The notes under the pieces: model-generated
What the model was told of the DNA's origin: nothing
The model's database searches: none
The model's input: only the letters and a program-made list of their open reading frames with translations
Source of the DNA: Rhodosorus marinus CCMP1338
Lineage: Eukaryota > Plantae > Rhodophyta
Direction of reading: 5' to 3'
Assembly (NCBI GenBank): GCA_029953675.1
Contig: JAMWBK010000004.1
Span: forward strand, 3,100,001 to 3,164,000
Length of the DNA stretch: 64,000 nucleotides
Part shown: in pieces, positions 1-64,000 of the stretch
Numbering within the stretch: the first letter of the stretch is position 1
How the letters are laid out: every line of letters begins with the position of its first letter
Made by a program: the position numbers and the translations under genes

Positions 1-1489
1 AAGACTTTTCCAAGTCGAGTCTGGCAGATTGTAGCCTAGGGGGGTGGCAGCTTTTCCAGATACGAGCTGATATTTCTTATCTACTTTGTCCACAGTGGGG
101 TCATCCTCAAATTATCAAACTATACGACCAGGCCAATTTTAGTAGCACCCTGCCTCCCCCCCCCGCCTAGTTATCATGATGTATTCTAAATGAAGATTTT
201 TTTTGTTCTTAAACCAAAGGATCGCACTTTTAGGTCTTCTAATCTGCCTTTTTTAGTATAGTCAAATTTTTTTGAATCGAGCGGTCAGAATTCTCTGAAA
301 AAACCACTGTCTTGCCAAATGCCTAGCTGACCTTGATCTTTGTATCGTATAGCCATTCTGACATGACAATAAAGCGAAATCGGGCTCGTCGTTTCGAGCA
401 TATTGAAAATGCTAAAATCTATTACCAGTTTTAGAGTTTTAGCTTCGTATCGTATAAGCTATGTTTCAACTGATTCAGTTGCCGGACTGTACTTAAGGCG
501 GAGGAAGTGCCCGTGGAGGGACTGTTTGGGCGACTTGCTCTTCAGCTTAGTCAGTTTACCTCAATAACTCGAAAAACTCGGCAAACCGTGTGAATCCGTC
601 AACGTTTCGATAGGCTCAGCTAACGGCCTACCGCCTGGGAATGCCTCCCGTTCTTCTCCCCCCCCTACGGCTTTTCATCCGGAGCTTGCTGGGATTGCGT
701 CGTGCATACGCTGATTTCCCAAGTTAGAAAATAGTACCTTTTTTGAAAACGAAAGAGGGGGTGTTGCAGGGTTCTCAGCGTGGGGAGCGGATTAGTCACT
801 TGAGCCCAAGCGACCAAGTTTCCAGATTCTTTCCTTGCATAATTTTCGGAAGCCCCTTTTTTGCCTGAGTCTAGACCGTTGTCCGTTGCAGGCTTCCGGT
901 TTCTTTCACCGAGGGGTTACTTTTGCCTGGAAACAGTGACCTTGTCCAGCACTCCAATGTCAATTTTTTCTACCCCTGGGGTTCAAACGGAAATAAGGGA
1001 AAGGTTTGATGTAGTGTATGTAGATGGGCCGGAGGGCGGAGGGGGTTTACATTTAGTGGAGCCACAGTCCTTTTTTGTTGGATATCATGTCTCGGTAGGG
1101 AGATCGACCAAGAGGCCTCATAAATACTCCCGATTTTGCGACAGTTGCGCAAGTCCGGTCCACGCTGACGGGAGGGAACAGCGCTCGGGGCAAGGTAGCC
1201 GGATAGGAACGTGCTTCAGTCAAACCGGTGGGTGCTCAAAAATCGACATGCTCTGTCAATGGATGGTCTGCCCTCGAGGCGGAGGATTTACCGGCGTGGG
1301 TTGTTGACTATTATGCGACGTTTATTGTTAGATGACCCTCATGCAGGAGCGGTGTTGCATGGTCGGAGGGGTGGCATAGTGAGCGAGGTAGATCAGCTCA
1401 AGAAAGGTCCAATATCTAGTTTTGTTGCTGTTGGGTCGACTGTGGACTATATCATACGCATATTTGAAGAAACCGTAGGCTCAAGCAAA

Positions 1490-4400
1490 ATGTGGCGGAA
1501 GGAGTCCAGCGGTGCTGGAGATTCGGACAAAGCGCCGCTTAGGAAGACATATCCGCAGGCAGCGAGTGGGTATGACCTAAAGGAGCAGATTGGAAAGGGC
1601 AGCGCCGCCACTGTTTTCAAGTAAGCGCCGTACCGCAAGAACAGCTCTGTTGGAAAGCAGGAGTCTGTTATTTTTCTAGGTCCAAACAAAACTTACGCCT
1701 TCGATTTTGGCGCATTCCTCCTAGAGCATGGTGCGAGCAAGAACATGAGGAGGTCGCAATCAAGGTCATTGACCTGGAATGGTTTCAAGCTTCTCTTGAC
1801 GACATCTGGAAGGAAATTCAAGTCATGTCCCTTTCGTCTCACCCGAACGTGGTTCCTTACTCAACATCATTTGTTGATGGGACTGACCTATGGGTTGTGA
1901 TGCCGCTTCTCACCGGCGGCTCTGTTCAGTCGCTGCTCAATGGCTTGTTTCCAGGAGGTGAGCATGTGTGTCAGCCTCACAGAACTCGCGAGATCTCGGT
2001 TAGTTTTGAGTTTTCTGACGCATTTGATTGCGGGAACCTCCCTTCCCCTTAAAAAAACGTAGGCATGCCCGAGCCGCTCGCACAGTATCTGCTGTTCGAG
2101 ACCGTCAAGGCTCTGGACTACTTTCACAAGCATGGACAAATTCACAGGGATGTGAAAGCTGCCAATATTCTATTGACGTCTCAGGGTCAGGTGCGTTTCC
2201 GTATTCTGCAAGTCACTATGCGGCTTCTCCCTCTGAGAGATGGGGCGCTTACCCGTGATCAGGTCATGTTATCCGACTATGGCGTGATGGGGTGGATGGT
2301 GGAAGGCGGTGTCGAAAGAAAAGCAGCCCAGACGGTGGTTGGTACCCCGCACTGGATGGCGCCAGAGGTTTTGGAACAGCGACACGGGTACAACTACAAG
2401 GCGGACATATGGAGCTTGGGGATTACTGCCCTCGAACTTGCTCAGGGACATCCGCCTTACATGAACTACCCGCCAGTTAAGGTAAGCCTTTTGCGCCCAC
2501 ACGAGCCCGACCGCAGCGGATCATGCCCCAACTTCGAAATGAGAGTAGATCAAGCTGTAGCGGCATACGCATCGCCCCTAAATCAATTTTTGTCTTGCAG
2601 ATCTTGTTGATGACATTGAACGAGCCTCCTCCTCAGTTGACTGGACAGCCAAGTTTTGAATATTCAAAGGCTTTCAAGGAAATGCTACAGCTCTGCCTAC
2701 AAAAAGATCCGAAGCGACGCGCGAGCACATCAGACCTCCTGCAACATCGATTTTTCAGAAACGTGAAGAAACCTGACGATCTCCCGGAATTGTTGTCAAG
2801 GCTCCCTCCGCTCGGTAGTAGGGCAGGTAAACGTGTCTACACTCTTTGATGGATTCCCGCTGAAAGGAGAATGGCGGTTGCTGGGCAGCCAGGATCAGTT
2901 TTCCATATTGCGTGGCCATATTGGGTTGTGGACTGGTCCACCTCATGAGCTGAACTTAGTTTCCGTGCTTTGCTGTAGGGAGTCAGGCGATGCTTTATAG
3001 ACTATTGCGCAAAGGAAAAAGAGTAGGTTCGCGTGGAGCAAGCGAATCCCAATCGAAAGGCTCGAACTCGTTGGTCTGGGACTTTGATTCTGGTGATGAG
3101 GCAGAAAGCGTTCGATTCGATGAGAACAAGGAGAGTCTGAACGGTATTGAGTCCACTGCAACGAAATCAAGCACGGACACTTTGAACAAACCACCCACAC
3201 CTGCGCCAATCCCCCCATCTTCACCCTTAACAACACCAAAACCGCCATCGAGAGTGGGAAGTGCTCCGGTGACGAGTTCTCCCGCAACTTCTTGGCCGAA
3301 GAGAGTTGAGGAGAAGGCAGGGGATGTGCGTACTCACCCTCTTCCCGAAGCACACCAGAGCGTTTCAGAGAGCTAATATGAGCGCCTATTGTCTATTCAG
3401 GGCGTGCAAAGCAAAAGTGGGGCAATTTCGTCAACCAGTCCTGATGCTTCAACTGTGCCAGTAGACACGACAAAGTTCCGTAAAAGTAAGCAAAGAAGCG
3501 GCGATATTCTACAGCCCGGGGGGGGGGAAAGCTCTTAGGAGAGTCGAGCTCCTTACGCAGACCTATTCAAATCCCGTAGGTCGGTTCACCATATCAGAGG
3601 TGGAACTTAATAAGAGTTCTCGTGGAGAAACACAAGACGCGGAAGAGCAACTCAGGGCGAATGCTTCGGAACCGCTCCTGGATGGAACAGACGGGGAGCG
3701 CAACAGTTCGCGACGACCACGCATCGAGGTAAAGGAAGTTTTGAAAGATGATCTATCTATTGCAAGTACTGCCGGATCGGGGCTGGTCGGGGAAAACCTT
3801 TCAACCCACTCCGGTGGAAACTTTGGACCACCAACGCCAATGCCAGTGCGATCTCTGGCGAGTCAGGATAATCTGACGTTGAATAATCTTCCCAAGTTTG
3901 ACGGGGACACCGAGACCAGTCGTCATATACCTCGAAAGGTGGGAACTCGTGAGGCAGCTTCTCTTTGAAAATGCTCTTTCTTCGACTTAACTCAGCATAT
4001 CGTTACCACGATGCGACCTCTCCCCCCAATACAGCCAAGTCGATTCGAAGTTACAGCAATAGGAGCCCCGAAGGAAGGGTTGCCCAGCAGGGAAAAGTCG
4101 CAGGAGACTGTTGTAGAACCTGCTACAGTTAAAGGCGATGGGAGTGATGCGCTTGTTCCAGCTCCACCGGCGCAAGGGGAAAAGGATCCCGCGAAAATGT
4201 CTCGCAAGGTTTGTCATCACTTCATCAGGGGATTTTCACTTGTTCGAGCTCAGCCATGATGGCCGCGATGTTCGATGTTGATTGTATTGAACTAACTCAC
4301 CCCCGCAAAACTGTATTGCGATCGGCTAATCTGCAGCAAAGTCGATTTGAAATCATGACCCCAGTGGAGGGTAAGGACTCGACGAAGGAAGCTGCAAAAG

Positions 4401-4990
4401 AAACAGTAGCTCGGCCAAAGGAGACCGCGCCTGTTAAGGAGGGCGCGGATGGGCTTGCCAGGAGGCCTTCGAGGTTCCAGGTGAGGATGACCTTTTCCAC
4501 TTCCCCACTCGTAAGGCGAGGAAAAAAACGAAAAACTCGCTTCTGGCTCACTCACGCGCTTTCTTCCAGATAACCGATTCCGGGGATGACGCAAAAGGCA
4601 GGGCTGCTCGACTTCTGGCTGAAGGTGAAACTTACGTTCCTACAGGGTCACCAGCTGCGCTGAAATCCACCACGCCGAGTCCTGCCAATCAGACACCTAA
4701 GGCAAGGTTCGAAGCCGGGTCAAAACCCACCCAGGAGACGTCTCCAGCGCTCGGAACCGCACCCCAGCGCAAGGGTCGATTTGAAGTTCTCTCCACGAAA
4801 CAGAATCCCCTTGAGATGCTGAAAAGCGTGATGGAACAGGTTCGCAACGTGGAAATGCTTGGCTATTTCTCCACGACCTCATGATTGACCGATTGCTTCG
4901 AGTCTTGTTCACGCTCAGGTTGAATTACTTCTGAAAGAGAACGAAAGCCTGAAAAAGGAACTGGCGGCGCTGAAGAGAGATGCGAGCTGA
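1490..4990 (+). CDS. STE20-family (OSR1/SPAK-like, plant MAP4K-like) Ser/Thr kinase, multi-exon
   Basis: Spliced exons give IGKGSAATVFK-AWC...VAIKVIDLE, HPNVV, HRDVKAANILL, DYG, VGTPHWMAPEVLEQ, KADIWSLGITALELAQGHPPY. A long low-complexity tail follows, then a C-terminal coiled coil (VELLLKENESLKKELAALKRDAS*). GT-AG introns, e.g. 1621-1724, 3486-3579, 4481-4569. Confidence 0.93.
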
Positions 4991-6749
4991 CAGAACGATG
5001 ATGTCACATGTGTAGCTAGCTTGCCGAAAATTGGGAGCCAAATATTGCTGTCAATAAGAACATATGTATTCCTAGAATTTGTTGTATTGGACATAGAACC
5101 CCTTGTACGCTCTTCTTCAGCTCACGCTGGTTCCGGACAGATTGAACAGCGGCGTTTCGGATCAGTCGGACAGCCACCGTAAGAGGATAAGAACTGTGGT
5201 GCATTCATTAAACGAAGACAAGCGTCACACGAAATTGAGTGCCGCGCTTTGTATATGTGGTTTGCGGTGATCCATATGCGTGTAACCGTCAGGGACAAAC
5301 TCGACGGGTTTCTTTTACCTTAGTCATCCCGGAAGATTTAGCCGTCGGCCAAGTTGTTTCCGAACAGCTAGCCTCCCGGTTGCCGGCAGAACCGTAGTTA
5401 CTTAAAAGGGCTTAAATAGTGTATCTCATGTAATCGCTAGAGACTTTCCGTGTTTTTTTTGTTGCTTGAATTCCATTGCGACAAAAGAGGACATGTTTTT
5501 AGAATAAATTGATGTCCTTCGATATGCCTTCGGTTAAATCCACTCTTTTAGGTGCGTGAAAGCATTAGCAGAGTTGGATCAGTCTTCGAACGGTTCCGCT
5601 AACGGAAGAGGTGGTTCTAGTCCCAGCTCCTGGGACAATCCCAGCAAGTTCGCCTTCCTACAAGCGCCTATCGGGCGTTTACCCCGGAGTAGACTCGTCC
5701 CATTCCTCTTAGCAGGTGGACCAGCAAAGTGAGTTATGTTTTGCTCTTTGCCTCTTAAAAGCGGAGTCTTTCGGCTTCTACCTACACCCAGTTGCTGATT
5801 AGGGCTTTCGACTTGTTGAGACTTTGACGTTCAGTTTTGCCTTTTAGTAGTCGCGGTGAGGTAGTGCCTGGGGTTTGGAGTGATTAGAGGAGGTGAAATT
5901 CGATTTTCGTTTCTTGCGACGTGAAGACGGGAGGCTTCGCGTGGAGTGTACGGGGAAGGAGAGGATTGAATAGCAACGGAGCGTGCTGATGTTTAGGGTC
6001 TTGATGGGGGTGGATGAAAGTTTTAGATGCGTAAGTTCTGAGCTATGAAGTCCGAGGCGAAGATCAGCTATCAGTCGCTCTTGGGTGAATCTGGAACGGC
6101 GGAGAGAGTGCTATTTTGGTCGGAAGATGATGGAGGTGTTCCGTGGATATTTCGCTCTGAGATTGGAGTTTTTCTTTGGTTGGGAGTTATATGGCTCCTT
6201 CTGATATACACGGTGTTCAAGCTGCTGTCTTTAGCGCTGAATTTTCGACTGAGAAACTTGTGACTAGGGAAGGCAGCTTTTCAAAAGTGAAACGCTTCCT
6301 AGCAAGACTTTTCAACTCTTTCCGGAACCTGCGGGATGATCGAGGGATAGTCAAACATGAAAGAGGCAGCACGTAGTCTCGGCGTTGCCAACCGTTGTAC
6401 AATACATTGAAATAGTTTTTTTAGCGATCATGAAGGTGAAGCTCAATTAAATTCATTACGTGAATAACCAGTTCAAGTTTGCTCGGAGAAATTCAAGGAA
6501 CAGTTTCACATCCAGCTGGAAGTCGCACCTCGAGTGCCAGCATGTGGCGGATTGAATACTTCGCTCTACACTAGTCTTTTATTTACTCATCATTGCTCTA
6601 TCCATTCAAGAGCACAGTGGCCGCCTACCTGGGGCTGAAAGACCTTTGGTAGAGACCCCCATTTGGCTGCCCTGATTGGCTGTGTGCGCAGACGAACTGG
6701 AGCAATGAATGCAGAAATCAAATGGAGAGGTGTTGAATCTACGCAGGCG

Positions 6750-9187
6750 CTAGTCATTTTTCTTCTCCTCTTCGGATTTGCTCTCGTCTACAATCGCTGC
6801 AGATACTTCCGCAGAAGCCGGCGATGTATCCACAGGTCCCGCTGTCTTCTTAGTCTTCTTGGTCTTCTTCTTCTTCGGCTTCTCCTCAAACACCTGCCCG
6901 AACTCGTTCACTCTGGTCTTGTCAACTGGGTACTTCCATCTGTTTTGGCGATCGGATCGAATCAAGAGGACCCAAAAGAAGACGGTCAGTGTCAGTCTTC
7001 TGGTGTTCGCGTCTCCACGAACCTGCAATTTGGAGGGGATGCATCAAACGTACTTCTGGTACAAGAATATTGCAAAGACGATGTCGTCTCTGAAGCAAGC
7101 CAGCCTATGGAGTGTGGGCATTTTGATAATGAAGGAGAACAAATCGTCGATGACTGTGTTCAGCGCCTTGTACATGAACGCCTTCATTGGCAAGTGTGCC
7201 ACGCTCTTGAGTTTGTAGTTAATGAAGATTTGCGGGAACATCATCATGAATCCAAACGCGTAGACCGCGCCCACCAAGGACGATATGATCCAGGAATACC
7301 ACGATCTGTGCTTGTCGTAGACCAAAGAGTATATAGCGTATAGGGCGACGGACGGGTAAAGGAAGTACCTGCACATACGAGTTTGAAAAAAAATACATCA
7401 ACTTGTGCTCGAACACGCACAAAGTAATGACGCCCGCGGAATCATCTTTCGGCAAAGTCTCGCTCAACCGATCGAGGAAAGAAGCTGCGCTTACCCCAAG
7501 TATTGCATTGCCTGGTCATCGTATTCCTTTGTCTTCGACTGAGAGTATGATCTCTTGTCCTCGTACTCAAACCAAGGAATGAACTTGAAGATTTTCGCCT
7601 TCCCGAAGGACTTGAAGTTCACCGCTTTCCGCAGCTTCCAGACCTCAATGAGTGCGTTGACACCGGCACTCATTATTATCATCCACGACGTCTCGTTATC
7701 TAGTAGGTAAAGAAAAATAACTATTTCCATACCAACCTAGACCAATTCGCGTGGTTACGTTTTTCTTTTTGAGTTCGCGCTATGTGTGGAGAAGGGTGTG
7801 GTTTACCCGCGTCCTGCGCGGCGGAGGACAGTGTTCACCTTCCAGAACATGGAACGCACGGAGACTCCTTCCATGCTTTTGACGTTTCTCCAATGCGAAA
7901 TATCGCTTTTGAAAGCAAGCATCTCAAGCAGCGTGTGTGCGAGCGACACGACCGTAGTCAGTGCGAGCAGCCAGGGGTTGGTTTCAATTAGTGTGCGCTT
8001 GATCTGTTCAATTTCATCGCCCTTAATCGGCATGATTGGATTGTCCTTCCAAGACTGTTCCACGGTCATGAAGATGTTAAACTTCATCATACTCATTGGT
8101 CCAATCACGAGCTTAAGCGGAACCTGTCCAGGTGGAGGCAAAAAACGAAAGCCGAATGACCCCTTAGTTTGACGAAATACTTGATTCTTCATTTGCAGAC
8201 GGGTTTCAGGTTCTTCGGAACGACAAACCTGCTCAACGCTTGCGTCTGCCATTATATGATTCTCCTTCAGCAACCAGAATTCGTTTACAAATACGGGAGG
8301 GAGGTATTTCTCCGTATCGGCGACAACTTTGAAGCGTTTCTCGACCGGTGGCGGTATTCTTCCCGTCCCAAGCTTCTCTTTTGTTACCACGTATTCCAGG
8401 TAAAGTTCAGGCTTCCAGTACCTTACGTACTCCTAGTGCATGGGAGGAATAAGGCAAGCCAAGAGAAGCAGCTCCCGAGCTTTCAGACATACGAGCAGTA
8501 TTCATTCTGAACCTGCGATCGGCTGACCGCTATTCACGGAGCTGAAGGGGGATGAGAGCTCACCATCGGGGTATCCGAGTTGCCTGTATGCTCCTTCAGG
8601 GAGTCGGGTTCATCGTTCAGCACTTCAGCTACGTCCCTTTTCTCAAGCAGCGAGACCGTCTCTTTCGAGGGATCTTTGGCTCTCCATTCCACCATTCTAT
8701 GCTTGACGTAGGTGGTGGGGATTGACGTAGCCTGTTTCGGAGAGACGTACATATGCATCCACATAGATCCGTTCCCGTGCCTGAAGTTATCGGAGAGTGT
8801 GAAGTTTTTCTCGAACTGCTTCGAGTTTGTGGTTCCGAAATCGTAAGTCATGTTCTCCCCAACCCAATCCGGGGTCAGCTGTTGAACGTCCTCTGCTGAC
8901 ATGCTTGCCTTCTCCGAAATGTATACAGTCCAATCAAAAACATTCCCGTCTTCGTAAAAGTTAGCCACCCGAACTGGTGCAGTTGTGGTGGCGGTGGCGG
9001 TGCCAGTTGTGCTACTAGGCTTGGGGGCCTCCTGATTCGGCGCCATAAACCCTTGCATAATACTGTATGCAAGAAATACCAATAGAAGACGAAGTCCAAT
9101 CTGAGACAGCTGGTCCATTAGATTCTGCGGCTCCCTCCCATTGGAAGGACTTGCATTTGCAGCTCCTGTGCTCTGAGACCCCGGCAT
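6750..9187 (-). CDS. CLPTM1: CLPTM1 family membrane protein, multi-exon
   Basis: Exons encode LLEMLAFKSDISHW, GFMMMFPQIFINYKLKSVAHLP, YKALNTVIDDLFSFIIKMPTLHRLACFRDD and YQKWKYPVDKTRVNEFGQ, all characteristic CLPTM1 segments. Confidence 0.93.
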
Positions 9188-10602
9188 CCTCCTTCTCGCT
9201 TGATGGAGACTAAGCGCCTTTGCCCACTAGCTACCTTAGCGTAGAATCCCACTTAAAATCTTCCAAGGAGCAAATTCGAGCCCAAACCTGGTGAAAATCC
9301 TCAAGGTCTAGGGGACATTCCTATACCATCAAAACGCAAGTATACCTCTCCTACTCGAAACCATCCCCACCAAGAATAACGGATAGCAACTACCAGACAA
9401 AGGAAAACCCGAAAACAGTCGACAAATAAAATTCACTATTAGGATAACCGGCTGGCTCAACTCCCATCCCTATAACCTTCAAGCTTCGGCTAGCAACGAA
9501 GTGCCCACTTCGCCCACTACACTACGCATATCGGCATTCCGCAGTGCTGTACTTCAGGCTGTCATTTCAGTTTATCTGTCACAATTCGTATGGAGCAAAT
9601 GGACTCAAAATTATTGTAAAGCCAACGGTGTTTCTCATGATATCTGTTTTTGGTTATTTTATATCTGATTTCTGTGGAGAGGTTATCAGTAAACTGCGTT
9701 ATTGGTTGGTGACGAATAATTCGAATACAAATCTACCTCTGGGTCTGTCATTTTTGTTCCCCCGTTTGAGGTAGTGATTGGATAGGTCACCAAACGACCG
9801 GCGCGCCCTGTCCGGGTGGCGCGGAAGGCGATTTGTTGTTGTTCACATTTGCAATATCTAACGTGATTTGATGTGCCTGGTCTCAGGCGATGACGTGCCA
9901 GCTAGAATTTCTTTTCTGAAGTGGATTACTGTGTTCAGAATCGTCGTACCTCGAGTTGTTCGTTCTCGAATTGGCGACTAGACACGCACAAGCGCGCAAC
10001 CACTGGGGAACACGATTTCTGTCGTAGTGCCATCCAAACGAGAGAAGATCCTTGCACATGGTTCCGACCCGCGCCGTTTCCAAGACCGTTGGACTCGGGC
10101 TTGATTCCGTAGCTCTAATTGCCTGAATCGCTTCCAGTCCGTTCGAATAGTATTCAGGCTGCCAATCACCGCTCCCGCATGTTTTTTTTTCGGATGGGAA
10201 ATGCTTAATCGCTTAATAGACCAAAAAAAATTACAGCCCATGAGGTTTTGCAGGCACTTGACAACGAGCTGATCCTGATACCGCGCAGGTGAGGCTCGAA
10301 TGGCCTGGGCAAACCATCCGCTTTGCACGCGAAAGCAGGAAAAGCGCGCGAAACGCTTCGTCGAAACTGGGTTGTCGATCCAATCGCCTCCTCCTATGAA
10401 CACGTCTCGAAGTTGTTCGGGTTGCCGAATGACGCGATTCGCTATTGCTTTCAACGGACGAGTAGCCCACGAAGCAGACAAGCAAGCTGTCCGGTCAAAG
10501 CATACTGCGCTACCAGTACGGAAGCCAGCCATAGCCTAGCGTTATTAAGCAAGCATTCCATGGCCATGGGTAGTTGTAACGAGCGTCAGGAACTTCCAGA
10601 TG

Positions 10603-12553
10603 TCATTTTGGCTTCCGACGACCGCTTCCGCCACCTCCTCGAGGACGGGAAATTACTGCGGCCATGAGGTCCTCATCGATTTCATTGTCGTCAGAGTCTG
10701 AGCTCTCTAGGTTCTTGGAATCTTGACTCGTCTTGAGGCCTTTGCCCGCCTTTGCAGTTTCGCTTTGGTCCTCGTGAACCATCTAACAGGTGGGTTAAGA
10801 GGTACGTTAGGGAAAGATACTTTTTCTTGACAGGCGATTCAAGCTAGTTACAGTTGACCACCAGCAATTGAACATGCAAGCCAGCTGAGCATACGGGTGT
10901 TCTGCTTCCCGGAGACTGTTTAACGAAAGATATGGCAGTCTGAGAGTTCGCACCTCGGCATCGTTCCTTTGGAAGGTATCCGCATTCGGTAGCGGGTGTG
11001 GAGCATTCGACCGGTTATAGGAAGCAGCTAGAGTCTCAGTCGGCGCAGGCGGTGAAACTTCACGGGTATTTCCAGGCGATTTCATTTCAGTCCCGTTATC
11101 CTGTACAACATGCTCCGCTTGCTGGGCGCTGGGAGAATTAACTATGAGGGTTGGATCGGGGCAAATTGGAAATGACTTCTGGAGCATCTCGGAAGGACCT
11201 GAGAGAGAGCGAGTAAGCTCTTTTGCGAGCTTGAGGGTCCGAGCTCCAGCCATCTATGCAGGCGAAGAGTAGGGTAGCCTTCCAGTTAGCACGGAGTAGT
11301 GAGCTGGTGCTTTCACTTTAGCTGGGAGCGCGTTCTTGAAGAGCGAACTACCTTGACCATCTGGACCAGCAGCTCCAGTTCAATGCAAACTCCTCCAGGC
11401 TTTCGAATGCCGCAAATTTCCTTGTGCTCGTTCATGACAACAGATACCTTCCCCTCCATTGCCGCTTCCTCCTGCTCCGAGCACCGGAAACAAGCGAAGC
11501 GAACCACTCTCAGCAAACTGAACTGGTAAGAAAGCAGGGCCAACCCAGTTCAAAGGAAAAGCGCACCTGTGCAGATGGATCTATCAAGACAACGGCTCCA
11601 CTATCGAATAGGGCGAACGTCGTCATTATAGGCATGAAATTGATCGGTAGTGGGATTGGTTCTCTGTGAGTCACTGGATGGATGGTAACCTCTTTGCCCG
11701 ATACAGTGAAGTCCGGTCTTCGTGCATGCTTCAGAGCTGCAATAGCCGCTATCTGAGCCACATCTGAGACATTTCCACAATGGTCGAGTATCGTGATTAC
11801 AACCTTAAGGGACCAAACCTAGCGAGGGCAGTGGAGACAATCTACCTTCAGACTATACTTCTGCAGACGTTCCTTGGCTGCTGAAGTTCGAGGGCAGGGA
11901 CGTACAAGCTTGCTCGCGAGAATGCAGAGGGCTTCCGTGTCCAAGGCCCTTGAATCTCGAATTGCGCGCTCTACCTCTCGAGTTAGTAGCGGGTCTTGGT
12001 CGCTTGCGGAGCCCATCAGAAACTCAAAAGCCCGGTCCTGGTTTGCCGACGGAGAATATTCAACCTGGAAGTTGACCATCCCTGCTCAAACCCACCGCCA
12101 AGGGAGTTTTAAGTTTTTTCCATCCACGAAAATCTCAAAACCCTAGAGTTCGTGATTCTTTCCTCAACAGTTTAGCAAGCTGTTCAGGAGGTGACGTACC
12201 CTCTGAAGGTCGGTCGGGGTGAGGCAGAGTGTGCTCCACTTCAACACAAGCGAGGGCTCGGGTCATACCGATGCAAACCTTTAGAAACAGTAAAAAGAAA
12301 AAGATCCAAATCGATCAGCAAGCGCCCAAGAAGAGATCCGGATCCTCAAGTGACTTTTAGTACCTCAACGGATCCACTCGTTTGGAGTGGATGGAACGTG
12401 GTCTCCCGTATCTCATCCAAGCGCCTCCCGTCGACTCTAGTCGACGACTTGACCGCCTCATTGACAAACTGCTTCTCCGCCGTAGACACCTGCATACTCC
12501 ACAATCCCACCGAAGAAACAACTGCGTACTGTCTGAAGAGTCCTCACACGCAT
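10603..12553 (-). CDS. EXOSC9: Exosome complex component RRP45 (RNase PH-like) with long C-terminal extension, multi-exon
   Basis: Spliced translation MRVRTLQT-VSTAEKQFVNEAVKSSTRVDGRRLDEIR...VCIGMTRALACVE...PHPDRPSEG, ERAIRDSRALDTEALCI, AAIAALKHARRPD, EEAAMEGKVSVVMNEHKEICGIRKPGG. The tail ends ...GRRKPK*. The start relies on a 40-nt intron (12490-12529). Confidence 0.88.
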
Positions 12554-13359
12554 ATTTTTGTGACGAGGACAACATGAACGCTGAAGAGCGTCCCTTCGAG
12601 GCCTGCGCTCTCCGCGATGAAATCGCCAAACAATCTGCTAGTATCAACAGCTTGGAGTCTATATTATGGGCTACCTTCTGAAGGGAGCTGCAAGGAAGCC
12701 TCTCTTGGGCGTTTTCTTAGCCGACGCAGTAAAGGCCACACTTGTCTCCATTCCTTTTCCACTGCGAGCACACAAGGCCGCTCACTGCCAGCGACTCTCA
12801 ACCCCCCATGGACACGGTTGAGAAAATTCGGGTCAAAACAGTGCTGCGGTAAGCAGAGGGGGGTCCTACACCACGAATGACTCTTCGTCCAAAGAGAAGC
12901 CGCAAAGCTGAGTGTGCTGCTTTGCACAACTATCATTTACGCTAGTGCATCGTATATAGCGGCCGATTATTGACGCGGATTGAAAGTGGATACGATTGTT
13001 TCGAATCGACATATCCGATTCAAAAGAGCGGTTTAACAGAATGCGGAAAATGTAAATATGGAATTTTGTGCGGCCGGACTATGTATCTAACAGGGTTTGG
13101 GCGTTTGCATCCCCCCTGCAGCGGTCTACCTCACGAGCCTCGCACCTCACGGCTGATCTGCCGAAATCGGATTTCGAGTGCTTCGACGAAGACTGCCGAG
13201 TCTCATGCAAACGAGAGTCCCTTTATTTCAAGCTCATACATCATGCCCACGACTGAGGGCATAGCCCCTCAACTGCACATGCCTTTAATCTTGATCGTTG
13301 TGGTCGGGGCGCGGCTGAATCTCTTCCGGAACGGGGGATCTACGTTTTATTCGTTGGAA

Positions 13360-16300
13360 CTACTTTTTGGACTCTCCTATAGAAGTCAGCACGAAGTTTA
13401 CTAGCTGAACAGTGGCATCATCGAACGCCGGCGCGTTGTCTATAGAATGGTTCGATTCCGGGTAGGAGAGGACTCGAACAGTAGTTCCGTTTCGACGCAG
13501 AGCCCTCATCCATTCCATGGATTGCTGAGGGGGAACCCGCAGGTCTTTCTCGCCGACCTGCAGTGTTTGGAGCTGTCGCCGTAAGGGCGTGCTTGATAGA
13601 ACATAATCCAGGAAATCGAATTCTTACCTGAAGCATAGTGGGTGCTTTGACGTTCTCAACGAGTGCTATCGGAGATATGGCAAGCATTTTGGCTAGGTCT
13701 TCAGCGGTAGGGGGTGGTGGGTATGAACCAGGCGCAAACTCTTTGCTTGATGCACTCTCGTAATACGACCATTCAGGGATTTCGGTTCCTCCGGCCTACG
13801 CGAATGGAATGCAAGCAAGGTTTTAAACGCAGAAACACCTAAAGCGTTCCCTCGCCTCTACATACCATTGAGGCTACATTCACAACCGGATTTCTCATGA
13901 CTGCAACCTTGAAAAGGTCTGGCCTCTGGGCTGTTAGATGTGCGCTAAGAAAACCGCCGTAGCTTCCGCCGATCACGCCTACTCGATCTCCATCAACCTG
14001 CTCCGGCGAGAACGCATTGTAGAACGCGGAACGAACAGTTAGTAATATTGAACACTTACGAGAAGGGGGAAGAAGCAACAGCAGGATTGCACGGGTGGCT
14101 TACATTGAACTCTTTAATACACCACTTCACGGCTTCCACACAGTCTTCAACATCGACAACTCCGCAGTTTCCGGGAAGTGCATCCATGTAGTCCTGGCCA
14201 CGGCCAGTTGAGCCCCGGAAGTTGACAAATACAACAGCGATATTCTGGCGAGCTAAGAGCTCGACTAGAACATTGTAAGCGACAAAGCTGGCAGAATGTG
14301 GACCACCATGGGGAAAGCAAAGCAGTGACGCCCTCTTGTCGGACGAACAAGTAGTAGGTTGCACATAGATCGCCTCGTTTCCGCTCTCGAAACGGTGGAC
14401 TTGCCAAGTCAGGGGGGCCTCCTCATGTTCTTCAGTTAAGAAACACCCTCTAAAGTTCGACGCATCCGCAAAATCATTGAACACGGCAAAGTAGAGTCTC
14501 GTCGGAGAGCGAAAGCAACTGGTAGAGAGAACCACGGTGTTGCCAAGGGCAGCTCGTACGCTTGTAGAACCCGCATTCGGAAATTCAATTTTGGTCACTT
14601 TGTTGCAACCGTCGCACTGCGTCACATCGTCGAGAGCATCGAGAAAACAAGAGGCGAGAGAAAAGAAGAGGCAGGTCAGCTGAACACATCAAAGACTCTA
14701 AGCAAAACAAGATGCGATATTCTCACGGCAGTCCTCACATCAACGATCAGGGCATAGGTAAAGCTTCCCCAGCCAGTGTCGAGAATCAAATAGCGACCGG
14801 ATTCATCTAGAAACGGCCTGTGGTCAGTACATTTCCGAGACAACAGAACAAAAGCACCTCCTGTGAGTAGCCATTCGCTCATCTCTTCGGTGATTAAGAA
14901 TCTCCAAGAGAGCTTGGCAACATCTCGCGCCGCACCTGTCAATAAGCGCCTTCCTAAAGTACAAATAGAGACCTGGGTACTCGTCTTCGGATGGGTTCCT
15001 CGGAATATCCAATATGGTTGAGGCCCGCACAGAAGTGATTCCGCTTCCTAGTTCAATGCTTCGGAGCCTCATCGACATGTTGTGAGCAAGAGTCGGTGGG
15101 CTGCTCACGAAGACAAGTCCACGGCCGTTTGGGCAGAACCGCGCACAGAGGACGTTGTAGTCACAGCCATTAGTGCTCGTGACTGGAATCGGATCTGCCT
15201 TCAGGTTTCCATCTTTTTGCCAAGCAAGTAAAGAGGCTCAAGCGTCAGCGGCGGCCCAAAGTGCCTCTCGAAGAACTGAGCCGTAGTAGCCATCCTTTTC
15301 TCCACATCAAGTCCTGTCTGGCGTGTCTCACCTGCGAAGTCTTGCCTTGGTAAAACATACAGTATGCTGGGCCTATTGAAGCTGTAATACATTCCCATGG
15401 GGGATTCTTCTCCGAATGGTTCTGCGAAGACAAAGCATAGGAGCTGTGCAGCTGCGTTGTACTGCACATCCTTGACGTCTTTGTCCGGAGTATTCCCCCC
15501 CAACCGTCTTAATCGACCATCAGTAAGATTGAGAACATGCAGCCTTGGCGATGCCTATGCAGGAGTCAGATTAATGACAACGAGTTTTGCTGGTGAAATT
15601 CGAGCAAAAACCCTCGGTCTTCGCTGGTCGGATACTATGGAAGCTGGAGATCTGGAACCCATACCTTCTTCGGGAATTTTTCACCCAAGTCCTCAATTTT
15701 TTGGTATTCGTCCAGTGTACCACTGTCAATAACTGCTGCACCAGAGCTTGCGTTCGACGACGGCTTGTTTTTTGCAGGTGCTGCGGAGTACCTATAAAGC
15801 ATTTAAAAGACGGAGAGCTCTTAGATCACTTAGCATGAGCTGCGCGAATAAGTAATGCTTCTGATAGTGTTGGCACCGAGGACTGCTCACAGTAGCTCAT
15901 CGCCAATAAACGCATGGCAACCGAAAATATCGTCAGAGAAAACGTCTCCATGGATCTCTTGTGTCTTGACTACTTTCTCGAGAAAACTTTCGTTCCATAT
16001 TTCGAGGTGATTTTCGAAGAACCTCACAGTGCGCCTACCGTACCAAAAGCGAATTGCCACCGCAACAAATCTGTCAGCTTTATGAGCCCGGTCTAAGACA
16101 AGGAGAAAGCAACATGGAATCCCGAGTCGCATTTGCTTACGGTTTTGTCACGTCCTGTTGGACGTACTCAGCAACGTAGCTAGTTTCAATAGGTGGAAAC
16201 TGAGCGACAACGTTAGCGCCTCCCCCAGTTGGCAGTTCAATAACGGACTGCTTAACAAATTTGCGGACTTTTCCCAACAAAGCATCCCTCTGACTCCAGA

Positions 16301-16555
16301 GCGATGTAGAAACTATTCGGCCGTCCTCATTTCGTCCTGGGAATACACGCAAGATCGCCTTGAGTTCCCAATCACGAGCACATTAGGTTTCAAGTCATGG
16401 CAACAAGGCGCACTCAATCGTATACTTGAGCAATCCACGGCTCGGTGGAGGAGTTGCTGATATTCATCTCCGATCTTCGTCACCACTGTATTCTTCTTCT
16501 CGTTGGCTGGCCCAGTCGCCATCGCGAAACAGACTCCCAAATTGGTAGCGCCCAT
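13360..16555 (-). CDS. APEH: Acylamino-acid-releasing enzyme (prolyl oligopeptidase family S9C), multi-exon
   Basis: Exons encode SLWSQRD, EIWNES...HGDVFSDDIFG, FPHGGPHS, VNFRGSTGRGQ, nucleophile GGSYGG, RNPVVN, ISPIALVENVKAPTMLQVGEKDLRVP (catalytic Asp) and YPESNHSID (catalytic His). Start codon uncertain (16555 or 16522). Confidence 0.92.
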
Positions 16556-17721
16556 CAACTCCTCGCCGAGAGAACGCAGTCCAAGAAAGCTCGCCGCCTT
16601 CCCCGCACTCAACTGCGTTCTGCCAACCAAGTACGTCACGTTTACGTCTCTCGTTCACAACGATGGTGCGGATGATTTCATGGATACGCAAGCAGTCTGG
16701 TCCGATGCGGACTGAAATTCGGGCATCCAGCAGCATAGCATTCACAGTGAGACTCGTGTTTGACTCGGGTGAACCCTACGCGCGGTTCAGCCCATGAGGT
16801 GAGCAAGAAGCGCGAGCTCCAGTCGAAGGTCTACCTACATGACTCCATGTTTTGGCTTGATCCGTAATAAGGAAGCGAAGATCTGACAAATAGAGCGCTT
16901 GCCCGCTCTTAACCATGTCTACTAAGGGTCCCGCAACGTGAAACCTGTTCCAAACCATCCATTGTCCAAAATAAGGAATTTAATTGAGGTCGAGTATCTG
17001 AGAATTCAGTACTCACTCACAACACGGGATACCAACGCTTCAATGATGGGGCCGAGTTTTCGCAATTCCTTGGCTATTCTTGTTTTCTATTCTTGTCAAT
17101 GTTAGTAGTGTACAGTTTCCAGACCTATGCTCATACAGCAAGATCTGAGTCATGCTCTCGACTCTACCGAACGGAAGGTCCCCTAATCGGTTTTCGGCCC
17201 CTACAGATGGTGTTGAGGGGGGGTGGGTGGCCTCGGGATGCTAGAGGAGACGATGTGCGTGGTACCGATGGGCACTACTGTGCTGGGGTCGATACGCTGT
17301 TTCCTTGCCTCCGGTACTGCTCCCAATCGCCTGTACTCGCTAGTTGCTTGATCTTTTCCAAGAATTGCTCTTCACGCTTAAGGGCGAATCCTGTTGTAGT
17401 AGAGCATTGTTTCATCCGATCAACATTTGTTCCGGGTACTTTGAGCATTGTCTTCGGTCATCAGGTAAAACGCGGAAGGACATCCGTTTTGGCTCACCTT
17501 TGTCGGCCTCAATTATCTTCAAAAACTCAGTCATATCCTTTGTTCTCCCGGATCCTAGCGTGCGAAGGGAGCCAGGGTAAGCAACGGTAGTTGGCTCTTC
17601 ATCACCGGCAAGCGGTCTTAAGCGTGATACGTACGTAGTTTGACGGATAAATATGTGAGAATAGAGGACCGGCTATTCAAGGAAATGTCCTGTCACAGAG
17701 AATCAAAGCCGCGAACTCCCG

Positions 17722-19153
17722 TTAGATGCGGATTTTAGGCGGTAGGCTCTGGATCAGCGAAGCAATGAGTTGCGTCTGCTCCGAAATCGAAAAAGACTGC
17801 CGATAGCATGCTACCCTACGATGTGACTAGGAGGATTGTTCGAAGATTCTTGAAACATATCTATGTAAGACTTACTCCGGGTTCCTAGAAAACAGTGCAA
17901 GAAAAAAGGACAAAGACAAATTAATCGAAGAGTTCAGGGTTTACTCGCTTGAGTGTTGCGGAACCCTGTTCCACTCCCGACCGACTCGTTTGAGATAGCA
18001 AGCATACCTTAGCGGAAAGGCTCTTTGCAAGCTGAAGCGCCATTTCATCATCTCCCCCTTCTGCGAAAGCTTGTGTGAATTTGGTGACGGATCTCATGCT
18101 CAACGGAAGTTTTCTCTCCAAGGACAGAGCAAACCACTACATTTCACGGTCAACATATTGAGTTTATGATCCATGCTACAAGTCAAAAGGGTTTTTAGAT
18201 TTGCGGTTGACTCTCACCTTCCTGCTTCGGCTTGGGTCTCTATTGGATCGCACGTCGTGCAGGGCTATGATCGCGTACTGTTCAGATGTGGGAACGAAAC
18301 CTACCTTCTCTCCAAACTTCAGTATGTTCACCGCAAACTTGAGAAGTGGAAAGGAAAATGTGAGAGTAAGATGGGAGGTAGCTGATCAACACTCTGGTTC
18401 CCGTCGTACAGTCGATTCTGCGCTTCTAACAGCCGTCGCGAAAGGAATCTTCCGTTGAAAAATTAACGGGGGATCTCAGGAAATACTCACGTCGTAGAGC
18501 TCTAGCCGCAAAGCAGCAAGGAAGACCTCTGTGCTGAAGATCCCGACTTCAACACTATTCCGGCGAAGTCGATTGAACATTTGGAGTGACTCCTCAAATT
18601 CTTCCCGTGTCTTCACTGCTTTGAATGCGCACTGCATTAAATGCGGAACTCGCCCTTCTCTAGCCACGTACTTCACCTGGTTTTCTGACGCCTCCTGTAC
18701 CAGCGGACAACGAACATAAAAAGCCACACAAAGCGGGAAAGGGATAGATACCTTCGTGTTCAGGTGACAGTCGTATGGATACGTACATTTGCTAACTGGA
18801 CAAAAGTTAATGAGTGATCTTACGGTAAGACTGCAACGGATGTTCAACAAATGCAGAAATTTTCCTGTGGGGACACCCTTGATCGGCTTCATATATTTTT
18901 TGCGGGGCCTGACTACATGGTCCGGTACATCATCTCGCTCTTCCGGCACGATCTGGAAAGTATCATGAAGCACTCTCCCTTCACGCTGCACCCATCCTAG
19001 CGTCTCCATTCCCAGGTTCTTCCTCGCTTCCTGCTCCTCTCTGTATATGTTTCTTTTTATTCTATGGTAGTCCCTGCTTTCATATCGCTTCTTACGCAGT
19101 AGAAACCGCGCTGCGGTGACTACCCGAGAAAACCTGATTGCAGACGTTCTCAT
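17722..19153 (-). CDS. Hypothetical helical-repeat (PPR-like) protein with mitochondrial-type presequence, multi-exon
   Basis: A long open exon starts MRTSAIRFSRVVTAARFLLRKKR (Arg-rich, no acidic residues). Further GT-AG-linked exons (FAVNILKFGEKVGFVPT..., WFALSLERKLPLSMRSVTKFTQAFAEGG...) have amphipathic-helix character. The 3' end is uncertain and the family is not recognised. Confidence 0.55.
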
Positions 19154-20422
19154 ATTTTCCCACAGACCTTCTCCACTCCTTAGTCCACCAAACAAAAAGG
19201 AGAAAATTCGAAACCCAGATTCACCCTCCTGTCCACCTCCCGAACCTTTGCCGTAGCTGGACTCGTCCTGTCCAGGCCCTAAGTCCAATCCACACTTTCG
19301 TTTACCACCACCTCCAAACGAGTCTCTTCCGATAGCGATGAAGTCGAGTCCCTCATTCTGCTCTCCATCTACGCACAAGGAAATAGGGGATTCTGACCGG
19401 TTTCCCCCTGATGAAGGAAAACTCAGCCATCTGCAGACCCAAGCACGGCCACGACAATCTCTGGGAATCTCTTCCGGTGCTGATTGGAGTTGGTGTGGGT
19501 ATGAGCCGGCGCCTTAGCACTCTAACCTTGGAAAGCCGTGGTTAGGATGTTAAAAGGTCATTTCGTTTCGCAGGTGATTTTAGCTCTTCTTAAGCGAGGT
19601 GCCAAGCTCTGGCTTGTAAAGCAGCCAGAATTGCTGGGGCCTCAAGTTCGTCTGCTTGCCGTAATAAAATGGCACCGAGACTTACACCGCTTGAACCAGA
19701 AACTCCTACTTAGACGGTACTAGGCTCAAAGCAGGCCTCCAACAAGACGTGTTACTGTCTTACGTTGAACGAACCCGGCTTTCGGGTTCGGCCTTTCAAG
19801 ACAACCGTCCCCTGGTGTGGACAGTTCCTGATCAGCGAGATGGGGATTTGGATGGACGGTGTCGTCTCAAGTTATCTTGCAACGGCCACAGTTGCGTTCG
19901 AGCTATTCAGTTGCCTACAGAGGTTGTATGTGCTTATGGGTTGGCGATTTGGACAGAGCTGAAACTACCCCATCCGCAATAATGGGAGATGGGATCGCCC
20001 CAACTGATTCACGGCTGTCCAGGAAGAGGCCCGTTAATTCTCAAAGAAATCCATTGGAAAACATCACGATCGGTATACAAAGTTTACACGATTAGGACTG
20101 GGAACCTTCCGGTGCTGGTGCTCAAATCTGCTCCCCAGGTGCACTCAAATGCAACTCTGGGTTGTACCTTCTACGAACGCGGAAGCACCATCTAGAACAG
20201 CCTTCCTACTGCTCGCAACCTCCGTCACACGTTCAAGGGAACCCACTCGTGCATCTACGAGAAACTACACCTGAGCACTTACACGGCAGCTAAACCGGAA
20301 GGCAACAGCTTTCTGCTTCTTACGATGACAGATAGACCTCGCTTCCGACGCGTTAGTAAGCACAACAGGCGTGTTTTGCGTTGCTTTCTGTACTGCGCAT
20401 GGGGAGCACGAACCTCACAATA

Positions 20423-21802
20423 CTAGTTTTCAGGGCTAGTGATTCCGTTGCTTGAAAACCTCTTCACAGAACTTCTTATCCTATCGTAGTACGGTGTCGC
20501 AGCGGGGAGATACTTAACCAACAACCCCTGAATTGCACCATCAAGCTGGCCCCATGCAGCACGTGAGTATGCAGAAGCTTGATATCGGACCTGCAGAAAG
20601 TTGCTATAGCCGAAAAGCATGAATAGGCCTCTCGCCCCTCTGAGAACAAGCACCGCGTGATGATGAGCGACTAGGGTACTCCGCAGCATCTTTCGTGTTC
20701 GAAGCTAAGGACCAATCATACGTACCTCGAGAAACCTGTGACGATCAAATAAATGGAGAGAAATATCTCATACTTTGCAACTGTCAAGACAAGCGCCGGC
20801 CCAGACCTCAAGACCGTCTGAAGTCGGTTCCCGAGCTCAAACCTCTCCAGGATGCTCGGAGAATTTCCAGACAACCACCGATGTAGCTCCCGCACAGAAT
20901 TTACAGCGGAGAAAATAATGATTGGCATTAAGCAAACTGGAGAGGAAGTGACTCAGTTGGTGATCGACTATGAGGACAAGCTTGAAAGAGAGATAGAGTC
21001 TTTCCCTTGGGCTCTGAATACCTTGCACATTTGGTGATTCAAAAAAAATCGTACAGTACATCAGGTAGTGGAGGTCGTCACAAGCAAGTACCTTCGACAG
21101 GTACTCCTTGTTCAACCGAGGCCTCTTTGTTCGCAAAAATCCAAAAAAAGGACACACCTTGAGTGATTCTTGATTGCTGTATATTCACAGGCGGCATGGT
21201 TTCACGAGATCCAGCTACCCCGACCACTCTTAACAATGACATGGTAAATGATAGCATCGCCACGAAGAGCGCCCTCGATACTCGCTTCCCGCTGTCTGGC
21301 AATATAATTGCGACGATTCCGAGGAGAAACGTGCCGACGTTCAAAACCATTCGCAGCTGTGCCTTCTCCACAATCCTGAGTGAAAATAATGACGACCAAG
21401 CGATGCATTAGCTTCCATCCCGTTCATTGATGTGTTCCTTTGGTCTGTAGGATAGGATATCAGTCATCTGAGGCAGGGATTCGCTTACTTCTCGAAAACA
21501 GATGGTCCGCTGCTCGAGGCCGACGTCGCTGGTCGCAAACTCGATGCCTGTGGGCTAGAGGAACTTGCGCCAGTTGCATCGTGTCTCCGCGACGTAGGTG
21601 AGCTCCCCTTTGAAGCTGGGGGCTCACGTGGCAAGTTCGCGTCAATCCTTTGCCGAAAATATCGCCTACGCAACGTCGTCTCGACATCCCCTGACGATGC
21701 TACAGTGCTGTCGAACCTCGATCTGTACTCCACAAACTCCTCGTCCGCAGCGAAATCATAGGTAATAAACTGCGCTTCCGCTTCTTCCTCTACGCTAGCC
21801 AT
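20423..21802 (-). CDS. TMEM33: TMEM33/Pom33 (UPF0121) family ER/nuclear-envelope membrane protein, plant-type N-terminus, multi-exon
   Basis: Exons encode FITYDFAADEEFVEY...RRRYFRQRID, hydrophobic segments, DDLHYLMYCTIF and FGYSNFLQVRYQASAYSRAAW, matching the TMEM33 pattern. Confidence 0.75.
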
Positions 21803-22296
21803 CTAGTCAACTAAGATCTCAGTTAAGAACCTGACATATGACTCCTGAAAAAAATCTCTAGCTGCGCTGGCCTCACCAGAGAACTTGTGTACAACCATAC
21901 GGCACTGTTTCTCTCACACATGGCTGCGGGCGTGCAGCACATAGAATTTACAAAGATAGGCCAGATCGGGGCATGGCTAACTATGGTAGACGCTGGGGAG
22001 GTATGGGAGCGGCAACGATTTGCAGGCGAGATATGGTTGGGCGTGTTTTCACGCGGATAGCCGCTCACAAGCAGAAGCTTTAATCTCCGGTTGCAGCGCT
22101 ATGGCAGAATCAAGAAACCCATGCAAGCCACAGGGCTCAAGATGTTTTGCGATTCTATTCTTGATTGGTAATTTTCGAAGACATCCATAGTGAGTCGAAG
22201 GCTCTTGGCGACAAGTTCCTATACATAGGACTCGGGCTGGCTGACTTTCCGGCGTGTTCAAAAGCGCGAGCGACGAATCTGAATTCCGCAGTCGTT

Positions 22297-22620
22297 GGCT
22301 GTTATCTAATCTAATGCAAGGCAAAATCGAAGGGCCTCTTCCAGTGGACCGAGAGAACATTGCCGGAAGAATATCTCCAAACGCAACTTAGTATTGCCAA
22401 ATCAGCTCAGCAGTTTAGCACTTCATACAAGACTAATAATTGTCGTCATCGAACAGGGCTGTTATCTCATCTAATGCAAGGCAAAATCGAAGGGCCTCTT
22501 CCAGTGGACCGAGAGAACATTGCGCAGCCGGAAGAATATCTCCAAACGCAACTTAGTATTGCCAAATCAGCTCAGCAGTTTAGCACTTCATACAAGACTA
22601 ATAATTGTCGTCATCGAACA
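22297..22620. repeat. Tandem duplication of ~160 bp covering the last codons, stop and 3' flank of the ABC-F gene
   Basis: Copy 1 is 22297-22455 (159 bp) and copy 2 is 22457-22620 (164 bp). They are identical except one substitution (tatctAatc/tatctCatc) and a 5-nt indel (gcagc). Confidence 0.97.
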
Positions 22621-25039
22621 TATTGTGCGTCCCATTAATCAGACCGAGCTCAGCCATCTCCATGGCGAGTTGCTTTCTATATTCGTTGAAGTCTCCGTTG
22701 AATACTTCAACGGACCCCGGTTTTGAGCTTGTGCCTTTCGTACAAACCCAGATTTCCTCCGCGACGAGCGAGATTAGTCTTTCGTCGTGGCTAACAAGCA
22801 CAGCTCCTCCTTCAAAGCTGCGTTTCAGATAGGAGCAAGAGCGCGTTAGACTGATTGTAAAACAAGCCTCGACGGAAACCGCTCATATACACTGAAGGGC
22901 ACTACCGTTTCCGCAGTGAAATCTCAACTTACCGCATGATGGACCACGCGAGACTTTCAATGGTTTCAATGTCGAGATGATTTGTAGGTTCATCAAAAAG
23001 CATAATATGAGGTTGTTTGTAGGCCATCTCGGCGAAAGCCACACGCGATTTCTGTCCACCGGATAGAATTTTGATCGGCGTAATAGCTAGATTTCCGGAT
23101 AGTCCAAACTGGCCAAGGTGCTGCAGGTCCGCAGCGGCAACGTGATGCGCGTTAGTAAGCCTATCGAGCCAAATTGCGTACAGGGCGGAGCAATCACATC
23201 AACAACGAGCAAACGAAGTGGATCCCTGCTTACCCTCCTGAAGTTTCCCTCCGGGATGTCCGGCCACAATGATCTCATGTGCTGTAGAGGTGTTTTATTC
23301 AGATCCAACATGTCGACGTGGTGCTGTGAAAACTTCGCGAGACGCAGCTTTGGATGTCGAGAAATCCAGCCTTCGACTGGTAGGATCTCCCCATTCAGCA
23401 GTTTCAGCATTGTTGATTTTCCTGCTCCGTTTTTCCCCACGATTGCCACTCTCGAGTCCGTGTCAACACCAAAATTAACCTGCTCATAGAGAATCGGGCC
23501 CGTGGTGTATCCGAACGAAACCTCGGACACGGAAATGCATGGCGGGGGTAAATGCCCAGGATCTGGGAACTCGAGCCTCAAGTACGGATCATCATAGTCC
23601 ATATCTTCCATTCTACCCTCCAGTTTCGTAAGCATCTTCATTCTTGCTTGAGCCTGTCTGGCCATTTTCTTGTGCCCATTTCTGAACTTGCCGATGAAGT
23701 CTTGCAAATGCTTCTTCTGACGCATTTGATAATCATGCACAGCCGCTGCGTGTTTCCGATGCTCAGCACGGACACGGATGAACGTATCATAATTGCCACC
23801 GTAGTAAGTAAGCCTCTGCCGGTGCAGATGAATAGTGTCCTGAGTAACTTTGTTCAGAAAGCCGCGGTCATGCGACACAATAATAACCGTGCGTTCCCAC
23901 TCAAGCAAGAACTCTTCCAACCAAGTCAATGCGACTACGTCAAGGTGATTGGTGGGTTCATCCAGCAAGAGCAAATCCGGTTCACAAAAAAGAGCCTGAG
24001 CTAGAGCTACCCGCATCCTCCAACCTCCAGAATACTCGTTGGTTGGCTTGTTCATCATCTCTTGATCGAAGCCTAAACCTGTGAGAATGGTGCTTGCTCT
24101 TGTTTCCGCCGCGTCCGAATCAATCTCTTGCAGCCTTAAGTACACTTCTTCCAGTTCCGTACCCGCGTCGCCCGACTTCTCATTGCTCAAGTCCTTCTCT
24201 TCTTTAAGCAACCACTCTCTTTCCTCGTCTCCCAGGAGCACGGTTTGCAGAACAGTTTTCTCTGTGCCCTAAGGTTTCGAAGAAAGCAGGAACACTTGAG
24301 AACTCTCTCCAGCCGATGTGGCCTTTTTAGGTCAGAAGAAGGACGTTTATATCCTCACCGCGCATTCCTGTTCCACGAATATAATATTAACATTTTCGGG
24401 GATGGGAATCTCCCTGTTGTACAACGCACGCAAGAGCGTGGACTTGCCTACTCCGTTTCGACCAATTAGACCGTATCTGGGGTGACAAGCAAAGAAGGAG
24501 GACCTCAGAACAACCGACGAGACCTGATTGCTGGCCAATTTGCAAAGCTTGCTCACTTTCTGCCGTACGCTAAAGTGAGCGTGCTGTTTCGTAAAATTTC
24601 AAGCTTTCCAACTTGGATATTGATCATTTCGCAGTGTAAATCCTTAACTATATGCGCGTTCTTTTCTCGAATCGGGCCGGACCGTGGTCGGAATCCCTGT
24701 TGCAAAGAAACAAACACAGACAAAGTCAGTATTGGTAATAACGTTAAGCACAACAAGAACCTAGGATTTGAAACAAGAAACAGGTTCAATAACTTCTCTC
24801 CTCAACAGGCAGCATCTTACCGCTTCTCTTTCCCTTTCCCGAATTCCGACTCTCCCGGCTTCCCCGCGGCCGTTTCCGTTTTCCAGACCATTTCCATCTC
24901 CATTCAGCTCACCAATTGCGCCGTTTTCTCCTCTTCCCTTCTCCTCCTCGAGCCTCTTGAGCTCAGCTTCTTTTCGCTTCTTCTCCTCTGCTTTCCTCTG
25001 TTTCTCGAGGAACTTCTTTGACTTGTTCGCTGGCGCCAT
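22598..25039 (-). CDS. Cytosolic ABC-F family ATPase (GCN20/ABCF3-like), multi-exon
   Basis: Two ABC domains and no transmembrane segments: [42 protein letters not shown], then [16 protein letters not shown] and LVSHDERLI. The N-terminus is Lys/Glu-rich. Confidence 0.93.
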
Positions 25040-25131
25040 TTTCGTGTTGGGAACGAACTCTACTAGCCCCTCACTGCAAGATTCTCTCAGCTGATCAACG
25101 ACCAGTTCTCGCGTTTCTGACACTGATCTCT

Positions 25132-25154
25132 CCTCCCCTCGCTCCCTCCCCCCC
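25132..25154 (-). promoter_or_regulatory. G-quadruplex-compatible G-tract ~95 nt upstream of the cytosolic ABC-F start
   Basis: The minus strand reads GGGGGGG-A-GGG-AGCGA-GGGG-A-GG. A further G12 run lies near 25269-25280. Function is inferred only. Confidence 0.35.
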
Positions 25155-28100
25155 AGCACAATCCAGCTTCCTCCCAAGCGCAGTATAGAGCGCTCGTTGG
25201 AACCGCGCATCTTCTAACCCAGCCTGCCCGGTTGCAAACGGAATTTGCTGTTACATCAATACGATCCTCCCCCCCCCCCCTTGTCATGCCTGCCATTGAC
25301 TAACGAATTCTATTTTGAAGTAAAAATGCAGAATTCATGGCCGGCTTTTGCTTATTTTACCCCTCGACAGTGATTTCTCTTTGTGGACGTCTGTTTTGGT
25401 TGGACGCTTGCTGAATGAGCAAAAAGAGAAAAATTCTGGTGTTCATTGGGTTCCATGAAACATTGCTCATTCATTTTCCGTTCTTCAATCAGTTTCTACC
25501 GAATAGCCGCGAGCGTATGTATTCATCCCGTCCCAGAGTAGCCCCACGACGGCTGCTTGTTCGAAGCCCTGAAAAAAAAACCAATATTGAAACACCCGCC
25601 TACTCCGCTTTCTTTGGTCACCCCCCAGGGACTTGCACAACCACAGCTTGTAAGACACGAAAACATTGATACAAAAAAAAATCAGGAACTTTTTGGGTTG
25701 GTGAGTTTGTACCCAGCGTTCAGACAACTCGGCAAACTGCCACCTTCTTGTTTCTATAGGACGGGAGCCCGAGCTATGCTATAGGAGGGACCGCAGCCTT
25801 GGGGCATGCGCCATGATGAGACCAGCACCAATCGGATAACTATTAAGCTGCGACCGTCATCCTTTGGTTTTGCGGCACGGATGGGGCATTCGCAATGCCA
25901 ATGGGCCATTTTGACTTTATCTAGTATATTCATGAAATGTTGTTCCATGATTATATATAAATATATATTCATTAATACGGCTAAACTAGAATTATCGCAG
26001 TTCATTCGTATGATAAAAGTAAATTGAATGCCCCGTTTGAAAATGAACTATTAGAAAAGCTGAAATTGTTTATAAAGAAGCAGAGGCTTTTCACGTGGAC
26101 TCTCCAGACGAGATAGCTCCGCGCACCCTTCTTCTTCAAACCAACCAAACACCACACCAAGCACTGCCGCAAGCATTGGGGCATCAAAACCGTTAAATTT
26201 GCTCTATTCTTAAATTCGTCCTCCGGAACTGGATACAATAGTTTACTACCGTACTAGTGAATTCGCTCAACGCAACTTTTGCAAACGCAAGGAACGCGGG
26301 GGTTGAAATCAATGCGCGCAAGCGCAATCGTTCGCGGAACCTGCACGCGAAGCCCCAATCTACAACGGATCCGATCTCCCTAAATACCGGGTCATGTGAC
26401 GTCCTTCTTCCTGGGGAAGGATCCCAGTCCTGCCCGTTAATCTGGGGTTAGCGGGGGTGACTCCTTCCGCAGAGCGGTTCAGCACCGCTTGGGGTCGCTT
26501 ACGTGGGTTGAACGGTGCAGGTGTAGAGTGACCTCTCTCATGAGCTGATCAGCTTGTTTGCTTGGTCGGCCAAATTCTCAGGGCAGAATGGGACCAAAAC
26601 GTCGTCATTGTTGTCTCCAAACTCACCCGATAATGTGACCAGCCCTGTGGGCTACACAACCGGCCTCCCAGGACGCTTTGCGTATGTAGTTCTTTCTGAA
26701 GCGGTGATCTCATCTTCGTCCCAACAACGTTGCCTTTCACTGTTCCGAGGATCCCCAGGCTTGAGCTGCTGCCGAGGTTGTGACGGGTAGGTTTTAATGT
26801 CTCGTGCTAGAATGGATTACGCTGTTGGGCGACGGAGTCTTAGATGCTCTGCGACGTGCACTCATCTTGTGGTAGGCTTCAGACTACAGTATTAAATCAC
26901 TGCAAACCTGCGTCTACACCAACTTCCGGTCCTGGGCTAATACTATTACTAGTAGCTCCTCCAGGATCTATAATTACACTGCAGACTAGCAGGAGAGCTG
27001 TCCCTAAGATTCGAAACCCGCGGCCATGGCTGTCAGTAAGAGCTCTTGCGAAACACTAAAAATAGAATGGCAGGTCAGCTCACTATATCAGAGCCGAACT
27101 GGCTTGAACCGAATCTTCAGAGCTTGTTTCTGGTGTGTATAGGTCTTGGCGCCAAGACAATAGCGGTGCGAGCAGCTGCAAGGAGGCTCTAGTGGTTGTC
27201 TGCTTTCTTCGCAGCAACAACAGCGTAGAATATGCCAGGGAGCACACCTACAGCTAAAAAAAGGCTGGAAGTAAGAGGGAGGCCAGCTAACTAAGGGACA
27301 TGTTGGCATGCTTGTCCCAACAAACACGTTGACTTCAGCGCGGACATATCTGGCAGCCCTTAATTTAGGACTCCCGACGGCAAGCACGCTCTCCTCTTGG
27401 TCTTTTGTAGGACAAACTTAAATCCGTATGCTACCCAGTGACGGGTGTGGGTAGCATCATTGCTGTGACATGTGATCCACGTTTTCCTCTCGAAACGCAG
27501 ATCCAGACTGGGATTGCACAGACAGGACAACTTTTGCTAGCGACCGGATCATGAATATCGAGTCGATGGGATGTCCGTGGTGGATTGGTTTCGAAAATAG
27601 GGCTGATCGAGCTTCGGTGTCTTCGATGCACCAGTTGCGTTCAGTGGAGAGGGAAAAAATGATCAAATCAGCTGCATGAAAGCATGGTCGTCCTCAGTAC
27701 GAGGGTTTCGAAGGTGCAAGCTGCTTCACATGCCTATGTCTCGCGCTAGAACGCCAATTGAAGGCTTCGTATGGGGAGGTCAGTTCTTTCCAAGCGAATC
27801 TGGGACAAGCCTGTAGCTGCAAGCACGTGCTTGCTCACAGCTTGTAGAGCACAAACTGGAACAGATCAGTCTCTCGAGCCAGGGCTTCGAAGCCATCTGA
27901 GCTTCGCGAGGCATCCAACTTCTGCTAAAAAAGATAGAGTGATTCAACCCCACACGCTAAAAAAGTTGCAGCAAAGCAGGATGCTAGTGTAGTTCGATAA
28001 ATAAACACTCTACAAGATAGACGACTGTGGTCGTTGCCGGACAATCGCCAAAAAAAAGTTTCATACGTGCCAAAGCGTTTTCACCCTTTGAACCAAAGTT

Positions 28101-28368
28101 CTGTTGGAGAGTATTGGAATTGTTTGTTCAAGAGGGTATTGATTTGGTTTGCAACGGATTTCGAGTCGTAGCCGCGCCCAAATGGAATTCTTTTTGGGCG
28201 CGGCTCCGGAGATTGATTTGGGATAACAGATAATAGAATTACTACTAAAAATCATATGGATACTAAGACCATTGGTGACACTATCACTGATAGTCCAACA
28301 ATGCTTATTAGTGTAAACGATGTGAGGCTTCATTACAGGTGAACCTCCCTATGTTCTTGCGTGAATTT

Positions 28369-28396
28369 GGGGGGTGGGGGAAGGGGGGGGAGAGGG
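28369..28396 (+). promoter_or_regulatory. G-quadruplex consensus motif 40 nt upstream of the Uup-like ABC-F start
   Basis: GGGGGG-T-GGGGG-AA-GGGGGGGG-AGA-GGG matches the G3+N1-7 x4 consensus. Function is inferred only. Confidence 0.4.
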
Positions 28397-28435
28397 CTGT
28401 TTTCAGCGGAGCTGGACTATCGTTGGAGAATTGGG

Positions 28436-31400
28436 ATGGCGTTCATTGGACAGGTTTCATTAGGAGGTAGGCAGAGAAAGGAGTTGTGTTCTTCCAGTAG
28501 ACAATGGAGAGAATGGAAGTCACGAGTTCGGATGGCTGGTGAAGGAGCTACTGCTGGTTCGCAACTGATCTGGTGTGAGGTGGGCTTTGAAGATCACTTT
28601 TCGTTTTCTCTCTGCGTTTCATACCCCTGCGTTTATCGGTGTATCTCCCTGACATGCCGACTCCGTTCAACTCCCGTGATCAATGGTGTAGGGTATTTCA
28701 AAATCGTACGATGGCGTTCGGGTACAAGTTGAGGACGCCGATATTGTTCTTAAGAGAGGGTCAAAGCTGGGCGTTATTGGGGTCAATGGAGCAGGGAAGA
28801 GCACGCTCCTCAACTTATTGGCAAGTACGTTAGACTTCGTTGACGTCGATCTCACACGTGCTCGAACTCTTACACGCTCTGGGGGAATATTCTCGTTGTC
28901 AGGGAAGGAGATACCGGACAGCGGGGCGGTTAGCTACCGGAAAGGCCTTAGGGTGGTCATCGTGGACCAAGATCCACAGATGGATGATGACTTGACACCT
29001 CTGGTAGGCTTATACGCCATCGCGTGTTGCCTGTTTTCAATCATTTGGCGGAAAAATCGGGACAGATTATTCCCTTGCTCCTCGGACGGCTGGCACTTTA
29101 GAGTTGATCCACTGATGCCGTATTGTTTTTGCTCTTCACTCTTTGGCTAACGCTGTTCATGATCGTTATCGATTTGCCCATCCACAACTCGGTTCTCGTG
29201 TTGTTCTGAACCAATCAGGAATGTGTATTCGCCGCGGACAATCCTACGAACAGAGCAATACGGGACTATGAAGATGCTCTAGCAAGGCTGGATAAAAAGC
29301 AATGTGGAGAAGAGGAACTTCAAAGAGTGATGAATAACATGGATTCACTTCAAGCTTGGGACGCCGAAGCGAATGCTAGACAGGTAGCACTGGTGCAATT
29401 GCTTTTCGTCTGTCATCCTAGCTCAAGGTGTATTTCGCTAACTTGAGCCCCGTACGCCCCCCGTGTCCTTCGTCTTTTCTTGGCATCGTATCGATTTGGA
29501 CCCCAGATTTTGTCTAGACTCGGCTTGGATTTTAGGTCGCTGCGAAATCGAAAGTTTCGCTTGCTCAGTGGTGGGCAGCAGAAGAGGGTTGCGTTGGCAG
29601 CTGCCTTGGTACAGAATCCAGATGTTTTGATACTTGATGAGCCAACAAATCACTTGGACATAGATGCTATTGAGTGGCTTGAAAATGCCATAAGCGTTCC
29701 GGAGCTTACGGTTGTGTTGGTGACTCACGACAGGTCTGTTTTCCCTGCCGTTGGGACAAAAAAATTCTTCATGGATGGATTTCCACTCCATTGGCATTCC
29801 TCTGCTTGTTCTTACGTGTTCCTTGCTCAAGAGCGACTGTGTTTTCTCAAACTCTTTTATGCCGCAGATACTTCCTGGACCGTTCATGCACGGATATCAT
29901 GGAGCTCTACCAAGGAAGCGTTTATAATCATAGCGGAGGGTATGACAAATTTCTTCTGGTAAGCCGTAGTTGACTTTCCGCGAATTAGAGTGCATCAAGA
30001 CTCTTCCCACTGATGCAAATGTTCTCTTTCGGACATCTCGTAGAACAAAGCTCTCAGATTGAAGGAGGAGGATCACATTGCCGAGGTTGCGTTGGGACGG
30101 CTGAGAAAAGAAGCAGAGTGGATGCGCAGACAGCCGAAAGCGCGGTCCACTAAGTCGAAGTCTCGAATTGATCAGTTCTACAGTTTGCAGTCCATGGCGA
30201 AGAAACGAACACGCCCTGGTTCTGTTGAGTTCGCCTCCAAGGTTTGATGTGGACAAGGACCGATGTGGCAAGAGTGGGAGCAGCTCTTAAATAATACCAC
30301 CGTTTCTCTGGCTCGTTTTCCTGCAAAGGTGTCAAGAATGGGTAACAAAACCTTGGAGTTTATAGATTCCAACCTTGCATTCGATCAAAGGATCATAATG
30401 AAGAGCTTCAGCTATGAGTTCAAGCGGAACGATCGAATAGGCATCGTCGGTGGGAACGGTGTAGGCAAGACAACGTTCCTCCGCGTTCTAATGCAGCTCC
30501 AGAACTTGGACGCGGGTGAGGTGATAATCGGCGAGACCGTTGTTTTCGGTTACTACAACCAGGCCGGAGTTGATTTTCCTTCCAAAGTCAGGGTTTTTGA
30601 CTATGTCAAGGACGTAAGTGGGGATCAAAACGGGGGACATGCGCATCGGTTTACCTCGAAGCTGAACACTTCCAGCTCATTCTTCATTCGACTTCGCGCT
30701 GAAAATCAACTCAGATTTTGTACGCCAACGACGTCCCAGACCCGAAGCCCATAAAAGTACTCGAACAGTACGGATTCGAGACCGAGCAAATGTACACTGA
30801 AATAGATCGTTTAAGCGGTGGAGAGAAGCGGCGTCTTCAGCTCCTTGAGGTGCGTATTCCCATCGCGAGCAGTACCAGGTGCATAAAAAGTCTGCCCGCC
30901 GACACAGAACGTAGGCGTTCAGGGTTATCGGAAAAGCAAGTTATCACGGGAGCTGATTGGTTCTTTCTGTTTCGGTACTCTGTCCTCTGCTTCTAGGTGA
31001 TGGCAAAGGATCCGAACTTTCTGGTTCTTGACGAAGTCACAAACGACCTCGATCTGCAAACGTTAACCTTGCTGGAGAACTTTCTCCTAGACTATAGTGG
31101 AGTGCTGGTGGTCGTGTCGCATGATCGCTTCTTTATGGACAGACTTGCGAGCCACCTGTTCATTTTTGAGGGTGATGTAAGTGTAGAGCTCAGCCTGTAG
31201 CCGAATGCAATCTGCTGCGTCACTGACAGGACAGGGAAGCTTAAGGAAGAATCGCGGTTTTGCTTGACATCTCACCAGGGAAAGATACTTGACTTCAACG
31301 GTAATTTCAGTGACTACCTAGATGTTCGTCGGGAGAAGACGGCAGAGTCGGGCAGCGCCTCGTTGAATGACGGATCAGAGTCGAATGGCAGCTCACAAGG

Positions 31401-31870
31401 ACAGCAGATGAGGAATTCCAAGACAGCTCCGAAAAAGGTACTACGGGCTTCCTGAAGCCATGCTGAAAATTTCCCTCGAGCATCCTCCATATGATTTCTG
31501 ACTTGAAACCGGGAACTTAGAAAATGTCCAACAAGGAACGGAAAGAGTATGAATCCATTCTGGGGGAAATTGACAAACTAGCAGCGCGTCAAGCAGATCT
31601 CGAGTCCACTTTAGTCTCAGGAAACCTGGACTACGATCAGCTTTCAAGCAGAACAGAGGAGCTTGTGAGTTTGCAAGAATCTTCTTTCCACATTTGCGTT
31701 CGGATACAACGCATGCGTTCCGTCATCAAGTTGATGGAGCGGAGAAATTTGTTCTGAATCTCTTAACATTCGTTTTGGAAAATCCACTGCGCCTTCAGGC
31801 TTCCGTAAGCACTTCCATTGACGAAAAAACCAATAGGTGGATGGAGCTCGAAGAAATGTATGGGTCGTAA
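28436..31870 (+). CDS. Uup-like (bacterial-type) ABC-F ATPase, probably plastid-targeted, multi-exon
   Basis: N-terminus MAFIGQVSLGGRQRK..., then [54 protein letters not shown] (Uup-type linker), GGNGVGKTT, LSGGEKRRLQLL and LVLDEVTNDLD. A C-terminal coiled coil ends WMELEEMYGS*. Confidence 0.92.
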
Positions 31871-32276
31871 CTCGACTCCGACTCTCAGAAGTTGGGGAGA
31901 CTTCGGTTTTCCAACGTGCAAGAGAGCAAATTGAATTTGTGTAAGCATCCCTAATCGTGATCACAGTATTCTATATACTACGTAGCTACTACATCTAACT
32001 GGGGTTCCATTCTGGTCAACTGGCGGGCTTCAACAGCGGAGGTAAAGGGTTCAGATGCAATGCAATTATTTGAGTGATCCCCTCAAATAATCGACTACAA
32101 AATGATTAAGCACCTTCGTAACTGGCTTCCCGTTCCGTGTTGGCACTCCAAAGAAGAGGAAGTAGCAGCAACGGAATGGAATATATCTATTCTCCAAGAG
32201 CGCAGTACCTGTGCCTGACACGGTACTTCGCCGATCACTGTAGTTTGCCCCCATTGACAAGGCGAGATAAGCATGG

Positions 32277-33815
32277 CTAGGGCGTTTGCCTCTTCCTTCC
32301 TCTCCCTCGACTGGATAATAAATACGTGGATGCCCCGGCAACAGCCATTGCCGCAATACATGCAAGCCCGCTTCGGCGTACAAACATAGTGTCCAGGAGT
32401 TGGCCTCGTATTGAGTATAGCAGAATCATCCTTGCGTGAAACAAAAAAGGTGCAAAAACGGAAGCGTTGGTTGTCAGATACCGCATGTGCCACTAAGCAA
32501 AAGAGCATCTGAGCGCTGAACTGGAGCCAAGATGACGCCGAGCGCTAACATTGGCGGACGCTTGTGAACAAGGCAGCCAGCACGTTGCCCTCACCTGTGA
32601 TAAAATACGGTCATAAGCAGAATGACAATATACTGAACAACCAAAACAACTTTCTCCCGCCTATCTCTTGAGCTAATCATCAAGATGGGAGAAGATACTA
32701 TGGCAAACCACGCGCAGCACAGCATCAGCAGTTGTACAGTTAACAACGCCACGCTGGCTTGTTGGCTGGCTATTGATAGGTCTCTCAGAGCAACGAACAT
32801 ATGTATACAAGCTGCTATCATCAGGATCCAAGAATTTATCAGCGCTGCTTTCGGTGTAACAATGCCACCGACTAATCGCATCATAGCGACGGTGATGATC
32901 CCCACGATGAGCAAGATCAAGGGTACCTTCACTATCATCTGTTTCAAGCCGGAAAACGAAGTTTTCAGAAAACCGCAATTTCGGCAACCGATGCTCTGAC
33001 CCGCTTTAGTCGCGGAATGGGTAACAAGGTCGAGTCTTGGATCCGTCGACTTCACACTATGTCCAGCCTTCGGACCCATCTCACCGACACTCAGTCGAGA
33101 ACGGGACTATCCACTTTTCTTGTGTGCGTATCCTTACCGGGACACGTCTTGACTCGATTGGAATCATTTCAGCAGTAGTGTTGTACGTACTGGATGCGAT
33201 ATCAACGGATGCAAGCAATAGGTCTGTGGTTAATGGGCTCTGAAGATAATCCCCGATTTCAACCGCCTGGTTGACGAAAATAGACTCAAGCGCTGGATTC
33301 TTTAACTGCCTGATCGCATGCATGTCGTCCTCAAGCGCATGAACGAGGGTTTGAAGCGATTTCAGGTGCTCATCGTTGCTCGCCTTCGCCGAATCCAGTT
33401 TATTCGTTTCTGCCTCCATCCGAGCCTTCAGGCTCTTCGCATTTTCCTCAATCAGGTTTCTTTCAGTTTGCAGCTTTTCGACATGATCCTTGACCATCAT
33501 TTTGTTGTTCATATTCTCCTGCACCATCCCTTGGCTCTGTACAATCTTTTGCGCGTTCACCGCTTGCTGCTTCCTAATTTCAACAAGCTTCCCTTCCAGA
33601 TCCACTACTTGCTTTTCGAGGTCAAGCAACCGGTAGTTGCTTGTCTGAAACACGGCGTCAACGGCCTGTTTCACTTTCTCGTCCTCAGTCTGAACCACTT
33701 TCATTAGCTCTTTCAAGTTCTGTTTCAAGCCTGGCAAGACATCATCCGCATTCACACGCGCGAGTGCCAATCCGAACACAACGCCTACCACGCATAACAA
33801 AAGCGGTCTATTCAT
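32277..33815 (-). CDS. Hypothetical protein: signal peptide, long coiled coil and multiple C-terminal transmembrane helices, multi-exon
   Basis: MNRPLLLCVVGVVFGLALARVNA (signal-peptide-like) is followed by ~180 aa of heptad-rich sequence. The next exon has at least 4 hydrophobic spans (VPLILLIVGIITVAMM..., KVVLVVQYIVILLMTVFY). The 3' exon structure is unresolved. Confidence 0.7.
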
Positions 33816-35007
33816 TCTTCCTCCGAAGATGGGAGGGACAACTGACCAAGGCAACATGCACATACACACCTCTACCACCCCGGTAAGATTCGCATAGCAC
33901 ACTTTTATCCGACAGAGCAATGAAGCTTTAGAATTCTCCCCGCTGAAAGCACGTCAGCATTCGACTGGTCGTATTTCTTGCTCCCTCTGGCTTCCCAACC
34001 ACCCTTACAGAGTGGAGAACGTGCTTCGCACGCTCTTCTGCGGTATTCGTTCTGGAATCGTCGCACGACTCGCGGGCTTAGAAATATAGTGCTCACTTTG
34101 CTAGCCCTTTGAAAATCTCCAGAATCTGAAACCCGTCTTTGTGAGCAGTGGTATACAAGCATGGCATTTTACGTTTACATGGATACTGCCATTTTAGTGC
34201 AAAGCAAGGTCCCGCTAGATGTCCGCATTCCCAATGCGCGATTTTCGGGCAGGGATCAACTGTCAATATTTCTTGGGTGGAGACTTGTTCTTCAACGAAC
34301 GTTTTTAGTCTAGTTCTTGCAGGCCCACGTCACTAGGGGTTGTGCTGAATAACCTGAGGCATGCTCTTTCCTAGGTCACTGTAAAGCCACATACTTTGAA
34401 CCTTATTCGGTTGCCCATAATGTGCTATTCACAATATGGGACAGGTGTTGCGCGGAACTTAAGTCACCCCGTACCCCCCTTTGCTAACATGACTGAAATG
34501 CCGTCCATAGGCGATGCGACTCTTCGAAGAGTGCCCTTGCTAGAAAGCCCTATTCTCGTTTCAACGCAGTCTAACCTGATATGGGAGTGTAGCAGTTGTG
34601 GAGCAAATAGTTCTCCGTCCACGTCTGCAACGCTGGACCTAAGCGCGCACATTAAAATCGCTCCTCCGCAACCGTTTGATATCATTACAATCCCAGCTTG
34701 TAGCGCTCGCGTTCATATTTTAACCCTGAAGCATATGTTGCAAAGAGCTCCAAAAACTGAGGTAACCCCGGACTCCAAGAACGACAGCTGGCCAACCATG
34801 CGAGAAGCCTTGGAACCGGCCCAGCCCACTCACGCGTGTCGATGGTTCTACGGCTTGTGCAGGACGGGAACCCAGTCGTTTATTTTGGAAGAACGAGCTC
34901 CAGCACCGGAGCAAGCAGGATACTAAGCGCGAGGATTCTTTCATTGTTTGTTGAGGGTCCAGTAAGGAAAACCTTGTCTGGTGAGGAATTTCCTTCTAGC
35001 CAGAACG

Positions 35008-35657
35008 ATGGGTGCGATGCTCAATTTTCCGGAGACCATGTTCGCCTATGGCATGCTTTGTGCGATAGTCGGCGGCATGGAAGTCGGTGGTAACGAAGCT
35101 GGACCATTGTACCCATTGTTTGGGCGCTTGGTGGTGGCGGCGCTATGCGTCGGTGTTTCTGCGGTAACCAGGAATACCTCACTGAAGAAAGGAGAAGAGG
35201 GCTACAAGGGGATGATGGCGGGAATTCACATCGGAATTCTCATTCCAGTTTTGTATGCCGTGGTGAGTGCTATTAGGGCATCTACGACCGATGCCAGAAA
35301 GTAGTTCTCAGTTTACCGATACGTTAATGTCGGGTCTCTATCAGAAGCTAAGTGGGTAGCAACTCGATTCTCTTGATTACTACTCAGGTTGCCGCGCTCA
35401 GACTCGTCTATGAATACGATCCACTGGAAAAGAGTAATCTTCTTCCTTTCCTTATTTGGGATATCGGTGTGTCAGTGCTGGCTTTTGCTTCAGCATTGTC
35501 CCAGAAGCCGAAGAAAACGAAGAGTCCACAAGCGGAGAAGCCTGCACTCGGAGCGATGACCACCAGGTCATTCTTTGGGAAGAGGACGCCAGCTGCAAGC
35601 CCAGCGCATTCAAACACGTCAGAATTTAAACCCTCGCAGGATAAGAAGAAGGACTGA
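35008..35657 (+). CDS. Hypothetical small multi-pass membrane protein, two exons
   Basis: MGAMLNFPETMFAYGMLCAIVGG...GILIPVLYAV is spliced (gtgagt...cag) to VAALRLVYEYDP...VSVLAFASAL, with a basic tail ending DKKKD*. About 4 hydrophobic spans; only weak resemblance to TMEM14/FAX. Confidence 0.65.
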
Positions 35658-36109
35658 AATGGCAAGCCGCACTATTAAACTGATTTCGTTTATGTGAAGT
35701 ACCCACTTGTCTTTCACAACACTGAACGAAAAGGAAGTAGAGCAGAAGTTCATAGCTTAGATCACTGCCTGGTACTGCAATCCCTCGCAAGAAGCCGCAG
35801 AGATAATCAAAATTATGAACACCTCTCGTTTCCGCAATCTTCTCTGCTGTTTCGGCAGCGCCGAACGTCGTTTCCAACCTCCCTCCCTACTTCACGTTCC
35901 GTGATTCCAAAGCTTCCAAGCTCTGACTGCTGCTTCAGCTGATGGCATAACGAAGCGTCTACTGAACGCTGAACAGACGTGAAATCGAGGTCTCTTCACT
36001 TATTAGCCATGCTAATTATAAATTAAGAGGAAACACTCGAGTCTCTAAAATGCTGGCCGCCAAGCACGAATTCCCTGTCGTACTTATAAAGTCCACAGAG
36101 GCCGTTAGC

Positions 36110-36619
36110 TCAGTCCGTCCACTTGAAAATTGCCTCAAACCGGTCCAAGGCTCTGTTGACCCTTTTCAGCGTCTCCGAATCTCCGCGAACGTACCAGTTA
36201 AAGGATCCCAGCGCAATCAGACCTGCCCATATATTTCGAACTTAGCAACCGGGCTAATGGCATCATAGTCCAGAAGCTAATAGCCATACGTACCAGATCC
36301 CAATGTTCGAACAGTCAACCTTCCTCCACGAGTCTGGCCGGCGGATCTTGCCGAGTACCAGAGGAAGGCACCGGCAGCAACACATGTTCCGGTTGATATT
36401 GCCCGGCAACTAAAGCAGTCGAGGCCGTGCTCATTGTTATTGTTACTAGATCGAACCTAAGCAAGGCAAATCATGTGTATTGCGGTTTGTACCTATGTCA
36501 GGCCTGGCGAATAAGCAAGTAGTTCCGGCAACTACTTTTCGTAACTTTCCTGCCCGATGTCTATACAAGATTAGAAATGCTCAAAAGCGCTCACGCTCAC
36601 TTACCTTGTCACTTTCCAT
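36110..36619 (-). CDS. DMAC1: DMAC1/TMEM261-like (DUF4536) small membrane protein, three exons, 96 aa
   Basis: Not in the ORF track. Exons 36619-36605, 36456-36294 and 36222-36110 splice in frame to MESDKVRSSNNNNEHGLDCFSCRAISTGTCVAAGAFLWY...LGSGLIALGSFNWY...KWTD*: a DCxSCR motif followed by two transmembrane helices. Confidence 0.75.
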
Positions 36620-38009
36620 TCATGCGGTCCCACCCACTTCTCTGAGAACTCTCGTGGGCATATACAACTTCTCTTCGTTTTACTGTGCTCCCGACCTCCG
36701 GTCTCTACAAAGATGTCGGCTAGCGCTCGACAGAAATGCTGGTGCGCTCGTCTCTGAACTCGCATTCACCTCTAGGTCGGGCAGTCGAAGGGACAGCCGC
36801 TCAGCAGGTTCTTGATACATCTGGGCTTCGTTCTTGAGGCTAGACAAGACTTTTTCTGACTTGGATGCTATGGAGACCGCCCGTAAAAGCAGGACGTCGC
36901 GACGCATACTACGAAGCGGTCCCGTGCGAAATATCAGGTTCTTCCAATTGCCATGAATGAATAGGATTATCCACCTCATCACGAAAGATGTGGCTTGCCA
37001 ATCACACGGCTTGCGTTTCTGTTTCAGGCACGACAGCAATTTCACTCCAATGCGTGGCTGCTCAGATTGGCCACAAGCCAATTGAAGGAACTAGTACTGC
37101 GGAGCTCGAGGAGGGCAGCGCGCCCCACCCTTCTTTTTTTTGTTGGTTTTAACGGCGTAATTTCATTGGTTCAGTTCAAAAAGAGTCCGGCCAAGAAAGC
37201 ATAGGAAATGCTCGTATTTCTGTTTTGCCGGCAAAGTCGAAATCCGATAATCCGATAATCCGGCCATTCGTGAGTTCCAATAGTGTACCAATTCGAAGCC
37301 CATGTTGGAAACCACGGTTTTATATAGTTTGAGACGCTTTCAAGGTTATTTCTACCAAAAAGTGAACTCGCCATGGCGGGATATCGCAAAGTACGAACTT
37401 CGTAGGGGGTAATCCTTTTCGCACGTATATTTTGAAATTACCGCCCGAAAATTAAGCCTATTCATATATAAACACAAGTCTGCTGATGAGTAACCCCCGA
37501 TTCGCTTCGTGCTCTTGATGAAGAGTCGAAATTTGGACCGATTCGGAGTCTTCGTCAAAAGCTCAATCAGTGGTAATTTCTTTTTTTGTATGAAAATTCG
37601 AAGGGATGGAACGAGTCATTGACCGGGTAGCTGGTTGAATAGCTGCTGGCTTGGTTTGGTGCAGCTTCGGTTCTGATGTGAAGATTTGCAAAGGTGAGGC
37701 CGGCTGCAGAGAGCTGGGGTCCTGGGGCGGCAAGATATGCTCGTAGTCGTGGACAAGCGGTGTTGTTTTGTATCTGTGCGGGATGGAGCAAATGTGAGAG
37801 CAGTTATTGTTTGAGGACACATTGAGGTTTGTGTTGCATGGTTAGCGAGTGCATATGGAATTCGAACTTTGTCTCTGAGAGTACTCTTTGAAGCGGCCTA
37901 CAATTCCTTGACTATAAGGCAGATTGTTTGGGGCATTCAGAGCGCAGTTCCCTGATTTTTTTTGCGCCGTGGTCGAAGAGTTTTCAGTCTTGCGCTTCGG
38001 CAAGGAAAC

Positions 38010-38687
38010 ATGGTCAAGAACTTACACAGCGTGGAATTTTTCCATAGCACGTCCTTTGCTACCCAGTCAATCTTTGTCTACGGATCCTGGGATAATTTTG
38101 CCAATGGAACGTCGATGAAAGAGGAAGGCCGCACCTTGTACAGATGCGACGTGAAAATTCCTGAGGGGGTGCATCTCTATCGATATCTGGTAGACGGGAA
38201 ATGGGAGGGACCCACGTTCGGGCAGGTAAGTTTCGCATGTCGATTGCTACGAAACATTTCTCGTACTGACAGGTCCTCTCACTCTGCTTAGAGAGTTGAA
38301 AGAGGGGAGGAAATATACGGCGTGAAATTCGTTGACGGGCAGGTTCGAACCCTTAGCTATGTGAAGGAGGCTACAATACCGAACGCACGCGTTCCCTCAA
38401 TGAAGCCTGCCACCCCAAAGACCACGTCCGCGCAAAGATCCCAGTCAAGCATCGCGGAAAATACCAGGTTCGAATCCCGCGTTGAGTCGTTGGCAGACAT
38501 GTTCAACGCGAAAGGGGTCGAGATTGGGGAGTACTATGACGTGAAAGTAGACCGCAGACAGGCGAGGAAGAAGAACGGCGCACCGTCAAAGGTGAAGAGC
38601 GTTATGGATAAGTTCGCTTCCATATTCTCGAAGAAGAAGCAGCCCAGCTCGTTACGACCGAGCATGTACAACTATGACAATAACTGA
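38010..38687 (+). CDS. CBM48 (AMPK-beta-type glycogen/starch-binding) domain protein, two exons
   Basis: SIFVYGSWDNF...YRCDVKIPEGVHLYRYLVDGKW matches the GSWDNW...G.Y.YKFxVDGxW pattern. It is followed by a low-complexity, basic tail. Confidence 0.8.
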
Positions 38688-39304
38688 ATACGCAACCAGC
38701 GTCGAAAAGTCACTTGTGCTTCGAAGCACGACCGAGCTAGCTGCTGCCCCAGAGGATATTTCTTCTTCCTTAGGGTGAGTGGTAGAGTGCGTTGGAGATC
38801 GACTTCAAATTTGAGGATCACCTGAGAGACACGGAAGGGGCTTATCAAGCAGACTTGAAGCTTCCAGGCCTGTACAACTCTCTGTATATAGTCTCACGAC
38901 TTTGCACTGCCCGCATAGAGTCGAATAAAACTGATAATCGCCGAAATGATGCACATACCTAACACACTAATATCTGAAGCATTGCTGGAGCAAGCACTCC
39001 AGCAGCATGATTGATAATATTCAACTCCGAAATAGCCGCTCAGCAGTAAACCTTTGCCTTCCCCTCGACCCGCGAGAGTAATCCGTACGCTAAACGAAAA
39101 CCACCCTCGACGCCGTCGATTCGTCGCCACGCGTACAGGGGAACCACCCAAAACAAGGCGATGTATGTGTGATTGCGCAACAGAGACTGGTCACGCTTCG
39201 GAATTCAAGGTAGAGCGCGTTTGCGCTTATCTGTTCGCAGACCCTGCATGAATGGGCTCAGTGCTCTCCGACGTCTGTACCAGGTAAGTTCGGAATAAGG
39301 GCTC

Positions 39305-40005
39305 ATGAAAAAGAAGGGGAAGGTTCGGACAGCACGAAGGTCTAGTACGACCCGACCGTCCAAGGGGCGGGAGAAGAAGCCTCGAAAGTCGAACAGGTAC
39401 GAGAGAAGGATTCGTGAACCAGATGCTCCACCGTCAAAGTCTGAGATTGATGATGACGGAGTCCCACGGAAGGTAGCGCAGTACCCCTACTCTAGTCCAA
39501 AGCAGCCATATACTAAGTTAAGTACTGGCTGGCATATTAGGCACGAGGAATGTTCGCAACAGCGGTTGTTGCACGGAAGAGACACGTTCTTGACAACGGA
39601 ATGGACGGTGATAGCCCAAGAAAAAGGGGCAACCATAGTGTTAAGCCTGCTGTCGCCAAGCGTGGCTCGGAGACTCCAACCGTCCCTGATGCGGCTACGA
39701 AGCGGAAATATGTTGCCGAAGTGCTTGACAAGCAGTTGCCAGGTGAAACCTTAAACGATTTTGAGCGGCGTCTCAAACGGGGCACAGAGAGGATCTTAAT
39801 GGGTGCCGAGACCATCACCCGTGAGAGAAGCGAGAGCAGAAAGCTCAAGAATCAAAGACGAAAGGAAAAGTCAAAAGCTCGATTTCAAGCTCGAAGCAGA
39901 CGGAACACGGAGGAGGACGATTGGAGCGGAAAGCAACCAGTGGTTGGGTTGAGCACTAGTGCTTCTGAACCGCCCCGGATTACTATTCTTCCAAGGCAGA
40001 GGTGA
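39305..40005 (+). CDS. CCDC137-like basic nucleolar protein, two exons
   Basis: A Lys/Arg-rich N-terminus, DDDGVPRK, QLPGETLNDFERRL and C-terminal PVVGLSTSASEPPRI resemble the CCDC137 motif order. Assignment from memory. Confidence 0.6.
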
Positions 40006-40597
40006 CATGGTCCTCAGAAGCCTCGAGTGGTCGCTAGAGGAACGCACAACATGCGATTTCTGTGAGGTGAGGTTCAGTGCGACGACCCAAGCAACCTTTT
40101 TTACTTGATGATGAGTTTTCGAGATTTCTGTCTGAACCAAGAGATTGGTCATGATTAGAAACTTTGTTACATACCCTTTACCTACACTGAGAGCTTTTTC
40201 GTGGAGATTTTCGAGTTCAGGCAACACCCAAAGAGCATTCCTCTTACTCGTGATGTTTTATTGTCTTTCTGTGTTCAGGCGAATCGAAGTCAAAGAGCGA
40301 CCTGCTCCTCTAAATGATCCGATCCGAAGATCAGGCATTGGAGCCATCCGCTCCATAAAAGTTCAAGATGATAGCTTTTGTGGCGGGTTGGGATGATTGT
40401 CACAGCCTGAATGAGTGCTGCGTGATTTCAATCCAGCTTTGCTTTATTATTGGTTTTATAGTTCGGAGTTTCAACATTATGGCAATACATAACAATTAGT
40501 GGGATGTAATCCATTAATCTATTGCATTGTTCCAAGCAGTTGTCTCCTCCCGCGATTAAAGGGCCCGACTACCAAGTCTGGAACATGCCGACAAGAG

Positions 40598-41291
40598 CTA
40601 CTGAACAACCTCTGGTATACGGGGATCTCCCTGTGTAACATACTTGGTCGAGAGTTCGGCATTCACAACCGCTGCTTGCTCAGCCAAATCCTTGACAATA
40701 TTTAGGATACCTGCACACGCGTGACAATTGGACCTCAGTCTCTCTCCTGTGGCAATGAAAGTCAGGATTGAACTGACTAGATCGGCGAGCTCTTTGCGTA
40801 CCCTCTGCAGACTTTCCGTTAACATCTTGCGCCTCATAGACTCCCCTCTCTGATTGAGGTACCAAGGTGGTTGCCCGATGAGAGAATTCAAAACCACAGG
40901 TTAGGGATCATAAGCTCCGAAAGTAACCCCTGTGGGAATGCGTCTGAACTGATCGGGACGCGAGCAGCAGAAGGAAACAAAACTCTCTGTATCGGAGAAC
41001 CGTACCGTATCTCGCAAGTAGCTTTGCATCAACACCGTCGCAGGGACGAACGTAAATCGGAAGACCAGGGTTAAGAGTCTTTAATTCTGAGTAGTACTTC
41101 TTCAGGAAATCTCTGCCACAAATGGAAAAGGGCCTTAAGTGCACTGCCAAGCGTACTCACACAGTGGCCCTTCGCTGGATAGCCACATATGTAGTTCGCA
41201 CTCACCTTGTCCCCTCTGAGCTCCCAGACTTAGTACAATACACAACACGCAGCTCGTTCAGTGTCACCGATAACCGCGCTTTCCAGCTCAT
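40598..41291 (-). CDS. NDUFA2: NADH:ubiquinone oxidoreductase subunit A2 (CI-B8), four exons
   Basis: Spliced product MSWKARLSVTLNELRVVYCTKSGSSEGTRDFLKKYYSELKTLNPGLPIYVRPCDGVDAKLLARYERG..., about 117 aa. Confidence 0.9.
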
Positions 41292-42192
41292 GATTCTCGA
41301 TAATACTATCAGTTCCACAAACGCAGCCCAGTCTGAAGCTGCGCACTTTTACCTTCCCCCTTCCTTCCTCGGCACACCAACTTGAGATCTAGACCTGCTC
41401 CCCCGCCCCCCCCCCCGACCGCAAAAGAAACAAACCCACCTCAGCGCTCTGACGGCACTTCGTTCCCTATATGGCAACGCACTGCGTTTTTAACCCCGGC
41501 TTGAGGAGTTCTGCTCAATCAGATCAGCGATGGTCCCACGTACAACGAACAAGGAAAAGCAGTCCCGCTTGGTTGGATTATGGAAGGGTTTGAATAGTTC
41601 TTCAAGCTTGCTGAAGAGGCTGATTCATCACGCGTTTCTAGAAAAGCTTATCGGGCATGAGCCAGGCGCGGACACGAAGAATTGAAGAAGTACTCTGCAA
41701 TGGACTGTTCAAGCTCGAGCTGATGGCATTGGATCATTCCATACATTGCGCTCACGTGCTTCTTTTAGGATTTACTTCGCGACGTATTCGCCGTCAACAG
41801 TTTGGTTAATTCTGATTGAAGGTCCTTGACTGAGTCGAAGGAGATGCGACTTGGTTTCCAATCATTTTTCGTCACACAGGACGCACGAATTCGAGATACA
41901 GCGGTTGTTTCAGTAGAAGAACCAATTTGTTGGCGCCACGCAGCGGCTGGTTTCGATCAGTGCTGCCCGCGGGCTTCTCTATATCCGATTGAACCATCCT
42001 CGCGAAAGCCTTAGAAAGGCCATTGCAAGTCCACAGCAACTATGCTAAAGATTGCTGATGGTTTCGTACAACCACAGCGTCGCCCATCGCATCATTGGGA
42101 ATTACTGACGTTCCGTTTAAGTTACCCAGGCTTTCGCATGTGGTTGAAGCTACGTGCTCACTAGCAGCAAACTCCGTTCGGAGGCCTGCCCT

Positions 42193-42690
42193 TTACCAGA
42201 CTTTGTTCTCCACAACAATCTCGACCAGCTCTTTTACGAGCTCCTGCGGAACTGAAGTCGCTTGCAGAGAAACACAAAGAATTATAGGTAAACTTGTTGT
42301 AGATGCCATAGCAACAGACTCGATGATTCTTCGAGCGCAAAGATCCAGTGAAAGATCATCACTCGGAGCGCCCAGGAGAGTCTGCACAGTAAACGAAGGG
42401 TTTCCTTCCATAGTGATTTCTCGCCCCGCTTGTATCTGTTTGAAGAAGAATACGAGCGGATCAGTCTCCGGCAAGAAAAAAGGCATCTTCAGTCTTGTCG
42501 GAATGCTGTTTGAGATGAAGATGTGCATCAGGCTCACGATTGTCCCGATCTTCCCAGTTTGAGTTATGAGAATGAGAATACGATCGGAAAACTTTTCGGC
42601 AAAGAATTTAGTTTTGACTCCAGCAACATCCGCCTCAAGCTGCTCTACAGAGTGCACCGGGTGACTCTCATCTGCCCCCGCAAACTTCAT
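42193..42690 (-). CDS. PSMG3: Proteasome assembly chaperone 3 (PAC3)
   Basis: FSDRILILITQTGKIGTI, then (after a probable in-frame intron) FTVQTLLG...LDLCARRI...IILCVSL...ENKVW*. Confidence 0.88.
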   Translation of the reverse strand: MKFAGADESHPVHSVEQLEADVAGVKTKFFAEKFSDRILILITQTGKIGTIVSLMHIFISNSIPTRLKMPFFLPETDPLVFFFKQIQAGREITMEGNPSFTVQTLLGAPSDDLSLDLCARRIIESVAMASTTSLPIILCVSLQATSVPQELVKELVEIVVENKVW

Positions 42691-43643
42691 CGCTCGCATT
42701 CCACTCGAGCCTATTCAGTTTAAATTGTGGACTGGAAATACGTTTCTTAGGTGTTCCCGTAGACTCGCGCTCTACCTCCCGAGGCAAGCTTGCTCCAGCC
42801 ACTGCAGCTCTTCCACTTTCCTTTTTCCTTGTACGAAATTCCGAATACATAAAGAAAGGCAATTGGCTTCCCACGTAGCTCGTGATTGACCTCAGTATTG
42901 CTGTTCTCAATTACTTGCCTTTGGCGTATACCCTTGGGAAAGAAATTATGGGACGGAAGACGATGAGAGCATTAGCTCAAGATTGAGACTTTGCTTGCTA
43001 ATAGGTAAACCCCCAACTGAGAAATTCCCAAGCAGCCGAAGAAAATTGGTAGGAACGAAGGGTTCTTTTTAGTGAAGGCCGTCCTATCTACCAGCGTATG
43101 AAGCTTTCCAGTTTCGCACGGGACAGTAGTGAGGAGTGCAACTCGTTGTATAGTACAATACTTCCAGTCATTTTTTATCCACACGCTATTACTTCTTTTT
43201 GAACCACTCGGCGAGCAGCAAATCAGAACAACGACAATCCTGAAAGAAGAGACTTCGCAGTCAAGCTCGACTGGTTGTCACTTTTGAGGATTGGGAGTAC
43301 TTGCTGCTGATAGCCACAACGAAATGAGTCGTACAAGGGGGACAGAAAGGCACGCCAAAAGCTGATATCCCGGACACAACCAAACCAACTTAGTAGGAGT
43401 GCAAAACTGCCAGATTCTCGCCCCTTATCTCAGATACAATCTCATCCGTTTCGTGCTGGTGGTCTTTGCTTACAATTTGTCGCAGCTAACTCGGTGAAGT
43501 GTCCAAACCTTGTTAGACCATCGTACATGCCGAGGTCTTGAAACCGAGATAAAATATATGTCCCTCGCTTAAATTGATCACGCAAGCGTTTCGCCGTGCT
43601 TCACTCGCCACAGCTGAACCTGCACACGTTGGCAATCAGCAGC

Positions 43644-44930
43644 TCATGATCCCCTCGCTAGGTGACCCTCCTCGTGCTTCTTTAAGTCCCATCTTTGGAA
43701 GAATCTGCGACCGCATTCAATACATTGATATTTCCTCTCACCCCTATGTACGGACAGGATGTGCCTGTTAACCTTCGACTGATTCTTGAATCCCTTTCCG
43801 CATTCTGGACACTCGGCAAGAGCAATCTTGTAGTGCACGGAGTAAATATGGTCCCGAAGATGTGTGCGGTGAATGAAATGTCTATTGCACATTTCACACT
43901 CAAAATTTCTTTCTTGTAGGTGTACAGTTCTAACATGCCTTCTGGTGTCGTGTTTCCGCGTAAACTGTGCCCCGCAGATAGGACATGTTAGATCATCCTC
44001 CGCCGCATCTGCACCAGTTCTCTTGCTGATAATCCTATCCACCGACCCATCGATCGACCCATCGGTCAGCAGCATCGGACTCCGCGGACCCGTCGCACAC
44101 ATCACTACAGACTGAGCATATTTGATACGCGCTGCCTCCGCAACGTACCCGTTTGGGGCATAATTATAAAATTTCGGAAAGGAGACGGCATGGTGCACCA
44201 TTTCCATACTACCCTCGCCTTCTGGAGTGGACATCACGCCGGTCACCTGGAACTTTCCCTGGAACACTCTACTGAAAACCTCGCAAAGCGCTCCGTTAAG
44301 GAAATGTAGATCCTGACTGTTCGAGAAGGAGACTCCCTGTATGATAGACTCACGGGTTATGTCGGTGAGGGATTTCGTCCTAATGTTATCCTCGCACTCG
44401 CATGTGAAGCCTTCCCTTGCACAATAGCTGCAGAGTTTTCGTTCTCTCGTTGTGAACCCAAAATAAACATTTGAGGGGTTGCTTTTCTCGTAAACATAGT
44501 TAGAACAGGTCATATCACCACTGGGTAGAAACTTGAACGTCATTAGTTCGACAAGACCACTAGAAGAACGATGACAAACGTTAGCAGTTATCGTAGAACC
44601 CCGGCTGTCCACTATGTACCTGCTCGTTGTACTGTGTTCGAGAGGAAACATTGCGCTAAGAATACTCCGCCCACCGAACAGCGTCCCGTACACAGCCCCG
44701 TTTCTCGCTGCCTGAGGAACAAACATAGGAGCCCAAGCCGTAATTGGAACGAGTAAATCGTCACCAGTCAATTTCATGTGATTTATTTGCAGCAGAGCTC
44801 CGCCCTCGAAGTCGAAGTTGGGGTCCGGCGCATCCCCATAAAGCCACGCTGACATCCCGTCGACTTGGAGACTCATATCCGCAAGAAGGCCTTCCATAGT
44901 CAATGAATTTCCAATCTCATGTTCGTCCAT
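43644..44930 (-). CDS. C2H2 zinc-finger protein, paralogue 1 (intronless; unrecognised N-terminal domain + 4 fingers)
   Basis: Single long ORF with four fingers: CPIC...HVRTVH, CEMC...HIYSVH, CPEC...HILSVH, CIEC...HEEGH. The N-terminal region aligns with the ORFs at 48117 and 50678. Confidence 0.92.
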   Translation of the reverse strand: MDEHEIGNSLTMEGLLADMSLQVDGMSAWLYGDAPDPNFDFEGGALLQINHMKLTGDDLLVPITAWAPMFVPQAARNGAVYGTLFGGRSILSAMFPLEHSTTSRYIVDSRGSTITANVCHRSSSGLVELMTFKFLPSGDMTCSNYVYEKSNPSNVYFGFTTRERKLCSYCAREGFTCECEDNIRTKSLTDITRESIIQGVSFSNSQDLHFLNGALCEVFSRVFQGKFQVTGVMSTPEGEGSMEMVHHAVSFPKFYNYAPNGYVAEAARIKYAQSVVMCATGPRSPMLLTDGSIDGSVDRIISKRTGADAAEDDLTCPICGAQFTRKHDTRRHVRTVHLQERNFECEMCNRHFIHRTHLRDHIYSVHYKIALAECPECGKGFKNQSKVNRHILSVHRGERKYQCIECGRRFFQRWDLKKHEEGHLARGS

Positions 44931-45477
44931 ATTCTGAAGTGTTAGCCCGAAAACGTCCGAAAGCGTTCCAAGCAAAGCGTTTCCAGCCCATATTCAAACT
45001 AGCTTCCCTCCCTGCTATGGTTGTCTCACAGAGTCCAAATACAAATGAGTCTACTGTCGCTCTACATGCCACACCCAAACTAGCCCTCGCAGGCGCCTGG
45101 GCTTCTCCCGACCCAACAATCCGGTTTCCTGCGGACTAGCCCGACCCCCACATATACCGCACCTCCATGAGTGAGGCATAGAGTGAGGCAAAGCGGAATT
45201 CTGCATTTTCTCCAGCCGGCATTCCGCTGATACCTCGGAACATTATAACATTAAAAAACACCAACACGTTTGGCCCCGAACTAACCTTGCTGAACAGGCT
45301 ACGAATTCGTGGTGCTTCGTTGTTTGCTCCAACGAGCGACTCCGTTAAGAGGCAGGGGATGTGGACCGCGAGGGGCGTATGGGCCGCGTCAGACAATGAG
45401 GGCGGGGGTATTGTTCTGAAGCGGTTCGCATGATCCGATAGACTTTTTTCAGCAGTGAAAGCCACGGGAATATAGTT

Positions 45478-45814
45478 AGGCCCGTGACCAACATGCCCGG
45501 AGCTTTTGAATGAATGCTCCTCGATTTCGAAATGAAATTAGGGCGCTGTGGAAGAGCGACTCACCACAAACCTCAAAGATAAATAAGGGATATCAGACGG
45601 TTCCTGCATGAGTTTACGGACGAGGGACTGGCCATGGAATACTTCAGGCCCGTGACTACCATGGTGGAAGCTGTCAAATGAATGCTCCTCGATTTCGGAA
45701 TGAATTTGCGACGCTGTCGAAGAGGCGACTCACCGCAAACCCCAAAGATGAGTAAGGGGTATGTTACGGTTCCTCCATGAGGTAGCGGACGAGGGACTGG
45801 CCATGGAATACTTC
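45478..45814. repeat. Diverged tandem duplication, two ~168-bp units
   Basis: Units start at 45478 and 45646 (aggcccgtgac...ggccatggaatacttc). About 28 differences over 169 aligned positions by manual alignment. Confidence 0.93.
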
Positions 45815-46671
45815 AGGGTTTTTTTTTGTGTTTTGACCGTTGATATCGGAATAGCTATACACCAAGAGACTGAATCTTCAAACAATAGCCACATTTCAAC
45901 CTCTAGGTACCAGTTTCCAGCAGATTCCGTAACAATCTTGGACGAACTTCTACTCAGCGAATCGCATACGGTCAACCATACCAGATATTATCCAATTCAA
46001 CAAACCTTTGCGCGCAGCCAAAGACCAGAAACCTCCATCAGGGGGCAGCTGACTCGAACTGGACTCATGAGCACCACTATCGGGCTGCTTCAGCCCCTCT
46101 TCACACTTGTCCTCGTCACTGAACACATCCACTATTGAGAAAAAAGCAAACCCAGCGCTATGAGGACATGTTCAATAGGAGGGTTCGAAGGCCCATGGAT
46201 TATGCACCCCACTGCTGTCCCCGCCCAAGTTGGCTCTCACATGGGTGTCGTTGTTGTCATCCTAATTCACACCCTAAAACGCTCTACTCTCTGGTTAATG
46301 CCTGCTCGAGCAACGCAAAATAAAAGGTTCTCCTTTGTTCGTTGCGCGATGGCACTGAACGCCTTCCACTGTGTGTTACTGAACAAGCAACTTCCCGAAG
46401 GTTCTGCCTAAGGGATGCTTCAGCGAACCCGGCGAAGCTGTAACAGTCGAATGATCCCAGTACAAGCGAGTCGCAGAAGATGATCTGCACCTGTGAGTTT
46501 TCAAAAGTCCGACCAGCTTCCTTGAGTCCAATATGCCGCGACCTCGGAACAAGGACAGAGCTCCGATCATGTCAAGGCGTTTTCTCTCACGCAAAAGAAA
46601 ACCTAAGTCTTTAAACCGATAACAGTACGTGAATTCCTCGAGCGTCGAAACATGACCGAAAATACATACAC

Positions 46672-46785
46672 CTAAGAGTCAAGCCTTTGTCTCTTGCGTC
46701 TATGCTGTCGCTTATCCTCATCGGATGAAGAACTCCATCCGTGCCTGCGAGCTCCTTCTTCTTCATGCTTCTGCCGTTCGCGCTC

Positions 46786-46816
<31 letters not shown>

Positions 46817-47235
46817 CTCTTCTTCTTTTCGGATTCCTTATGCTTTCTCCTGCCTTGGTCCTCATCCGGTACCTCGTGTGCGTCATTCTCAGCACTTGCC
46901 TCAATATCGTTTCCTGCCAGCTCACTCCGCATCGCTTCCTTCACCGCGTCTGTTGCAGTGGCACCCGACAGAGCCCGATTCATCATATCCGCTTCCCTTT
47001 TTTTCACTGCCAGCAGCTCTTCTTTCCGCTTGAGCGCTATTTCCTCTTTGGAAGTGCCCTTGTTTTTCGCATACCATTGCAGGTCCTTTCCCTCTTGCCA
47101 CCTGCCGACCGGAGCATTGAGCGAATGGCCAAGATAATTCTCCCTGTGCTTATCATTTTTCACTTCCTCCCAATCGAATTGGTCCCTCCCGCCCCTTGTT
47201 CCCCCTCTCCTACCAGCACTGCTCACTAAATCCAT
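46672..47235 (-). CDS. MMTAG2: Multiple myeloma tumour-associated protein 2 homolog (C1orf35 family), intronless
   Basis: RGGTRGGRDQFDWEEVKNDKHRENYLGHSLNAPVGRWQEGKDLQWYAK, followed by a Lys/Arg-rich tail. Confidence 0.92.
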
Positions 47236-48116
47236 CGCAGCCTCAGGCCAGCAACTTCGATCACCTCTCCGTCAAGTCCTTCGGAGAATCACCAGACGAA
47301 TCAGAAGGTCACCCACATTTACGCTTTGCTTGCCGAAGCGAACGCGAACACCAATCTCCGCAAAAAAACCCACGAAATCTGTTCTCTTGCAACAAGCAGT
47401 ATGCGTGTTGGTCGCTTCCTTCAACGTTGCCTAGGAGGCCTTTGTGCATAGACCTTCTAGCTAAAATCCACACACCCCTGCTGTCCGGACTAAAGGAAGC
47501 TGAACGAGTCACAAAAGGCTGAAGCGCAGCTGGCGGTGCTCATTTACCAGAGAGAATGGGCGTGGGATGCGAATCTCGTGTAGAGGTGTTTCCACGAACA
47601 GAGTTTGGTGTTCGGGCGTTCGAGTTACGACCAGCCATCCGTCTGGCAACTGATGTCTCGGTTCGCACCACCCTCTGAAGTCTATCGACGTCTTTTCACA
47701 TAGAAGGGGCAGTCTGCAAGTGGTGCTGAAAGCCGAAAGCTGACGAGTGCGCTAAACCGGGTCTTTGTCACTTTCGTTAGCAAGTGTACCTTCTGATTCT
47801 TGATTGTCCTCGCACGCACTCTGACATCAAGATGCGTATTCTCCTTCTCGCTCGGACTCACCATCTGGAGAGCGTTGCGCTCGCAGAGCTGTGAAGATGG
47901 TATTATCCGTGGGTGGCAACCTCGTCTGGGTGTAGAATCCGTTCATCAACGTTTGCTCATAGCATCTAATTTCCCTTCGCTGAAGAATTCGAAAGCTGCC
48001 AATAACCAAGAAAACTGGTTTTTACATATTACTTTTCATAAAAACCACCAAAGATAAATAAGCGCTACAGCAGCATAGGGAAAAATGTAAGCCTTGACAT
48101 GCACAGGAGTAAATGA

Positions 48117-49379
48117 CTACCTCTGAGACTGATGCGTCTCACAGTGTTTCTTCAGATCCCATTTCTGGAAAAAGCTTCGGCCGCAAACTTCACAAGAATG
48201 CCGTTTCTGCTTCCTATGCACAGCGAGGACGTGCCTGTTCACTTTCGACCTGCTTACGAAACTTTTCCCGCACTCTGGACACAGCGCTTTGTTTAGCTTG
48301 TAGTGTACTGATGCAACGTGATCGCGCAAATGTGTCTTGTGCACAAATCGTCTTGAGCACAAGGAACACTCGTATTCCCGTTCCCCGACACGAAGCAACC
48401 TATAATGTATATCATCATCTTCTTTGCTCTGAAGCTTTGCCCCACACTCAGTGCGCGTAATGCTACCATCACCGTGGGCGAGGCGTGAATCGTTTGACTC
48501 CTTTCGTTTGGGGGAATCTGCATCCTCACTGCACCCGCTGCTGTCAGTCAAAAACAAAGCGGAATTGGGCGTGTGAGAAGAAATGTACATTTGGGCATGT
48601 CCTATTCTTGCGGTGTCCACGACTCTCCCAGAAGGCATAAAGCTATAGCTTTTCGGAAAATGACAGTGAGAGTGTATCAACTCGGTCGAGCCGAAATCCT
48701 TGCGCATAGCGAGGGTACCCCACAGTGAGTACTTCGTGCTGAAAAGTAAGGAGAATGCTTCAGCAATGCCTTCGCACATAGTAACATGATCGTTCGACTT
48801 CGAGAATGAGAGTCCTGTCCGCTGGTAACCGTGTTCCACGTCCGCAAGGGCTCGTATTCGCATCCCCTCGGAGCACTCGCACACAAAACCCCGCGAAGAG
48901 CAAAACGGACATAGTCTTTTTTCTCTCAATTGAAACTTGAAAAAGATTTCATCTGGATTGCTCTGCAGATAAACAGCATTTGAGCATTTTGTGTCGCCAA
49001 TTCCATCCAGTTGGACGCGCAACAGTTCTATGGACCCCGCTTCAGATCTGTGGCAAAAGTAGAGCGTCATAAATTCACCGCGGCAGTCAATACAATATCG
49101 GCTCGAGTTGCCGACTTCCATAGGGAAGACAGCGCTGAGCAAACTGCGACCGCCGAATACCGTCCCGAAAAGTACCCCGTCCTGAGCGTACTGGGGCACA
49201 AACAACGGAGTCCAGACATTCGCTGGAAGCTCCAAGTCGTCTGACCTAAGCTTCATTCGATTTGATTGTAGCAGTGAACCCCGCTCAAACCTAAAGGGAA
49301 GGTCTGGCACGTCACAATATAGCCATTGCATCATCATTTCGTCGGGAATCCATTGGTCAGGCCTGGTTTCCGGTTCCAT
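48117..49379 (-). CDS. C2H2 zinc-finger protein, paralogue 2 (intronless; 3 intact fingers + 1 degenerate)
   Basis: 420-aa ORF with the same N-terminal domain. Fingers CSLC, CPEC and CEVC are intact; the first finger lacks its first Cys and last His. Confidence 0.92.
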   Translation of the reverse strand: MEPETRPDQWIPDEMMMQWLYCDVPDLPFRFERGSLLQSNRMKLRSDDLELPANVWTPLFVPQYAQDGVLFGTVFGGRSLLSAVFPMEVGNSSRYCIDCRGEFMTLYFCHRSEAGSIELLRVQLDGIGDTKCSNAVYLQSNPDEIFFKFQLREKRLCPFCSSRGFVCECSEGMRIRALADVEHGYQRTGLSFSKSNDHVTMCEGIAEAFSLLFSTKYSLWGTLAMRKDFGSTELIHSHCHFPKSYSFMPSGRVVDTARIGHAQMYISSHTPNSALFLTDSSGCSEDADSPKRKESNDSRLAHGDGSITRTECGAKLQSKEDDDIHYRLLRVGEREYECSLCSRRFVHKTHLRDHVASVHYKLNKALCPECGKSFVSRSKVNRHVLAVHRKQKRHSCEVCGRSFFQKWDLKKHCETHQSQR

Positions 49380-50677
49380 TTTTAGCTTTCTACACCAAAG
49401 CCACCAGCAAATTTCTGCGCATTCTAGGACACTTGCGCCGGAACCATATTTAAAGCCCCTCGTTAATACTCAAAGTTCCTGCTACAAATGGACCAAGTAC
49501 AGACCCCACCCTTTTCATATCCACCTCAAAACGTCCGCTCGTAAAAGACCTCCCTCCTTAAGAAATTGCCTTTCGCTGACGGTTCGCTTTCCCTCGTGCT
49601 AAGCCAACTCAAAAAAATTTCACTCTACTCCGCTCCACTGTACGCTACTAGCTTTTGCGGCTAGACGCAGGGTTTGCAACTGCTACCGACACGGTGCGTT
49701 TAGATACTTTGGCTCATAACTGAAGAAAACCAACTCCACAACATTGTGAGACGGACAGACAAAAATAAATTTTCCAGAGAAATGGTTGGGTTTGCTTACG
49801 ACAGCCCAAAACAAGGAGCATTCAATCCAGATTGTTCCGAAATTGATTAGCTTAAGTTTCTCCAAAACCCTTTCCGACCTTTGGTCGCGAATCAATAAAA
49901 GCGAAGCCTGGGCGGAAACAATCCTATTTTCGCTCAAAGGGCTATAGACTATGTCCCCATTCGCCACCATCCAGCACCATTCTTGATCCAAACTCGATGA
50001 ACTCAATCGCTGTACTGGAGGATGCTCAGAGCTTCGGCTTATCCACACCTAACTATGATTTGTTTCTCAGCCCAGCTCCGGCAATAACTGAGCACGCACG
50101 AGGAGCCGGAGGAAAAAGCAAATGAGATTGTTGCAGAAGCGTAAGCTTGTAGGCTTTTCTGTTAACGGAAATTCTTTGTGCCCCGCAACCCTTTCATTGT
50201 AACGGATGGTAGTTGAGACTTCACCGCATTCTGAATTTGCTTCTCATCAGCAGTAGCTGCTGTGTTTACTTGGGCGTACGGGTCTGAAGCAACTACGCCA
50301 TGATGCGATCAACACCTTTTTCCAAAACAAATTGACCATAATAAGTCAATACGTGCTGCTTCCGCTTGTCAGAGCAAGGTTTTTTACAAAACGTGCGCTC
50401 GTTGCCGTGGGACAAGGACCTGGGAACCCAGGGTCGGGGACGAGCAAAGAGGTCGAGTGCTCAGCGAGATATTCAAAATCTATGTGCTTGGGAAACTGCG
50501 GATGAACAGGTGATGATTTAGCAAAGCACCGATCTCCGAGAATAGTATGGACCTCTGCGTAACCTTGGATTGCACTAGTACGGGTTTTGCGATTTACAGA
50601 CGACCAGTCCCATGCACACCTATGAAAGGGCCATACAGACGTAGGCAATGAAAAAAATGTGCATCAAGGTGTCATGA

Positions 50678-51934
50678 TTAGATACAGTGCTTTTGAGCAT
50701 GCTTCTTAAAGTCCCATCGCTGGGAGAAGGCCTTCCCACACACGCCGCAGGAGTACTGCTTCTGGTTCTTGTGCACTGAAAGAATATGCCTATTCACTTT
50801 CGACTTGCTGACAAAGCCTTTCCCACACTCAGGGCACGTCGCCGGGTTGAGCTTGTAATGAACCGAGGCGACGTGCTCCCGAAGATGAGTTCTGTGGACG
50901 AATCGTCGTGAGCACACTGAACATTGGAAGTTCCTCTCGCCGAGGTGAATAGAACGGTAGTGCCTCTCAGCATCGTGTTTCCGAGTAAACTGTGCTCCAC
51001 ACTCCGAGCACGAATTCATACCGTCAACGTCGATTAGCCTGGCAGAGTTGCTAGAGCTGTTTTGTCGGTCGGAAGCTCTGTCGCTAAGCGTGGCGCCGTC
51101 GGTCAAAAAAAGAGCAGAACTGGGAGTCTTCGAAGAAAAGTACATTTGAGCATGTGCAGATCTCGCAGCTCGCACGACACTACCGTCGCGGATACAGCCG
51201 TATTTCTTCGGAAATTGGATATGTCTGTAGGTCAACTTGTTCACCTCGAAATCCTCTCGTACTGCGATTCTGCCCTCTAGAGTGTACTTTGCTCTCAAGA
51301 GCTGGCTAAACGTGGTGCTCAGCATTGCGCTCAACATGACTTGATCGCTGCAGTTTGAGTATGACAGACCGCTTCTTTTGTATGGATGCATTACGTCCGC
51401 GAGTGCACGTGTTCGCATACTCTCAGTGCACTCGCAAACAAAACCGCGGGACGCGCAAAACAGACACAATCTCTTCTCTCGCACATCAAACTTAAAAAAG
51501 ACTTGTTCCGGATTGTTCTGGAGATAGACAGCATTTCTGCATCTGGTATCTCCTATATGGTTGAAATGCACGCTCATCAGCTCAACCGACCCGGCTACAG
51601 ACTTGTGGCAAACGTAAATTGTCATGAACTCCGCGCGGAAGTCAATGCAATATCTACTATATTTGCCAATCTGCAAGGGAAACACCGTGCTTAGCATCCC
51701 ACGTCCTCCGAAAAGCGTTCCGAAGAGGACCCCCTTCTCAGCGTACTGCGGGACAAACAACGGTGTCCACTCGCTAGGAAGCTCCAATGCGTTCTCTTCC
51801 CCCCAGGGTTTTAGCCTACTGTTTTCCAACAAAGTGCCCCGTTCAAATTTAAACGGTAGATCTGGGATATCACCGTAAAGCCACTGCATCATCTTTTCGT
51901 CTGGAATCCATTGGTCAGGTCTCGAGTCTGACAT
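50678..51934 (-). CDS. C2H2 zinc-finger protein, paralogue 3 (intronless; 4 fingers)
   Basis: Probable ATG at MSDSRPDQW, by alignment with paralogue 2. Fingers CSEC, CSVC, CPEC and CGVC. Confidence 0.92.
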   Translation of the reverse strand: MSDSRPDQWIPDEKMMQWLYGDIPDLPFKFERGTLLENSRLKPWGEENALELPSEWTPLFVPQYAEKGVLFGTLFGGRGMLSTVFPLQIGKYSRYCIDFRAEFMTIYVCHKSVAGSVELMSVHFNHIGDTRCRNAVYLQNNPEQVFFKFDVREKRLCLFCASRGFVCECTESMRTRALADVMHPYKRSGLSYSNCSDQVMLSAMLSTTFSQLLRAKYTLEGRIAVREDFEVNKLTYRHIQFPKKYGCIRDGSVVRAARSAHAQMYFSSKTPSSALFLTDGATLSDRASDRQNSSSNSARLIDVDGMNSCSECGAQFTRKHDAERHYRSIHLGERNFQCSVCSRRFVHRTHLREHVASVHYKLNPATCPECGKGFVSKSKVNRHILSVHKNQKQYSCGVCGKAFSQRWDFKKHAQKHCI

Positions 51935-53383
51935 ATCAACCACATTACCAGAGGGACCCCAGCAGTTCAGAATCACACAACGAATAACAATGAATCCACT
52001 CAATCATACATCAAACCTATGCAAGAAGAATCGACACTGCTTACGATGTGGTCATCCCTTCCACCATGACCCCAAACTTCCGTAAGAAGAAACCTTGACG
52101 AAGATGTACTAGGAACCTACCAATAAAAGAGGACTCATCCAGATGATTTTGCCTATTCGCCCGGGTGCCGTTAGGTATCACCAGAACCCAGCATCATCCG
52201 AGTTTGTAACTCCTGGCCAAACTAGAGAGCGTTTATTTCTTGGCTTCGCGATTGGCGGCATGGCTATACAACTGCTGAAGCTAACTAGAGAGTTGTCGAA
52301 CTCTTGCTTCTAAAAAAAACACACGGAGCAAGACCACAGGAGAAGTTGACGATTTACTGCACTTTCCTAGGGGGAAAATCTTGGGGTTCCGGGCCTGCTA
52401 CCAGTGCCCTGACAGCCGCTTGTGCAGTGCGGGTACTAGTTTCCTGCAACCGAAAGGTATTCAGCGACCCCGCCGTTGCCTACGTTCTTCTCGCGATTGG
52501 ACATTGTGTCATCGCAATCCGTGACTCGGCTAAGACAATTCGAGATTTGACGCGATCGTAGAAGGACCTGTCTGCATCCAAGAAACACCAAACTGCCGTG
52601 GTAGAATAGCTCGACATCCAAGGAGGTGCACATTGCATGCGTCCCCGACCTCGTGGTAGCCCCCAACAAAAAAAAAAAGTGTCTTCACGACACGTCCAAG
52701 GATTCCTAATTTTGGATTTATGGGCACAACTAGCGAGGCTCTCCAGCAAACGGCTCAGGTTACGTTGGCACCCTGTTCGAACACTGTTCTATACTGATCA
52801 AACGATCATCGTTCTATATTCCCTCACTTTGGGGGTCGCGGAAAGAGTTCTCACGAGTGCTTGCAACAATTCGGTTAATGCAATTGCGCTGCTAGTGCTA
52901 CATGCTGATCATAAGACAGGGGTTGACGCGCTCTGAGGATGCCTAGTATCGGCGTTCATCTGAAGGCCGAAAGCGATCAAGTCCAGAAATGCTCGGCGTA
53001 ATTCGAAGGTTCGTCCATTCAGCCTTGAGCGCAGCACCGAAGTCCCAGATTCATGACGGGAACTTGAAAAAAAAAATTTAATTCACTGAAACGCGCGCCG
53101 ATTCGAATATCATCAGCCAGAGTGGATTACGTTCTCGGTTTTCTTCTCAAAACCAGCTCCTGGCTACTGCTTCTCCCCTCAGTTCCAATGTCCCGGGTCT
53201 CCTCGACTTCGGAACAATAAGCGCTGGCCAGGGTGAACAAGGCTTTTGTAGAAGTAAAGGACTGATCTTCCCAGGAGAGGGTCTTTGTTAGCTCAACCGC
53301 TGCATTAGTAGCACTTAACATCTGCAACGTTCGTCTCTGAATTGACTACATAGCCTTGAAAGCAGATGACTACACAGAAAGTT

Positions 53384-54154
53384 TCAAATCAAGCGCCCGT
53401 GATATTCACAGAGTCGATACCTGTCGGAGAGAAGTGGCCACTGCACTAAAAACCTGTCCGCGAAAGGGTAGACGACCTTACCGGATAAAGACAGAGACTG
53501 TTGGTTTTGTTCGCAGAGCTCAGGTCAGAAAAGAATCTGTCCCCACACCTGACGCCGGCGGGGGCATGATCTTACCTTCACTCTTGCCACGCTCTCAACA
53601 AAAATGATTCTGCATTTCGTAACCAGCATAACGTTGAACAAAAAGGCGGATATAGCAAGCGGTACACACGTGCCAGGGCCGTTGACCAGCAGTACCCCTG
53701 GACTTTCACGGGGTACAATTGACAAGGAGTACACAAGAGCATATACTGTGGAGATCGCTGCGGTCCAGTAGCTCTGCCCTACCTCGCGCGCACGTGGAAC
53801 AAAGTAAAACTTATGTGGAACATTCTGGAGCAACTCCTCATGATTATTAGCTGCTTTTGAGGCTGAATGACTATCGGTCTTAGCAACCACGTACACCACG
53901 CGTTCCAAACGCACAGGTGATGCGGAGATGTGCTTCAGCATTTCCAGGGCTTCAGCAGTGTGGCCTCCTGACCCGAGGACAACCAACAGAGACCCGGTGT
54001 AATTCCTTTGCAGACTAGCCTTCTCTCGGTTACGCCAAATTCTTCGCAGCAATAGCGCAAATCTGAGAAAAACCAACCCAATGCACAAAAAAGCCAAGAT
54101 CGTTGTCCAAGGTGAGGATTGCTTAACCCCGGAATCACCATGTGCTGCCCTCAT
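53384..54154 (-). CDS. ALG14: UDP-N-acetylglucosamine transferase subunit ALG14, two exons
   Basis: N-terminal transmembrane helix, then LVVLGSGGHTAE, PRAREVGQS, LLVNGPGTCVP and FVESVARVK, spliced to SLSLSGKVVYPFADRFLVQWP...HGRLI*. Confidence 0.94.
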
Positions 54155-54244
54155 TGAATATCAGCCTTTCCAAAAGGTAAAGAAAAGCGAGAACCACTCA
54201 GAAACCGAGAGGAACTGAGAGCAGCTTCACCGTTCCATCCAGAT

Positions 54245-54388
54245 TCAGTACAAGCGTCCATTGTTGAGCAAGTTGGTCGTCACCTGTCTAGGAACCTCCA
54301 TCATAAGGGTTTTGCGCTTGTTGCTCCGGCGCTTGAAATTGGAGGTTAATAATGACAGGTGGTTGAAAAGAAACTCGTGCACGAGTTT
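54245..54388 (-). other. Possible terminal coding exon of an unresolved minus-strand gene (upstream part ~54.6-55.2 kb)
   Basis: A taacag acceptor is followed by 47 open codons (KLVHEFLFNHLSLLTSNFKRRSNKRKTLMMEVPRQ...LY*). Upstream exons could not be joined reliably. Confidence 0.25.
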
Positions 54389-55195
54389 CTGTTACGTTTG
54401 CTACGTGCATCTCCCCTCTAGGATTACATTAAGGTTGAAGTCCAATTCCGATTTCTAGGAGGGCAATGAGGTACGAATCGAATTGCGAGCGTTGCGCTAT
54501 ACCAAGAGCATGGGGTAGACAGTTGTTGTTGCTGCCACTCACGCGGAGCTAGGTACTCCGCTAATGATAGGGAACTACTATGCTGAGGTTTGACCTAGAT
54601 CTCTGGGGAAAACCAGGGCTTTATCCAGCACTAGCTTGAGTCAGGTTCAGCACGAACCTGAGAAGCTCAAGGGTGTACATCGGAATGTTGTTTGTACAGG
54701 CATCTCCTTGATTGCCTCCGTTATCGTTTCCGGATCATCTCCTACCCTCAATCACTCCCTTCGGTTTCGCTTGCTGTCTTCGGAACTCGCCAAGCTCATT
54801 CGGCAACCCCATCCAAAACTTGAGTTCAAGGAGTCCAAGCGATCTGCAAGGTTGAAAACCAATGTCCGAGTCTCAGTGGACCTCTATGGAATATGAACCC
54901 TTTAAACAAGCGTCCGGCTCTTGCAAGAGCGTTCTACATTGATAGTCGGAAAGTCGTTCGGACTGTGAACGCTGCTTTTTGTCATAACCCCGTCTCAGAT
55001 CCCCCTAGGTCGGACGGCGTTTCCATACTCAGAGTAACACATCTGGATCATCAGGAAGTTTGTGCCTTCGCATGCTCCACTGAAGAAACGCCTTCGTGCA
55101 CCTTCGGACTACATAGAACACGACACATACACTCTACAAAGCTCAACTAAGGTAGACGGGCATGTACTTGCCCAAAAACACGTAGCCGACCCAAA

Positions 55196-55873
55196 ATGAA
55201 ACGCAAGAGATGCGTCCTCCATTGCGATGAGCTTGTGAGGAGGAGCTCGCGTCGCTATGCAGTGGCAGCAGCTACAGAAGCGGACGAAGGATTGGAGCGA
55301 ACGACAACATTTAGCAGAGCACCTATCCGTATCGGACGTCGTTTCTAATCGACTACGACTGTGTCTTCGAAGATGGCTTCTGCTGAGATTGGGAGATGCT
55401 GCTGAGCCTGACCAAGATCAGGATCTCCTGTTGTGGGGTACCCTTTAGCAATCACCCTTTTGCAAGAAATCTGCTCAAGCATTTAGAACTCCGCCATTGG
55501 CCAGCTGACAACCATTAGCCACATGTTAGCATCTGTCATCCAATTACAGTTCTGTACTAATAGAGAACCCCCTTTGGCGGGAAAATTGGGCACTCATTCC
55601 TCTCTAGCAGCTTCTCTTCATGCGGTTGTAGTCAATGGGTTTAGCCGAATGCTGGCCCCGGGGGGATCCAATTGACTACTATCCGGAGCTTGTCGGCCAT
55701 GGAGCTGGAGGGTAAAAACGCAAGCGCGGTCTGTTTTACATGGGCAAACTAATCCGACCAGAGACACTGAGCATGTTCGGCAACGGGAGATCGTTTAGGT
55801 GCTGCACAAGAGTATTCCGCAAGAACTGGAGAAGGAATTTCGTAAGATGCAAGAGCAATTGAGAGCGGAATAA
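55196..55873 (+). other. Possible small spliced hypothetical gene
   Basis: Candidate exons MKRKRCVLH..., PNAGPGGIQL...KNASA and a terminal VLHKSIPQELEKEFRKMQEQLRAE* after a tttag acceptor. No family recognised and the phases are not fully resolved. Confidence 0.25.
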
Positions 55874-57086
55874 TGACGTCGGGTCAGCAATGTAGCCAAC
55901 TTAAGCCTTTTTACTGCGGTTTCCTCCGGTTGAGAACTTGTTTCTCCACCTACGTAGGAGGATGCAGGAGTCCTAAACGGAATAACGGCCTCGTTTTTGT
56001 TTCTGAACTTCTTGGTGGTTCAACCCTCCGACTCCTCCATTTGCTGGCCCAGGCTCGTTAAGAGTGCCCAACCTCCCCCTGTGCATGGCATGAAACATGC
56101 TCAATGTCACTATGCATAGCATTTTCGAGAGTGCGGCTGTTCAGGCCGAATTTCGCGAGAAAATCTTGTTGGTATTTATTCATATTGGATATTGTACTAA
56201 TCAATATTGGTTCGCACCCGGGGGTAACCTTGTTGCTCTTTTGCGCGAAGCGGCAGTGAGGGGTTCGGGCCCGAATCCTTTAGTGAATTGTAATAAAGTG
56301 GGTTCGGGGCATGCCCCATGCTCATTCAGGTATGCCCCCGCTGCCTCACGGGAAGACTGGAGCAGATTTCTCGAGTTTTGATGCAACCATATCGACGATT
56401 CCAAAGGTCTACCCAAAATGTGCCCCGAAAACAAGGGCGACCCATCGAATTTGGGTTAGTATCGACGACAGGGATTCGATCTTATCGGGGATATGCCCCA
56501 ATGCCCCAATGCCCCACCCTGATTTTAGCCGATAACTGTGGAACCCCTTTCACCCCCCTCTTCAATTTGCCGAGAGGTAACAGCGTTGTCCGGGGGTTTA
56601 GACAAAGGTGAGCTAGTATTGCGAACCATTGCTACCTTGGGAGGCTGATTCTGCCAAGGGAAAATCCTAAATGCAACCCCAGGCAACTCTTAAGGATTGG
56701 GAGAGACTTCCAATCTCAGGTGAACAGCGGCAGTATCGACTAGGAAGGAGCAAGTGGAGCGAGGAAATTTTTGCATTCTGCAGGACGTCATTTTGTGTGC
56801 TTACAGTCAAAAATTTCTGAAGAAGTCTTGAAGTGGGAGAGAACTGAGTGGAATTGACTTTCCAGGATCACGCGTTCCTGACAATTGTACCTGCCCGCAG
56901 TCGTCTACGCCAGACCACAGTCGAGAAACTCTGTGGAACAGAGGCACAAATGATTCCTGGAGCCTAAAAACTAGTGCTCAAAAATAAGAGGTACATCGGA
57001 TAATTAGCTAAGGAGCTACGTTAGGCCCGGTACTCGGAATTGAGGCGCGGATTGCATGAGGATAGTTTGCTGTGGAGGATAGAGCA

Positions 57087-59588
57087 ATGAAGAAGGACGG
57101 CCGGAACGGAAACATCAAGACCGACGAAGTGAAGAGAGCCTATTTTAGCGCCAACCCTCCAGAAACAAATGAAGCCCATGACCTTGAGGAGCACGAGCTT
57201 GAGGCGAGGTCTTCAATGGTCCGTAGGCAGGTGAGCGTTCTCAAGGCTTCTCCTTCAGTCGGGCTGAGTGTCTGAGTGATGCCCCGGCGGACTGTGATGC
57301 TAACCTCTTTGTGATTATGACTTCTTTCAGACTCTTACAAGCGGATACGGAGCTACGAATAATGAAGAGGTAGGAAAGCTGCCCTCTGTCCCATCTTAGC
57401 GTTAAAGCTGACGCGTTTTACACCCGAACGCTGCAAGAATGGACACGTCGCGGACGTTGGATGAGACGCTCTTCGCAAGGTCAATGGGCAAGCCTCGTGA
57501 ATATTTTTGAGAGCGCGCGCTGATGTACTTTTCTCATATTGACACAGATTTCGAAGCAAGCCGTTGAAGTCCAGAGGGTCAATTCGAATCCTGTTTATTC
57601 AAATCTGCCGGTAAGCAAAAATCTTTACGTATTGATGCTAGAGCAGGACTGGCATTTATTTTCTCCTAGCTGTGTTTGTTGATCATCTACGGACTCCTGT
57701 TGGGCGTCGCCAGTTGCAAGGAAACGATTTTAGAGTCTTTTTCCACGGCGCTCTTCAGGCAGCATTGAGGGCATTCGGCCACGACCAGCTGACGCAGTGA
57801 ATTGGCGTATTTCTCTTTTGCAGTGCGCGGATGAAAAAACGTTCTTGAGGGGAGATAGGAGTCGCGCAGGTGGGAAGCAAAGCGCAGGGAAACGGTTGAG
57901 CTCTGGATATGGGGGTGGCCATGTTCACATGTCACAGGTTGGAGTTTGTTCAACAACGAATCCGCGTCGTGCCGAAAAGAACTAAACTTCAAAATTTCTC
58001 CACCGGATTACAAAGATTTCCCAATACACCGAAGGTGTTCGGGATGGACTCAGCGGACTCGAGGGCTATTGGTCAACCTTGAACTACCTATTGATATTTG
58101 TGCCGCTTGGGATATTAACTGGGTTTTTTGGCGCGCCGAAGGTGATGCGTAGCCCTCAAGCTCCCCATCAGGAAGCCAGGAGCCTATGATTTCGGTCATA
58201 AGCACCTGTCTTCATTGATGGGGGCCACGCATTATCCTCATTCGCTATTATGAGGACCCTCATGTCTCATCGAAGATTGCGCTAACGTTCTTGCTCCTCG
58301 TTCACTCCATTACGGACTTGGCTTGATCATGTAGGTGCTGGTTTTCATTCTCAATTTTGTTGGATGTGTACCGCTTGCGACTATCTTGGGAAAAGCCACT
58401 GAGGACCTGGCAACTCATACGAACGCGACTGTGGGGGGCTTGTTAAATGCCACTTTTGGGAATGCAGTTGAGATTATTCTCTCGATTGCAGCTCTCCGTC
58501 AAGGTCTTCTAGATGTCATTCGGTACACACTTGTGGGTAAGCGTTCCATAGAAGCTCGAGTAGTTGAATGGACCCGATTAACGGAGATGGACTATATACC
58601 ATGTTTTTGAAGGTTCGATCCTTTCAAATCTTTTGCTCGTGCTCGGGAGCTCGTTTTTCTTTGGCGGTCTTATTTATCGTGAGCAAGAGGTACACAAAGT
58701 TGTCGCGGAGTCGAACGCGGACCTCCTTGTCGCAGCTTCGTTCGGCTTCGCTTTGCCTTCCGTGTTTGGAGTCGCGCTACCGGAAGGGAAAGGCCATGAG
58801 CGCGTCGCGGAGATTTTTTCACTTGTAACTGCTGTCTGTTTGCTCTTGATATACGCGATGTTTCTATACTTTCAGCTTTTTACACACTACGATAGCTATT
58901 TGGATGAAGAGGATGAGGAAGCAGGCGGTTCAAGGGTTTCAGTAACTGATCCAACAGCAGTTGAAAGCGAATCGCTTGACGGTGGTGAAGAGGAAGTGGA
59001 AGCTGACGATGAAGAAGAAGTCGTGGCTTCGTTTAACGTGGCTTTTGGGATTCTTCTGGTTGTGGTTGTTCTTGTTAGCATATGCTCGGAATATATCGTA
59101 TCATCGATTTCAGAATTCTCTCAGGCAGCTGGCCTTGGCCAGACGTTTGTTTCGATCATTTTTCTTCCGGTGATCGGTAATGCAGTGGAACATTTCAGCG
59201 CGGTAATGGTATGAATACGTCCGAAGAGTTTTGAGTGCACTTGTTCATTTATTGTTCTGCTCCGCGTCTTACTGTTCGTGATTTGGTCCGCGTTTTCCTG
59301 AAGGTGGCCATGAAAGACAAAATGGACCTGAGCATTGGTATCGCTTGCGGGAGTAGCGTGCAGATTGCCGCCTTCGCCTCGCCCGTGATGGTAATTCTAT
59401 CATGGATCTTTGGGCAAAATCACTTAACCCTTGACGTGGGAATATTCAATTCTATATGCATAGTGATGAGTGTTTTCCTGGTGAATACGACCATGAGGGA
59501 TTCTCAGACTAATTGGCTGGAGGGAGCATTGCTTCTGACTGTGTACGTCGTTATCGGCTGCGCTCTCTTTCTTTTTGACCAAGTTTGA
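57087..59588 (+). CDS. CAX: Ca2+/H+ antiporter (CAX/VCX1 family), multi-exon
   Basis: LNYLLIFVPLG, ATEDLATHTNATVGGLLNATFGNAVE (alpha-1 repeat), GSILSNLLLVLG, an acidic loop, LPVIGNAVEH (alpha-2), KDKMDLSIGIACGSSVQIA and NWLEG. N-terminal exons upstream of ~58000 are tentative. Confidence 0.92.
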
Positions 59589-60312
59589 GGAGTTTTGCAT
59601 GAATTGAGTGTTCAAAAATGCGAAAGAAAAACTAGGTAGTTCCTGCTGTTCTTAATCTCTTGATTGTAAAGCGTCCAAAATGTGTATAGTTTCTTGCCCC
59701 CCCATCCTTCGGATCAGCGCGACGCAGCCCGTCCTTTTTTCTACATCCTCCTCCTCAATCACCAGACTTTCGTCGGGGAGGGGAGGCATTCTAGTCCAAA
59801 GCGAAACGTTCACTTCCACGTTCGCCCCGTTCTTATCTGCCCGTATTCCAATTGCTCACCGCAAGTCGTCGCAGCCCCAGGGAAGCATGCAAAGAGCACC
59901 TCGAAATCAGTATTTGCGTTATTTGCTGACCGTCACCTTACCGCCTTGGGCGCAATACCCGAAGAGATCACAAGACATCGGGCTATCATAATCCCTGACT
60001 ATATCCTAACCTAAGGGAGTTCCTCAAGCTGCTACCAAATCGACTCACACAAACCGTCTGCATCCTAATTCGTCGGCTTTACCTGGTGCACTAACGCCTA
60101 TATTCAGGTGTCAGCGATAATCAAGTCGGATTGAAGAGGTAATCGCGTTGGTAAGAGTTCCGTGAGAGCCACAACATTGAATCCAAGCCATGAGGGTCGA
60201 GTGGAGCTTTCCACTGTCATTTCTTATTTCTTGGAACCGCTTTCAAAAATGGTTTATTCATGAGGTCAAGCTGTGCAGGGGTGAAACCTGAAGGTGCACT
60301 TAGCCGACTAAA

Positions 60313-61916
60313 ATGAATCTCGATGGACGCATTGTGGTCACAGGGGACGATCTTGGCCTTCTCAAAGGTACGAATCGAGTTTGGTTCTTGTGACATATAA
60401 CTGTAGGCTGTAACAGTTGCGACTGTGCACCTAAATTTCAAGTTCGTATTCCACGCAGCTATCGATGTTGGAAGTGGCAAGGTAGTGTTCCAAACCAGCA
60501 TTTCGTCTGCGGATGACCGGAGGAGAGTAGCTGTGACACATCTTAGCCGTACGGGAGCGAGAGATAATATTGTTGTATGTACTTCGGACGGTGCTATTCA
60601 TCAGCTGCTCAACTTCCGAGATGTTGCAACTGTGCCTGGACGTCTTGAAGGTGGTACTGTAGGCATTGGCGAGCTTGATGAGCATCGAGCCCTGCTTTGT
60701 TCGCCGGCCGGAGAGTTACACTTTCTTCAGGATAAGATCCTGATCCCCTCGAGTATGACCGTTGGGAACAACATTCAGTGCATGCAGACTTCTCAAAAGG
60801 AAAGAATCTTAGCTGTCGCTGGAAAGGAGCAGGAACTAGAGCTGTGGGACTTGCAACATGAGAAGAGTACCTTCAGGTGGGTAATTTACCATTGTTCTTG
60901 CTGGGTTGCTTGAACTCCTGATCTCCCGGGAGAGGGGCTGAGATTTGTCGCGCGATCTATGGCTGTGTATTGCTCAAAGTCGTCGGGAAGCTCATGTCTA
61001 AAGATTACGTTCTACCCCTTTCATTCACATGATAGAGCGAAAAACGTTGCTTCAGACGAACTTGGCCTTAGGGTCCCAGTGGACAACCGGTGTATTGCTT
61101 TTACTTCCAAGGAAGACACCAAGATTGTGGCTGTTGGTACTGGACTTGGCCGCCTTAGGCTTTACGACACTCGGTGAGTGCAATCTTTGAAAACTCAAGT
61201 CCTTTGCACAGTGTGCTGGCTGAGGCCTTTGCTGACGAAATTGGTTGCCTTTGCACGATTATTGGATCCTTACCCGCCGCTTCTAATCTAGATGCGGTCA
61301 AAGGCGCCCAGTCCAGGACCTGGACACCAGTTTGAATCGTCGGAACGGAATTCCGTCGGCTTGCACGGCAATAGATGTGTGGAACCGGAGTGAACCTGGA
61401 TCTGTGGTGGTAAGAAATTTGAGCTAGACTATGTGAAGTCGGAAGCTTCGGTTTTGAAAGCTATTCACGATTCCCACTGTTGTGCGTGGACTGCAGGTGG
61501 CTACAGGTGATGGGGACTTACGAGCTTTCGACCTTCGATCGAAGCAGGTCCAAGGCGTTTTTCGTGGTCACTCGGGTTCAATCAAGACGATTAGAAGTCA
61601 CCAGTCGGAGCCGCTACTGGCAAGCGGCGGCTTCTCTCGCTTCCTGCTTATCCACGACGTAAAATCCCGGGCACAGCTTGCAAAGGTAATACGACTAGTC
61701 TTCTCCGTTCTTCGTTGCATTTAGTTCTTTCAGCTTTGACAGATACTTGTGTGGACACAGGTGTACGTGATCAATCGAGTTATGGGGGTTGTCTGGGCCC
61801 CAGAAAATTCCGGGAAGCAGTTGGCCTCAAAGCTACCCGCCGACGTGAATCTTAGCCGAGGATCGAGCTTGACTCACTCTCAACCTAAGAAGCGGAGATC
61901 TGAGTCCAGCAGGTGA
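60313..61916 (+). CDS. WDR74: WD40 ribosome-biogenesis protein WDR74/NSA1, multi-exon
   Basis: VVTGDDLGLLK, AVAGKEQELELWDL, AKNVASDELGLRVPV, GRLRLYDTR, GDLRAFDLR, FRGHSGSIKTI and LASGGFSRFLLIHDV. Confidence 0.9.
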
Positions 61917-62344
61917 TGTTCCAATTGTTGTGGTGGGGTGTGGCGCTTCTCAAATTAGATTTGACTGGAATTGCACATGGAATGCATCGTCCAGTAGTCC
62001 CGGATGGGCCTGGCCTCGCTGTTTGAACGAGAGTTGTTGCCGCGGAAGACTGGAATGAGAGTTCGTAGAAAAGCAGCCGCGGCCTGGGAGTCTTTTTATG
62101 CAGTTTCCAGACTGGCTGAAAAACGACAAGCAGTTCAAGGGCAGGGCCACCGCAGCCTGTTCAAGTTGAGATCTCGGCAATACTTGCAAGATGTCAAGCT
62201 CCACGATCCGAACGGAAGGAATTCTTCATGTTTGCTATGTAAAATATCCCCTTGACGGCCAAGCTGTCACCGCCCACCTCAAACGAGCCGGTTTGAGTCC
62301 ACGAATATTACCGCCTTGTGTAGCAACTTTGTGAGAGGAAAGCA

Positions 62345-63119
62345 TTACTCCCATTCCTCAAGCCTTTGCTTTTCAGCATCGTCGAGAATTTTCTTTGAAA
62401 AGGAGAACGGGATCAACGCTTCAAGCGTAGTTCGTCGTATTCGACCACTCGGCTGCATCATGTACACGTCCATGTTTCCAAACTCGGACAAAACTTGCCT
62501 GCACGCACCTGGGCGGAACATGAGGCCAGAGCTTTAGCCAGATGCTAAATTAAGGTTCATAGCTCTTGAAGCGCAACCGCAGACATGGTTAGATACTTGA
62601 GTCTCACCACATGGGTAAATGAATTCCTCTGAATGGTCAGAGGTAACGACGATGGCCTTGAAATTTCTCTCGCCATTGCTCGCAGCCTAGGGTTGACGAC
62701 GGATGGTATGGAAGATTAGCTGTTTCAAGTAAAGATGAAGAAATTGGTCTACGGCTTCATCCTTGCGTACTTTGAACAAAGCAGTACGCTCTGCGCATAT
62801 AGTCAAACCGTACGAAGAATTTTCGACGTTACATCCACCATATGTATCCCCGCTTGAGGCAAGGAGAGCCGCTCCAACCCGATAGTTTGAGTAAGGCGAG
62901 TACCTGAAAAGACACAACTTGTAGGTGAAAAACCGAGGCCTAAGATCGGATTTCGAAATACCGCGCGATCCCAAAGATTTGGAGGGACGTTGACACGCAT
63001 TTGATGCAACCGGAGAAGATGAGATCTTACGCTTTCAATTTCGCCTTGTCGGCAACTGCCATGAGTTGATCCAGCTCTTCCTCGTCTAACGACGGAGCAG
63101 TACTACTTTCTAGCTCCAT
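62345..63119 (-). CDS. CDA: Cytidine deaminase (homotetrameric type), four exons
   Basis: [50 protein letters not shown] and LIPFSF. The zinc motifs CAE and PCGACRQ are intact. Confidence 0.94.
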
Positions 63120-63752
63120 TCAGTTGCTTATTCGTTTTACTTCGCTACGCTTTCTCCACCTCGCGAGCAATCACCAAACCGGTAACCACGCAAGCCGATT
63201 TTCGGGCCTAAGCCGGTCCTGGAGCACAATATTGGGGTTTAAACTACTAAAATGCACATCATTTCGGGATTTCCGTTGCGAGCCTGTATTCCTGGGCTGG
63301 TTCGTACCCTTGCAATTAAGTTCGATTCCTCGCCGCCTCTGCTCGACCAATTCCTTGGGTTTTGTCTAGTTGTTTGCACTGTGTCACCATTGCTGCAACA
63401 TGTGCCGCTATCGGCGAAGTCAAGCCGTGAACACCCATGCCCATTGAGAGTTCGTCGAGAACCTCCTAAACAGAAGGTACCCTTAATTATCTGAATTCTA
63501 TTTCTACTCGGAACAAGTGGTAACATTGTCTGGGGTTCGCGGTGGCTGAACCAATGTCAATTTCGGGAGATCATGCAGGAGCCAACAGACTACTTCGAGA
63601 ACTATGACAAGAGGCCGCCACCAGGTGGCCATCCACCCGAGAACGTGGCAGGGATTCGCAATTGATGTGCTGTGGGCTCGCCACTACATAGCAGACGGCT
63701 TCCACTGGGCTGAGAAACAAATGCAATTGGAGCCAAGCATGCGGAGCACTGA

Positions 63753-64000
63753 AAACTCGCACATTACAAGGAGGCAATATCGATTGAGCACCCGGACGAT
63801 ACATGCACACCGATCGCGATCGAGACATTTAGACGGATAGGAGAGATCACACAAGAGTTTCTTCGGGTAGGATGCAGTCATATGATGACAAAGATCGAGG
63901 AGCTGAGCAACGTACGCGCTCAGATAAACGGGACGCTTTGGGAAAGGAACGAAGAGCTTGCATTAGCAGCTCTTCGTGTGGATCAGTGGGACCAGCCGCT
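63753..64000 (+). other. Open reading frame running off the window end (partial hypothetical gene)
   Basis: 82 stop-free codons (KLAHYKEAISIEHPDD...MMTKIEELSNVRAQINGTLWERNEEL...). No family recognised. Confidence 0.3.

What the first reader, a model, noticed from the sequence alone, without database searches (positions are those of the whole stretch)
43644..51934. Cluster of three C2H2 transcription-factor paralogues sharing an unrecognised ~300-aa N-terminal domain
Seen in sequence: three same-strand ORFs share an N-terminal region with conserved blocks WLYxDxPD, WxPxFVPQxAxxG, GTxFGGRxxLSxxFP, SRYxxDxR, CH[RK]S, GDxxCxNxVY, RExxLCxxCxxxGFxCEC and FPKxY...AR...AQ...LTD, followed by a C-terminal finger array. 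I cannot match this region to BTB, ZAD, SCAN, KRAB or any other family I know. Established: animal KRAB-, SCAN- and ZAD-ZNF families pair an effector domain with C2H2 arrays and expand in clusters, and C2H2 expansions are reported in red algae. Inference: this may be an independently evolved algal effector-domain/ZNF system with an unnamed domain.
Basis: partly seen in the sequence, partly recalled or inferred. Interest (0 to 1): 0.8.

Follow-up and report, generated by a model that had tools for sequence, protein, structure and literature searches.

The report
Red-algal zinc-finger family with unnamed domain
Three neighbouring genes of the red alga Rhodosorus marinus encode DNA-binding zinc-finger proteins that share a structured, probably zinc-binding, beta-barrel-like N-terminal domain matching no named domain; it is a real but small lineage-specific family, not a KRAB-like expanding system.

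Summary
Three intronless minus-strand genes (zA 43644-44897, zB 48117-49379, zC 50678-51934) are paralogues. Each has a ~273-aa N-terminal domain, a ~30-aa linker and a C-terminal C2H2 array with 29-aa spacing. zA and zC have four fingers; zB has three plus a decayed first one.

The window is Rhodosorus marinus CCMP1338, contig JAMWBK010000004.1. The N-domain matches nothing in Pfam, PDB sequences, or Foldseek against PDB and BFVD. With a 12-sequence alignment, AlphaFold2 gives a confident model (pLDDT 79, pTM 0.81). It has about ten meander strands, a helical insert and a C-terminal helix. The insert carries an invariant CxxC-x6/7-CxC motif.

A profile search of 1.84 billion proteins found eight hits, all N-domain-plus-finger proteins. 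Named sources are Rhodosorus strains and, from a later search, Purpureofilum (both Stylonematophyceae). CCMP1338 has at least eight members in three tandem clusters.

The N-domain is under purifying selection (omega 0.17-0.40) and is mostly acidic. It diverges faster than the fingers, whose DNA-contact residues are nearly identical between clusters. That is the reverse of KRAB-ZNF evolution. My best reading is a non-DNA-binding regulatory module, for a partner or a ligand, on a conserved DNA-reading head. That role is inferred, not shown.

The parts
43644..44897 (-). Gene zA (417 aa from ATG 44897; stop 43644-46). The ORF extends to a TTG at 44975, but the gene call and the MMETSP0011 orthologue P0004 support a start near 44897.
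44079..44897 (-). zA N-terminal unnamed domain (aa 1-273)
   Evidence: dN/dS 0.17 against the orthologue.
44394..44432 (-). zA CxxC-x6-CxC motif (CSYCAREGFTCEC), a putative structural zinc site inside the N-domain
   Evidence: The four Cys are invariant in the 12-sequence alignment and present in every other member read.
43986..44078 (-). zA linker (31 aa, acidic, Ser/Thr-containing)
   Evidence: (dN/dS about 1.2)
43647..43985 (-). zA array of four C2H2 fingers, 29-aa spacing, pI 9.7
48117..49379 (-). Gene zB (420 aa; P0001)
48558..49379 (-). zB N-terminal unnamed domain (aa 1-274). This is the sequence modelled by AlphaFold2 (aa 1-282; pLDDT 79, pTM 0.81).
48873..48911 (-). zB CxxC-x6-CxC motif (CPFCSSRGFVCEC)
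48456..48557 (-). zB linker (34 aa)
48120..48455 (-). zB finger region. Finger 1 is degenerate (first Cys, the Phe and the last His are lost); fingers 2-4 are intact.
50678..51934 (-). Gene zC (418 aa from ATG 51934; P0002). The ORF extends to a TTG at 52003.
51113..51934 (-). zC N-terminal unnamed domain (aa 1-274)
51428..51466 (-). zC CxxC-x6-CxC motif (CLFCASRGFVCEC)
51011..51112 (-). zC linker (34 aa)
50681..51010 (-). zC array of four C2H2 fingers
46672..47235 (-). Not part of the family: an unrelated MMtag-domain gene lying between zA and zB
   Evidence: PF10159, E 3e-32

Best explanation
zA, zB and zC are one of at least three tandem clusters of a Stylonematophyceae-restricted family of sequence-specific C2H2 transcription factors.

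Each protein has three parts:
- A ~273-aa folded N-terminal domain of a so-far unnamed type. It is predicted as an antiparallel meander of about ten strands (beta-barrel-like), with a helical insert held by a four-cysteine (CxxC-x6/7-CxC) zinc site and closed by a C-terminal helix.
- A short acidic linker under relaxed or no constraint.
- A basic array of four canonical-spacing C2H2 fingers that should read about 12 bp of DNA.

Shown: the architecture, the fold confidence, purifying selection on both folded parts, the lack of any match to known domains, the lineage restriction, the tandem-cluster organisation, and transcription of orthologues.

Inferred: the fingers supply DNA targeting. Because their contact residues are almost the same in clusters 1 and 2, the paralogues probably recognise the same or very similar motifs. 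The mostly acidic N-domain does not bind DNA. It is the regulatory and diversifying module, either a docking or oligomerisation surface or a small-ligand-binding barrel. It would set when, or with which partner, each paralogue acts on a shared set of sites. Paralogues may compete for or co-occupy those sites.
For: Architecture and paralogy.

Source organism: one search gives GCA_029953675.1, and (PMC10250338) confirms it as the R. marinus CCMP1338 assembly.

No named domain: Pfam at E <= 10 on 8 N-domains and on the 3 full proteins. PDB profile searches gave best E values of 0.34 and 1.8.

Fold: AlphaFold2 with 12 sequences gives pLDDT 79 and pTM 0.81, with all five models at 73-79. Foldseek against PDB has no hit at E <= 1e-3. 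The weak hits are all up-and-down barrels: invasin beta-domain, PsbO, OlmO (TMt 0.42), nitrobindin At1g79260 (TMt 0.43) and avidins. Foldseek against BFVD gave nothing.

Zinc site: C157, C160, C167 and C169 are invariant in the 12-sequence alignment and present in every further member read.

Family census. The HMMER profile search of 1.84 billion representatives returned only 8 hits, all with the same N-domain-plus-finger architecture. Cluster 2 has three same-strand genes on contig 2. Cluster 3 has two genes on contig 4 at 2.79 Mb. A Purpureofilum member also exists.

Selection: N-domain omega 0.17 and 0.40, fingers 0.12 and 0.04, linker 1.2 and 0.53.

Divergence pattern: between clusters, N-domains are 15-27% identical and finger regions 29-57%. 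Contact residues in clusters 1 and 2 are F1 RHDR/RYER, F2 HTHD, F3 (N/S/T)(S/A)KR and F4 Q(W/S)DK.

Charge: N-domain pI is 4.4-6.5 in 9 of 13 members, against about 9.7 for the fingers.

Expression: orthologues are present in the MMETSP0011 and MMETSP0315 transcriptomes.
Against: - No experiment or direct test bears on what the N-domain does.
- I could not inspect the model coordinates, so barrel closure, a cavity and the geometry of the four cysteines are unverified.
- zC, c3_445 and Purpureofilum P0017 have basic or near-neutral N-domains (pI 8.8, 9.0 and 7.6), so a nucleic-acid contact is not excluded for every member.
- No shared upstream motif was found among the family's own promoters, so there is no sign of autoregulation.
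- Foldseek TM-scores to calycin-like barrels are below 0.5, so 'ligand-binding barrel' is only a topological hint.
- AlphaFold DB, ESM Atlas and HHpred could not be searched. A remote known relative may exist.
- C2H2 fingers can also bind RNA or protein.
Confidence: 0.6

Rival explanations
1. Ligand-sensing reading. The N-domain is a calycin-like up-and-down barrel that binds a small hydrophobic or tetrapyrrole-type ligand in its lumen and allosterically gates DNA binding or activity. This is the logic of THAP4 (THAP finger plus nitrobindin barrel) or plant HD-START factors. It is a specific version of the best explanation.
For: The weak Foldseek neighbours are ligand-binding barrels: OlmO (probability 0.84, TMt 0.42), nitrobindin 2a13 (TMt 0.43), avidins and NanoLuc/FABP-like. 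Polar R94 and D98 are conserved two positions apart on the same face of one strand (R94 invariant, D98 in at least 90% of 12 sequences). Fast divergence of the N-domain with conserved fingers fits paralogues sensing different inputs.
Against: No hit reaches E <= 1e-3, and TM normalised by the query is at most 0.29. The cavity could not be inspected. No ligand-binding motif is known for this domain. THAP4 and HD-START are analogies drawn from general knowledge, not tested homology.
Confidence: 0.2
2. KRAB/SCAN/BTB-like reading. The N-domain is an effector or oligomerisation domain that recruits a co-repressor or co-activator, or makes homo- and hetero-dimers among paralogues, in an independently evolved effector-ZNF system.
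For: It shares the overall layout of N-terminal non-DNA-binding domain, linker and C-terminal C2H2 array. The genes lie in tandem clusters. The domain is never found without fingers. The N-domain is mostly acidic and the linker is acidic.
Against: The evolutionary mode is the reverse of KRAB-ZNFs. Finger number and contact residues are conserved, and the supposed effector domain diverges to 15-27% identity. The family is small. A 273-aa zinc-containing barrel is far larger than the known effector modules of 40-120 aa. There is no sequence or fold match to KRAB, SCAN, BTB or ZAD.
Confidence: 0.25
3. Hidden known domain. The N-domain is a very divergent member of a characterised family, for example a p53/NDT80-like or other beta-rich DNA-binding domain, a PR/SET-like module as in PRDM proteins, or a transposase- or virus-derived domain. 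HMMER and Foldseek against PDB and BFVD would be too insensitive to recognise it.
For: AlphaFold DB and HHpred were not available. The profile used for the exhaustive search came from only four close sequences. The word-indexed search misses members of its own collection (against 26 and 28).
Against: Pfam at E <= 10 shows nothing consistent across 8 members. PDB profile searches with 4- and 8-sequence profiles are empty. A confident model has no PDB or BFVD neighbour. No relatives turned up in IMG/VR or JGI metagenome scans. Acidic charge argues against a second DNA-binding domain in most members.
Confidence: 0.15

Closest known systems
KRAB-, SCAN-, BTB/POZ- and ZAD-C2H2 zinc-finger families of animals
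   Same: An N-terminal non-finger domain, a flexible linker and a C-terminal tandem C2H2 array. The genes are amplified locally into same-strand tandem clusters. The accessory domain is lineage-specific.
   Different: There is no sequence or fold match. The N-domain is much larger (~273 aa), beta-rich and carries four invariant cysteines. The family is small (at least 8 genes per genome). Finger number and DNA-contact residues are conserved while the N-domain diverges, the opposite of KRAB-ZNF dynamics.
THAP4 (THAP zinc finger plus nitrobindin beta-barrel) and plant HD-ZIP III/IV (homeodomain plus START)
   Same: A DNA-binding module fused to a barrel- or grip-type domain able to hold a small ligand. 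Nitrobindin is among the weak structural neighbours.
   Different: This is only an analogy from general knowledge. TM-scores are 0.29 normalised by the query and 0.43 by the target. The domain order is reversed relative to THAP4. The domain is larger and has an inserted helical CxxC..CxC segment. Ligand binding is untested.
PRDM proteins (PR/SET domain plus C2H2 array)
   Same: A beta-rich N-terminal domain followed by C2H2 fingers. SET-family proteins also use Cys clusters (post-SET CxCx4C) for zinc.
   Different: No SET or PR hit in Pfam even at E <= 10. No SET-fold structure among the top 50 Foldseek hits. The NHSC-like CH[RK]S block is not conserved outside the window's clade.
Generic red-algal C2H2 transcription factors (the largest TF class in non-cyanidiophyte red algae)
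   Same: They share the DNA-binding class. C2H2 proteins make up 20-44% of predicted TFs in mesophilic red algae (PMC12567131; PMC8304369).
   Different: Those surveys classify by the finger only. They do not mention any N-terminal partner domain or this family.

Membership tests
C2H2 zinc-finger proteins (Pfam PF00096 / PF13465) | C-x2-C-x12-H-x3-5-H units scoring above Pfam's gathering threshold | tested here: met
   zf-C2H2 scores 54, 44.7 and 66.4 bits against a 25.2-bit cut-off, with 3-4 stretches per protein. A regular expression finds 4, 3 and 4 units at 29-aa spacing.
C2H2 zinc-finger proteins (tandem, DNA-reading type) | Canonical 7-residue inter-finger linkers (TGEKP-like), allowing contiguous triplet reading | tested here: met
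   All H-to-C linkers are 7 residues. Two of the three are GER/GEK-like (HLGERNFxC, HRGERKYxC). DNA binding itself was not tested.
KRAB-ZNF | KRAB A/B box (PF01352) N-terminal to the fingers | tested here: not met
   No Pfam hit on the N-terminal region at E <= 1 (full proteins) or E <= 10 (8 N-domains).
KRAB-ZNF (evolutionary behaviour) | A conserved effector domain with rapidly diversifying finger number and contact residues in large clusters | tested here: not met
   Fingers are 29-71% identical against 15-58% for N-domains. Contact residues are nearly identical in clusters 1 and 2. The array is fixed at four fingers.
SCAN-, BTB/POZ-, ZAD-ZNF | SCAN (PF02023), BTB (PF00651) or ZAD (PF07776) domain | tested here: not met
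   No Pfam hits. The predicted fold is beta-rich, not the helical SCAN fold or the alpha/beta BTB fold. No such structures appear among the top 50 Foldseek hits.
PRDM / SET | SET/PR domain signature (PF00856 and related) | tested here: not met
   No Pfam hit at E <= 10. No SET structures among the top 50 Foldseek hits.
Calycin-like barrels (lipocalin, FABP, avidin, nitrobindin, OlmO) | A closed 8-10-stranded up-and-down beta-barrel superposable on family members (TM > 0.5) | tested here: inconclusive
   These are the recurrent weak Foldseek neighbours, but the best E among them is 1.7e-2, TMq is at most 0.29 and TMt at most 0.46. The coordinates could not be inspected.
Calycin-like barrels | An internal ligand cavity or a bound ligand | not testable with these tools
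   No access to model coordinates and no experiment.
Fungal Zn2Cys6 / copper-fist Cys-rich DNA-binding modules (considered because of CxxC-x6-C) | The full six-Cys binuclear cluster pattern (PF00172) or the copper-fist pattern (PF00649) | tested here: not met
   Only four Cys are conserved. No Pfam hit at E <= 10.
The new family itself (Stylonematophyceae N-domain/C2H2 family) | N-domain with W19, G72, R94 and the invariant CxxC-x6/7-CxC (zB numbering), followed by C-terminal C2H2 fingers | tested here: met
   All three window proteins and all 14 other members examined carry these features.

The most novel reading that the evidence does not exclude
The N-domain is a previously unseen protein fold: a zinc-stapled ~10-stranded barrel with a helical insert. 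It would work as a ligand- or signal-sensing module wired directly to a C2H2 DNA-reading head. That would make the family a new class of one-component sensor transcription factor, invented within Stylonematophyceae, whose tandem paralogues read the same DNA motif but respond to different inputs.
Probability: 0.15. Interest if true: 0.65.

Novelty: new variant of a known kind. Interest (0 to 1): 0.42.

Why it matters
Red algae passed through a severe genome reduction, and C2H2 proteins are their largest transcription-factor class. Almost nothing is known about how these factors are regulated or what accessory domains they carry.

This family gives a concrete, well-bounded domain that is folded, under selection and probably zinc-binding. 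It has no named relative, so it could be deposited as a new domain family and used to annotate other Stylonematophyceae.

The pattern of conserved DNA-contact residues with a diverging accessory domain is the mirror image of the KRAB-ZNF paradigm. It suggests regulatory diversification by input rather than by target, which DAP-seq and domain swaps could test directly.

The scope is narrow, however: one small class of little-studied unicellular or filamentous algae, and lineage-specific unannotated domains are common in such genomes.

Tried and rejected
1. AlphaFold2 with only the four closest sequences gave pLDDT 46, and its Foldseek hits (p32, avidin) were meaningless. I replaced it with the 12-sequence model.
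2. PDB sequence-profile searches with 4- and 8-sequence profiles gave only chance hits: a Cas9 fragment at E 1.8 and a phosphodiesterase at E 0.34.
3. Foldseek against BFVD, to test a viral origin, gave nothing. An IMG/VR scan also gave nothing.
4. A JGI metagenome scan matched 136 patterns, none confirmed. The GTDB genome scan and the first metagenome attempt failed because the alignment was too divergent to derive patterns, so a bacterial origin was not tested that way.
5. I looked for a shared upstream k-mer among the eight family promoters, which would have suggested autoregulation. Nothing exceeded background.
6. I searched for more copies in the window and found none.
7. The CH[RK]S and GDxxC cysteines could have been extra zinc ligands or a SET-like NHSC motif. 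I rejected this because they are not conserved outside the zA/zB/zC clade.
8. A second DNA-binding domain is unlikely for most members because the N-domain is acidic.
9. tRNA and Rfam scans of the window were empty.
10. Literature searches for a description of the family found only generic C2H2 counts.
11. I did not try to predict the DNA motif from the recognition code and scan for it, judging it too speculative.

Full report
**Observation.** The mechanical ORF list shows three long minus-strand ORFs at 43644-44975, 48117-49379 and 50678-52003. The public gene calls for the same DNA start at the ATGs 44897, 49379 and 51934. They give proteins of 417, 420 and 418 aa, which I call zA, zB and zC. 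The finding's coordinates (43644-51934) are therefore exact. The three proteins align end to end. zA is 44% identical to zB and zC, and zB is 57-59% identical to zC, with tblastn E-values of 1e-118 to 1e-174. No further copy lies in the window. Pfam finds only C2H2-type finger models, all in the last ~110 residues. It finds nothing on the N-terminal ~300 residues, even at E <= 1. An unrelated MMtag-domain gene (46672-47235) sits between zA and zB, and a PAC3 gene flanks zA. The cluster is embedded among ordinary housekeeping genes such as Alg14, Na/Ca exchanger and L51_S25_CI-B8.

**Source.** zB is encoded on NCBI assembly GCA_029953675.1, contig JAMWBK010000004.1 (3.19 Mb). Lee et al. 2023 describe this as the chromosome-level nuclear genome of Rhodosorus marinus CCMP1338, a 31-Mb genome of the Stylonematophyceae (PMC10250338). 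From the coordinate mapping, the window is 3,100,001-3,164,000 of that contig, so the cluster lies about 40 kb from the contig end.

**Anatomy.** Each protein has three parts.
- The N-terminal domain is ~273 aa.
- The linker is 31-34 aa, acidic and contains Ser/Thr.
- The finger region is ~110 aa and basic (pI ~9.7). Its C2H2 units start every 29 residues, with 7-residue inter-finger linkers, two of them GER/GEK-like.

zA and zC have four intact fingers. In zB the first unit has lost its first Cys, the Phe and the last His, leaving three working fingers.

**Selection.** I compared zA with its orthologue in the MMETSP0011 Rhodosorus transcriptome. dN/dS is 0.17 for the N-domain, 0.12 for the fingers and about 1.2 for the linker. 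For a cluster-2 gene pair the values are 0.40, 0.04 and 0.53. Both folded parts are under purifying selection. The linker is under weak or no constraint.

**How widely the family occurs.**
- The word-indexed search of 5.8 billion proteins found, outside the window, only a truncated Rhodosorus transcript.
- The exhaustive HMMER profile search of 1.84 billion cluster representatives returned just eight proteins at E <= 1e-3. All of them have the N-domain followed by C2H2 fingers. All of the named ones are from R. marinus strains.
- Two further alignment-seeded searches added NDN08_002642 (P0013), its MMETSP0315 and JGI-transcriptome orthologues (P0015, P0016), a member from an unnamed Logan SRA assembly (P0014), and a member from Purpureofilum apyrenoidigerum, another stylonematophyte (P0017).
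- P0014's gene call lacks fingers, but tblastn shows they follow in the DNA.
- The JGI metagenome and IMG/VR scans found nothing.
- The word-indexed tool missed members that are in its own collection, so its negatives are weak (note 4). The exhaustive search used a profile built from only four close sequences. 'Restricted to Stylonematophyceae' is therefore well supported but not proven.

**Census in CCMP1338.** The genome holds at least eight members in three tandem clusters.
- Cluster 1 is the window's three genes.
- Cluster 2 is three same-strand genes of 496, 464 and 465 aa on contig 2 at 3.05-3.07 Mb.
- Cluster 3 is two genes on contig 4 at 2.79 Mb. One is 445 aa with only two fingers. 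The other is 434 aa and has one intron.

A neighbour-joining tree makes cluster 1 monophyletic (100% of 50 bootstraps). It places the MMETSP0011 orthologue next to zA. The zA/(zB,zC) duplications therefore predate the split of the Rhodosorus strains.

**The N-domain.** Across 12 diverse members the invariant positions are W19, G72, R94 and the four cysteines C157, C160, C167 and C169 (zB numbering). Nearly invariant are L20, G76, D98, G128, P142, Y245, G251 and P271. The CxxC-x6/7-CxC motif is present in all 17 members I examined.

Comparisons with known families gave nothing.
- Pfam on eight N-domains at E <= 10 shows no consistent hit.
- PDB profile searches are empty.
- AlphaFold2 with four close sequences failed, with pLDDT 46.
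- With the 12-sequence alignment it gave a consistent, confident model: pLDDT 79, pTM 0.81, five models at 73-79.

The model has short N-terminal helices and eight meander strands (residues 35-155). These are followed by a helical excursion (158-212) that begins at the Cys motif, two long strands (216-248) and a C-terminal helix (252-269).

Foldseek against 350,542 PDB chains gives no hit at E <= 1e-3. The weak neighbours are all up-and-down barrels: invasin beta-domain, PsbO, OlmO, nitrobindin, avidins and porin-like proteins. Their TM-scores are at most 0.29 normalised by the query and at most 0.46 normalised by the target. BFVD gives nothing. I could not inspect coordinates or search AlphaFold DB. 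On current evidence the domain is beta-barrel-like, probably zinc-stabilised, and has no named relative.

**How it probably works.** The fingers have the spacing and linkers of DNA-reading arrays. Their canonical contact positions (-1, 2, 3, 6) are almost the same in clusters 1 and 2: F1 RHDR/RYER, F2 HTHD, F3 (N/S/T)(S/A)KR and F4 Q(W/S)DK. Between clusters the finger regions keep 29-57% identity, but the N-domains keep only 15-27%. N-domains are mostly acidic, with pI 4.4-6.5 in 9 of 13 members. zC (8.8), c3_445 (9.0) and Purpureofilum P0017 (7.6) are exceptions.

From this I infer that the paralogues read similar DNA motifs, and that the N-domain is a non-DNA-binding regulatory module that has diversified. 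It could be a partner or oligomerisation surface, or a ligand-binding barrel. The weak neighbours hint at the second, by analogy with THAP4-nitrobindin and HD-START factors (general knowledge). Which of the two holds cannot be decided here. A look for a shared motif in the family's own promoters found nothing above background.

**Comparison with the known.** The layout and the clustering resemble KRAB-, SCAN-, BTB- and ZAD-ZNF families, but none of their defining domains is present. The evolutionary mode is reversed: the fingers are conserved and the accessory domain diverges. The family is also small. Surveys of red-algal transcription factors count C2H2 proteins as the largest class but describe no partner domain (PMC12567131; PMC8304369). 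UniProt and NCBI label the members only 'C2H2-type domain-containing' or 'hypothetical'.

**Verdict.** I rate it a new variant of a known kind, a C2H2 factor with a novel accessory domain. Interest is moderate, because lineage-specific unannotated domains are common in under-studied eukaryotes. The confident model without structural neighbours, and the inverted divergence pattern, are the points worth following up.

Noticed in passing
window 45478-45817: A ~169-bp unit is duplicated in tandem (81-87% identity). It lies 0.6-0.9 kb upstream of the zA start codon, between zA and the MMtag gene. A 32-bp partial third copy sits at 48036-48067, just downstream of zB.
   Followed up: no
window 22297-22620: A 165-bp unit is repeated twice in tandem at 96% match. 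It lies ~0.5 kb from the ABC-F-like ORF at 23087-24241.
   Followed up: no
window 48390-48455 (zB aa 309-330): The first finger of zB is degenerate (RTECGAKLQSKEDDDIHYRLLR): the first Cys, the Phe and the last His are replaced. zA and zC keep an intact finger at the same place. zB should therefore read one triplet fewer.
   Followed up: partly
window 46611-47235, both strands: The MMtag-domain gene (46672-47235, minus strand) ends in a K/R/E-rich low-complexity tail. That tail throws up several 100-160-aa overlapping ORFs on both strands, which are almost certainly not genes.
   Followed up: partly
whole window; contig JAMWBK010000004.1: The window maps to 3,100,001-3,164,000 of a 3,191,941-bp contig. 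The zinc-finger cluster therefore lies only ~40 kb from the contig end. The other two clusters (contig 2 at 3.05 of 3.48 Mb; contig 4 at 2.79 Mb) also lie in the distal part of their contigs.
   Followed up: no
L004 3707-5044 (JAMWBK010000004.1, about 2.789 Mb): A very divergent family member (445 aa) has no precomputed Pfam hit. It keeps the N-domain and the CxxC..CxC motif but has only one standard finger plus one C-x-C variant finger. It lies 5 kb upstream of NDN08_002642.
   Followed up: partly
L002 (Logan SRR22824290 contig, 3595 bp): The gene call for P0014 (409 aa) ends in an out-of-frame tail. tblastn shows the four-finger region continuing at 1659-2018, so the call misses an intron or a frameshift. 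The organism of this SRA run is unknown to me.
   Followed up: partly
tool behaviour (against 26 and 28): The word-indexed protein search failed to return several family members that are representatives in its own collection (P0005, P0010-P0012), even when they were part of the query alignment. Absence of hits from that tool is weak evidence.
   Followed up: yes
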